DNA from: Octopus sinensis
Taxonomy: Eukaryota
DNA length: 64,000 nt
Assembly: GCF_006345805.1 (NCBI RefSeq)
Contig: NC_042999.1
Span: 3,844,001-3,908,000, forward strand
Reading direction: 5' to 3'
Shown here: positions 1 through 64,000 of the stretch, piece after piece
Numbering within the stretch: position 1 is the first letter of the stretch
Layout: each line of letters opens with the position of its first letter
Notes under the pieces: generated by a model
The model's database searches: none
What the model was told of the DNA's origin: nothing
What the model saw: the letters and a program-made list of their open reading frames with translations, nothing else
Made by a program: the position numbers and the translations under genes

Positions 1-344
1 TTCTTGAGCAAAACACTTCATTTCATGTTGCTCCAGTCCATTCAAAAGATAAAAATGAGTGACAGACCAGCGTCTCATCCAGGGAGGAATATATACACCA
101 GAGAAACTAGAAAACTGGCCCTATGGTCCTTATTCAAGTAATGTTGACTAACTGGGTTTAATCATGCTGACCCCCACTTAACTTTGATATGAATTTAATG
201 CTTTAAAGTGATTTAAATTAAAAGTTTTCAACAAATTTTCAGGTTAATTCCTGCTCCAGTGTATTAATGAGTTATTTTACTAAATTCTTCTTTTTTTCCA
301 TAATTAACTGAAACAGAAAGCAATATATCTCAACAGAAACATGG

Positions 345-510
345 CGAAGGCAGCGAGCTGGCAGAAATGTTAGCACACCGGGTGAAATGCTTAGCGGTAT
401 TTCGTCTACCATTACGTTCTGAGTTCAAATTCTGCCAAGGTCGACTTTGCTTTTCATCCTTTTGGAGTCGATAAATTAAGTACCAGCTTAATTTATCCCT
501 TTGTTTGTCC
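345..510 (+). mobile_element. tRNA-derived SINE, family A (partial)
   Basis: Head ggcagcgagctggcagaa..ttagc with B-box-like gagttcaaattc, then ctttcatcctttNggggtcgataaattaagtaccag; the same sequence recurs more than 10 times in the window. Confidence 0.85.
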
Positions 511-1499
511 TTGGCTGGAACTTAAGTTTGAAACTGCTAATCTCTGAGTGTATCATTGAATGGTTGGTTGGACCAGTATCATCCTTAAGAGTTTATCCAA
601 TGTATTTTTTTTTTAATGTTTCAATAGAGGTCCCTTTTGTATTTCTAATTTCTTTACATAGGCAGTGAAAAAATATAGAAATTAACTCACTATTAAGCTG
701 ATTGTTTCAAACACAAATCAATATTAAATTATGATGGAAAATTTAAATTTTGATCATTATAAAATCTGAATTTTGTATCATATCATACATCATGCAGCTG
801 TCTCATTTAAGCTGGTATCAAAAGGATTAAGACTATATTATCACATATTCGCACAGATCTTTGCAGGAATATTTCTTACAATGTATACATGATATCAAAA
901 CCAAGCATTCTACCAAATTTATGGCAGGATTTAGCTTCTGGCACCAGTGCCTAACACCCACCTCACCCTAATATTTGTCCTTTTACTCTTCTACTTCTTC
1001 AAGTCAAACAAGATGCAAATACTAAATATTTAGAAAAAACGAAAAAGAAAATCGAAAACAGAAACAAATTCATATGAAACTCTATCTATTAGAAGAGCTA
1101 TCAATTTTGGTCCATCTTCCATGTTAATGATATGAAAGATTATTATATTAATAGTTCATATTACCTGCACAAATCAATGTATGACCATCATCAGCAGTAT
1201 TAGCCTCTATCCTCTATCTTCTCCTCTTCCTCATCATCATCATTATCATCATCATAATCATCGTAGGCATCGTTATGATTTGGTCATTGCTTTCACTACT
1301 AATGTAAACCAATAGTATTAATGAGAAAATGTCATTTTCGTTTAATGCAATTTGTTGTAACCAGGACTTTCATTTCAGTGGTGGGCGGCAGCTGGGTTGG
1401 GGATAGATTTCTGCTTAACTAATGAAGGTATAAGGGAAAACAAAAAAAAAGAGAAAAAGAGAAAAAAAAAAGAAAATACAAACAGAAAATTATTGATGA

Positions 1500-1750
1500 A
1501 ATGACGATGATGATGATGATGATGATGATATCCGTAATGATAGTCATAATGGTGACAACGGTGATGACAAAGATGATGCTAATGATTGATGATAATAATG
1601 ATGGTGATAACGATAACGAAAATGATTACAAATTTGAAAAATGATAACACCAACACTGATGATAACGATGACACTGGTGATGATGATGGTGATGATGATG
1701 GTGATGATGATGGTGATGATGATGGTGATGATGATGGTGATGATGATCAA
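1500..1750. repeat. (GAT)n/(GGT GAT)n low-complexity tract
   Basis: Imperfect trinucleotide repeats read directly. Confidence 0.95.
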
Positions 1751-1769
1751 GGTTGTTCTTAATTTCGAC

Positions 1770-2410
1770 ACAAGGCCAACAACTTAAGCGGGAGGGGGCT
1801 AATTGATTACATTGAATTCAGTACTTGACTGGTATTTCATCTTATCAACCCTCAAAGGATGAAAGGCAATGTTGACCTCAGTGGCATTTGAACATAGAAC
1901 GTATAGAGCCAAAAGCAATGTTGCTAGGCGTTTAGTTCGATTTACTAATGCTTCTGCCATCTTACTATCTTCGTAATAAACCTTCTGCTACAGATACTAA
2001 GCCTGAAACTTTGTGGGAGGGACTAATAGCTCAAATTGCCCCTAGTATATAGCTGGTACTTTATTTTATTGACCCTAGTAGGATGAAAGATAAAACTGAC
2101 TTTGGCAGGATTTGAACTCTGAATGTAAAGATCTAGAAGAAACACCATTAAACAGTTTATCAGATGTGGTAGTGATTCTGCCATCACATTGTCTTAATAA
2201 TAATCTTTTCCACTATAGGCACAAGGCCTGAAATTTGGGGGAAGGGGGTTAGTCGATTAGATCAACTCCAGTATACAACTAGTACTTAATTTATTGACCC
2301 TGAAAGCATAAAAGGCAAAGTTGATCTCAGCAGAATTTGAACTCAGAATGTAACGGCAGACTGCTAAACATTTCGCCCAGCGTGCTAACAATCCTGCCTG
2401 CTCACTGCCT
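1770..2410 (-). mobile_element. Cluster of three decayed family A SINE copies
   Basis: Three successive matches to the reverse complement of family A (gaccc..aaaggatgaaaggcaaagttgac..cagaatttgaactcagaa). Confidence 0.75.
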
Positions 2411-3363
2411 TTTTGCCTTAATAATAATAATGACAACAAGGAAGATTTTAATAATGATGATCATCACCATGATAATTAGTATCGACATAGTGATAACACC
2501 AATGATGACAAAGATGATAATGATTGTGGTGATGATATGGAAGATAGTAAAATGCTGGTGATGACAAAATTAAAGCCAGAGTATTAGTGATGATGATGAT
2601 GATTAATTCTTTTAAGCCAAATGAAATTTAAAATTTAAATTTACTTGAAAAGAAAAAAGTTTTTTAATACATTTTTTTACACTTGTATCTTTGTTTTTCA
2701 TTTTAATTTACTTGAATTAATTACTAATACAAGTGAACTACTTTGGTAAACAACCCTGCTTAAAACAGTCATGCTTAAGTTTATAGTACCATAACAGTTG
2801 TTTTATGCACTCGGGTGTGTATATATATGTGCATGAGAAAATATATGTAGTTATGTGAGTGTGTGTTTGTGTGTGTATGCACAATCAAATGCTCTTGTGG
2901 AGAGCACTCATGCTATGTCAACAAGCATGAACTCATATCCACTGCCCGGCACATTGAGCAAGTGCCTCTTCCTATAGCCCAGGGTCAACCAAAGCTTTGA
3001 GTTGACTTGGGAGACAGAAACTAAAACAAACCACACATACACATATGCACATGTGTATGTGCAAGTGTGTCTGCACATGTGAGTGCATCTGTGCATGTTG
3101 CAAGTGTGTCTGCTTACATTTGGACTTTTCCAAAAATCACTGAGCTACAAACGGTGACATAGTTGCTATTTCACTTATCAACACATCGTCCACTGGCTCT
3201 GCATGGCCATACAGAATAAGAGATCCTTTACTTGAAAAACAGGTAAGAGACAAGATGGACATCCAGCAGTAAAACAATACCTCAATATTATATTTGTCTA
3301 ACACATGTTAGCATGGGAGAAAATATGAATGCAAAATAAACAAATACACACACACACACACTC

Positions 3364-3530
3364 ATTATCATCATCATCATCATCGTTTAATGTCCGCTTT
3401 CCATGCTAGCATGGGTTGGACGATTTGACTGAGGTCTGGCAAACCAGATGGCTGCACCAGACTCCAATCTGATCTGGTAGAGTTTCTACAGCTGGATGCC
3501 CTTTCTAATGCCAACCACTCCGAGAGTGGT
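3364..3530 (-). mobile_element. RTE-type LINE 3' end (family E), 5'-truncated
   Basis: (CAT)n-cgtttaatgtccgctttccatgctagcatgg..ggatgccct; (GAT)n tail on the minus strand; truncated at a (TA)n tract. Confidence 0.8.
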
Positions 3531-3568
3531 GTGTATATATATATAATATATATTAGTATATATTATAC

Positions 3569-3650
<82 letters not shown>

Positions 3651-3654
3651 CTAT

Positions 3655-3716
<62 letters not shown>

Positions 3717-3717
3717 G

Positions 3718-3772
<55 letters not shown>

Positions 3773-3775
3773 CAA
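3531..3775. repeat. (TA)n microsatellite
   Basis: About 245 bp of imperfect TA repeat. Confidence 0.97.
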
Positions 3776-4528
3776 TTTATATATTTTAAAAGTGGGGCAG
3801 GCCAGTTTATGGGATTACCTTAGGTTCCTTTCCATAAAGGGTTTAGTTTTATGGCATATCAGATCCCTAAAACCTGTTGCTTTTTGGGATCTGATGATAT
3901 GCCATAAAGCTAAACCATTTATGTGATTAAATCAGAGTTTTGACTGTTATTTCGAGCAGGTAGACATACTTAGTATGTCCTTTGATTAATTATATATATG
4001 TATGTATAATTATATGTTTGCACAATGTTTATATTTACTGATTCCGTTCTCAAGATAATGGTCAACTGAGACCATAATGGAAAAAAATAATCTGAGGTGC
4101 ACTTTGATAGGATTGAACCTAGAGCAGCATGAATGCAAAGCAAACTTTCTAACTTCCGGGTCATTTTCTGCCAAAGTAGCAAAAATGAATAACAATAATA
4201 TATTGGTGTGGATTAATTGACCAACTCATCTCCTCAAGTGTTGGCCTTGTACAAAAAGAAAATGAAATCAATATTATTATCTATGAGTTTGGTATAATTA
4301 TCACATTTATTATAGTTAGAATTCATAGCTTTTATCAACACCTTCAGGTTATGAATGGGTGCTAATACTTCAAAGGCCATTTTCACCACAGAAACATTGT
4401 TAGAAAAACTTGTGACATAAAATTTGAGTTAAGCCAAATGTTAAGATAAGACACTTTCTCTTTGATTGAAACATCTGGGTTCAGCAGTAATAGTTCATTG
4501 GAAATAAATATTATTAAAGCTTTACCTA

Positions 4529-4885
4529 AGGCAGAATCGTTAGCACATCAGGTAAAATGCTTAGCAGTATTTCGTCTGCCATTGTTCTGAGTTCAAATTC
4601 CGCCGAGGTAGACTTTGCCTTTCATCCTTTCGGGGTCGGTAAATTAAGTACCAGTTACACACTGGGGTCGATATAATCGACTTAATCCATTTGTCTCTCC
4701 TTGTTTGTCCCCTCTGTGTTTACCCTCTTGTGGGTAGTAAAGAAATAAGTATTTCGTCTGCCACTACATTCTGAGTTCAAATTCTACCAGGGTCGATTAA
4801 ATAAGTACCAGTTATGCACTGGGGTTGATGTAATCGACTTAATCCCTTCCCTCAACTTCGAGGCCTTGCGCTTCCAGTGGAAAGG
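4529..4885 (+). mobile_element. Family A SINE with internally duplicated body (dimer)
   Basis: Head followed by two tatttcgtctgcc..gagttcaaattc..gtcgat..agtaccagtta units. Confidence 0.8.
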
Positions 4886-5032
4886 CTTATTGAATCTTTA
4901 CTTCACTTCAGATAATTTGAGACTATTGAAGAATTTAGTAAAATAACTTTGTCATAATTAAGTTGGTGTCTGGAACAAATTAAAAGGAAATTTTGATGAA
5001 AAGTTTTAATCCAGCTCACTTTAAAACAGGAT

Positions 5033-5352
5033 ATCATCATCATCATCATCATCGTTTAATGTCCGTTCTCCTTGCTAGCATGGGTTGGACGGTTCGGCCG
5101 GGAATCTGGGAAGCCAGAAGGCTGCACCAGGCTCCAGTCTTATCTGGCAATGTTTCTACAGCTGGATGCCCTTCCTAACGCCAACCACTCCGTGAGTGTA
5201 GTGGGTGCTTTTTACGTGCCACCTGCACAGGTGCCAGGCGAGGCTGGCATCGGCCACAGTCGGATTGGTGCATTTTACGTGCCACCGGCACGGAAGCCAG
5301 TCGAGGCGGCACTGGCATCGGCCATGATTCGGATGGTGCTTTTTACGTGCCA
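5033..5352 (-). mobile_element. Family E RTE-type 3' end with repeated internal modules
   Basis: Same tail as the other E copies plus three ggtgc(t/a)ttttacgtgcca modules. Confidence 0.8.
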
Positions 5353-5899
5353 TCAAAACAAAAAAAAATTATAAAACAGGTCGGCTCTCAGGCAGATTGA
5401 TATCAAAAACATTACGGTTGGATTCTTCAAACAGTTAATCATTAATAAACCATTATCATCATTCCATCATTTAGCATCTGCCTTTCTTGTTCTGGCATGA
5501 GCAGATTGATTCCACAGGGTTTGGTAACAGTTCTGATGTGTATTATGGCAGGATTTTCTATTGTTGTCTGGTCTTCCAAATGCCAACCAGAGGATACTGG
5601 TCGCATTCTTTTTTATGGCACAAGCCATAATGAAGTTGCCAAGTAACTCACTAGATAAAATATACCTTTACCTGAAGGTAGGCATAACAGAGAGAGAGAG
5701 AGAGTTTTGTGTTCAGTGTGGTGAGGCTGAAGCACGACAGGGGGACAGTAACAGATGTTTTGCTGTAGAGATACATAGCTACCCTACGTTATTTACCTAT
5801 CAACATAATGAATGTAAATGGGAGTATTGGATAACGTCATCAGCCAGGTGTCCTTTCTGCATCCAACTTTTGGATTGAAAGACTCCAGTTCCTACTGCT

Positions 5900-6290
5900 T
5901 TATTTTCTGTCTTTCATTTGCTTCAGTCATTAGACTACAGCCCCGCTTGAAGAATCTTTGTCAACAAATCACCCCCCCCCCCCTCAATACTTACTTTTCT
6001 GAAGCCTGATACTTGTTTCTATCAGACTATTTTGCCAAACTGCTAAGTTACAGGGACCAACACTGTCTGTCAAGCGATGTTGGGGGAGAAACACACACAC
6101 ACACACACACACAAAAACACACACATTTCAAGCTTCTTTCAGTTTCCACCTACCATATCTCTTCACAAGACTTTGGTCGACCCAAGGCCATAGCAGAAGT
6201 CATTTACCCAAGGTGCCATGTACTGGGACTGAATCAGGAACCAAGTATTTGGAAAGTAAGCTTCTTACCACACAACCATAACCCTGCCAA
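5900..6290 (-). mobile_element. tRNA-derived SINE, family B
   Basis: Reverse complement of the family B body (tttcagtttcc..ctttggtcgacccaaggc..cccaaggtgcca..gggactgaa). Confidence 0.8.
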
Positions 6291-6346
6291 TGTGCAAAGA
6301 GAGAGAGAGAGAGAGAGAGATTCACATCTACCAAACCCACATTTAC

Positions 6347-6431
6347 CAAAATCTACATGAATCCTCTTCTAAAAACCCTGGGACTAGCATCTTCATTCTA
6401 TATGCAGATCTTATCCAACCAATATCCACAT
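6347..6431 (-). CDS. Candidate internal coding exon, unknown protein: (D)VDIGWIRSAYRMKMLVPGFLEEDSCRF
   Basis: Acceptor tgaatttcag, donor tg|gtaaat, 85 nt, one frame open and two with stops, in non-repeat sequence. No homology recognised. Confidence 0.3.
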
Positions 6432-7824
6432 CTGAAATTCAATGTATAGAAATATATTCTTCTATTGAAAGTCTCCTCCTAGAAAGGTCAATGACATATT
6501 CTACATTGGTTTAAAAATGGAATTCATCCAATATTATTCTATTTTGATTTGTATCTAATAACTTTGATACAAGTCGAAATGTCAGTTACAAATCAGGATG
6601 CCATTTAGAAAGATTTTAATAAAATGATATTTTCAAAAGAAAACAAAGCAAAAAAAAAAAAAATTAAAATTGAAAAGCTAATGAAGAAAAATCATAAACT
6701 CTAACTAGTAAAAGAGGAAAACAGTACATATGTGTGTGTGTGTGAATATATATATATATATATATACACATAGACACACACACACACACACACACGCACG
6801 CACACACACACACACAAGCACACAAACGTTCATGTGTGTGTGTGTCCAATGGTGAGCTGCCAAGATTTAACAACCAGTTCACACAGCTGCCAAAGTTTTG
6901 AGAGTCATTTTGCTACGCTACCAAACTTTTAAACACCAATTCTATGTAAAAAAAAAAAATTAGAAGTTCAACAACATAATATAGCTTCATTAATGTAATA
7001 TTAAAATAGGCAAAAAGCCTGGAATAAAAGGAAATGGTCTGTATTGGTAAAAAATCAGTCAATACAAGATATGAAAAATTGGTGAAATTTATTTGTCATG
7101 AATCTTGCAGAATATGTTGCATTGTTTTGGTCATTTGTCTGAGAGTAAGGAAATGAGGAATATAAACTGAAGATGATGTATTGATTAGATGAGGATGGGA
7201 ATTGCCAAGCAAGAGGAGTGGTATAAGAGGTTAAGAACTGAAGGAGGTGAAGAGATGAAGAAAGATAAAAAATTTGGACAGAGAGGGCCATAAAGATATA
7301 CATGAAACAACCAGAAAAAATGATGCAATTAGGATATCAGGGTTAAAGTGTTGTAGTGAAAAGAATGGTGGGATAGAAGCTTCAAAACATATATATGTGT
7401 GCAGGGGTATAATGTGTGTGAGTGTGTGTGTATGTAGGCACAGGAGTGGTTGTGTGATAAGTAGCTTGTTTACGATGATGATGATGATGGTTCCAGGTTC
7501 AGTCCCACTGTGTGGCACCTTGGACAAGTGTCTTCTATATAGCCTCAGGCCAATCAAAGCCTTGTGAGTGGATTTGGGAGACAGAAACTGAAAGAAGCCC
7601 ATCGTATATGTGTGTGTGTGTGTGTATTTGTGTGTCTATTTTCTCCCTTATCAATGCTTGACAACCAATGTTGGTGGGTTTACATTCTCATAAGTCAGTG
7701 ATTTGGCAAAAGAGACTGATAGAACAAGTACTAGAGGTCAATTTGTTCAACTAAAAAGGCAGTGCTCCAGCATGGCCACAGTCAAATGACTGAAACAAAT
7801 AAAAGAATTAAAAAAAGAAAAATG

Positions 7825-8047
7825 TATGACCCTTCTGTCTGGCAGTCGCCATGATAGATCGGTAGCCACTACACACATTTTTTTTCTCTCCTTGTTTCTC
7901 TCCGTGTTTTTTTTTTCTGTGTCCCTTTCTGTAGAAGAGCGTAGACTCAAAACGTAAAAGATTTTTTCTATTCCTGAGCGTTATACTAATACATCTGTTT
8001 GTTTTGCACACCATCTGTCTTCATCTTTTATTTTTTTCGTGAACTCT

Positions 8048-8050
<3 letters not shown>
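7825..8050 (+). mobile_element. Penelope-like terminal repeat fragment (family P1); second copy ~9290-9515, relative at ~55672-55870
   Basis: Shared ctttctgtNgaagagcgtag(g/a)ctc(g/a)aaac(g/a)taaaag motif followed by a T-rich 3' part ending in (TA)n; the class assignment is inferred from the hammerhead-like motif. Confidence 0.5.
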
Positions 8051-8119
<69 letters not shown>

Positions 8120-8479
8120 TTTGGTGATGCAAACAAGAAGACATGTTTATTTTGTTAATAATTGGCAGAAGTTACAGCATGACCCAGGGGCTGAGAGTTT
8201 TATGCATTTGATAAGTGCCAAGGCACACAAAAATCTCAGCCCTTGACAATAACTTCTGCCAATTATTAATAAAAAGACACAAGGCTTTGATTGGCCTGGG
8301 GTGCCTCACAGTGGGACTGAACCCAGAACCATTGGTTGGGAAGCAAACTTCCGGCTACACAGCCACAAAGATCACACAACAAGCCAAGACATGTCAAGAA
8401 ATTCAGTCATGCTTTCATGGTGGATGCAAGCAAACAACACTATCCATGAACACTCCGAGAAACAAGGGAAATACAAACT

Positions 8480-8591
8480 CAAACACACATATGTACACAC
8501 AAACACACACACACACAAACACACACACACAAACACACACACACAAACACACACATACACACACACACAAACACACACAAACACACACACA

Positions 8592-8653
<62 letters not shown>

Positions 8654-8855
8654 CAAATACACACACACACAAGCACACACACACACACACACAAACACAC
8701 ACAACACACACACCACAACACACACACAAACACACAGACACACACACAAACACACACACACACACACACACCACACACACACACAAACACACACACATGC
8801 GCACGCACACAAACACACACACACACGCGCATGCGCACACACAAATACACACACA
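8480..8855. repeat. Compound (CA)n microsatellite (duplicated at ~9930-10335)
   Basis: Direct reading. Confidence 0.97.
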
Positions 8856-9512
8856 GGTTTCTTTCAGTTTCTATCCACCAAATCCACTGACAAGGTTTTG
8901 GTCAGATGCCATACAGTGGGACTGAACCCCAAACCATTTGACTGGGAAACAAAATTCTTAATGACACAGTCTTGTCTGTAATTAGTTAAGTAGTTTCATT
9001 GTTCAAACAATAGGAATAATCACCAGAGAATTAAAATCACCAGAGAATCCACTTATTCTGTTTTATTGCATTGTAATGTGTGTGTGTGTGTATTTGTGTG
9101 TCTATTTTCTCCCTTATCAATGCTTGACAACCAATGTTGGTGGGTTTACATTCTCATAAGTCAGTGATTTGGCAAAAGAGACTGATAGAACAAGTACTAG
9201 AGGTCAATTTGTTCAACTAAAAAGGCAGTGCTCCAGCATGGCCACAGTCAAATGACTGAAACAAATAAAAGAATTAAAAAAAGAAAAATGTATGACCCTT
9301 CTGTCTGGCAGTCGCCATGATAGATCGGTAGCCACTACACACATTTTTTTTCTCTCCTTGTTTCTCTCCGTGTTTTTTTTTCTGTGTCCCTTTCTGTAGA
9401 AGAGCATAGACTCAAAACGTAAAAGATTTTTTCTATTCCTGAGCGTTATACTAATACATCTGTTTGTTTTGCACACCATCTGTCTTCATCTTTTATTTTT
9501 TTCGTGAACTCT

Positions 9513-9561
<49 letters not shown>

Positions 9562-10115
9562 TTTGGTGATGCAAACAAGAAGACATGTTTATTTTGTTAA
9601 TAATTGGCAGAAGTTACAGCGTGACCCAGGGGCTGAGAGTTTTATGCATTTGATAAGTGCCAAGGCACACAAAAATCTCAGCCCTTGACAATAACTTCTG
9701 CCAATTATTAATAAAAAGACACAAGGCTTTGATTGGCCTGGGGTGCCTCACAGTGGGACTGAACCCAGAACCATTGGTTGGGAAGCAAACTTCCGGCTAC
9801 ACAGCCACAAAGATCACACAACAAGCCAAGACATGTCAAGAAATTCAGTCATGCTTTCATGGTGGATGCAAGCAAACAACACTATCCATGAACACTCCGA
9901 GAAACAAGGGAAATACAAACTCAAACACACATATGTACACACAAACACACACACACAACAAACACACACACACAAACACACACACACAAACACACACATA
10001 CACACACACACAAACACACACAAACACACACACAACAACACACACACACACACACACCACAAACACACACACCACACAAACACACACCACACACACACAA
10101 ATACACACACACACA

Positions 10116-10148
<33 letters not shown>

Positions 10149-10211
10149 CACACACAAACACACACACACAACAACACACACACACACACAAACACACACA
10201 CAAACACACAC

Positions 10212-10243
<32 letters not shown>

Positions 10244-10688
10244 AACACACACACACACAACACACACAAACACACACACAACACACACAACACAAACACA
10301 CACACACGCGCATGCGCACACACAAATACACACACAGGTTTCTTTCAGTTTCTATCCACCAAATCCACTGACAAGGTTTTGGTCAGATGCCATACAGTGG
10401 GACTGAACCCCAAACCATTTGACTGGGAAACAAAATTCTTAATGACACAGTCTTGTCTGTAATTAGTTAAGTAGTTTCATTGTTCAAACAATAGGAATAA
10501 TCACCAGAGAATTAAAATCACCAGAGAATCCACTTATTCTGTTTTATTGCATTGTAATGTGTGTGTGTGTGGTTACTCCTTAATTAAAAATGAGTTATGA
10601 CCACAGAAGAAAACATTTTGTTACTGATATATACAGAATTTTATCTTCAATTACTAATGTAACATTTAACAAAATATCTGATATAATA

Positions 10689-10851
10689 GGCGCAGGAGTG
10701 GCTGTGTGGTAAGTAGCTTGCTTCCCAACCACATGGTTCCAGGTTCAGTCCCATTGCATGGCACCTTGGGCAAGTGTTTTCTACTATAGCCTTGGGCCAA
10801 TCAAAGCCTTGTGAGTGGATTTGATAGATGGAAACTGAAAGAAGCCCATCG

Positions 10852-10886
<35 letters not shown>

Positions 10887-11096
10887 ATGTTTGTGTGTCT
10901 GTGTTTGTCCCCCCAACATTACTTGACAACCGATGCTGGTGTGTTTACGTCCCCGTCACTTAGCAGTTCAGCAAGAGAGACTGATATAATAAGTACTAGG
11001 CTTACAAAGAATAAGTCCTGGGGTCGATTTGCTCGACTAAAGGCGGTGCTACAGCATGGCCGTAGTCAAATGATTGAAAAACAAATAAAAGAAGAA
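10689..11096 (+). mobile_element. Full-length family B SINE
   Basis: tRNA-like head with A box tggctgtgtgg and B box ggttcagtcc, central ccttgggcaagtg, internal (TA)(TG)n, tail caaatgattgaaaacaaataaaaga. Confidence 0.9.
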
Positions 11097-11811
11097 TATT
11101 CATCTTTTTACACAGTTGAAGGGACTCATGTACTGAATGTTGTTCCCCTTATTTCTGAGATGGCTTGCTCCCTTGATCTCTAGCATCTAAGCCATATTCA
11201 GAGTCATCTGTCTGTCTGATAATCTTTCTTTAATTGACAACCTGACTACTTTCAGTTTCTGGTTCCTCAAGAACCCACACCACACCATGCCAGAGTATCT
11301 TCAATGATCTTCAACAATTCCTTATGTCAGTTTATCTTCTGCAATTACAATGACATCTATTCTAAAACAGATAACAGTAGCCACACTCCAGAACTCTTAC
11401 ACTGCACTTGCCTATCTGCTTCTTAAATACCACCATGTTGTTTTTCCTGTGAATCTTAGATGAAGTAATACTTATAGTTTTTTTCAACCTTAGCACTTCA
11501 AGATTCCTTCTGTTACTAGATTTTCCCACAATAGAAATTAAATTCCATTACAGCAATTGTATTTAACACACTTAACAGCATCTTCATGGTTTAAAATAGA
11601 ACCTTATCTCTAGGCTAAAAGTATTTGTCTTCCTTGAAGACAAAAGAAAAGAAATTTAAGATGTATTTTAGATTATCCTAAGATTATACTAGATATAATA
11701 AAAAAAATGGGGGATTTCTACAATTTTCTTTATATGCAATTTAGAAATTTCTTTCTGATCACATATTCATCAAAAATATTGTTGACATTCAATAAAACTG
11801 AACATTTAGTT

Positions 11812-12226
11812 GGAGTGGCTGTGTGGTAAGTAGCTTGCTTACCAACCACATGGTGCTGGGTTCAGTCCCACTGCGTGGCACTTTGGGCAAGTGTCTTCTA
11901 CTATAGCCTCGGGCCGACCAAAGCTTTGTGAGTGGATTTGGTAGACGGAAACTGAAAGAAGCTCGTTGTATATATGTATATGTATATATATATATGCGTG
12001 TGTGTATATGTTTGTGTGTCTGTGTTTGTCCCCCCAACATCTCTTGACAACAGATGCTGGTGTGTTTACCTCCCCTGTTACTTAGTGGTTTGGCAAAAGA
12101 GACCAATAGAATAAGTACTAGGCTTACAAAGAATAAGTCCTGGGGTCGATTTGCTTGACTAAAAGTGGTGCTCCAGTATGGCCACAGTCAAATGACTGAA
12201 ACAATTAAAAGAGTAAAGAGAAAAGA
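11812..12226 (+). mobile_element. Full-length family B SINE
   Basis: Co-linear with 10689-11096. Confidence 0.9.
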
Positions 12227-12487
12227 GTATTGTATTGATAACTTCTTTCAAACCAAAATTCTGCAAAAAGCACCAAGATATTTTTCCCCGTGTAAGAGGC
12301 AACAGAGAAGGAAAAAAAGACAATCACAAACATTCATTGATACAAAATTTGTTGAATATGAGACTTATTAAATGAAATTCTTACCTAAACTTCAATAGAA
12401 AGATGTGGGTGGAAATCTACATCTGAACCCAAAAGTGCAGCATGCGGCAGAAAGAAATAACTGCGTAAAGTATATTGTAGCACTTAC

Positions 12488-12546
12488 AAGTTTTTAATTG
12501 TCAGATTGAATAACAAACGCCAGCTTCGAGTGTCATCATAGGAAGT
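12488..12546 (-). CDS. Candidate coding exon TSYDDTRSWRLLFNLTIKN
   Basis: Acceptor tctgtttcaaag, strong donor tt|gtaagt, 59 nt, open frame; protein-like but unrecognised. Confidence 0.25.
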
Positions 12547-13289
12547 CTTTGAAACAGACTACATGCTTTAAGGAATAATTTTGCATAATAGACAGCAAAG
12601 AAATGAATTATATCAAAATACAATGAAAATAAAATTCAGGAATACAATAAATAAAAATTATGTTTAAAGCATTGTAACAGACTTTCTACTGAGTATCATG
12701 AAGTTTACAAATTCCATCCCAGGAATTGTGCTTCATTAGACAACTATTCATAGAACAAATTTATTTCCATTTTCATGTATGTTAGCTGAAGAAAAAAGGG
12801 AGAAATTTCTATTAAAAAGTGATATAAAAAAATAATTCCGGGTTTTGCAACTACAATGAGCATCTCATTCTTATCTCACAACTTTTATATTTGTGTAATT
12901 TTTATTTGCTATTTTGGTTTGTTTGATACCTAAGAAAGTGTCGTATGCAGAAAAACTGTGCTGGTTTGATCACCCATAGGCATGAAAGGGGAGAGGTAAC
13001 CAAATATAGCACTCAGCTTCCATCATCAACATCATCCAAAGAAAATTGGTGGGTTAACAATATTCAAAACAGGATCTGAAACAATTCAGTTTAAATTCTT
13101 GGCTTTCACAAAAAACAGGAACAATGTAGAATTATCATGTAATGTTGCTGATGTTTAGTCACAGATCAATTCTGATGAAGCTGGCTCATGATGAAATGCA
13201 TTCCAATCATTACCATTTCCACCTACTTCTGTGTAATAGACCCAAGATTATGCTATCTTATGTGGTATTCTTTAAAAAAAAACTTTAAG

Positions 13290-13665
13290 GAATGCTGATT
13301 GTTTGTTGAGCGAAGCGGTCTTCATCCTGTAATGGGAGAAGTCCAAAACGTGGTCTTTTGCTATTTGGAAGACCCACGGAAGAGAAAGCAGGTCAACCCC
13401 TGACACCAAGAGCATCGACGGATGGATGAATGCGCATCCAGTCTCAGTGGTTGTGTAGGAAGTCGGGGACAAGAAACAGGAAGAAAGAGTTAGAGAAAGT
13501 TGGAGCGAAAGAGTACAACAGGGGTTGTACCACCCCCTGCCGGAGCCTCGTGGAGCTTTAGGTTTTTTCGCTCAATAAACACACACAACGCCTGGTCTGG
13601 GAATTGAAACGGCGATCCTCCGACCACGAGTCCACTGCCCTAACCACTGGGCCATTGCGCCTCCA
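13290..13665 (-). mobile_element. tRNA(Arg-like)-headed SINE, family D
   Basis: Minus strand ggaggcgcaatggcccagtggttagggcagtggactcgtggtcggaggatcgccgtttcaattcc: A and B boxes, with TCG at the anticodon-equivalent position. Confidence 0.85.
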
Positions 13666-13863
13666 AGCAATGCTGATGTGCAGTTAGGCAAAATATGTAA
13701 AGTGGTGCCAGTTATAAAACCAAAGGATCAGAAGATACTGTATTACATTGCATACGTTGCTCAATACTTCTATTGTATTTTGGGAAAGATCCTCCATATC
13801 AAATGTAAGAAAAAATAATCCAAGTGTGCAACGAAAAGTGTTATTATTAGTAACTCTTCATTT

Positions 13864-14148
13864 TAAGAAAATAAGTTGTGATTTGCAGAAGATTTAGTTG
13901 CTTTTTCTAGCAAGGCCAGCAATCACAAATTGGCTCTTTCTTAGGTTCTACTAGAACCAAAGAAAGAGCCAATTTGTGATTGCTGGCCTTGCTAGAAAGA
14001 GCAGCTAAATCTTGAACCAAAGAAAGAGCCAATTTGTGATTGCTGGTCTTGCTAGAAAGAGCAGCTAAATCTTGAAAGAGCCAATTTGTGATTGCTGGCC
14101 TTGCTAGAATGAGCAGCCAAATCTTCTGCAAATCACAACTATTTCTTA
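13864..14148. repeat. Foldback palindrome with 1-nt centre (c13951); right arm carries a 60/60/52-bp triplication
   Basis: Left arm 13864-13950 is the reverse complement of the right side; unit gaaccaaagaaagagcc..aaatctt starts at 13954, 14014 and (shortened) 14074. Confidence 0.9.
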
Positions 14149-14229
14149 TATCACTTTTTAATATAAATTTCTCCCTTTTTTCTTGAGCTAACATACATGA
14201 AAATGGAAATAAATTTGTTCTATGAATAG

Positions 14230-14950
14230 TTGTTATAACATGCTTAATACGAAGGCATTCAGCAGATGGGAAATTGTGCAGTAACAGCAGTTTCTTACAA
14301 ATTTAAATCTGATTCTATATTCTTTGAGGACTTAGATTCTTGTTTCTGAACCAATATAATGCAGCTGTTACCAAACTGGAGAATTGGTGAAACAAGCAAC
14401 CCAAGGTGTGAGTGCATCTGCTATAGAGTAGAAGATAGATGTTCTGCTATTAATATGATCTAACATCTAAACATAGTGCTGATTGCTGATATGATTCACA
14501 GATATAATTAATTAGATTAGAAGAGTTTCTAGTTTCATGTAGAGTACCAGATTTAATCAAAATTCTGACAAGATTGTCCATATCTCTTTTTATTTTCCAG
14601 AACACAAAAGTAGTAAAGTAGAGCAACTCCTCAATTCAGCATTTACTTTTTAGCAAATTGATGTGACTGACATGTTTCTGGAAAATAGACACCTAAATAG
14701 TTGGCCAAATATTTGATCATTTCTTCTGAACTGGAATAGTCACCAATATTATTGGTCAATTTAGGTTTCTTTTAGCCAGGCTTAAATTTGACTTTCATCC
14801 AAAACTAATGCACGGCAATAATTTATTCTGCATCCATACTCCAGCTACCAAGGTTGTGGTAATTTATAATTTATACCTGTTCTAAGTTTATTTGCACTTC
14901 ATCTATCACGTCCACAAAAATTGTACTTTCTGAATACAAAACTAACATGT
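14230..14950 (-). pseudogene. Decayed RTE-clade LINE ORF2 fragment (RT C-terminal part)
   Basis: Manual translation with stops and frameshifts gives IKYL..YLGV and LTPWVACFTNSPV, resembling the RTE YLG and PW...TN.SV segments. Confidence 0.45.
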
Positions 14951-15093
14951 TCTCATTAATATCTGTTTGCACATTAAGGCAGCGAACTAGCAGAATTGTT
15001 ACTGCACCAAACAAAATGCTTAGCAGTATTTTGTCAATCATTATGTTCTAAGTTCAAATGCCACCAAGGCTTTGCCATTCATCCCTTTGGGAT

Positions 15094-15490
15094 CATCATC
15101 ATCATCATCATCATCGTTTAAGATCCGCTTTCCATGCTAGCATGGGTTGGACGATTTGACTGAGGGCTGGCGAACCAGATGGCTGCACCAGGCTCCAATC
15201 TTGATCTGCCAGAGTTTCTACAGCTGGATGCCCTTCCTAACGCCAACCACTCCAAGAGTGTAGTGGGTGCTTTTACATGCCACCAGCACGAGGACCAGTC
15301 AGGCGGTACTGGCAACGACCTTGCTCGGATCTTTTTACACATGCCACTGGCACAGGTGCCAGTAAAGCGATGCTGGTAATGATCATGCTCAAATGGTGCC
15401 TTTTACGTGCCACCGGCACGGAAGCCAGTTAGCCACTCTGGCAACAATCACGCTTGAATGGTGCTCTTAGCACCCTACTAGCACAGGGTT
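15094..15490 (-). mobile_element. Family E RTE-type 3' end
   Basis: (CAT)n, ccatgctagcatgg palindrome, four internal modules. Confidence 0.85.
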
Positions 15491-16347
15491 CATACCAGTT
15501 GAGTGAAGGGGTTGATGCAATTGACATAGACCCCCCTCCCCTGAAATTGCTAGCCCCGTGCCAAAATTTGAAACCCATATTAATTTGCACGTATAGTATA
15601 TACAGACATATGCACATATATATATAGAAAGACCTTACTGTGTAAGCATTAGAAAAAAATAGCCATTACTACTTGTCGAGTGGCTGATGGTTTATTCTAT
15701 GAACCAAGAATGATAGATGAAAGTTGAAAATTTGTTATAAACTAATAAATATATAAACAAACACATTCCTATATGTAATTTGATAAACAAGAGAATGTTG
15801 ACTCAAGCAAAAGATCAGGTTGGCTAAAGATAACTAAATAACATCATACATAGAAAATTCAAAAGTGTAAGTGTTACTAGTTATGACGATATTACTGTTT
15901 TCATTGTGGACAAGCCTTCTCCTCCCATTTTTAAAACACATTTCATCTCATCAATATTCAATAGCCTTTCCTGCTCTGTGTTGTGTCATTAAAGAAGTAA
16001 ACTATGGACCACAACACAAAAGCCACATAATTTGGTTTTAGAAGTTAATTTCATAATCTTCGCAATTATCCCATTTAACTCTATAGCATTTAAACCAGCT
16101 ATATCCAGTTCAAATATTCTGTTCTATGTTCAAATTGGCCAGATCCAACCTCTCACACCTATCCTACAATGTCATTCTAGAAATAAACAATTACATTTTC
16201 AGAGTCTAGAAGCTACCAGATAATGCATAATTGATTCAAAAATAAAGTGACTAACTATTACATGTGATAGAGTAATCATTCTGCTATCTTTTCTTACTTG
16301 CATTTGCTAGTACATTTATGGATACATGTGTTTATATCCATCTAAAG

Positions 16348-16683
16348 CAGAGGTTCTCAAACTTTTTGGGCCACCACCCCCTCATGGCCACATAATACTC
16401 TCAGTGCTCCCACCCCTATTTTTATGTATAAATAAATATTTTATATTTTACTAATTTATAAGTACTATGAAGCATTTGATATTTAATATAATATTATATA
16501 ATTTGTATACAATACTATAATAATATTATAATAAATTCATAGGGTACCCCAATCCACTGCCTTCCTCCCAAAGCCTCCTTTATCTCTACCGTGACCCCCC
16601 ACTTCCCCCTTAGGCACAAGCCCCCACCTGGACTATCTCAACGCTGCCCCAGAGGGTTGTAGCACACACTTTGAGAACCTATG
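16348..16683. mobile_element. hAT-type MITE with 8-bp target-site duplication
   Basis: TIRs cagaggttctcaaa / tttgagaacctatg (13/14); identical ATCTAAAG at 16340-16347 and 16684-16691. Confidence 0.92.
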
Positions 16684-16691
16684 ATCTAAAG

Positions 16692-17020
16692 CATAAATAA
16701 TTTCTCCACTTTGTGGATAGGTCCTTGTCACTTTTTTCCTATTATCATTGACCACATGGTGAGCAAATCTTTCCCTGTGGCTAAGGCATTTTTCTTGTCC
16801 TTCAGAATAATGAAGATTCATTAATTAGTACAATGCAAACCACATGTGGTTGAATTTAGCTATTTTCTGTTCTTCACGTTTTTCGCAGCAATTAATTATT
16901 TTTCTTTCTGACTTTAAAATGGAAATGGCTTCCTTTGTTCTATGCCTGATAGATTGGTCAATACAGAAATCATCCTTTTTACATGACATCTTTGAGGGTG
17001 GTAAACCTGCAGACACCAAA
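16692..17020 (-). pseudogene. Possible decayed LINE reverse-transcriptase fragment interrupted by the hAT MITE
   Basis: QSIRHRTKEAISIL resembles the GFR...T.EAI..L segment of RTE RT; one in-frame stop; weak similarity only. Confidence 0.3.
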
Positions 17021-17054
17021 GGTGAATGAAAGTTGCTAACCTATAATTATACTA

Positions 17055-17377
17055 GCACTCCATCGCTTATGATGACAAGGGTTCCAGTTGATCCAATCAA
17101 CGGAACAGCCTGCTTGTGAGATTAACATGCAAGTGGCTGAGCACTCCACAGACACATATAACCCTTCACATACTTCTCAGGGAGATTCAGCATGACACAG
17201 AGTGTGACAAGGCTGGCTCTTTGAAATATAGGTACTACTCATTTTTACTAGTTGAGAGGACTGGAGCAATGTGAAATAAAGTGTCTTGCTCAAGGACAAA
17301 ATGTACTGCTGGGAATCGAACTCAAGACTCTATGATTGCGAGCCAAATACTCTAACCACTAAGCCACGTGCCTTCAC
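17055..17377 (-). mobile_element. tRNA-derived SINE, family C
   Basis: Minus-strand head gaaggcacgtggcttagtggttagag..gagttcgattccc, central tccttgagcaagacacttt; tail shared with the family D copy at 39249. Confidence 0.85.
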
Positions 17378-17569
17378 AAAATATGATTAATGCTGGGAGA
17401 AAACACAATATTGCAGCTTGAAGTAACCGACTTATTTGGTATGTGAGAATGTTTGACTATGTTCTTTCTCACATGTCCATGAGTGGCTGATTCACAATTG
17501 AAGTTCCCTATATATCACATAGGGGACTGTATATACATACATATACACCTGCATATAGGCACAGATATG

Positions 17570-18025
17570 GATGGCTGTGTGATAAGACACTTGCTTCCCA
17601 ACCACATGGTTCTGGGCTCAGTTCCACTGTGTGGTACCTTGTGAGTGGATTTGATAGACAGAAACTGAAAGAAGCCCATCATATACATGTGTGTGTGTGT
17701 GCATGCATAAGCATGTGGGTGTGCATGTTTGAGCTTGTGTATGTGCATGTCTGGCACATGCATGTATGTGCACATGTGTGTGTGTGCATGTGCGTCCATG
17801 TGTGTGCACACATGTATGCCCTTACATCTGTGTATGTCCCCCATCACTGCTTGACAACCGGTGTTGGTGTGTTTGCGTCCCCATAATATAGTAGTTTGGC
17901 AAAAAAAACTGACAGAATAAGTACCAGTCTTAAAAAATTAAGTGCTGGGGTTGATTTGTTCAATTAAAAAATTCTTCAAGGTGATGCCCCAGCATGGCCG
18001 GGGTCTAATGACTGAAATGAGTGAA
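17570..18025 (+). mobile_element. Family B SINE
   Basis: Co-linear with the other B copies, with a small internal deletion. Confidence 0.85.
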
Positions 18026-18084
18026 AAATAAACGACACATAGAAATAATTGTTTTTTATTTCTAACACAAGCACAGAACAACAA

Positions 18085-18450
18085 AATGGAGAAAAAGGGG
18101 TTCGATGAATAAATATATGCCAGTACATTAGTAATTCAATTTAACAACTGCAAAGGATTGAAAGCAAAGCTGACCTCAGCAGAATTTGATCTCAGAATGC
18201 AAAGAACTGAAACTAAATACCTATTTCTTTACTACCCACAAGGGGCTATACATGGAAGGGACAAAGAAGGACAGACAAACGGATTAAGTCGATTACATCA
18301 ACCCCCAGTGCATAACTGGTTCTTAATTTATCGACCCTGAAAGGATGAAAGGCAAAGTCAACCTCGGCGGAATTTGAACTCAGAATGTAACAGCAGATGA
18401 TGTACTGCTAAGCATTTCGCCCCGCATGCTAACGTTTCTGCCAGCTCGCC
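18085..18450 (-). mobile_element. Family A SINE dimer
   Basis: Head at ~18450, full body, then a second partial body beyond the gaaataggtattt junction. Confidence 0.8.
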
Positions 18451-18859
18451 GCATTATCTGAAACTAAATATCACAAAGTATTTTACCCAATGCTCCAACG
18501 ATTCTGAAGCACAGATACAAATCAATACTACACATAGATGCATAATTTAAATATCAGTGTATATCTGTGATACAAAGTAGGTCTACACATAGTAGAGCAA
18601 GTTGTGTTGGAAGTATAGTAACTGAATCATCATTTCCTAAAACAAATGACATTACACCAGTTTATGAAGAAGAGAGCAAGGAATTCAAAATCAATAGAAA
18701 CAGCATAAATGTATATGGGAAGCATACTCTGAATTTACACCTCTGCTCCAATTTTACATGTGTACACAGATACACATACACATGTATATATGTGTACACA
18801 CACATATACATAAGCCTGCACACATACATTTATATATATTATATACATTTGTATATATG

Positions 18860-18912
<53 letters not shown>

Positions 18913-21900
18913 CACACACACGTTCATACACAAAAATATACATATACACACATGTATGCATATATATATTGTGTGAATGTGTGTGTTTATGCTATCATTC
19001 TATAGCCTCCTAATTCCAGATTGCATTACACGATGTCTACACAATGTCACTGTAATTTAAGTGTAGGCTAATAAATGTCATGCCACTGTTAAATCACTTT
19101 TTCAGTACACACTGCAGAAACCATAAATGATACAAGAGCATAATGGAAGAATATTCAGTTTTCTTTGGGCGTTTTTTTTCCCACCTTTTTCTTCAGATAA
19201 TTTCCAAATCCACTCATAATTTTGCATGTGCATTAACATCTTCACACACATAAATATACATAGACATCCACTCCTTCACATATACTTTTATTCAGAAATA
19301 GATGTATGTTCTGGTTGAATTATTTATACTGTAACATTCTTATTGCCAGCACCTGAGGGTAATAAAGATACAAAGCAAAAATAAGAGAATACACAGAAAC
19401 ATGAATGTATAATCCTTTTCAATAGACAGATAATACTAATATACCACTGCAAGAGAAACAAGAAAATAAAGTGGAATAAGTGAGAGGTGGCATCATAAAG
19501 GAATTTTTGCTGTGAGCAAGGATGGTTGTTGGAGACTCAATAAAAATAATTTATAGCTCAATATTATTCTATTTATCAATAGGAATAGAAGACTTAATGG
19601 TGAAAGATAGTGTGCATTTGTCTGAAAGCCATATTTTATTTTATTTTTTATTTTATTTTATTTTATGTATGAACTTTTTTTTGTAATTGGTGTTCTACTT
19701 GTTTTTCTTTTGGGTCTGAGAAAGAAAGCTGTCGCCAGTTATGAGCAGAGAAATTTATTCTGAGAGTGTGTTTAACTTGGCTATTGTGATGGTTCGGTTG
19801 GCTATCACAGCTGGTTTTGTCAGGTTCGCAGGAACAAGAATTTTTTTTTTAAAGGAAAAACAAAGAAATCGTGTGCATGTGTATATATGTGTACATATAT
19901 GCACACACACACACACACACATCCACATTATCAATAAATAATTCCCCCCAAAAAAGATAAACGACATCACTTAATCCATAAGTAGTGTCTGCCACCAACA
20001 CCTGTTAAGTCATAAACTCTACCCCCGTAGTTGGCTCTTGCGATTATATCTTCCACTACATCAAGAATTCTACTTTAACAATCATTATTTTCAAGTCTGT
20101 TGGCTTTCAGAGAAATAATAGAATTTTCAATCCAGCTCATTTTGAACTTGGTAATATTTTTAGACAATAGAATCTGTCTCAGATGGAATCTATAAAATTA
20201 AGATAGTTGATTGTTGACAAGGTTGTGACTCAAAATTCGCAATCATGTTTCAAAAGTCCACACCTTAGAATTTATCTCTGGTGTTTATGGTAGCATCCAA
20301 TCTGTTGCAACTGTTTGGAACCTGTCCATGTCCCATTCCTTCCACCTAAATTTTCTCTCTGCTGACAGACACAAGCATGGCTGTGTGGTTTTGAGTTCAG
20401 TCTCAATGCATAGGACTTTATAGACCATAGTTAACCAATAGATGAGTTGATTTGGTAGATGGAAACCAAAAGAATCCTTCTTTGTGTATGTGTAATTGTG
20501 AGACTGTGCGTGTATGAGCACATGTGAGTGTGTGTGTTTGTGAGTTCTTGTCTTGAGATTTCTTGATAGCTACAAACAAGTAAAACAGTCATCAATCAAC
20601 ATTCATTTCCAGTCTTCCATGGAAACATGTCCAGCCAAAGGAAAGTATTGCCTTATCTTTAGAAACAGGTGAAGAGCACTCACAGGGAGGACATCTAGCC
20701 AATGAAAATCCAATTCAACAGCTGAGTTATTCTCAAAGTGTAACAACACACACACACACACACACGTGCTTCTTTCAGTTTCCATCTGTTAATCCACTTA
20801 TAGGGCTTTGATTAGGGGCTTCAGTAGGGGACACTTGCCTAAGGTACAATGCAGTACAACTGAACCCTAAACTGCATGGTTGATTAACAAACTTCTTAAC
20901 CACAAGGTCGTGCCTGTCCTTTGTTTTCATCTTAAATAGTACCAGTAATATAATAGAATACTTGAAAATGTTTCTAAGAAATTAAGTATCTGTGTATATA
21001 TTTTCATTGGTTAAAGCAATATTTTGATGCTGTCAGTTTTCAAACTTATGAACAACATAATTGTGATAGGCATGTCCTTTCTTTTGATGAATTGTTTATA
21101 AATGTGTAAGAAATGCACAAAGACATTACATAATAATTTATAAAACAGTTCATTTCAACAAACATACGGTAAATGGTAACTGTAATAGCTATATTTTCAT
21201 TTGAATTTTTATCCCCTTGAAATGTAAAAATTTTTATAAATTCATTGAAGCAACACAAACTTACAATTGATTTTGACACTTCACAACAAAGAGACAGAAG
21301 ACTGAATAAACAGCATAAATATTGGTAAATATAATTAAGATAGATTGATGGATCACATATATACTTAATATTGATAAATCAAACAGAATATCTCAAACAA
21401 TTTGTTGCCAACAAACAAATAATACTCAACAGAACCACACTTAGAAAAAGACTTGCAGAAACTATTCTATTTAATGGCACATAAAGCACATTTTTTTTCC
21501 CCCACCGAAAAGATGTCTCAAAAAATATTAACCAAGGATCTATATGCAAAATAGCTTTAGATATTACATGCTTTAATGCACTAAAACCTTTTCCTGAATA
21601 TTTGCTGCTGAAACTGGGGTACGTCTAATATGCCTGTGTGTCTTTTATGCTATCAAATGCGGTATATTTTTCTCACTTAGAATATTGGTATAGATACTTG
21701 ATGATATAGTACAGTCGAGATATTTTTCTTGCAAAGGACTGTTGACAGGAAAAGAAAATCAATGCTGCATTGGTACATGTTTATATTCAGTGCCATAAAT
21801 TATTTTTAGCATATGCAAGCACTTTTTTTTTCTTTTCTTGGTAGAGATGCATAAGACTGGAGACGACGTTGGATGTTAGAACTCTCAAAATAACTTGTAT

Positions 21901-21945
21901 GAAATGTCATGCATACAACTAACATTAATTGTCTTTCTTACATAC

Positions 21946-22045
21946 CATTGTGATTTATAAAATAATTTAAAAGGAATGAAGACAAATGTCAATATCAATA
22001 AATTTACAATCTGATGTATGTATATAATATTACTGACTAGAACAT
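21946..22045 (-). CDS. Candidate coding exon with hydrophobic segment: (D)VLVSNIIYIHQIVNLLILTFVFIPFKLFYKSQ
   Basis: Acceptor tttttgtaccattttccag, donor tg|gtatgt, 100 nt, one frame open and two closed. Confidence 0.3.
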
Positions 22046-22503
22046 CTGGAAAATGGTACAAAAATATAAAACTTTGAATGGGAAAAGAAATACTATAATT
22101 AAGTTTTCGATTTAAGCTTAAATAGTGAAAATAAATTTTGACAATATGACAGATTACGTGTGGAATATGAAAACTTACAAGTTACTCTCAAATGCAACAA
22201 GCGAACTAATATATTTTGTTTTTGTATTTGGTTTGCAAGATTCTTGATGTGAACTTATGTTAAAACATATCTTGCATCACAGAAGTGTTCTTGCACATCC
22301 ACCGATTCTATCTCACTTCTTTATTTTTATTAGTTAATTGTTTGAACAACTGACTAAAAGAATTAGTGTTTATTATTGGACATCCATTATTGGACTCCAT
22401 CGGTTACCGTGAGGGTTCCAGTTGATCCAATAAACGAAAGAGCCTGCTTGTGAAATTAACATGTAACTGGCTGAGTATTCCACAGACACCCATACCTTTA
22501 ATG

Positions 22504-22623
22504 TAGAGGCCCAGTAAGACATGGGGTGAGGTGGTGAAGCATGACCTTCAAACGTTGGGCCTCACAGAGATAATGACAAGAGACCAAGACCTCTGGAGAT
22601 ATACTGTGATTGATAAGACTTGA
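22504..22623 (+). pseudogene. RTE-clade LINE ORF2 C-terminal remnant
   Basis: Translates as KTWGEVVKHDLQTLGLTEIMTRDQDLWRYTVIDKT*, matching the RTE C-terminal pattern (TW..vv..Dl..lgl...m..Dr..W). Confidence 0.75.
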
Positions 22624-23147
22624 CAAGTAATGTGAGATCACAGCTGTAGCCTATATCAATGTTACATAACCAGCCCCATGCTCTTTGCAGGCCCTCTGCT
22701 ACAACTGGAATCAGTGTAGTTTATGTTCTTTTTAAATACTGCAAGGGACAACAGCAAGAAAATCAAAAGCACGGAAGGAATTCAAGAAGCTTAAGAATTT
22801 GTGGAGAAAGACAGGATTGGGAATAGGAAATTTATTTAGGGTACATTCAAAATGTACAGGGTTTTAGGAAAGATGAATGATTTGAGAGTGCCTAGGTAGG
22901 TGGCCTGAGACTAACCAACTACGAACTGAAGTTGCTAGAGTTAGCAGCAAAACGGAAATAACAAAGAGACGGTACATCTGATGGTGAGCAAATTCCAATC
23001 AGATCATCTTTTCCTGAATGTGATCTGGGAATCCCGTGTATCTAGCAGCAACACTGCCATTTGTATCATTCAAAACAGTGTTTTCACCAATCAATTTTGA
23101 TAATGGTATCTCCTAAGTCTCAAAAAATAAGGATATTTACAATAAAG

Positions 23148-23535
23148 AAAGTTAGACCATTACAATGAGAGAAGCAAGGGAAGTTAGACCATTACAGTGA
23201 GAGAAACAAGGGAAGTTAGACCATTACACTGAGAAACAAGGGAAGTTAGACCATTACACTGAGAAACAAGGGAAGTTAGACCATTACACTGAGAAACAAG
23301 GAAAGTTAGACCATTACACTGAGAAACAAGGGAAGTTAGACCATTACAATGAGAAACAAGGGAAGTTAGACCATTACAATGAGAAACAAGGGAAGTTAGA
23401 CCATTACAATGAGAAACAAGGGAAGTTAGACCATTACACTGAGAAACAAGGAAAGTTAGACCATTACAATGAGAAACAAGGGAAGTTAGACCATTACACT
23501 GAGAGAAACAAGGGAAGTTAGACCATTACAATGAG
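23148..23535. repeat. 30-bp minisatellite, 13 copies (ccattaca(c/a)tgagaaacaagggaagttaga)
   Basis: gttagacc recurs every 30 bp (32 bp for three units); there are no spacers. Confidence 0.97.
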
Positions 23536-26500
23536 ACGTTTTATGTCATTACTTCCTTTCAGATTCAATTGTCTGAAATTAGGAAAAGACTGCTTTTTAT
23601 CGATTTCTAGGGTACCTATATTGAGATTTCAGCTCCAACTTGTTACTTTAACATTACTCTAGAGCAAAAGTTCTCAACCCATTTTGGCCATATGCCCCCT
23701 TTTGACCCTTGGAGTTACAAATGCCCCCCCTCCCACCCTACAAAATATTTTTATTTTTCAATATCCTACTTATTCTGATGTCAGTAAAAATGATGAAAAA
23801 ATAAAGGACGTCATTTTACGTATAGACTTGTATGCATAGAGTCTAGATTCTAGAGAATAGATTTCCCCACAAGCGATGATACTTTCTATTCAATTTAATA
23901 TACTCTTTTACTCTGGTGACATTTACCATTATATTCCAATAATTCAATGTTTTTTTTTTTTTGTTTAAATCTGACATAAGAAAATATCTCAAGGCATGGT
24001 CAAGGAGTAAATTTAAGAACAAACATTATGAAAAGACTGATCTCATTTTCAAAATAAAAGATTTCATTTATTCAACACTAACATTCAAAGTCATTTATGT
24101 GACATTTTGTTCTGGTTATTTTTGCCATTTATACACTTTTATTATTTTATTTTCATTTCTTCCTTCTTTATTTCTATTGTTCTTTGTAATTCTTGCCTTA
24201 AGTAATCACCTTCAAATATTCCGAACCATATTATTGACTTTGTGACTGAACAGACATTAAATGACAAGTTCTAATGCTGTTTTCATTTTGCAATAAAACA
24301 TTTAACTCAACTAAAAGTAAAGAGGAAAACGAAAAGGGTGAGAATTAAAAGACAAGGAATCCGCATAAGCAAGTCTTTGAGAAGCGGTAAATGGGAGAAG
24401 GAGAAGTAAGCAAAACTAGAAACTTGTAAATGAATGCCAAATAATCTAATGCATTTTCCACTAATTTGTAACAGCTTTATTTTGACAAAATACATTTTTA
24501 AATGTATTATTGTTGCTACAGCTTAATACAGTTTAGCTAAAAGATAGAAATTGGTTTAACATTTATATTTGAAGTGTTCAGAAATTGTTTACACAGCATA
24601 TAAACCATTAAATGAAATTATTAAAAATATAGATAAACATTTTACATCATCTTTTAGACAAGTTATAAATGAATTGTTGAATTAAAATTGGTAAAATTAT
24701 TTTACCTGGTAACTAAATCTACAGCCCAAAGATTCAAAATGGAGCAATAATATGGTTATATATATTAGTTTCTAATTTTGGCACAAGGCCAGCAATTGAT
24801 TAGATTACTTTGACCCAAGTGCTCAAGTGATGCTTATTTTATTGACTCTGAAAGGAGGAAAAGCAAAGTCCACCTCAGCAGAATTTGAACTTAAAAACAT
24901 AAAAACAAGGAACCAATAAGTATTTTGCCTGGTGTGCTAACAATTCTGCCAGCTTTTTTCTTTTCAATTCTGATTACCAAAACAGCAGTCCTAATAATGT
25001 TAATTACATATTCCTCCAATAACTCGAAAGTCTTCTGTAGTTTTTTTTTCTTTTAGTGGGGTGGTGTTTTTTAACAGTCAACATTGACCATGCTTGTCTT
25101 TGATTTTTACTCAGAGTTAGGAGATAGATGATGGCACACTTATTTCCTGATAGAATGGTTGGCAATTATTTTATTGTCTTTGAAACAAAGAGAAATGTAA
25201 CATGATATTCACAGACAATAATTTACTATTTCTATCCTTATATTTTAATCTCTGTTACCACGTCTTTATTGAAATGCACTACCTTCGTTTCACTTAATTT
25301 TTGAAATTAAGGAAGAATTTATCAAAATAGTTTGGCTATTATTAAGCTGGTGTTTGGAACATAATAAAACCTTCCATTAAAATTCCATGTTATAATTTAG
25401 ATCACTTTAAAATAAGAAAATTGTATCGCAAAACCAGTGGTGGTCCTCGGCAGGTTGGTATTAAAGGGGTGAAATATATAATCCAGTGAAATATCATAAT
25501 CAAAAACATTCTAGCAGTGACTTAAGACTACATTCTCCAATGCCTCCCTCTCTTTCCTAAAATAATAGGATGCGACTTAATGGGGAACTGACTGCTATTT
25601 CTAATAGGTCAGCAGACCACATAAAGGCTCCTATTTCTAAGCTAATATAAATTGAAAACTTGAATATATTATACAAATTTAAAGTGAAATATAATTAATG
25701 AAAGTGTTAATATAAACTAAATGGATTAAATAGAAATGCCATACATTTAACTAATTACCACACTATATTTGCAGCTAATTATCAGGATGCATTTACTGAT
25801 AATTATCACACTGTATTTAATGTTATTTTAATATAGAATAATGAAAGCAGTAAGATAATTGAAATCAAACTACAAATATTTTCTATTAGTGTAACTGTTG
25901 TTACTGTCAATACTAATATATTTTCCTTCCAGATATTCTTGTGGGAAGGAAGGGTGACACTAGAAATACCAGTTCATGAGATGAAAATGTTCAAGAACAT
26001 ATGCGTAAATACATGTATTGCTTCATTCAACAGCCGGATGTCTTTCTTGTTGCAACCCTCACCTGTTTCTAAGCAAGATAATATTTCCTCATGTTTAGAT
26101 ATATTTTCACAAAAGATTCATAGCGAAGGACATTGCTTATACAATGGTGTCACTCATTTACATTCATCACACAATGTCATGACAAGACACGCATATGTGT
26201 GTACATATACACACATACATACTTATAACAGGTTTCTTTCAGGGCCAGTCTACCATTTAAAAGGTTTCAATTTGATGGCCTGGGGTCACTCAGAATGCTA
26301 GGGTTTACATAAACATTACAAAGTTTGTTTTTGTATTTGGTTTGCAAAATTCTTATAAGAATTTGTGTGTTGAAACAAAACCAATGGATTAACGATAAAT
26401 TAGAATTGAAAGTGTGCATGTGTTATTATTATTTGTGCAATGACTTTCCCCCAAGACACAACAAAATTTTGAAGTTTATTACCATTAGTATTGTCAGTTT

Positions 26501-26616
26501 TCTTTACATTTTCTTTTCAAGAGCTTCTAATTTTATATTTCATTCACACCATGCAAAGAAAATGGAAGTAGTCCTATAATTAAGATGTCAACAAAAGGAA
26601 TAAAATATGAAGGTAC

Positions 26617-26677
26617 CTGCTCCACCCTCTCCAGCCAAAGCTATATGATGGCAAATATACGGTGGATGAGTTGAAAG
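26617..26677 (-). CDS. Candidate coding exon (LSTHPPYICHHIALAGEGGA or FNSSTVYLPSYSFGWRGWS)
   Basis: Acceptor ttgatttttatatccag, donor cag|gtacct, 61 nt, two frames open. Confidence 0.2.
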
Positions 26678-27331
26678 CTGGATATAAAAATCAATAGAGC
26701 AATGGAAAAACTGGCCTAAGTTATTCAGTTGCATGTATTAGTTTGTGTTCCTGAGTTCAAATCCCACCAGAGTCATTTTGTTCCCCATCATTCCTAAGTT
26801 ACATATAAAGTTCCAAGTACTGGTGTACTTAATCAGCTGTACAGGTGCAGACATGGTTGTGTGGTTAAGACGCTTGCTTCTTAACAATGTGGCTTTGGGT
26901 TCAGTCCTACCGCAAGGCACATTGGGCCAGTAACTTCTATTATAGCCAAGGGCTGACCTAAGCCTTGTGAGTGGATTTAGTGGACAGAAACTGAAGAGAT
27001 GTGTGTGTGTGTGTGTGTGTGTGTGCATGTCTCTTGACATCACATGACAGTTTAAACAAGCATTACTGTCATTACAAATTGTGTAATTCATTTTCAATCT
27101 TCCATGGAAATATATCTAGACATGGGGAACTGTTACCTTTCTTGGAGACAAAGTGAGGATTGGTGACAGAAAGAGCATCTGGCCATAAAAAACGTGCCTC
27201 AAAGAATTTTATCAGATCCATACAAGCATGGGAAGTTGGATGCTAAAATGATGACGATGATGCACACCCTTCTTCTGTGTGGCAGTGTGTCCATAATAAA
27301 AATCCATATTATGAAGGCTAGAGCTATTAAT

Positions 27332-27575
27332 CATCATCATCATCATCATCATCATCGTTTAACGTCCATTTTCCATGCTAGCATGGGTTGGACTTTTCGA
27401 CCGGGGTCTGGGAAGCCAGGAGGCTGCACCAGGCTCCAGTCTGATCTGGCAGTGTTTCTACAGCTGGATGCCCTTCCTAATGCCAACCACTCTGTGAGTG
27501 TAGTGGGTGCTTTTTACATGCCAGCTGAGGCTGGCAATGGCTACGATCGGTTGGTGCTTTTTACGTGCCACTGGC
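27332..27575 (-). mobile_element. Family E RTE-type 3' end
   Basis: Same tail as the other E copies. Confidence 0.85.
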
Positions 27576-30500
27576 TCTAATAATAGAGTAAAATTCAAAT
27601 CTAATATAGAACTAGATATAAATTGAACTCATCTCAAATTACTACAAACAATATATTAAAACACTTGATTGTAGTATCAAACTTTTAATGAGACAAAATA
27701 TTAAATATGATAAAGTATGTGTAGTAGTTTAATGATTAATAATAGCAGACAAATAAACTTCATTGATTTTTAGGAATAAAGTTTTATAAAAAGCATCAGA
27801 AGCAACTGTCATTTGCTAATATAGTTGCATCATTAAACAGGAAATGACTTTATAAATTGTATTGTTTAGCTGATTACCATAAATATTGAACTGTTTAATA
27901 TAATCTTTCCATTTGCTAAGCTGAAGATAATCTATTTTCATTTCGACTGTTTTACTATATTGAAATGAAATTCAAATTGTTAGAGTATTCAGGACACTTC
28001 CGACAGAAATTTCAAGGCTGAATAAATAGTAATTTATGAAGTCGATAAATAAATATTTTCTTGTCAAACATTAATAATTCCAAAACAGAATATCATTGCA
28101 AATATAACAAAAAATATGCTTTTTTGTTGTTTGTTTTGCTTGATCACAAACATTTACTAATTAAAAGTAGCAATATTTACTTGTTCTGTTTGTTTCCATT
28201 CTAAAGAAAGTATGGTGTGAAATTATGCTTTCATAGAATTCAATGTGGTTTCAATTAACATTAGTGTTATTCATTGTTCTCATTAATTTATCATTAGAGA
28301 TTATCCAAGATGACATTTCAAAAGTTCATTGTATTTAATCTTCATGCAGGTTTTTTGTGAAATACTAAATTATTAGCTGCGTGGAGTGGCATTTTTATGA
28401 ATAAACTCAAGACATACTCTTAATTGATCGCATCTAATTTCTAAATTCTCTTTTGAAAAACTGACTATTTTTCTTCATTGATCACCATTATTCAAAACCC
28501 TACCAATAAATTTTCATCTCTTTCCAACTAATAATCCTGACACATCTCTCTCACTAACAATTAACAAATATTAATTTCCTTCTGAATGTCAATCAATAGA
28601 GAATTCCCTCTTGGCTCATCTGTTTCAACATGCTGTAGCAAAACAAAATGGGGAGGAAAAAAAAGAAAAACCTCTAACAGCTGAATCTCTTTTCATACTT
28701 TTCCTGATTGAAGAAGTTCTTTTACAAATAATGGACATGTCCATTTCTCTTAAAAACGGTTATATTTTGTAAAATGATAGCATTCCATATGATGAGTACA
28801 ATAATGACAAAAATACTAGATCACTTAATTAAATGTATTACAATTATTTATACCTGCTCTTTATTAGAAATTGAAATACTTCTTGAGTAACCCCTGCTGC
28901 TTATCCTTCCAAAATACAACAGTATATTAACAGTAATATACTCCTATCAAATTAGTTGATTATATTTTTGTCCCTTACAAAGTGATCATGTGCATAACAT
29001 CTTCATTATTTAATATCTGGCTTCTATACTGGCATAGATTGGACAGTTATACAGGGGTTGGAGAGTTAAAGGACCAAGTCATGGCTTCTACGTCTGGATC
29101 CCCTTCAAAACATCCACTAATTTACAAAGTGAACTGGGTGCTTTTTTCATGGCACTATCGATAGTAAAGATCACTTTATAAGTTGCAAGGTTAAGCGCTT
29201 ATAGTGAATAATTTAAGTGAAGGAAAAGAGAAAGGAGGCAATGATCCTGAGTAGAGGGATGAGGGATGGTAAATAAGAGAAGGGGATGAGGGAGTATTGT
29301 AGAGAAGGGATTAGAAATAGGACTGAGAAAAAAGAGGGATAGAGTTAAAAAGATGACAGAGTAGGTTGTGCAAGGAGGGTTAAAAGAAATTTTTTTTCCC
29401 TTTAAGAATTGTCCAGTGGCAATTTACGACAATCTGAAATCAACCATTACAATAACCTAATAATGGTTGCTTAAGGAATCGTTTATTAAACTTTCTATCT
29501 GCAAAACTTGTCTTTATATGGTACTAGCTCAAACTATTGCCTCTCTGTTAATTAAGATTGCAGTTATTTTATTGTTTTCAGTTATTAAACAGTGGCCATA
29601 GTGAGGTATTTGTCATGGAGGGTTTTAGTTAACTATATCAACACTAGTACTTAATTCAACATTCTGTAGAAGTGCTAATTTAGGGAACATGAAGAAGCAG
29701 TCTAAACACAGCACCAGTGTTTGTTATATATAAATATACAAAAGACTTCTGTTCAGTTACCATCCATTAACCCTTGATACCAACATGCCTAAGGCTGTCC
29801 CTGGTTCTAGGATATAAATTTCATGCTTTAAAATTTTATGTTAATTTATGTCCAATATACAAGTTTAGTAATTACAAAGTTACTAAGTTCTTTATTTCCA
29901 AAAATAAGTAAAATAACAAAAGGTAACAAAAGTGTTAAATTCCACTCATAAGGAATTGATCAACCCAAGACTGAAGAACACATTTGCCCCAAATTCTGCA
30001 AACAGGAATCAAACTTGGATGTATTTGTAAAGCAACCTTCTTAATCATAAACATGCTTACACTTATCTGACTTTACGCTACATCAATCTCTTCTTTTTTT
30101 GTAGCTCCGTATTACGTATTCCATCATCATCATCATAGTTTTAATGTCCACTTTTCCATGCTTGCATGGATTAGAGTTCATTGTGGCAGATTTTCTATGG
30201 TTTGGTGCCTTTCCTATCACCAACCCTTACCTGTTTCCAAGATAATATTACCTCTAAATGCGTTTTCACAAAATATTGGTGATAACACTCATTTACAACT
30301 ATCACATGATTTCAAGGCAAATTCTCACTCACTCACTCACACACACATACACACAAATTCCTATTTTCCATAATAAACCGTTGTCAGAACTCAGTGTTCT
30401 TCTACTTAACAGAATTAGTAAATTCTTGTGGGGATAATTCTCTGAAATGTTCTGCTTCAGACTCATAAACCTAAAGGTCAGTACAGAGTGTAATATTGAT

Positions 30501-30816
30501 AAATGAATGACAAAAGGACAGGAGTTACGTAATCACTTCCATTAGGTTACAGTTATTTACCATTTAAGGAACCATGCATGAAGAGCTGAATGTCAGTCTG
30601 ACATTACTTCAAGGTTTCTTATAGCAGAAATAGCCGTAATCTAGTGAAAGTGATTATATAAGTCCTAGTCTTTTATCATATACATACATATATATAATAA
30701 TCATAATAAATAATTAAATGAATGGAAATTGAAGTGGGGAGTGTATTAAATAATAAGGCACTAAAAGCAAATGACTCTCCCCAGACACAATAAAATAATC
30801 ATAATAATTATAATTA

Positions 30817-31519
30817 TTGAGTTGGTGCATAATTATTGCGGCTTTTTTTCAACAAAAACAATAACAACATGTAACAAAAACATCTTAGAATGATTAATCC
30901 AGAGCATATTCACCATCTATTTCAATTACTGCTTCTCATTTGCTTAGCAGATGGTCAGACCATCATTTAACGATGTTTTTGTTAAATATTGTTATTATCA
31001 TCATCATCGTTTAACGTCCGCTTTCCATGCTAGCATGGGTTGGACGATTTGACTGAGGTCTGGCAAACCAGATGGCTGCACCGGAGTCCAATCTGATCTG
31101 GCAGAGTTTCTACAGCTGGATGCCCTTCCTAATGCCAACCATTCCGAGAGTGTCGTGGGTGCTTTTACATGCCACCGGCACGAGGACCAGTCAGGCGGTA
31201 CTGGCAATGGCCATGCCCGAGTGGTGCTTTTTATGTGCTACCTGCACAGGAGCCAGTCCAGCGGCACTGGCAACGACCTTGCTCAAATGTCTTTTCACTT
31301 GCCACCAGCACAAGTGCTAGTAAGATGATGCAGGTAATGATCACGCTCGAATGGTGTTTTTAACATGCCATTGGCACAGAGGCCGGCTTCTTGCTCTGGC
31401 AACAATCCACCCATATGGTACTCTTAGTGCTCCACTAGCACAGATGCCAGTCATCGAATATTGTTTTTATTAAACAAAATTTGTTGAAAAAAAGCCGCAA
31501 TAATTATGCACCAACCCAA
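30817..31519 (-). mobile_element. Internally deleted mariner element with a nested family E insertion (~30998-31455)
   Basis: ~41-bp TIRs ttg(a/g)gttggtgcataattattgcggc.. flanked by TA; minus-strand remnant LLSK*EAVIEIDGEY resembles the mariner transposase C-terminus. Confidence 0.88.
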
Positions 31520-31689
31520 TATAATAATAGGCATCTTACATCATGCCAGCATGGAAAGTGGACATAAATCAATGACAATGATGATGGTGGTGCTGTATCT
31601 GCTGTTGATGTACAATCCTACATGGGAGTGGCAGTTTTGCATGCAGCTCTGCATTTGAAAATATATATATATATATATATATTTTATTT

Positions 31690-32060
31690 TATTCTCTTAT
31701 TTGTTTCAGTCATTTGACTGCAGCCATGCTGGAGCACCACCTTTAGTTGGACAAATCTACTCCAGGATTTATTTTTTGTAAGCCTAGTACTTATTCTATC
31801 AGTCTCTTTGGCTGAACTGCTAAGTTATGGGGACGTAAACACACCAACATCATTTGTCAAGCAATGGCGGGGGGACACATATATATGTGTATATATTTAT
31901 ATACAATGGGCTTCTTTCAGTTTCCATCTACCAAATCCACTCACAAAGCTTTGGTCGGCCCAAGGCTACAGTAGAAGACACTTGCCCAAGGTGCCATGCA
32001 GTGGGACTGAACCCAAAACCATGTGGTTGGTAAGCAAGCTACTTATCACACAGCCAATCC
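31690..32060 (-). mobile_element. Family B SINE (an inverted partial + copy follows at ~32260-32470)
   Basis: Co-linear reverse complement of family B. Confidence 0.88.
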
Positions 32061-32709
32061 TGCACCTATATATATATATATCTAACACCATTCCCATGTG
32101 GGAACCTACAAATAAAGCGTATTTATCCACCGATGCAATGTTATCCATTCAGTCTCAACATTAGTGTATGCGTGTGTGTGTGTGCATGCATGTGTGCGTG
32201 TATGCATACATGTGTGTGTGAGTGCATGTGTGCGTATGCGTGTGTGTGTGTGTGCGAGTGTGTGTGTGTTTATCTCCCTAGCATTGCTTGACAACCGATG
32301 CTGGTGTGTTTACATCCCTGTCACTAAGCAGTTCGGCAAAAAGAGACCAATAGAATAAGTACTGGGCTTACAAAGAATAAGTCCCAGGGTCGATTTGCTC
32401 GACTAAAGGCGGTGCTCCAGTATGGCCGCAGTCAAATGACTGAAACAAGTAAAAGAGTAAAAGAGAAAGAGTAAAGGGAGTGTGTGTGTGTGTGTGCATG
32501 CATGTGTGCATGTGTATTTGTATGTGTATGTGCACCCGTGCATGTGTGTGTGTATTCAGTTTCCATTGACCGAATTCATTCACAAAAGTTTGCTTAACCC
32601 AGGGATGTAGTAGAAGCAACTACTTGCCCAAGATGACAAGCAAAGGGATTGAACCAGGCACCGCATGTTTATAGCAAAAGATTTCTTAACCACAAAACCT
32701 GCACTTACT

Positions 32710-32749
<40 letters not shown>

Positions 32750-33070
32750 TTCTAGCTTATTAATGTTACAGCCTTTCAAAAGATTTCAGAATGGATTTGA
32801 CCTTAATCAATGCTGATGTCCAGAGCGCAGGCAGCTCCCTTATCTAATTAATCAGTTTATAAATTTCTCATGACATTAGCAACAGAAAAGTCAATCAATT
32901 ATCAATATGACACTGTGAACTATTAACTTTGAGAATGTGATTATTATCGAACTTGCATGGAAAGTAATTGCTATGTGGCAAGCAATAGGCAAACATGTAT
33001 TTTATTACAATATAAACTGTACAATTAATTAAATGTGTTTCTTTTTCCAAAAGCTGCACTATATCATTAC

Positions 33071-33146
33071 CATGATCATCAGGACTTGTTCTAGCATCCA
33101 TTTGTCAGTGTAGCACAGATCAGCAATACAGGAAATCACCACTTGT
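33071..33146 (-). CDS. Candidate coding exon QVVISCIADLCYTDKWMLEQVLMIM
   Basis: Acceptor tatatctaacactag with a CTAAC branch-like motif, donor atg|gtaatg, 76 nt, one frame open. Confidence 0.25.
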
Positions 33147-33525
33147 CTAGTGTTAGATATAACCCGACCAATACTTCCCACACTTTCCTTTACGTATTGA
33201 CAAACAGGGCTTCATACAGTTGCTCAGTGTGCTAGAAATAGTAACCGATTTTTGACTAAATCCTATTCTATCATCCTAAGGGCCATATTGAATATATACG
33301 CACAAAACTTGAAATTTGGAGGAGATGGGGGAGCTATTTAATTTCATTGACCCCCAGTACTTGACTAATGCTGTATTTTATCAACCCAAAAAGAGATGAG
33401 GCATTGGCAGGATTTGAACTCAGAACCTAAAGAACCAGAAGAAATATCACTCAATAGTTTGTCTGCCAGCTCTCATATACATATGTATATGTGTGTGTAT
33501 ATATGTATATATATACACACACACA

Positions 33526-33800
33526 CAGTGGCAGACTGGATCTAAAACTATTGATTACCAGGGTATTAAGGGGGCCCACCCACAACTACAATGTCATTTA
33601 TTTATTTTTTTTTTTGGTAAAAGTATTCTTTTCAACTGTCTACAAACACAGCTAGGCTGAAATAATTAATGCATTCTTCCAGGAGTGAATAAAAAATTCT
33701 CAAACTTGAGATACTAACATGGGCCCCCATATATGGATTCTCATGGCGCAGGGGCCCACTTGCTATTGGGCAAGCTAGCAACCTGGCCAGTCCACTACTG
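33526..33800. mobile_element. hAT-like MITE
   Basis: Imperfect TIRs cagtggcagactgg / ccagtccactactg (11/14); TSD not resolvable in the flanking microsatellites. Confidence 0.55.
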
Positions 33801-33824
33801 CATATATATATATATATATAAATA

Positions 33825-34140
33825 TCGTGGCATTCCGTTGGTTACGACAATGAGGGTCCCAGCTGATATGATCAATGGAACAGCTTGCTCATGAAATTAA
33901 CATGCAAGTGGCTAAGCCCTCCACAGACACATGTACGCTTAACATAGTTCTCAGGAAGATTCAGCGTGACAAGGCTGGTTCTTTGAAATATAGGTACTAC
34001 TCATGTTTGCCAGCTGAGTGGACTTGAGCAACATGAAATAAAGTGTCTTGCTCAAGGACACAACGCATTGCCGAGAATTGAACTCACGACCTTACAATCA
34101 TGAGCCAAATGCCCTAGCCACAAAGCCACATGCCTTCACC
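33825..34140 (-). mobile_element. Family C SINE
   Basis: Co-linear with 17055-17377. Confidence 0.85.
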
Positions 34141-34739
34141 ATATATATGTGTGTGTGCGTGTGTGTGTGTGTGTGTGTGTGCATACACACACATATATAC
34201 AATTTGCATACATGTGCAAACACATTGGTATTTTTATCAAAAGCATGTGAAAATCCCACTCGGTGCTAGGTATTGCACAAGTATTGCAAAACATGAGTAG
34301 TTTGTGTATTTTGGTGAGTGCTGCATCTGTCAGAACATATTACAAAAACACAAGAAACAAAAATATAACTCATCATCAACACCAAACTTCAAACAAGTAA
34401 ATTGAGTGGGCCTACTTCACACAACCAATGTAAGATACAATTTCCATTGTAAGCATGACAGCTGTAAAATCATGAATCAAACTGTTACTCTCGACGCACT
34501 ATTACAACACTTTCTTGTTGGTTGATCATGTGATCGCAACAAGAAGCCATCACAACTTATTACACTTAAGTACAGAGGATAAATACTAAAAAAAAAAGAA
34601 AAACACTGGTTGACAGTATAACCGTGTTATAGAGAATTCTACAAAATAAGATAAATAGCTATGGTAGCATTGTTAAAAGCAAAATCTACAGATATAGAAC
34701 CCGTAAATTAAATCAGGAAATCCACCAAGAATTATAAAT

Positions 34740-35410
34740 CTTTTATCTTTTACTTGATTCAGTCATTAGACTGCGGTCATGCTGATGAAGCACTACCTTG
34801 AAGAACTTTTAGTTGAATGAAACCCTAGTACTTAGTTTTTTAAGCCTCTTTTGCTGAACCACTAAGTTACAGGGGCATAAACACACCAACACTGGTTGTC
34901 ATGTGATGGGTGGGGACACAAACATACATACAAAGACATACTCCCCCCACACACACACAAACATATGACGGGCTTCTTTCAGTTTCCATCTACCAAATCC
35001 ACTCACAAGGCTTTGGTTGGCCTGACTATAGTAAAAGACATTTACCCAAGGTTGTTTGTTCCTTCTCAAGCCATGCCTGGCTCATAAGGGCCAGTTTCCC
35101 GGTTTCCTTGGTTCCCCACCTGGATGGGATGCTGGTCCGTCACAGGTGAGCTGCAAGATGCAGGAGGAAAGAATGAGAAAAAGTTGCGGTGAAAGAGTCA
35201 GCAGAAGTTCGCCATTACCTTCTGCCAGAGCCGTGTGGAGCTTAGGTGTCTCACTCATAAACACACACATCGCCCGGTCTGAGATTCGAACCTGCGAGTC
35301 TGCTGCTCTAACCAATAGGCCATGTGCCTCCACTACTTACCTAAAGTGCTATGCAGTGGGACTGAACCTGGAACATGTGGTTGGGAAGCAAATTTTTTTA
35401 CCACATAGCC
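34740..35410 (-). mobile_element. Family B SINE interrupted by a family D SINE (~35060-35335)
   Basis: The B sequence stops at ttacccaagg (~35050) and resumes near cctaaagtgctatgcagtgggactgaacc (~35340); the D head lies at ~35335. Confidence 0.8.
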
Positions 35411-35850
35411 ACAATGATTTTATCAGTTATAATAGCATTCCCATGGTCTTTTGTGACCTTTACACTTTTTTAGGGTCATCATTTCATTTTGAAAATAATA
35501 CCAATTAGCTCTTGAAATGCTAATGAACTAATAGATTTAGAAATGCTATTGTTGCAAATCCAAAGCTAAACAAAGAATTAACTTGAATATAGACATGTCT
35601 GTAACATAATAGGTTTTGAAGAAAACATGTTCTTTATTCATTTGCATGCATACTTGTAATATTAATGCATTGTTTTTTTACACCATTTTTATAGGTTTAT
35701 AAAAATTTATTTTTTCTCTATCTGTTTTTTGTTTTATTGACTACTCATGCATATTGTTTTATTAAAAATACCATGTCTTGAACATCACAAATCAATTACA
35801 TAATCAACAACATGCTACTCATGAAACAGTAGTAAAAGAATGATGTCCGT

Positions 35851-36182
35851 TACATACATACATATGTATACATCCCACTCTCTCATATACATACATATGT
35901 ATTCATCCCACTCTCTCATATACATACATATGTATTCATCCCACTCTCTCATATACATACATATGTATACACCCCACTCTCTCATATACATACATATGTA
36001 TACACCCCACTCTCTCATATACATACATATGTATACACCCCACTCTCTCATATACATACATATGTATACATCCCACTCTCTCATATACATACATATATAT
36101 ACATCCCACTCTCTCATATACATACATATACATACATCCCACTCTCTCATATACATATGTATACATCCCACTCTCTCATATA
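35851..36182. repeat. 33-bp minisatellite, ~10 copies (tacatacatatgtatacatcccactctctcata)
   Basis: Direct reading; the ORF track shows an 11-aa periodicity. Confidence 0.95.
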
Positions 36183-36814
36183 CTCTTGCAATCTCTACTC
36201 ACTTCATACCTTGAGGGCCCTTCCAAACACCTTATACCCAATACTTTTCTCTCTTCCCAGCTCCACCTTGATCATCCCCTATTCTCTCTTCTGAAATGTG
36301 AATAGCCAGGCTTCTATCAGTTTCCGTCTACCAAATCCACTCATAAGGCTTTGGTCAGCCCAAGGCTATAGTACAAAACACTTGCCCAAGTTTCCATGCA
36401 GTGGGACAGAACCCAGAACCATGTGGTTGGGAAGCAAGCTTTTTACCACACAGCCACACATGTGACTATAGTATATCTTATGGCTACAGTTAACAGTATG
36501 AATGCAACTAGTGAGTTTAGAGTTCCATGTAGAGTATCCTCATCCAGTCTGTTTCTACTTTTGTGAAACATCTGATCTCTGTAACACTGCAATAAAGTGT
36601 TCCCCTAATAACCTGTTGTGATTCAGCATCCAATTGCACTTGAAACAGCCATTGGAGAGGTTGTAAATAACCACAATGGTGAAACGACATAGGGATCAGA
36701 CTATATAAACTTACAGACAGGACTTCAAGTTTCTCTGTCAACTATACAACTATGTAATGATCACCACCCTTTACAAACATGAAGAAATCTTCTCACTGGC
36801 AGTGCAGTGTTTTT

Positions 36815-37120
36815 TCATGTTTGGCCGTTGCCAGCACCACCTTGGCTGTCTCCCATGCCGGTGGCACGTTAAAAGCTCCAACCGATCGTGGCTGATGCTG
36901 GACCCCCCTGGCACCTGTGCAGGTGGCACGTAAAAAGCACGCACCCACTACACTCGCGGAGTGGTTGGCGTTAGGAAGGGCATCCAGCTGTAGAAACTCT
37001 GCCAGATCAGACTAGAGCCTGGTGCAGCCCCTGGCTTCCCAGACCCCAGTCAAACCGTCCAACCTGTGCTAGCGCGGAAAACGGACGTTAAACGGTGATG
37101 ATGATGATGATGATGATGTA
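36815..37120 (+). mobile_element. Family E RTE-type 3' end
   Basis: Ends ggacgttaaacggtgatgatgatg. Confidence 0.85.
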
Positions 37121-37293
37121 ACAGGCACTGGTCTTACAATAGCTGAAGAGTTGTGGTGATCAGTGTATCATTGACACAGAAACTTGAAACCCTGTATATG
37201 AGTCTCTGTAACTGTATCATTCAATAAATATAGTCCTCTATTTCCAATGATATTGAGGTCTACCTCTTTTGTTGTTACACATGGTTTTTGTCA

Positions 37294-37329
<36 letters not shown>

Positions 37330-38094
37330 CAACAGAAAATACACCTCAATAAAGTCTGACCATACAATCATGGAAAAGTAGTTGTTAAATCAATTACACA
37401 CACACACACACACACTCACACACACAAATATGAAAATAAAACATCAAATTGACTTCACTTCCAATCTAGATGAAATTGAGTCAACATATACAATTGTTAA
37501 AAGGAAAAATAATTCCTGTAATGTTTGATTTTATAATAATTTGCTTTCTAATTCTTGTTTGATTTGTAAACAAATATAAAACCTACAAATTTAATATTTA
37601 TTTAATATTAATTTGATAATTGGTTTGAATCGAAATTAAATGCCAAATTACAGGCACCAATTGTTTATATTTTCAAATCATCTTATAATTTTTCTCAAGT
37701 TGTTTAGTGTCTAAAATAGAAAGCATTTTGTTTGAGAACCAATAGTTCTTCAAATTATATATTTAATAATAAAATAATGAGATGTTTTCAACTGTCAATA
37801 GTCAACAATAGTAATGTTAAGAAACAAGATGTTGTAAAAAGAACAAAACACAATTTATATGCTCTGATCCCAAGTTGGTGTTCGACATTTTTGATTTTAA
37901 ATCCTTCAGTGTCACTATGTCTAGTGCGTTTTCAGATAACCTTTTCAATAACAGTCTATTTGAAAATGCATTTAGTGTTACAGAACAAAACCTTTCATTT
38001 TAAGGAATCCATATTCAAATTAAAGCCTCCATCATAGCATTTTACGGCATGGAAGACACATGTCAGCCATGCAAAAACTATTAACTTTGCGGCA

Positions 38095-38690
38095 AGCTGG
38101 TAGAAACATTAGCATGCCAGGTGAAATACTTAGCGGTACTTCGTCTGCCGCTACGTTATGAGTTCAAATTCCGCCGAGGTTGACTTTGCTTTTCATCCTT
38201 TTGGGGTTGATTAAATAAGTACTAGTTACACACTGGGGTCGATATAATAGACTTAATCTGTTTGTCTGTCCTTGTTTGTCCTCTCTGTGTTTAGCCCCTT
38301 GTGGGTAGTAAAGAAACAGGTATTTCATCTGTCTTTACGTTCCGAATTCAAATTCTGCTGAGGTCATCTTTGCCTTTCATCCTTTCGGGGTCGATAAAAT
38401 AAGTACCAGTTACACACTGAGGTCAATATAATCGACTTAATCTGTTTGTTCTTGTTTGTCCTCTCTGTGTTTAGCCCCTTGTGGGTAGTAAAGAAACAGG
38501 TATTTCATCTGTCTTTATGTTCTGAATTCAAATTCTGCTGAGGACAACTTTGCCTTTCATCCTTTCGGGGTCGATAAAATAAGTACTCGTTACGCACTGG
38601 GGTCGATATAATCGACTTAATCCCTTTGTCTGTCCTTGTTTGTCCCCTCTACGTTTAGCCCCTTGTGGGCAATAAAGAAATAAGAAACAA
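38095..38690 (+). mobile_element. Family A SINE trimer (one head, three bodies)
   Basis: The body restarts at 38136, 38320 and 38500 (periods 184 and 180 bp). Confidence 0.9.
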
Positions 38691-39248
38691 TTATTTGAGT
38701 ACACACTGTATGTCATATTTCTCATATACCTCCAGAATCTACAACTTAGTGTGACTAAGCTCAACCTCTTGGTACACACAACGGTGAACATAAACTGAAT
38801 TGTCTTTCATATCTAACTGTAAACTTTTTCAAATAAACTAGTCACAGTGAAAGCTACACTTTAATATAATCAACATTTGAACAACTTCATCAGTTCTTGA
38901 CTTTCTTCAGATTCGATAGGAATGTTGCCGTTAATATCTGAACACAATTTGATTGACTTTAGCTTTTATTACATCTACACTTGATGTCAAAGACACTTAA
39001 TATCTCTGAACCTCACATTCAAAAATGCTTCTCTATACAGGTTCCTAAAAAACTATTTTACTTAGTAAAAATATTTTTGTCTATATTTTGATTTCATAAC
39101 TTCCTTTATTTCACGAATCCAATGTCTTTCTTCTGAAAAACTATTTTAGGAAAATTACTCTGCATTCATGTCATATTCACAATTTAATTCATTTTCCACA
39201 TATTTTCAAACTTAAAATTTGTATGAGTATATATGTGTGTGTATGTGA

Positions 39249-39631
39249 TGGAAGCACTCCGTCGGTTACGACGACGAGGGTTCCGGTTGATCCGAATCAA
39301 CGGAACAGCCTGCTCGTGAAATTAACGTGTAAGTGGCTGAGCACTCCACAGACACGTGTACCCTTAACGTAGTTCTCGGGGATATTCAGCGTGACACAGA
39401 GAGTGACAAGGCCGGCCCTTTGAAATACAGGTACAACAGAAACAGGAAGTAAGAGTGAGAGAAAGTTGTGGTGAAAGAGTACAGCAGGGATCACCACCAT
39501 CCCTGCCGGAGCCTCGTGGAGCTTTAGGTGTTTTCGCTCAATAAACACTCACAACGCCCGGTCTGGGAATTGAAACCGCGATCCTACGACCGCGAGTCCG
39601 CTGCCCTAACCACTGGGCCATTGTGCCTCCA
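39249..39631 (-). mobile_element. Young family D SINE with family C-type tail
   Basis: CpG-rich, intact A and B boxes, ctcgcgg at the anticodon-equivalent position. Confidence 0.9.
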
Positions 39632-39828
39632 CTGTGTGTATGTATATATATATATATATCACAGGCAAGGCTGTAGGATTAAGAAGTTTGCTTCTCAAGT
39701 ACATGGTTCCAGGTTCAATCCTATAGCATGGACCTTGGGCAAGTGTCATTTACTACGGCCCCAGATTAACCAAAGCCTTGTGAGTGGGTTTAGTAGATGT
39801 CAACTGAAGCAATCTCGTCTTGTATGTG

Positions 39829-39872
<44 letters not shown>

Positions 39873-42800
39873 TCCTTGTCTTGATATCACATGGTAGTTG
39901 TAAATGAATGACACTTAAGCAACCAGTATTCTGTGAGAACATGGCTGGTGATAGGCAAGTATTATCTGGTTTGGAAAATGATGATATATCTGCATGCATC
40001 CAGGAGACTGTCTTGTGCAAAACGAATTGAAGAAAATACACAAGTTTGACTAAATTCTTTCGAAGAAAGCTGTTCCATAAGCGTCTTCCAAATATTACGT
40101 TCATCCAGCAACTTAGAGTATATTTTTAATCACACGTTATACATTCATGCTTTATTTTTGTTAAGAAATAAAAAAGATCATCTGTTTTAGGAAGTGCTTA
40201 AAAATTGATATGGGATTATAATAAGGATCAAAATACTGGATTATCCTTCTGCAATTCAATAATCTAGAATAGCCATAAGCAACATCACATGCATCTTATA
40301 TAAATTACACATCGAGAAAGTCAAGATAACTTCAGTGTTTTCCACTCCCTTATTCAGTATAAGCATAGAATGATATACATCATCATCGTTTAATATGCAC
40401 TTTTCCCATGCTAGCCTGAGTCAGATGGAATTTATTAAGGCAGATTTTCTACATGCAGATAGGCTTTCTATTACCAACCCTCACCTGTTTACAAGATCAT
40501 ACTGCCCCATGGCTAACATGTTTTCTTTGGAAGACTGAAAATAGTATTGCTCGTGTGACAGTGACACTCATTTAAAATCATCATGATGACAAGACAAGGG
40601 TACACACACACACACACACACACATACACACACACACACACACACACGTCTTTACCCAGCCTGTATTAAAAGAAACCCAATATGACATGCAGTGGGACTG
40701 AACCCTAGACCACATGGTTGGGAAATAAGCTTCTTAACCACACAGCCATGCACACACACACAGAGTCATTTAATCAATTAGTCATTTGGAGGAGATCTTT
40801 TCTGTAATTTAGTACTTCAAATTGTAGACCAACATTGTTATATAAAAATAACACATGCCAATCTTAAATTCCTTTCACAGATTTACCATTTTCTGCTTTT
40901 TGTCTTCATTGTTTTTGATGTTCTTTCCTTCTCGCAGGCTTTATTTTACCTGAATTCTCAGTCTTCAGATAAAGAATATTTTTAAAAGGTCATTAACTAA
41001 TGTAATTTTAGACTTCCCCTTCTATGCTGCAACTGATTTGAATCTTTCTACTTCATTCTTTAAATTCTTTCTTTCGAGCACCTTTTTTCTTGCGCTTCTA
41101 ATCAGCTTTTTGCTACAGCTTCTTCCATCCTCAGCTCTTCATAATCCTTTCTGACCTATTTCTATCCCTGCTTTCTTCCTGTCAAGGACACAACATGCAT
41201 ATATGTTTGTGTTTACTTGTTTAACTCAGATGCATTCTGATAATTACTTCTCTGTTAATGTAAGATATATACAGAAATACACACATGTGTGCAATTGCAC
41301 GACCAAAAACAAGCTTAATGAGAGAATAAACAGTGTGTGTGTGTGTGTGTGTATTAAAAAAAAAAAAGATTTAAATTAAAAATTAATTATATGGAAAATC
41401 TTTTTAAAATATGCAGATTAACACTGACTTGATGGCAGAAAGTTTTCATGCAAATGCTTTTGCCGTTTTGAGCATTTCAAACATACAAGGCAATCTGTGT
41501 ACAACATATGTATAAATACACACACACACACACACTTACATGGAAGCACACAAATACATGATGCTTTATACAATATGCTTTATACGCCCTTTGTGACAAG
41601 TTGTGGTGCACTCGAGCACTGTATACAATAATTTTATTATATCTTATATAGGACCACAGAAACACATATATAACATATACGCTTTCCTTCATCTTCCCAT
41701 TAGTAATATCAGGCTCTGCCTTAGTCTCTGCTGAGTTAAGAGGTGGGCTGGTGACTTTTAAGTCAAAATAGTGATCATATCATATTAAGAGTAATAATCA
41801 AATTATCTGGTTTGATTGGTTACTAATATAGAAGACATACATCTAGTTATAAATTTTCAAAAATAAGCATTATTTAAATATCTTTCATGCGTACCTAGCA
41901 AAATAATTTTTTTAAAAAATAAATTACATCTAAGAATATGAGTGTTTAGAATTACTCTAACATAAATTTTCACTAAAATCTTCAGGGCAGAGAGTAGTTG
42001 TTGTTAAGCAACAAAACAGGTAAGGGTAATTAGGTGATGGTCTAGGGCTTAGGGGCAGGAGACCCCGAACCTTGGAAAAAAAAAGCCTTTGGTCGTCTTG
42101 TAGTTGAGGGCTCTTTGTTGATGCCCGATACCACTGGGAGGTGGCCCTCAAAGTCACTGGAAATGGAGATCTCCAGGTCCAAATTCTTGGACAGAGAGTA
42201 TGCAAAATCTGGTAGACACAGGCATGGCTATGTGGGTAAGAATGTTGTTTCACAATCACATGGTTTTTGTATTCAGTCTCACAACATGGTACCTTGAGCA
42301 AGTGTCATTTACTGTAGTAAATCAAAGCCTTGTGAGTGGATTTGGTAAACAGAAACTAAAAGAAACCAGTCATTTGTCTGAGATTGTGCATTTTCATGTC
42401 TGTTTGTATTGACATTGTGTTTCAGCTGCAAATGGTTGTCACTATTATATGAGCAACATCATTCATTTACAATTTACCATGCAACCACGTCTAGCCATTG
42501 CACTATTCATGTTCAAAAGACTAGGAGAAAACATTAAGTTGTGTGTTATTAGATAGGGGGTTGGTGACTGAAATTATTCGAATCAGAGAAAATTTTTGCC
42601 GCAACCAATTTAACCTGAACCATACAAGCATAAAAATATGAATATTAAAACAATGAAGATGATGGTAAAAATTGTCTTGGCAGTATGTTTTCTGCAGAGT
42701 AGTGGTTCACAAGAGGTACTTTATAGTTAGTAATAGATTTTTTTTTTTTAAATTACAGCCACCATCTTTAATTACATAAGCTAAAGTTGGTAATAAATTT

Positions 42801-43715
42801 CCAAATGTTGGGTGAGGGGAGTGGAAGAAAGGTTGCAAAACACTGCTGCAGAATATATAATTCTGAAAATATTTCAAAGCAAAAATTAGACATGTATAGT
42901 TTTCATACAGAATTAACGAAGCTCTGAAATAACTAGCAACAGTAAAAATTTAATTATCTCTAATTCATGAGTTAATTAATGTAGGTGCACAGTATCGATT
43001 TTGACATCTACCACACTTTAGAGTTGAATAAATAATAACATCTATTTAATGTAAAAAAAAGAAAAAAAGATTACAGGACAGTAATACTGAGGTGTCATCA
43101 CTGATTGCAGCATGATAAATTTAAGAGTGAATGTTTAATTCTTGATGCCAATCTGCTTGTGACCTCCCCTACTTGTGTGATACAACTTCCTTGTTTAAAA
43201 ACCTTCCTTCAAAATTTATATCAATTTATGTTGCAAACTCCAGTTTTAATAATGACAAGGTTCAAAATTCTTCATTATTTTTTTCCAAATTAAATGAAAT
43301 AAAGACGGTACATTTCAACAGAAATATGATAATAAGAATAGTTAAGGTTGAATAATAAAAGGAAAATGGAATGTTATTTTTAGGTTCATGACAATTATGT
43401 ATTTGATAGCAACTTGTATTGTCATTGATTTTTTTTTTAAGAAACTTTAATTTTATGATGTGAATATAAAGGAATGAAAATCATATTTAAAAAAAAATGA
43501 GAATAGGCATATGATGAAAACAGTCATATAGGAAGTTGATAGTTGTGTATTGCATAACCACAACCCACTGACTGAAACAAGTCAAAGAGTAAGAAAATGA
43601 AAAATAGCTGTGGATATATATATATAATATTAGGGAGTATAACTCCAAACTTACAGGGAAAAATTCAATTTAGTATTAAATCAACTTTCACAGTATAAAT
43701 ATATAAAATATGAAT

Positions 43716-43860
43716 TAGAGATAAAACCACTATTATGCAATTCAAACAGTGATAGACATAAACCAATACATAAATAACAAATAATATATATATATATATA
43801 TATTATGTATTGGTTTATGTCTATCACTGTTTGAGTTGCATAATAGTGGTTTTATCTCTA
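43716..43860. repeat. 58-bp inverted repeat (57/58) around a 29-bp AT/(TA)n spacer
   Basis: 43716-43773 is the reverse complement of 43803-43860 with one mismatch. Confidence 0.93.
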
Positions 43861-44150
43861 GTATATACCCAATCCTCTGTCCCTATTCGCTATCATAACC
43901 TTATGTTCAAACAATTTAGATATCTTTCATTGTAACAACAACAACGAGGGATAAAATTTAATCAACTTTTACTAAGATAAAACTATTATTAGAAAGATAG
44001 AGTTTAGAAAACAAATGAATCAGAGCTTAAATTCTTCAGCCTCATCTATGTTGTAATTCCAATATAATACCATATGTTATGAAATATGATATTAAATAGT
44101 CATTGGATTGAAATGAATGCAAATAGATCCAAGCCAATTCAAATTCAATA

Positions 44151-44202
<52 letters not shown>

Positions 44203-44563
44203 TATATATATATATATATGGCTTTTGGTTTAATAAATGAACAAAACCATGCAAAGATGGTATCTTCATATATTTTAAATCTAATTTTTATAGAATGATT
44301 GGAAAATAAGACATAAGGCACACACACAAAAAGTAGGCGTACAGACGTGGGTGTAAGAAGTCTGTGTGGTAAGAAGTCTGTTCCATAACCACATGGTTCT
44401 GGGTTCAGTTCACATTGTTTTGAATTAATCATGTATTATCTCATAATTTTAAGATTTCAGTGTGATTAGAACGATGTTGTTGGATAGGTGTAAGAGACCA
44501 GATCTGGCCAGTTTGAATGTAAAACAGGTGGAATATTTGAGTTGGGTATGGCCAGTTTAAATA

Positions 44564-44704
44564 TAAGGTTGTCCCAAAAGTTCGTAGAAAGCCTTGGAAT
44601 ATAATGGTCTTTATTTTGAGGAATAATTTTTGTTGTTTTTGTTAGTACTTGGCGAGTAAAAATTCAATTTTCACAAGTGTTTACGAACTTTTGGGACAAC
44701 CTAA
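44564..44704. mobile_element. mariner-type MITE (141 bp)
   Basis: 23-bp TIRs t(a/t)aggttgtcccaaaagttcgta (22/23), with TA on both flanks. Confidence 0.9.
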
Positions 44705-44714
44705 TACTAGGTTA

Positions 44715-44817
44715 GATGATGATGATGATGATTGTGATGGTGATGATGATGATGATGATGATGATGACGATGACGACAACAACGACGATGATGACCATGA
44801 TGATGATGATGATGATG
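44715..44817. repeat. (GAT/GAC)n tract
   Basis: Direct reading. Confidence 0.95.
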
Positions 44818-45396
44818 CAATGAGCTTCTTTAAATTTTTGTCTACCAAATCCATTCTCAAGGCTTTGGTAAGCCTAGGATAAAGTATAAAGTATTTGCCC
44901 AAGGTGCCTTGCAGTGGACTGAACCCAAACCAACAAGGTTGGAATATCAGCTTAACTGCAAGCAATGTATGGATGGATGGAAAGGAAAGAAGTGAAATAC
45001 AAACAGATGAGATGTATCAGTTTACTTAAATATGTAAAATAACTTTGTTACTAGAGAGATGTGCATAAAGCAGTCATGTGCTACGTAAGTAATACACGAA
45101 GGACTTTATATATTATTAAATAATTTTAACATTTCAATACAGCTGTTTCTTACAGTTTGATCTGAGCTTGCAGCACTGCTGCACAAATATAACGAGAAAC
45201 TGTTTTTTCTTTGAAAGATTATTAAATTGTAGAGATAAGACAAAATTTCACAAAATACATACAATTTTAATATTTAACCTTGATAATAAGCAAGAATTGA
45301 TTTCAAAAATAAAATTATATCCTTGTATGTGAAACAGAAAAGTGTGTAAATAGACAAAAGAGAAATAAATGTGTTGCTTTATAAAATTCATAAGTG

Positions 45397-45577
45397 TTAA
45401 CCCTTTTGTTACCATATTTCTGCTGAAATAAACAGCTTTAGTTTCAATTAATTTTCAAAATAATGAAGAACAGCATGGAATTTTGAAGGAAGGTCTTAAT
45501 TTAGATCATTTTAAAACAGCAAGTTTACATCATAGGAACAGAGGCAGTCTCAGACTGGTTGGAATCAAAAAGGTTAA
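45397..45577. mobile_element. TTAA-flanked piggyBac-like MITE (relatives near 150-300, 680-830, 4900-5030, 25270-25470, 29755-29900)
   Basis: ttaa-cccttttgttacca ... ttggaatcaaaaagg-ttaa. Confidence 0.65.
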
Positions 45578-46222
45578 ACAAACAAGAGAATGTCGCATTA
45601 TATGGCCACTTGACAATTAGAAATAGCAGCCACATTTCCTTAAAACAGATCTCACTATCTTAGGACACAGTGATTATTGTACTCCTGGGTAACATTAAGA
45701 CATGATGGTCACAGGGTTGGAATGCCTTTGATTTAAGTTTGTTCAACCAGGACTGACCTCAAATTAAACAACAACCATTCATAGCCTCATTTCTTTAACA
45801 TTCTACAACATTTAATTATGCTATAAACCAGGTGCTATTTCACAGACCAATTATAACTTTCATAAGTTTACATTTCATAGTTAACGAATTTCTCCTAATA
45901 GGTAAATTTAATAGGATGTTAACTAGAGAAGGTTTTATACATCCATATATATATATATATATATTTATATACACCCACACACACACCTGTGCTTGTGAGT
46001 GTCTGTATTCAGGAATTCCCTCCATGGTTACAGAATTAGTTTTATTTTATTTTTCTTAAAAACGCATTTTTTGCAGTAATACATTTCAATTTGTTACATA
46101 CAAATCATTAGGAAAATAGGTGTTGCATTTTGGAATTCCCTCATTACAACAAAGCTTTCCGAAAATGCAATTGCTCAACTATGAAAAAATTGTTATACAC
46201 ATACATACACCACACACACACA

Positions 46223-46311
<89 letters not shown>

Positions 46312-46324
46312 AATCAAATTTGAT

Positions 46325-46778
46325 GACTGGCATCCATGCTAATGGAGCACTAAGAATACCATACAAGTGAGATCGTTGCCAGAGCAACAAGCAAGCCTCC
46401 ATGCTGATGGCACATTGAAAACACCATTTGAGTGTGATCATTACCTGCGTGGCCTTACTAGCACTTGTGCTAGTGGCACGTGACAAAAGCATCCGAGCGA
46501 GGTCGATGCCAGTGCCGCTGGACTAGCTCCTGTGCAGGTGGCACATAAAAATCACCATTTGAGAGTGGCTGTTGCCAGTACCACCTTGTGCTGGTGGCAT
46601 GTAAAAGCACCCACTGCACTCTTGGAGTGGTTGGCGTTAAGAAGGGCATCCAACTGTAGAAACTCTGCCAGATCAGATTGGAGTCTGGTGCAGCCTTCTG
46701 GTTCGCCAGACCTCAGTCAAATCATCCAAACTATGCTAGCATGGAAAGCGGGCATTAAACGATGATGATGATGATGAT
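46325..46778 (+). mobile_element. Family E RTE-type 3' end
   Basis: Four modules plus tail gcgggcattaaacgatgatg. Confidence 0.85.
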
Positions 46779-48064
46779 ATATATATATACAAGGAGAATT
46801 TACAAAAGACAAAAGATGAAGACAGGTGGTATAGACAACAAACAGATGTATTAGTTTAACACTCGGGAAGTGTAAAAGTCTTATATATATATATAATAAA
46901 CAGATATGGTTATGGGGACTAGAAATTTGCTTCCAAACTGTATGGTTCTGTACCATTGTGTGGCACCTTGAACAAGTATTTTCTACAATAGCCCCAAGTT
47001 GATCAAAATCTTGTTAGTGAATTTGTTATATGGGAAGTGAAAGAATCCTATCACATGTGTGCGTATGTGATTGTCTACATGTGCATATGATCGCATGTGT
47101 GTGTGTGCTTATGACTTCATCTCCTTGTCTTGACCCTGCATGATAACTGTAATGTCATACAGCCATCTACCTGAGTCACTGTCATGCTGGTGACAGAAAG
47201 GGCATCTGGCCATAGAAAATTACAACAAATTCCATGTAACCAATACAAACATGAAAAGTAAATATTAAAATGATTACATATATATATATATAATCATCAC
47301 CATCATTATCATAATCATCATTTATTTATATACACGCACATGCACATATATATGTGTACATATATATTTATACACTCACAACAATGCTCAGCTCTCAACA
47401 GATTCTTTAAAAAATATATATCATGGTATGGAATGGGTTAAAAAAAAACTTACCATTCAAAGAAATCTAATTTCAAATTATCTTTGAAAATTGTTACAAC
47501 AGCTGTTCCAAAACTTTTAAATATGTTTCAGATATCTTATCACAATAATCAACAACACAGATTTTTAAAAATATGCAAAAGTGTACAAATGTTTAACACA
47601 AATTCACTTTCGTTTGCTTTTATTTGTTAAATTGACAAATTCCTAAACAGAAAATAAGATATATTTCGAAGAAACTTTGTGTCTTATTTTTATTATTTTT
47701 GCCATGATCACTTCTAAAATATGAAATTATATATTTCTCACTTTTTCTAATTAACTCTCTTGATGCCAATCTGCCATAGACTACCTTACCCTTACTTCTT
47801 TGATACAAAGATATTTTGAAAATATTCATATTGAAATCTAAACTTTCCATCATAATTTGATCTTGGGAGAACCTGTTAAGTTTGTTCCAAACATTATTTT
47901 AACTCTTTTTGTTACCATTTTTCTCTTGAAACATACTGTTTTAATTACCATATTTGCTGGTGTATCTGACATACTCTCACTATGTCAAGACAGGGAGACA
48001 ACAACAGAAATTCAAGAGCATTGATTTCTATGACAAAATTCTATAAAATTATCTGCTTATGCTT

Positions 48065-48500
48065 TTAAACCTTTAGCATTCAGATTACTTTACCAAGTGT
48101 TGTTGGCATCCTTTTTGCCTTGGGTACAATGGAGTTGTGCATAGAATAATCTAGTCCGGCTTTCACATTTCATGTCCTAATACATCTGCTGTGGCTGTGT
48201 AGTCCTATCCTGGATAAACATTCCCTCTGGCAGGTGCCGCAAATGAAGCGAAGACTTTGCCTGGCTGGTTGTAATGTCATAGTTTCTTGTTTGTCTTTTA
48301 CCAAGTGTAATGCTTATTTATTCATATTGCTTTAAATTAATCGTGCTTCATCTTGTAGTTTTCAGATTTCAATGATGTGACTGTTTAGTTTTAAAATGAC
48401 ATTGTGGAGTATGTGTAAGAGACCAGATCTGCTCTGTATGAATATAAAGTATGTAGAATATTTGGGCCTGATACAGCCAGTTTATATGCTAAAGGGTTAA
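48065..48500. mobile_element. TTAA-flanked piggyBac-like MITE, second family
   Basis: ttaa-acctttagcat ... atgctaaaggg-ttaa; partial relatives at ~16090-16220 and ~44410-44560. Confidence 0.65.
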
Positions 48501-49587
48501 ACAGCTATAGTTTTCATGGGGGTCATTATCTTAGTATGCTGACCTTGAAAATGAGACATTGGAATTCTATTTCAAAATTGAAATAAGGCTGAGATCTGCA
48601 ATACAAGAATTTGAATTACCCATCTATATAAGAATGCATAATTGACAGTGACATTGTTACAGAAGGCAGACAGCATCATTTTGATTTCTAAATCTGCCTC
48701 AACGAGTTCTATCTGACTCATGTGAGCATGGAAAAATGAACATTAAACAATGATGACAACTGTATGTTCAAGAACTACACTAGATACTGTGTTGTAAGTG
48801 GAGTCGCTAAGCTAAAATATATATCCTACCAATTTTGTATGCACTAAAATTTTCCAATGATAGAAGTTTCTTCTTTACATTTATACCATCCATTTACTCA
48901 ATTCAGACAAATTTCTATAAACATACTTATGGTCTGGTGCTTATTTTATTTTATCCTATTTTCTGTTTTTAACCATTAAGAACAGCTACAAGTACCACCA
49001 AGCAAAGTGAGAGTGGCAGAATCATGTATTTGTATGTGTATCTATCTATAGCTACAAACATATATATATCATCATCATCATCATCATCATTTAGCATCAT
49101 ATATATATATATATATATATATATGTTCTTTTGTTGTGCTTTTATTCCTACTTGCAAATATCAATCACACATACGTACATATTATATATATATATATATA
49201 TATATGCACACATGCATACAAATACATACATGTGTATGTTTTTAATGTAATGTGTATATTTTCAAGAATATTTCTACATTAATCTTCTAGTAATATATTG
49301 GACGGTTTCTTATAACTGAAATATTTGCTGAATCTCTTGAGCCTGGCTGGTAGCAATGGCATGACATTCCCATCATGTGCATTAATCATAGCAAAATATG
49401 CTTATTTGATTATGTTGGCAAAACTGTCTCACAAAATGACAACAATGTTCAATCACACATAAACTCCAAACTGAACCAATCTTGGAGCACTATATGAGGG
49501 TTTCTAATACAATGTTTAAAAAGAAATATATTTTAAGAACAACGAAATTTTATAGAACAAGGAATTAATATATATCTCTGATATATA

Positions 49588-49750
49588 GGCGCAGGAGTGG
49601 CTGTGTGGTAAGTAGCTTGCTAACCAACCACATGGTTGCGGGTTCAGTTCCACTGCGTGGCACCTTGGGCAAGTGTCTTCTGCTATAGCCCCGGGCCGAC
49701 CAATGCCTTGTGAGTGGATTTGGTAGACAGAAACTGAAAGAAGCCTGTCG

Positions 49751-49797
<47 letters not shown>

Positions 49798-50003
49798 TTG
49801 TGTGTCTGTGTTTGTTCCCCTAGCATTGCTTGACCGATGCTGGTGTGTTTACGTCCCCGTCACTTAGCGGTTCGGCAAAAGAGACCGATAGAATAAGTAC
49901 TGGGCTTACAAAGAATAAGTCCCGGGGTCGATTTGCTCGACTAAAGGCGGTGCTCCAGCATGGCCACAGTCAAATGACTGAAACAAGTAAAAGAGTAAAA
50001 GAG
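49588..50003 (+). mobile_element. Full-length young family B SINE
   Basis: CpG-retaining, complete from head to tail. Confidence 0.92.
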
Positions 50004-50029
50004 TATTCATCTGTTATAAGGTTTTTGTT

Positions 50030-50403
50030 ACATTTGACTGAGGCCAAACTGGAGCACCGCCTTTAATCCAGCAAAGTGACCCCAGGACTTATTCTTTGTA
50101 AGCCTAGTACTTATTCTATCGGTCTCTTTTGCCGAACTGCTAAGTTACAGGGATGTAAACACACCAGCATCGGTTGTCAAGCGATGTTGGGGTGACAAAC
50201 ACAGACACACAAATATAAACACACACATACACACATATACATATATACAACGGGCTTTTTTCAGTTTCCGTCTACCAAATCTACTCACAAGGCTTTGGTC
50301 GGCCCAAGGCTATAGTAGGAGATACTTGCCCAAGGTGCCACGCAGTGGGACTGAACCCGAACCATGTGGTTGATAAGCAAGCTACTTACCACACAGCCAC
50401 TCC
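50030..50403 (-). mobile_element. Family B SINE, tail-to-tail with the previous copy
   Basis: Reverse-complement copy starting a few tens of bp after the + copy ends. Confidence 0.9.
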
Positions 50404-51386
50404 TAATCCAAACATAATTAGGTTAAGACAAATATCTCATAAATATTCTTTGTAACTTTCACTGCCAAGCCTTCACAACACACTTTGTTTATTCACTAGT
50501 AACATATTGTGAAGGTAAACACACTCCCTATACTTGCTAAAATAATATGGCAGGTTCAAACGTTTAAAACTAAATCTAACACCATGTACTAACCCCCTAA
50601 GAACCCTTACTCTGAAAAGTAAGTTAATAACTTACTTCCATTGCAGAGAATACAGTATACCAATTAGAAAAAGGAAAAAGTTAAATATATTCCATTTACA
50701 GTTAAATTTCAAGAGAGGTTCCAGGGGTTAGGAAGTTAACAGGTGGCATTGTATTTCAAATATTTCCAACTTCATATGATTAGAGTTGAAGGGTTGAATA
50801 TTTCCAATTTTTAATTCATTTCTAAGAAAGAAAAAGGTGTGTCACGAAGGTTTAGTATGTATAACATGACGGCTGTCTTCTAAGAATGTTCTGAGAATTA
50901 TTATTATATGTTTTATATCTTAAAACAAAGGCAATGTTTCTCTTTCACTTGTTTTATCAACTGGTCAACCACTTAACTAATTGATTGCTTGGTTAACCAT
51001 ATTTGGCCTTCAATTAATGGCCCCAGAGTGGACAGACACCCGGAATAGTAAGGGCAAATCATGGATGAGGTTACAAATGGTGACAAGAGAACTACCAAAC
51101 CTAACCAGTTAATTGACTGAATGATTACTCTGTCAGTTAATTGGTTAACTAACTGGCAAAGAATAAATGAAATTAAATAGAACCAGTGTGTTTATTATTG
51201 GTATAATGATTTCCTAAGATACAAAATCTGTTTCAACAAACAATTTCACTGCATGAATCTTGCAAAAACATTATTATATGACCTTTTTTAATCCAGCATG
51301 AGATTGAAACTAAGGATGCTGGAAAATTGGTAGAGTACCTGTATTTGACATTTTAAATTTAATCGTTTTAATAATTTTTCTCATAA

Positions 51387-51488
51387 TTAACTTTTGTTTC
51401 TTTCTTTCTCTTTTTCTAGGTAAGTTGAAACTTATTCTGTTCTATCTTTCAAATATATTCACTTTCAAAATATAAAACACAGGTAAGA
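51387..51488 (+). promoter_or_regulatory. Candidate recursive splice site with 63-nt cryptic exon
   Basis: TTAAC (51387-91), 27-nt pyrimidine tract, AG|GTAAGT at 51419/51420, second donor CAG|GTAAGA at 51482/51483. Confidence 0.4.
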
Positions 51489-53859
51489 AACTTGACCTAC
51501 ATTCTAAACTTAATAACCACAGCAAAATAATTCAGAAGGAAGAAAAAAAATCTATAAATTTGTTGTTATACATCAATAAGCAAAATATATTCATAACATT
51601 CTCTTTCTTGTTCGGATATTCAACAACTGAAGATTCCTCCTGCAATTATTTTAAATTGCAGACATTTTCTTTCACCTCTTTCCTCTGGTAATATTCTTGG
51701 AGAAAGTATATTACTATTTCCACAGAGGTAGAGCTTTGTTTAAACTGTGATAAGCATTAAAATCACATACTGGAAAAAATATCAAAAGTCCATCTGATAT
51801 GCACACGCCACACACATACATAGTAATCTTTCATTTTACAATCAGAAAACAAGTGAAAATATTGATATTCTGCAGTTTCCATGTAGACATGCTAACTAGG
51901 TACCTCCTACCCATTTTTTTCTCCAAGAATTTCTTCAGATTCCAATGGGTCTTTTAGCACAAAGAATATAAAAAAACAGCTTTTCAAATTACTAATACTC
52001 ATCACTCAGTTTTTATTTTTCTTAATTCCATGTTCAAAAACTTGATGATTATGATTTGGAAAATTTTTCTCTAGTTTCATTTTTTAAACCAATGTGCTTA
52101 CAATAATTTTTCATTTTCACTTAGTGATTGTAAAACACAAAGTATACCACACACACACACACACGCACACATACATAAATGTCTAATACACAATGGTAAT
52201 TTAAATGATACAAGGAATTGAATATAATCATGAATTTGAAAATTTGTACTTAATATTTCTTATCAAAAAAAAAAAGAGAAACAATTTGGTAACGAGCTAA
52301 AGGCATGAGTATAATTTTTTCTAAGTAATCCAAGAATTGTAAAATGTTAAAGTGGATGATTGTTAATGTAAATTTAAAGTAAAAGAGATTAGAATAGAGC
52401 AAAAATTTGATTCTTTAAGGTATTTATATTTTTCTAAAAAATTCTATGGAAATTTTAATGGACAGACTTTTAGTTTTTAGTGAAATATTTGAGAATTTGA
52501 AGAAAAGTATTTATGTACCATTTAGTTTAGCTTCTAAAAAAATGGCTAAAGAATTCTATATATCAAAATATTTGTGGTAAAGACAATGTTTAGTATTTTT
52601 AACAGATGTGTCTTATGAAATTCTTCAATCTGAATACTTATTGTATAATTGATGAGACATTCCTATGGAATCAGATATCTAGTGTGCTAATTTTTTTGTA
52701 TCTGTACATTTTAAGCATTCTGCAAAAAAAAAAAAAAAAAAATGTGGGGTGGGAACAAGTTTTGCTCCCCACCCATTTCCTTTCTGTAATTTTCCAGTCT
52801 TAATGTTCTTTCAAAAATTTTATCCACACTTAAGTCTTAGAAGCATTTCAGGTACATATAACTGCAGGAATTTTTGTTTTTCCACATATTATTTTGGTTT
52901 CATTATCAATCCTGCAGAGTTATGTATTTAACACCAAAAATTGCCTATAATTTTTTTTAATAACAATCAATTTGGTATTCCTACAGAATCAAATAGGAAA
53001 TTATCTCACACACCAAAAACTAACTTCCTAAGACATTTATGCCCTAAGCATTAACAATCACTAAAAAAAAAAAGTTGGAGAATCCCTGCCACCCATTCTT
53101 TTCCTCTCTGTAAATTTACGGTTTCACCATTTTAAAAAATTTGGTAAATTTTTGCAATTACACCTGTCTATCATAGGTGTAATTTCAATTTTTATCCAAA
53201 ATTTTGTATTATTTTATCAATTTTTCCATTTTTATCTTCTAAATTCAGTAAATTTTTACTATTACACCCAACTCATGAGATGTATGTAAGAGAAAAATAT
53301 ATATTTTTGGAATAACTATCAGTATTTTGTAGAGAAGAAAAAAGAACAAGGAATTAGGTAGTTGTTTCATTCTATGAACAAAAATTTTGCTAACAAAAAA
53401 AAAACAACATGGACCTCCACTCCCACCCCACACCGATTTCATACCATTTTTCAGTAAATTATTATTACACCCATCTTTTGAAATGGATACAATAGGAAAA
53501 TTTATACTATAGAATGTTACATACATTTTTGAAGAATGATATTTTCTTTCTTTAGAAAAAATATATCCAAAATAATCAAATCTATGTTGAAGAATAAGAT
53601 GTAAAGCTACAAGTCTGAAGCAAAAGAGGAAGTCAGACAGAGAGTAGTTATCTTTTAACTTTTACTTGTTTCAGTCATTAGACTGCGGTCATGCTGGGGC
53701 ACTGCCTTGAAAAGTAGTAATTTTCTGAAGGCAGTAATATATCTCATAAGTTTATTCAGCTTATATATTATATGTTATATATATATTTATTATATTTTAT
53801 ATATATATATATATATAATATATATATATATATAAATATATATATACATTTTCTGTGTC

Positions 53860-54295
53860 AGTGGTACTGGCTTCTGTGCTGGTACTGGCTTTCGTGCTGG
53901 TGGCTGGTTTCTGTGCCGGTGGATCGTAAAAAGCACCATTTGAGCATGATTATTACCAGCGTAACCTTACTGGCACTTGTGCCAGTGGCATGTGAAAAAA
54001 CATTTGAGCAAGGTCGTTGCCAGTGTTGCTGGACTGGCTCCTGTGTGGGTGGAACATAAAAAAACCCATTTGAGCGTGGCCGTTGCCAGTACCGCCTGAC
54101 TGGGCCTCGTACCAGTGGCACGTAAATGCACCCACTACACTCTCGGAGTGGTTGGTGTTAGGAAGGGCATCCAGCTGTAGAAACTCTGCCAGATCAAGAT
54201 TGGAGCCTGGTGCAGCCATCTGGTTCACCAGTCCTCAGTCAAATCGTCCAACCCATGCTAGCATGGAAAGCGGATGTTAAACGATGATGATGATA
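53860..54295 (+). mobile_element. Family E RTE-type 3' end
   Basis: Four internal modules plus (GAT)n tail. Confidence 0.85.
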
Positions 54296-54309
54296 TATAT
54301 ATATATATA

Positions 54310-54552
54310 TATATATATACCAGAATAAGCACATAAATGTGAAACAAGGTGGAAAAGAAAGTACTCAAATACAGGAGGTAGAGTTATATGCTTTATTAAT
54401 AAAGCTGCAAAGACATCACTAACACTGTTACTCAGAGTCTCACATTCCCATTCATCGAACATCCTAAACAAAACTGTCCGAAGAATGGGAAAGTGAAACT
54501 CTGAGTAACAGTTTTTGTCATATCTTTGCCGCTCTTTTAATAAAGTATATAT
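54310..54552. mobile_element. Inverted pair of Penelope-like terminal repeats
   Basis: Arms ~54385-54460 and ~54476-54552 are imperfect reverse complements; each carries a hammerhead-like core. Confidence 0.65.
54470..54515 (+). ncRNA. Minimal type I hammerhead ribozyme-like fold
   Basis: Stem I aaaactgt/acagtttt (8 bp), core CCGAAGA, short stem II, GAAA, palindromic stem III ACTC-T-GAGT, GUA cleavage triplet at 54505-54507. Confidence 0.65.
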
Positions 54553-54650
54553 ATATATAGATTATTATATATATATATATTATGTATTATATTTTTATTT
54601 CTTTAACTTTATACATACATGCACAAATACATACAGCTGAAAAAGAAGTA

Positions 54651-54845
54651 ATTTCTACTCTTCTCCTCTGGAAGCCATCTACTCGCAACACCAGAGGGCG
54701 CACACTCTCCTACCCTGATGTAATCTCCAGGGATACAGGCATCCAGCAACAGGACCTCCGTAATGCTATGATGGACCGTGAAGTCTGGCGCAACATGGTA
54801 AATTCCATTGTCGCGACCACGGTCGAACAATGATGATGATGATGA
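54651..54845 (+). mobile_element. 5'-truncated RTE LINE insertion with intact ORF2 C-terminus
   Basis: STLLLWKPSTRNTRGRTLSYPDVISRDTGIQQQDLRNAMMDREVWRNMVNSIVATTVEQ*, matching the RTE C-terminal pattern; the stop is the first TGA of the (TGA)n tail. Confidence 0.88.
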
Positions 54846-56232
54846 CATACATATACTTACATGCACAAAACTATATAAACATAAGTGAATTGAACAATGA
54901 AACACACACTCACACATGTGCATGCACACACACACATACACACAGACATTTTTTAATGCTTTCACGAATCACTTATGTTCATGTATCTTTTGCATGTGTG
55001 TATGTATGTGTGAGTGTTTTATGTGCATGTATCTATAGAGGTAAAGAAATAATTTTTTACTGAAATTGCCAATTTTCACTTTCACCATGGTTATACCATC
55101 TCTGAAGCATTACCAAATATCAAATATCAATATTCAAGTATTACAACAGGTGTGATAGTAACATTTATTAAGAAGAAACATGGACAAGCTGCTTATTCAA
55201 AAATGAGTTTTATCTTGGGAGGCTCGAAAACAAAACAAAAAAATCAAACTGATTAGATTTATACCTTTAAGGGAGATTAAGGTGTGAAACTATACTACTG
55301 AGACAAAAGAGAAAAATTAAGTGAACCACAGTAATTATCTTGAAGGCAGTAATATATCTCATATGTTTGTTTATTAACTTATGTCTATTATATACTATTA
55401 TATAATCATATTATTTCTCAACCAGAAAGCTGTGTTGGGAGAAATTGCATAATTTTGGGTTGGCCAAGTCTCAGTTTAGATAATTTTAGATGAAAAGTAA
55501 AATAAAATATTTTACCAAATATTAATGATTAAAAAAATAGACTGTAGATATATTCTATTTTTTAAAAATATATATATTGGTTAAGCCTCACAAGATGGCT
55601 ACCAGAATCATTATAACAGCAGATAACTGGAGTCATGATAAAGATGTATATATATATATATATATATATAACCAGTCGCTATGCTTGATTGCTAAATCCT
55701 CACATTTTTTGTTCTCCGTCTGTTTATTTTCTTTAATCTCTTTCTGTTGAAGAGCGTAGGCTCGAAACATAAAAGGCTTTCTCACTTTCCTGACCATCAA
55801 ACTAATACACATGCTTGTTGTTCATACACTTGCCTTCATCTTTTGCTTTTCTGTAAATTTCAACAATATATATATATACATACATACAAATATATATATA
55901 TATGACAATCCTTCGGTAATGACAACATGCACTAATACAGAGGCATTGCCTTGTGTGTGTGTGCAAACACTCTTTATTTTTTAGTTCTATTTGTCCTACC
56001 AAACCTATTTATTGAGGTTGAAAATGTTAGAGCAAAATATATTCATACATTTTAAATGCAAACGAAAGATATGTATACATAAATATACACTTAGATTTGA
56101 GCCTGGTAATTCATTTGAATACAAAATATGCAAGAAACCATTATTTTAAGATAAAGGGTAAGAAGTACCAAAAGAAAGTTTCTGGAGAATTTGAAATGTT
56201 GTTGCATTCATTTTTTTGTTTATATTTTAAAG

Positions 56233-56300
56233 GATGAAAATGCCATTCTAAGTGCAAAAGAATATCTCCATAAATTTACATCGATGAATCTGGTTGTCAG
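56233..56300 (+). CDS. Candidate coding exon DENAILSAKEYLHKFTSMNLVV(R/S)
   Basis: Strong acceptor tttttttgtttatattttaaag, donor cag|gtacat, 68 nt, one frame open and two closed. Confidence 0.3.
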
Positions 56301-56544
56301 GTACATTATGAAAAACATTATGAAAATATGAGAGAGAAAATTAATAAAAATTTCACTACTTTAATTTTTGTGAGCGAAACCGGCAAAAAGGTTTTTCAGT
56401 ATTATGTACATGCGTGTGTAGACAGGGGAATATATATGTATGTATGTGTATGTATGTATGTATGTATGTATGTATGTATGTATGTATATATAAATATGTA
56501 TGCATGTATGTATATATACATATATATATATATACACACACATA

Positions 56545-57160
56545 GAGAGAGAGAGTCACATGCACAGATGCATGTGTCTTTGTGCATCACCGCTTGACAG
56601 CTAGTGTTTGGGTTGTTTGTGTCCCCATAACTTAGATTGGCAGAAGAGATAGAATAAACACCAGGATCAAATAATACATTCTGGGGTCGATTTCTTTGAC
56701 CAAACCTTTCAAGGCGGTGCTCCAGTATGGCCACAGTCCACTGATTAAAACTAAAGCTATATACAATAATCACTCACCATATCGTGGTTCACATTACAGA
56801 TTTTTCTGGCTTATATTCTTTTACTTGTTTCTGTCATTTGACTGCGGCCATACTGGAGCACCGCCTTCAGTTGAGCAAAGCGACCCCAGGACTTATTCCT
56901 TGCAAGCCGAGTATTTATTCTAATGTCCCTTTTGCCAAACCGCTAAGTTACAGGGACGTAAATACACCAACATAGGCTGTCAAGCGATGTTGGAAGGACA
57001 AACACACACACATATATATATGCCCGACAGGCTTCTTTCAGTTTCCGTCTACCAAATCCACTCACAAAGCTTTGGTCGGCCCGAGGCTATAGTAGCAGAC
57101 ACTTGCCCAAGGTGCCACGCAGTGGTAAGCAATCTACTTAACACACAGCCACACCTGCGC
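56545..57160. mobile_element. Family B 3' half (+, ~56545-56750) and family B (-, ~56815-57160), tail-to-tail
   Basis: Both match family B in opposite orientations. Confidence 0.85.
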
Positions 57161-57177
57161 CTATTATATGTAAATTT

Positions 57178-57645
57178 ATACCGCGGACTCCTCAGTATAT
57201 CGCGGTTTTATGCGGCCGATAGGTATTTATATTTTTTACATTTTAATTATTTCTGAGGTAAAATAAACACTTCAACACCTTAAAATTAATAAATAAAAAC
57301 ACAATACAGTACTGTATAATACATTAAAATATATTAAAAGAAATACGTAGTGTACCGTAGATGAGTAAACAAAGAATCGCACGTACTGTATGGAAAACGA
57401 AACTCGGGAGACTGTAAAAAGACAAGATACGGGTACTCCTAAGAGCGTGAGGAGAGTTTATAAAAGCGTAAATATACAAGATACGGGTACTCCTAAGAGC
57501 GTGAGGAGAGTTTATAAAAGCGTAAATATACTAAAATAATAAAATAAATATATACAAATTGTAAAAATAGTTTTAAAAAATACAGAATAGTTTCTACTTT
57601 GCGGATTTTCACCTATCCCGTAACACGGGAACGTAACACCCGCGA
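57178..57645. mobile_element. Decayed pogo/Tigger-like MITE with a perfect internal 54-bp tandem duplication (57422-57531)
   Basis: Ends ..tatatcgcggttt and cccgcgata resemble Tigger-type subterminal motifs; the outer TIRs are degraded; the duplication is read directly. Confidence 0.5.
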
Positions 57646-58478
57646 TACGAATTTATGAAAAATCTCTAACCAAATATTCAAATGTATGAAAAAATAATTC
57701 AATAAAGTTCGCCATAATCAAAGACCAAGATGGATAAATTGCAAATTAAAATATAAAAAAAAAATAGAGATAGGAAGGTTTGGTTTGCTTATATGAAAAC
57801 GTCGTTGACATACGAATGGATGTTTCTTCAAACACAGCAAGTGATATTTAAGTTCTACTTCTATACAGGATTGTTTGAGAAATTGCAGTTTGACTATTTA
57901 CATACTCTGATATTTATTGATACTTACAACTAAAATATAGCTAAGAGATACGAAATTTAAATGTAGCCATGACCCAACCACTTGTTAGTCTATAGAATTG
58001 TCAGTAGTTCTTCAGCTGTCATTCGCATTAAAACAAAATCGCAGTACAATAAATCAATGGAAGCCATATTTAAGACTGAACTCGTTTCTCTCTGCTGCAC
58101 TGAATGTCGTGTAAAGCGACACTCGCTCGTCTCAGATATTTCTGTGGAGTTTTTTTTTTTGTCTGTTTTGCATTTCTTTTTATTATTTATGAAGTAAATT
58201 TTTTTAGTAAACATCATTATTATTATTATTATCATCGCTAAGGAGGTGAGCTGGCAAAATCGTTATAGCATTGAATAAAAAATGCTTAGTTGCATGTTCC
58301 TACTCTTTACATTCTGAGCAGAAATACCCCTCAGGTTGACAATGTCTTTCATCCTTTCTAAGAGTCGATAAAAGTACTAATTTAGCACTGGGGAAGGCGG
58401 CGAGCTGGCAGAATCGTTAGCACGCCGGGCGAAATGCTTAGCACTATTTCGAAATGCTTACCACTATTTCGCGGTGCC

Positions 58479-58810
<332 letters not shown>

Positions 58811-58929
58811 AATTTTGATTGACAACTTTGAACATTTTTACTGATGAATATAAATAAAAATTTTGATTCCTTTTCGGTTTATCTATCTTTGGTGATGGCA
58901 TGAATAGGGACATGGGTTAATGAAGGTGA

Positions 58930-59130
58930 TGGTGGGGTCGGTAGCGATATTGAAGGAGGTGGCGGGAGTAGCAGTGTCAGTAGGGATACTGATTAAAGGA
59001 GGTTGTAAGACGGCGTCACGCATGCGCTTTAGCGCAATAAATTATCGTCTGCTCCATTGAAACTTTTAAAATCTGAATAACAGACGATGGAAGCGAACGA
59101 GAAACAAAGAGGAAGTTTATGGTAAGGTCG
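58930..59130. promoter_or_regulatory. Candidate CpG-rich promoter patch
   Basis: Non-repeat GC/CpG-rich stretch with GCGTCA (CRE half-site-like, 59013-18) overlapping ACGCATGCGC (NRF1-like, 59018-27), followed by ATG 59087 and donor tg|gtaagg at 59121/59122. Confidence 0.4.
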
Positions 59131-59320
59131 TTTTAGAATTTTATTCAAATAAACATCGTCACTTTACTAATATACTGCAGCAGAATAATATCGATAATGT
59201 TTTGATAGAAACTTAAACATTATCTAACATCTTTTTCTAAGATTTTGGTCACCTTTTTCCAATTGAATATTTCTACCATTTGAGGACATGTTTATATAAT
59301 AATAATAATAATGATAATAA

Positions 59321-59722
59321 GGAGTCGCTGTGTGGTAAGTAGCTTGCTAACCAACCACATGGTTCCGGGTTCAGTCCCACTGCGTGGCATCTTGGACAAG
59401 TGTCTTCTGCTATAGCCCCGGGCCGACCAAAGCCTTGTGAGTGGATTTGGTAGACGGAAACTGAAAGAAGCCTGTCGTATATATGTATATATATATATAT
59501 GTGTGTGTGTGTGTTTGTGTGTCTGTGTTTGTCCCCCTAGCATTGCTTGACAACCGATGCTGGTGTGTTTACGTCCCCCCGTCACTTAGCGGTTCGGCAA
59601 AAGAGACCGATAGAAGAAGTACTGGGCTTACAAAAGAATAAGTCCCGGGGTCGATTTGCTCGACTAAAGGCGGTGCTCCAGCATGGCCGCAGTCAAATGA
59701 CTGAAACAAGTAAAAAGAGAAG
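59321..59722 (+). mobile_element. Full-length young family B SINE
   Basis: Near-consensus and CpG intact. Confidence 0.92.
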
Positions 59723-59745
59723 AAAAAAATAATGATAATAATAAT

Positions 59746-60122
59746 AACAAGAGCACTCAGAGAGCGCAAACCTCCGCCAAGGCAACACCAACATCCTCTC
59801 AACGATTAGCCAGAAATGATTTTTAAAATGAGAATGTCTGAAATAAACTCGACTGCTCTAACAAACGTGAATACTAAAAATGAACCCGACTGCTCTCAAG
59901 AATTAAGTAAAAAAAAAAATTTTTTTTAAAGGGTAAAACAATCCAGAATCCTTGTTCTGTACCGGATCGATCCCAAATCTAATCAGTTCGTGCCAGTCAC
60001 AAGGCCAAACATTCTTGAAAGTTTCATCCGAATCCATCCAGCGGTTCTTGAGATATCTTGTCCACAGACAAACAAACACGGCTGAAAACAATGCTTCCGC
60101 CTTTGCTAAGGCGGAGGTTATA
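59746..60122 (-). mobile_element. Helentron-associated (DINE-1/HINE-like) non-autonomous element
   Basis: Subterminal inverted acctccgcc/ggcggaggt, hairpin cttccgcctt-tgct-aaggcggagg at one end and gcgctc-tct-gagtgc at the other, no TSD. Confidence 0.7.
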
Positions 60123-60134
60123 ATACTTTCTACT

Positions 60135-60290
60135 GAAGGTACAAGGCCTTGAAATTTTCGGGAAGGGGACTAGTCGATTACATCGATCCCAGTGTTTCAC
60201 TGGTACTTAATTAATCGAACCCCGAAAGGATGAAAAGCAAAGTCGTCTTTGGCGGAATTTGAACTCAGAACGTAGCGGCAGACGAAATAC
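60135..60290 (-). mobile_element. Family A SINE (partial)
   Basis: Reverse complement of the A body. Confidence 0.8.
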
Positions 60291-60396
60291 TAATACTACT
60301 AATAATAATGAAACAGTGCAGCAACTAAGACTTTCAGAAACATTATCAAATGCTTAGAACTGATGAAGTATGGAATAAACGGTAAATTGGTGGTAA

Positions 60397-60693
60397 TACT
60401 TAAGAACAGTGGTCCCGGTGCGCGCACTCGCGTATTCGCGCATCTGCGCTAGCTAGTCGTGACTAGTCGATCCTACAACGACTACCTAGCAAAGTAAATA
60501 AAACACAAAATAAATAATTTTTTTAACACAAAGTAAATAATTTTTGTTAAACAAAGTAAATAAAACACAAAGTAAATAATTTTTTAAACAAAATAAAACA
60601 CAAAAATACAAAGTAAGGATCGACTAGTCATGACTAGCTAGCGCGGATGCGCGAGTACGTGAGTGCGCGCACCGGGACCACTGTTCTTAAGTA
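60397..60693. mobile_element. MITE with 78-bp CpG-rich TIRs (74/78)
   Basis: 60397-60474 is the reverse complement of 60616-60693; the interior is an A-rich repeat (caaagtaaataa). Confidence 0.92.
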
Positions 60694-61673
60694 GTACCTC
60701 AGTTTTTAGCTACCAGGACACTTCATCCTTCAAAACTTTCATAATTCCCAAAATTGGCCAACACTATTTATTCCCGATGTGCGTATGGGGTGACCACAGA
60801 TCCAGGGAAGGAAATAGTTAAGTACAAGCTGGGGTTTTACGGCCCCTTCTGATAATATAACCTTTTTCATATATTATTGTCGAGATGTGACAATAGAGAA
60901 AAAAAATCGAATCCTGTAATCTGACAATGTTTTAACGCTGCTATTTTAGCCGGGGAAAAATAGAGAGGGACTTGAAAAGCAAGCAATGAAGGAAATTATA
61001 TTTTCAGTAGTCGATAGATCAAATTACCTGAATAAATAACATTTTTTTTTCATTCGCGGCAACATGGTAATGTGCCTCTATGTATGTGTATGTGTGTGTG
61101 TGTTGCCTCAGTAGCTATTTCCTGATCACAAATAACATCCACTAAGATACCACGATGCTCCTTACAATCTAATAACAAAGTATGATTTTCATCTCTTTCA
61201 AGAGAAGACTATTATTCCTTGTGGGAATAAATGTATTCGTATATTTAGATACAATCTCCTTAGCTTACCCAAGTCAACACTCAAAGACAAAATATATATA
61301 AATTCACTATTGACTCTTATTGGCCAAACAATTTATTTCCCTGACTACCTGATGCTCTGCAAACCCTTAAATTCTTTACTTTTAATTAATCTTCACTTAG
61401 TCCACATACTGCTACTAATTCTTGTATAGATAAAAAAAGAAGCGGAAAAAAAAACTCTGCTCTCATTCTTTCGTACAATAACCCATACACACATCTGCAG
61501 GGTTTAAAAAGAATGCGAAACTGTAATGCATGATCCAGCTATCAATTCATCTTGCCTATACAATTTTTTTTTTAATGTTCGCTTTTTGTATTCATTCTAT
61601 GAATGGACACACTCACGATGCTCGCTTTTGGCGTTGTTTATTGTAGAATATATATATCTAATGGTTAAAAAAA

Positions 61674-62065
61674 TCTCTCTATATATAAAGCTGAAGTTGT
61701 CTGTGTATGGCAGGTTTGATAACCTTCAACTAACACTTATCTCCCCCGAGACCCTGCGGCGCCAGTTGACCAAAATTGAGAGTATGATAGAAGAAGGCTT
61801 GCTCTACCTTACGTAGAAGAAAAATTCAAATCGGACCATGTTAACACCAAAAATTATTTACATCAAAAAGGTGCTTTTTTTCTATAAAAATCTCTATTTT
61901 TTACGATTTTTTGACTGCTGTGTCGCCATTTTTCGGTGTATTTCAACCAGAAAAATGTTCACTGAAAGAGAATAACAAGCTACATAATGCAAAATTTTTA
62001 CTTTTCAAAAATTCCAATTCTAAAGGGTCGAAACAAACCCGAGCAACGCCGGGCGATACTGCTAG
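61674..62065 (+). mobile_element. Non-autonomous Helitron-like element
   Basis: 5' TC after A, 3' hairpin cccgagcaacgccggg (62038-53) then CTAG before T; no TSD. Confidence 0.8.
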
Positions 62066-62134
62066 TCTTCTATACAAATAACATTGTTTTGAATAACGAG
62101 TAGCCAACCTCCTTACGCTGTACTCTTAATGTAA

Positions 62135-62310
62135 GACGGCGAGTTTAGCAGAATCGTTAGCACGCCGCGTAAAATGCCCAACGGCATTTTGTCGGTCTTC
62201 ATATTCTGAGTTCAAATTCCCATGTGGTTTATTCTGCCTTTCATCTTTTCGAGGCAGATAAAATAAGAACCGGCTGAGCACCGAAATTGCTGGCTGTGCT
62301 CCAAAATTTG
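62135..62310 (+). mobile_element. Family A SINE
   Basis: Head ggcgagtttagcagaatcgttagcacgcc and B box. Confidence 0.8.
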
Positions 62311-62327
62311 AAACCTATAAAGAAAGA

Positions 62328-62725
62328 CTAGCAGTATCGCCCGGCGTTGCTCGGGTTTGTAAGGGAAATAACTATATAAGCACTTTTAGAGATGTAAAGT
62401 ATAATAGCCATCTCAATATGGCTAACCACAAAGGGGGGGGGGTGTTACTGTAACTTTTTACGTTGAGATTTAACAATAAATTTTTAGAGAGTTACTTCCC
62501 TTATATATACCAAAAATGCATTAAAAATGGGAAAAATATGATGGTAAATTTTTTTTTAAATCGTAGACTCATCGTAGACGCGCGCTAATACCAAGAAGGG
62601 CTCGATATGAATCACGACTATAAGATACCCGTTTTTGGTTAAACTGCACCGCAAAATGTGGGAGCAGTTAGGAATCTAAATCGTAGGAGACAGACAGCAC
62701 ACAACCTTTCTTTTATATATAAAGA
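62328..62725 (-). mobile_element. Second non-autonomous Helitron-like element
   Basis: Same 3' terminus and similar 5' TC..tatatataaa as 61674-62065, but an unrelated interior. Confidence 0.8.
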
Positions 62726-63064
62726 TATGCAGCTTCATCACTTTCGGCATTGTGAATGCGTTAAAACTGTTTGTAACTCATTTTTTTGTCTTCCAATATA
62801 TGTCCTACTAATCAAGGTAGCTGCTGATGGGATTGATTTTTCTAAGCAATTTAGTCAGAAAAAATAAAAATTATTTCCTCCTTCCTTCTCTCTCTCTCTC
62901 TCTCTCTCTCTTAACTTAATTTTTATGGTTTGCATATTACTAATATATAATGTATTTAGTCATTAATCTTAATACTCTTAGTATATTGTGTACTCAATAA
63001 TATATACGATGTTAAATTATTGTTTTAGCAGTGTGACCTCGGAAGAAAGTTGTTCGTACTTTGC

Positions 63065-63270
63065 TCCGCTGGCAAAAACGTGAGCACGCCGGGCGAAAGG
63101 CTTAGCGCTATTTCGTCTGTCTTTACGTTCTGAATTCTAATTCCGCCCAGGTCAACTTTACCTTTCATCCTTTCGAGGTCGATAAATTAAGTACCAGTTG
63201 CGTACTGGAGTCGATCTAATCGACTGGTCCCTCCCCCAAAATTTCGGGCCTTGTGCCTAGAGTAGAAAAG
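63065..63270 (+). mobile_element. Family A SINE
   Basis: Body and 3' part match family A. Confidence 0.82.
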
Positions 63271-63539
63271 AATTTATAGCTGCCATTTTTGAAAGGGAAA
63301 GTGACATGTATAATATGTAAGTTTTCAAGATACACTACGCTTGAATAAAAGACGAGAAGGCCACATCTGTAACGCTTCTGGTCATAAATCTGCTGAATCA
63401 GAATTGACAGAGAGCTGAAGAACAAGTTAACCTATACGCGGTCGATAGCATAGCTAGAAATGACAACCAACTATCTCTCAAAACACAGGCTATTGTTTTA
63501 AAAGACGTATAAATTCACTAGAAAATGTAGTATTGTATT

Positions 63540-63714
63540 CAGGGGCGTAATCAGGTTCTAAAGTTAGTGGGAGTGAGCACGTAAAAAAGAGGCGCTGTGA
63601 CACAACAATTTATAACTCCCCGAAACATTTTGCAAAAAGGATCCAATTTTGAAGAATCTGCTCGGAGGTGGAGTAGCTGTCTCTCCACTTACTCTCCTAT
63701 AAGCTACGCCACTG
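63540..63714. mobile_element. hAT-like MITE (175 bp)
   Basis: TIRs caggggcgtaatc / agctacgccactg (10/13); flanks attgtatt / gttgtatt (7/8 TSD). Confidence 0.75.
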
Positions 63715-64000
63715 GTTGTATTGTAATCTAGGACAAAAGAGGCGGGGATAGTTATGGCTGTAACCAAGGCATCCGAGAGAAATTTCATTAAAAAAAAACC
63801 TGAGGTGATCAAGCCCTGACACGGAAGGGATCTTAAATTTTAAATAGCCTTGAGACTTTTTTTTCTTAATATATATTTTAATCTATCTTAGCATCTATGT
63901 CCCTCCAGGTCCTAGACATCTGTGCTGGTTGAATCCCACTGTTTTGTAGGCGCTGACTTGAACACATTTTATATTTTGCTTGTTCAGTGTTGACCGGGGG

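What the first reader, a model, noticed from the sequence alone, without database searches (positions are those of the whole stretch)
51387..51488. Recursive-splice-site architecture: branch point, pyrimidine tract, AG|GTAAGT, then a 63-nt poison exon
Seen in non-repeat DNA on +: TTAAC 29 nt upstream of the AG, a 27-nt tract with a single purine, an acceptor fused to a perfect donor consensus, and a second strong donor (CAG|GTAAGA) 63 nt downstream. The enclosed segment has stops in all three frames. Known: Drosophila ratchet points and vertebrate RS-exons in very long introns have this layout. Inference: recursive splicing in a mollusc, which I do not know to be described. Caveat: it needs a + strand transcript, whereas other clues favour a minus-strand gene.
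Basis: partly seen in the sequence, partly recalled or inferred. Interest (0 to 1): 0.7.

Follow-up and report, generated by a model that had tools for sequence, protein, structure and literature searches.

The report
Candidate recursive splice site, octopod DNA
A short stretch of octopus-like non-coding DNA looks like a "recursive" splice site, the kind flies and vertebrates use to remove very long introns in steps; it is far too good to be chance, but nothing here shows that this strand is transcribed.

Summary
The parts are TTAAC (51387-51391), a 27-nt pyrimidine tract with one purine (51391-51417), AG|GTAAGT (51418-51425), and a second donor CAG|GTAAGA whose GT lies 63 nt downstream (51483). 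The segment between has stops in all three frames.

AGGTAAGT alone is at chance level: 2 seen, 2.3 expected. The ensemble is not. With a generic splice-site matrix, the acceptor is the best of about 128,000 positions on both strands. The fused acceptor+donor scores 26.9 bits against 18.4 for the runner-up. Markov simulations reached that score in 0/200, 0/200 and 1/200 windows. The 63-nt pseudo-exon is the best acceptor-donor pair in the window. A rough joint estimate is about 1e-5 per window.

Every sequence criterion of a fly ratchet point with its cryptic RS-exon is met, including TT at -5/-6.

The decisive conditions could not be tested: transcription of the + strand, position inside a long intron, conservation, and junction reads. 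I found no coding exon in the 64 kb. The strand skews are ambiguous. One SINE-derived ORF matches an Argonauta protein, so the window is probably octopod.

Verdict: a strong, sequence-only candidate, P about 0.45. It would be a new member of a known kind.

The parts
51380..51384 (+). Alternative branch-point-like motif CTCAT (A at 51383, 36 nt from the 3' splice site)
   Evidence: YTNAY scan
51387..51391 (+). Branch-point-like motif TTAAC (A at 51390, 29 nt from the G of the AG)
   Evidence: Sequence; YTNAY scan. A motif this loose is expected by chance in about a quarter of such intervals (my estimate).
51336..51417 (+). AG-free zone of 82 nt upstream of the acceptor
   Evidence: The nearest upstream AG ends at 51335
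51391..51417 (+). Polypyrimidine tract, 26 of 27 pyrimidines, (TTTC)-like, with TT at -5/-6
   Evidence: Only about 0.03% of 27-nt windows in the window reach 26/27 pyrimidines. TT at -5/-6 is found in 99.5% of fly ratchet points (10.1101/006163).
51418..51425 (+). Fused acceptor|donor AG|GTAAGT, the putative ratchet point (splice to 51420; donor regenerated after ligation)
   Evidence: Acceptor 16.6 bits, rank 1 of about 128,000 positions. Fused score 26.9 bits against 18.4 for the next best. Simulations.
51420..51482 (+). 63-nt putative cryptic RS-exon, stops in all three frames, 24% GC
   Evidence: Best acceptor+donor pair of 432 candidates on both strands, 27.8 bits against 24.4. Translations.
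51480..51488 (+). RS-exon donor CAG|GTAAGA (GT at 51483)
   Evidence: 11.2 bits, rank 9 of all positions. One of two CAGGTAAGA in the window.

Best explanation
The element is a recursive splice site (ratchet point) with its cryptic RS-exon, on the + strand, inside a very long intron of a gene or long non-coding transcript whose exons lie outside the window.

Proposed mechanism (inferred):
1. The 63-nt segment 51420-51482 is first recognised by exon definition. U2AF and U2 bind the TTAAC branch point, the 27-nt pyrimidine tract and the AG. U1 binds CAG|GTAAGA at 51483.
2. The upstream exon is spliced to 51420, which removes the first part of the intron.
3. This ligation places the upstream exon's last bases in front of GTAAGT and regenerates a full-strength donor at the junction.
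4. That donor competes with the RS-exon donor. GTAAGT matches U1 at +6, whereas GTAAGA does not. The 63 nt and the rest of the intron are then removed in a second step, leaving no trace in the mRNA.
5. If the downstream donor wins, a 63-nt stop-carrying exon is included.

Shown here: the sequence anatomy and its statistical exceptionality. Inferred: every step involving RNA.
For: - Exact anatomy confirmed.
- Best acceptor in 128 kb of strand, and a fused score 8.5 bits above the runner-up.
- At most 1 of 200 simulated windows reaches the fused score under any of three Markov orders.
- Best exon-definition pair in the window.
- A strong donor 63 nt downstream has p about 0.007.
- TT at -5/-6 and a prominent pyrimidine tract, as at fly ratchet points.
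- A short cryptic exon with its own donor, stop-laden, and a ratchet-point donor at least as strong as the RS-exon donor, as described in PMC8605326.
- An 82-nt AG-free zone and two branch-point-like motifs at 29 and 36 nt.
- 64 kb with no detectable coding exon, which is compatible with a very long intron.
- C>G on the + strand, the coding-strand direction reported for invertebrates.
Against: - There is no evidence of + strand transcription.
- No exon of any host gene was found, so the window may be intergenic.
- A>T on the + strand (3.2%, in all eight bins, about 5 SD) is the opposite of the general T>A on coding strands.
- AATAAA is commoner on + (80 against 59).
- There is only one such site in 64 kb.
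- Conservation could not be tested.
- The pyrimidine tract is (TTTC)-like. It could be a decayed microsatellite, or the antisense A-rich tail of a retroposon.
- The matrices are generic, and the features were picked after the fact.
Confidence: 0.45

Rival explanations
1. It is a non-functional pseudo-exon. A decayed (TTTC)n microsatellite, or the antisense A-rich tail of a minus-strand retroposon, supplied the pyrimidine tract. The AG|GTAAGT and the second donor arose by chance or came with the element. It lies in intergenic DNA or antisense to the host gene and is not used.
For: - AGGTAAGT itself is at chance frequency.
- Pyrimidine-rich 27-mers are common here: 94 (+) and 173 (-) windows reach 24/27 pyrimidines.
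- The reverse complement of the tract reads as an A-rich (GAAA)-like tail.
- An 11-nt direct repeat, AATAATTTTTC, brackets 51381-52101.
- A>T skew and an AATAAA excess on + fit a minus-strand or untranscribed context.
- An unrelated contig shares 25 of 26 nt of the core by coincidence, so such strings do recur.
Against: - The joint probability is about 1e-5 per window, or 0.3-1 per genome.
- No other copy of 50405-52100 exists in a window that holds more than 20 SINE copies.
- The 11-nt repeat is expected about 0.2 times by chance (my estimate), and it is not adjacent to the tail.
- No ORF or Pfam signal of a retroelement lies next to the site.
Confidence: 0.3
2. It is an ordinary, non-recursive 63-nt exon of a + strand transcript: a 5'-UTR exon, a lncRNA exon, or a regulated stop-carrying cassette exon. 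It merely happens to begin with GTAAGT. It is included or skipped by normal alternative splicing and the internal donor is not used.
For: - It is the best exon-definition pair in the window.
- It has no open frame, as expected for UTR or non-coding exons.
- Expressed exons with ratchet-point features exist in flies and are numerous in mammals (PMC8605326; abstract of PMC6224609).
Against: An exon that starts with a perfect GTAAGT is rare among ordinary exons, on the order of 1 in 1000-2000 by my estimate. Where such exons have been tested, they often do undergo recursive splicing. No neighbouring + strand exon candidates appear in the window.
Confidence: 0.15

Closest known systems
Drosophila intronic ratchet points with cryptic RS-exons (Ubx, kuz, Bx, luna; Hatton 1998, Burnette 2005, Duff 2015, Joseph 2018/2021)
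   Same: - Juxtaposed (Y)n-AG|GTAAGT.
- A very prominent pyrimidine tract with TT at -5/-6.
- A short downstream cryptic exon (about 50 nt in flies, 63 nt here) closed by its own donor.
- Exon content that is non-coding and carries stops.
- A ratchet-point donor at least as good as the RS-exon donor.
   Different: The taxon is different: octopod-like rather than insect. The host gene, intron length, strand of transcription, conservation and RNA intermediates are all unknown here. Fly ratchet points are defined by RNA evidence and deep conservation.
Vertebrate RS-exons in long neuronal genes (Sibley 2015; Blazquez 2018, PMC6224609)
   Same: The exon-definition-first mechanism: an RS-exon is spliced to the preceding exon, a 5' splice site is regenerated, the two donors compete, and the exon carries stops if it is included.
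   Different: Vertebrate intronic RS sites generally have less extreme motifs (from memory). There are few fully suppressed intronic sites and many annotated RS-exons under exon-junction-complex control. None of this is testable here.
Poison (NMD-targeting) cassette exons
   Same: A short exon with a stop in every frame, flanked by strong splice sites.
   Different: Poison exons are usually highly conserved and sit inside a coding region. Neither point is known here, and stops in all frames occur in 31% of random 63-mers of this window.
Exonisation of antisense retroposon tails (Alu-type exonisation)
   Same: A T-rich tract followed by AG that could derive from the antisense strand of an A-rich tail, creating a strong acceptor in non-coding DNA.
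   Different: No retroposon body, no convincing target-site duplication and no other family copy was identified. The resemblance comes from memory of the mammalian case.

Membership tests
Recursive splice site / ratchet point with RS-exon | [quoted passage not shown] | tested here: met
   TTTTTCTAG|GTAAGT at 51410-51425. Fused score 26.9 bits, rank 1, 8.5 bits above the next best. At most 1 of 200 simulated windows reaches it.
Recursive splice site / ratchet point with RS-exon | Prominent pyrimidine tract with TT at -5/-6 (99.5% of fly ratchet points) | tested here: met
   26 of 27 pyrimidines at 51391-51417. Positions -5 and -6 (51414, 51415) are T,T.
Recursive splice site / ratchet point with RS-exon | Downstream donor that defines a short cryptic RS-exon (about 50 nt) | tested here: met
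   CAG|GTAAGA with GT at 51483, so the exon is 63 nt. Donor rank 9 in the window. Best exon pair of 432 candidates.
Recursive splice site / ratchet point with RS-exon | Regenerated ratchet-point donor stronger than the RS-exon donor | tested here: inconclusive
   GTAAGT is perfect at +1 to +6; GTAAGA mismatches at +6. Positions -3 to -1 of the regenerated donor come from an unknown upstream exon. In genomic context the scores are 10.3 and 11.2 bits.
Recursive splice site / ratchet point with RS-exon | RS-exon is non-coding, out of frame or stop-carrying | tested here: met
   Stops in all three frames. The weight is low, because 31% of random 63-mers behave the same way.
Recursive splice site / ratchet point with RS-exon | Located in a long intron, on the sense strand of the host gene | not testable with these tools
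   No exon was found in 64 kb. The skews conflict. No annotation or genome of the source is available.
Recursive splice site / ratchet point with RS-exon | Core motif conserved in related species well above its flanks | not testable with these tools
   No octopod genome is reachable by DNA search. The metagenome scan gave only a coincidental 25/26-nt match. The exact ORF look-up found nothing.
Recursive splice site / ratchet point with RS-exon | RNA evidence: exon-to-ratchet-point junction reads, saw-tooth coverage, recursive lariats | not testable with these tools
   No RNA data are available.
Poison cassette exon | Lies within a coding transcript, so that inclusion introduces a premature stop; usually conserved | not testable with these tools
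   The host transcript is unknown.
Transposable-element-derived pseudo-exon | Sequence belongs to a dispersed repeat family, with target-site duplications | tested here: inconclusive
   No second copy in the window. One 11-nt flanking direct repeat is compatible with chance. Genome-wide copy number is not testable.

The most novel reading that the evidence does not exclude
Cephalopods, with their very large and repeat-filled introns, use fly-type zero-nucleotide recursive splicing with cryptic RS-exons. This site would be one of many. It would be the first case in Lophotrochozoa and would argue that the ratchet-point/RS-exon mechanism dates back to the bilaterian ancestor.
Probability: 0.4. 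Interest if true: 0.55.

Novelty: new member of a known kind. Interest (0 to 1): 0.4.

Why it matters
Recursive splicing has been documented with RNA evidence in Drosophila and in vertebrates. I found no paper in the searched library that describes it in molluscs or cephalopods.

Octopod genomes have long, SINE-filled non-coding stretches like this window, and accurate removal of huge introns is a real problem for them. A validated site would extend the mechanism to a third major bilaterian branch. It would also give a sequence template, strong (Y)n with TT at -5/-6, AG|GTAAGT, and a donor 50-70 nt downstream, for a genome-wide sense-versus-antisense scan.

The gain is incremental rather than conceptual. 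Specialists already regard the mechanism as unified across metazoans (PMC8605326).

Tried and rejected
1. Looking for the host gene.
- Six-frame ORFs of at least 55 aa, splice-flanked ORF candidates and a Pfam scan of the ten most protein-like ORFs gave no coding exon.
- The most protein-like ORF, 59906-60169 (-), hits only short repeat-derived proteins. It is a dispersed element, not a host-gene exon.

2. Exact look-up of ten window ORFs in the 15-billion-protein collection: none is present.

3. Rfam and tRNA scans for strand-informative RNA genes gave one marginal tRNA-like hit at 17308-17367 (-), probably a SINE head.

4. Orthologue search by exact 22-mer in metagenome contigs gave one hit (L001, JACCDX011415376.1). 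It shares only 25 of 26 nt and no flank, so I rejected it as coincidence.

5. Strand inference from composition: the A>T and C>G skews on the + strand point in opposite directions for an invertebrate. SINE orientations are mixed. Neither was used as evidence.

6. Local duplication as the source of the two AGGTAAG motifs: only AGGTAAG and AAACTT are shared, with no wider similarity (sequence; repeats).

7. Target-site duplication for a retroposon carrying the site: one 11-nt AT-rich repeat, compatible with chance.

8. 'Stops in all frames' as evidence for a poison exon: rejected as uninformative.

9. I ran no further search on the ORF beside the site. The collection returned only 6 candidates and one octopod protein for a SINE ORF present in more than 20 copies in this window, so a useful hit was very unlikely.

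Full report
**1. The observation**

- TTAAC is at 51387-51391, with its second A 29 nt from the G of the AG.
- The tract 51391-51417 is 27 nt with one purine (G at 51396).
- AG at 51418-51419 abuts GTAAGT at 51420-51425.
- CAG|GTAAGA is at 51480-51488, with GT at 51483, so the enclosed segment 51420-51482 is 63 nt.
- That segment has a stop in each frame.
- No AG occurs in the 82 nt upstream of the acceptor. A second branch-point-like motif, CTCAT, lies 36 nt upstream.
- The stretch 50405-52100 has no other copy in the window, although a SINE copy ends at 50404 and the window holds more than 20 such copies.

**2. Is it more than chance?**

The 8-mer AGGTAAGT is not: 2 are found on both strands and 2.32 are expected from shuffles. 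Stops in all frames are not either, since 31% of random 63-mers of this window have them.

The combination is an outlier. I scored every position on both strands with generic metazoan acceptor and donor matrices. These are written from my own knowledge and are not trained on cephalopods.
- The acceptor scores 16.6 bits, rank 1 of about 128,000 positions.
- The donor fused to it ranks 15, and the donor 63 nt downstream ranks 9.
- The fused acceptor+donor score is 26.9 bits. The next best on either strand is 18.4.
- Windows simulated from order-1, -3 and -5 Markov models of this window reached 26.9 bits in 0/200, 0/200 and 1/200 cases.
- Reading the real sequence backwards, which keeps its low-complexity tracts, gave at most 22.9 bits.
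- Among 432 acceptor-donor pairs 30-600 nt apart on both strands, 51420-51482 is the best at 27.8 bits; the next is 24.4.
- Empirically, the two strands hold 5 acceptors of at least 14 bits. GTAAGT occurs at 2e-4 per position. A donor of at least 11 bits falls 30-120 nt downstream of a given point with p = 0.007.

Multiplying these gives roughly 1e-5 per 64-kb window, or 0.3-1 chance cases in a 2-3 Gb genome. Allowing one or two orders of magnitude for that still leaves the site unlikely to be accidental.

**3. Surroundings**

The window is 35% G+C and dense in SINE copies, (AC)n arrays and minisatellites.

One SINE-derived ORF matches 'hypothetical protein Ahia01_000201400 [Argonauta hians]' at 78% identity. 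This supports an octopod origin, but it is a single hit.

I found no protein-coding exon on either strand.
- No long ORF looks coding.
- No splice-flanked open segment stands out.
- Ten candidate ORFs have no Pfam match.
- The most protein-like ORF, 59906-60169 (-), belongs to a dispersed family of short, sometimes internally repeated proteins.

The 64 kb is therefore either part of a very long intron or intergenic.

**4. Which strand is transcribed?**

This is the crux, and I could not settle it.
- After masking repeats, the + strand has A>T by 3.2% in all eight 8-kb bins (about 5 SD) and C>G by 2.1% (about 2.4 SD).
- According to PMC5786239, T exceeds A on the coding strand in eukaryotes generally, while C exceeds G on the coding strand in invertebrates.
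- The first rule points to the minus strand and the second to the plus strand.
- AATAAA is commoner on + (80 against 59), which follows from the A excess.
- SINE orientations are mixed.

**5. Mechanism proposed**

The anatomy is that of a fly-type ratchet point with its cryptic RS-exon. PMC8605326 gives these features:
- a tandem splice acceptor|donor;
- a short cryptic exon of variable length (about 50 nt) flanked by a downstream donor;
- recognition of that exon before splicing;
- subsequent use of the regenerated donor, so that the exon is always skipped;
- exon content that is poorly conserved and out of frame or stop-carrying;
- a ratchet-point donor generally stronger than the RS-exon donor.

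Duff et al. [quoted passage not shown]

All of these sequence features are present here, including TT at -5/-6. The regenerated donor would be xxx|GTAAGT against CAG|GTAAGA for the RS-exon. It is therefore at least equal and probably better, depending on the unknown upstream exon.

The inferred path is as follows:
1. The 63 nt is defined as an exon.
2. The upstream exon is spliced to 51420.
3. The regenerated GTAAGT donor is used to remove the 63 nt and the rest of the intron.
4. Occasional use of the 51483 donor would insert a 63-nt exon with stops.

**6. Rivals**

(a) A non-functional pseudo-exon. The pyrimidine tract is (TTTC)-like and reads in reverse complement as an A-rich tail. It could be a decayed microsatellite or the antisense tail of a retroposon. 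An 11-nt direct repeat brackets 51381-52101, but it is AT-rich, expected about 0.2 times by chance (my estimate), and not adjacent to the tail. No other copy or retroelement ORF was found. I give this 0.3.

(b) An ordinary non-coding or stop-carrying cassette exon that merely begins with GTAAGT. I give this 0.15. It shades into 'expressed RS-exon'.

**7. Comparison and novelty**

The site works like, and by sequence would qualify as, a ratchet point with an RS-exon. Membership cannot be granted, however. Sense-strand location in a long intron, conservation of the core, and RNA intermediates are all untestable with the tools at hand.

In the held library no paper holds both 'recursive splicing' and 'octopus'. 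The two papers that hold 'recursive splicing' with 'mollus-' and the one that holds it with 'cephalopod' are on unrelated subjects by title and abstract; I did not open them. If validated, this would be a new member of a known kind in a new phylum, not a new mechanism.

**8. What led nowhere**

- Exact look-up of window ORFs found nothing.
- Rfam and tRNA scans gave nothing useful.
- A 22-mer scan of metagenome contigs returned one contig that shares only 25 of 26 nt.

**Verdict**

P(recursive splice site) is about 0.45. Interest is moderate.

Noticed in passing
window 50953-51160: Cluster of homeodomain-type core motifs 260-440 nt upstream of the site. Three of the window's 16 TTAATTG lie within 133 nt (51011, 51109, 51137), and CTAATTG lies at about 50977. 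Part of the cluster sits in an imperfect hairpin (51102-51120 / 51129-51147, 84% complementary), with a weaker outer inverted repeat (50953-50978 / 51135-51160). It could be an enhancer-like element or a small foldback element.
   Followed up: partly
window 50031-50404 and more than 20 other places (e.g. 11812-12194, 10694-11101, 59317-59699, 49593-49976, 31711-32061): An abundant SINE-like element of about 380 bp, in both orientations, 70-89% identical between copies and often next to (AC)n. One translated copy matches an Argonauta hians hypothetical protein at 78% identity.
   Followed up: partly
window 59906-60169 (-): An 88-aa ORF (…FVCLWTRYLKNRWMDSDETFKNVWPCDWHELIRFGIDP…) related to 19 short proteins in the representative library. 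In some of them the motif is repeated in tandem. No Pfam family matches. It looks like a dispersed repeat-derived ORF, and a SINE-like piece lies just upstream.
   Followed up: partly
window about 7750-9000 and about 9216-10460: Two adjacent near-identical segments about 1.44 kb apart, each holding a long impure (AC)n array. ORFs 8215-8925 and 9657-10406 share their first 100 or so residues. This is a local tandem duplication.
   Followed up: no
window 23149-23536; 35854-36183; 38152-38680; 58479-58630: Minisatellites and satellites: a 30-nt unit x 12.7 copies, a 33-nt unit x 10.1, a 180-nt unit x 2.9 (SINE-related sequence), and (AGAT)37.
   Followed up: no
window 54561-54830 (+): An ORF ending …DLRNAMMDREVWRNMVNSIV… resembles the C-terminal tail of non-LTR retrotransposon ORF2 proteins. 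This is from memory only; there was no Pfam hit.
   Followed up: partly
whole window: A consistent strand asymmetry remains after repeat masking. The + strand has A>T by 3.2% in all eight 8-kb bins and C>G by 2.1%. AATAAA counts are 80 on + and 59 on -. The cause, transcription or replication, is unknown.
   Followed up: partly
window 35335-35342 (-): The only other AGGTAAGT in the window. Its acceptor is poor (5.0 bits), it has no pyrimidine tract, and it lies in a GC-rich repeat-related stretch. It is an ordinary chance occurrence.
   Followed up: yes
window 17308-17367 (-): A marginal Rfam tRNA hit (31.2 bits, gathering score 29) that ARAGORN does not call. It is probably a tRNA-derived SINE head.
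   Followed up: no
L001 1924-1949 (JACCDX011415376.1): An unrelated 2.5-kb contig holds TTTCTTTTTCTAGGTAAGTTGAAAC, 25 of 26 nt identical to the core of the site, with no similarity in the flanks. It is a coincidence and a reminder that such strings recur in very large collections.
   Followed up: yes
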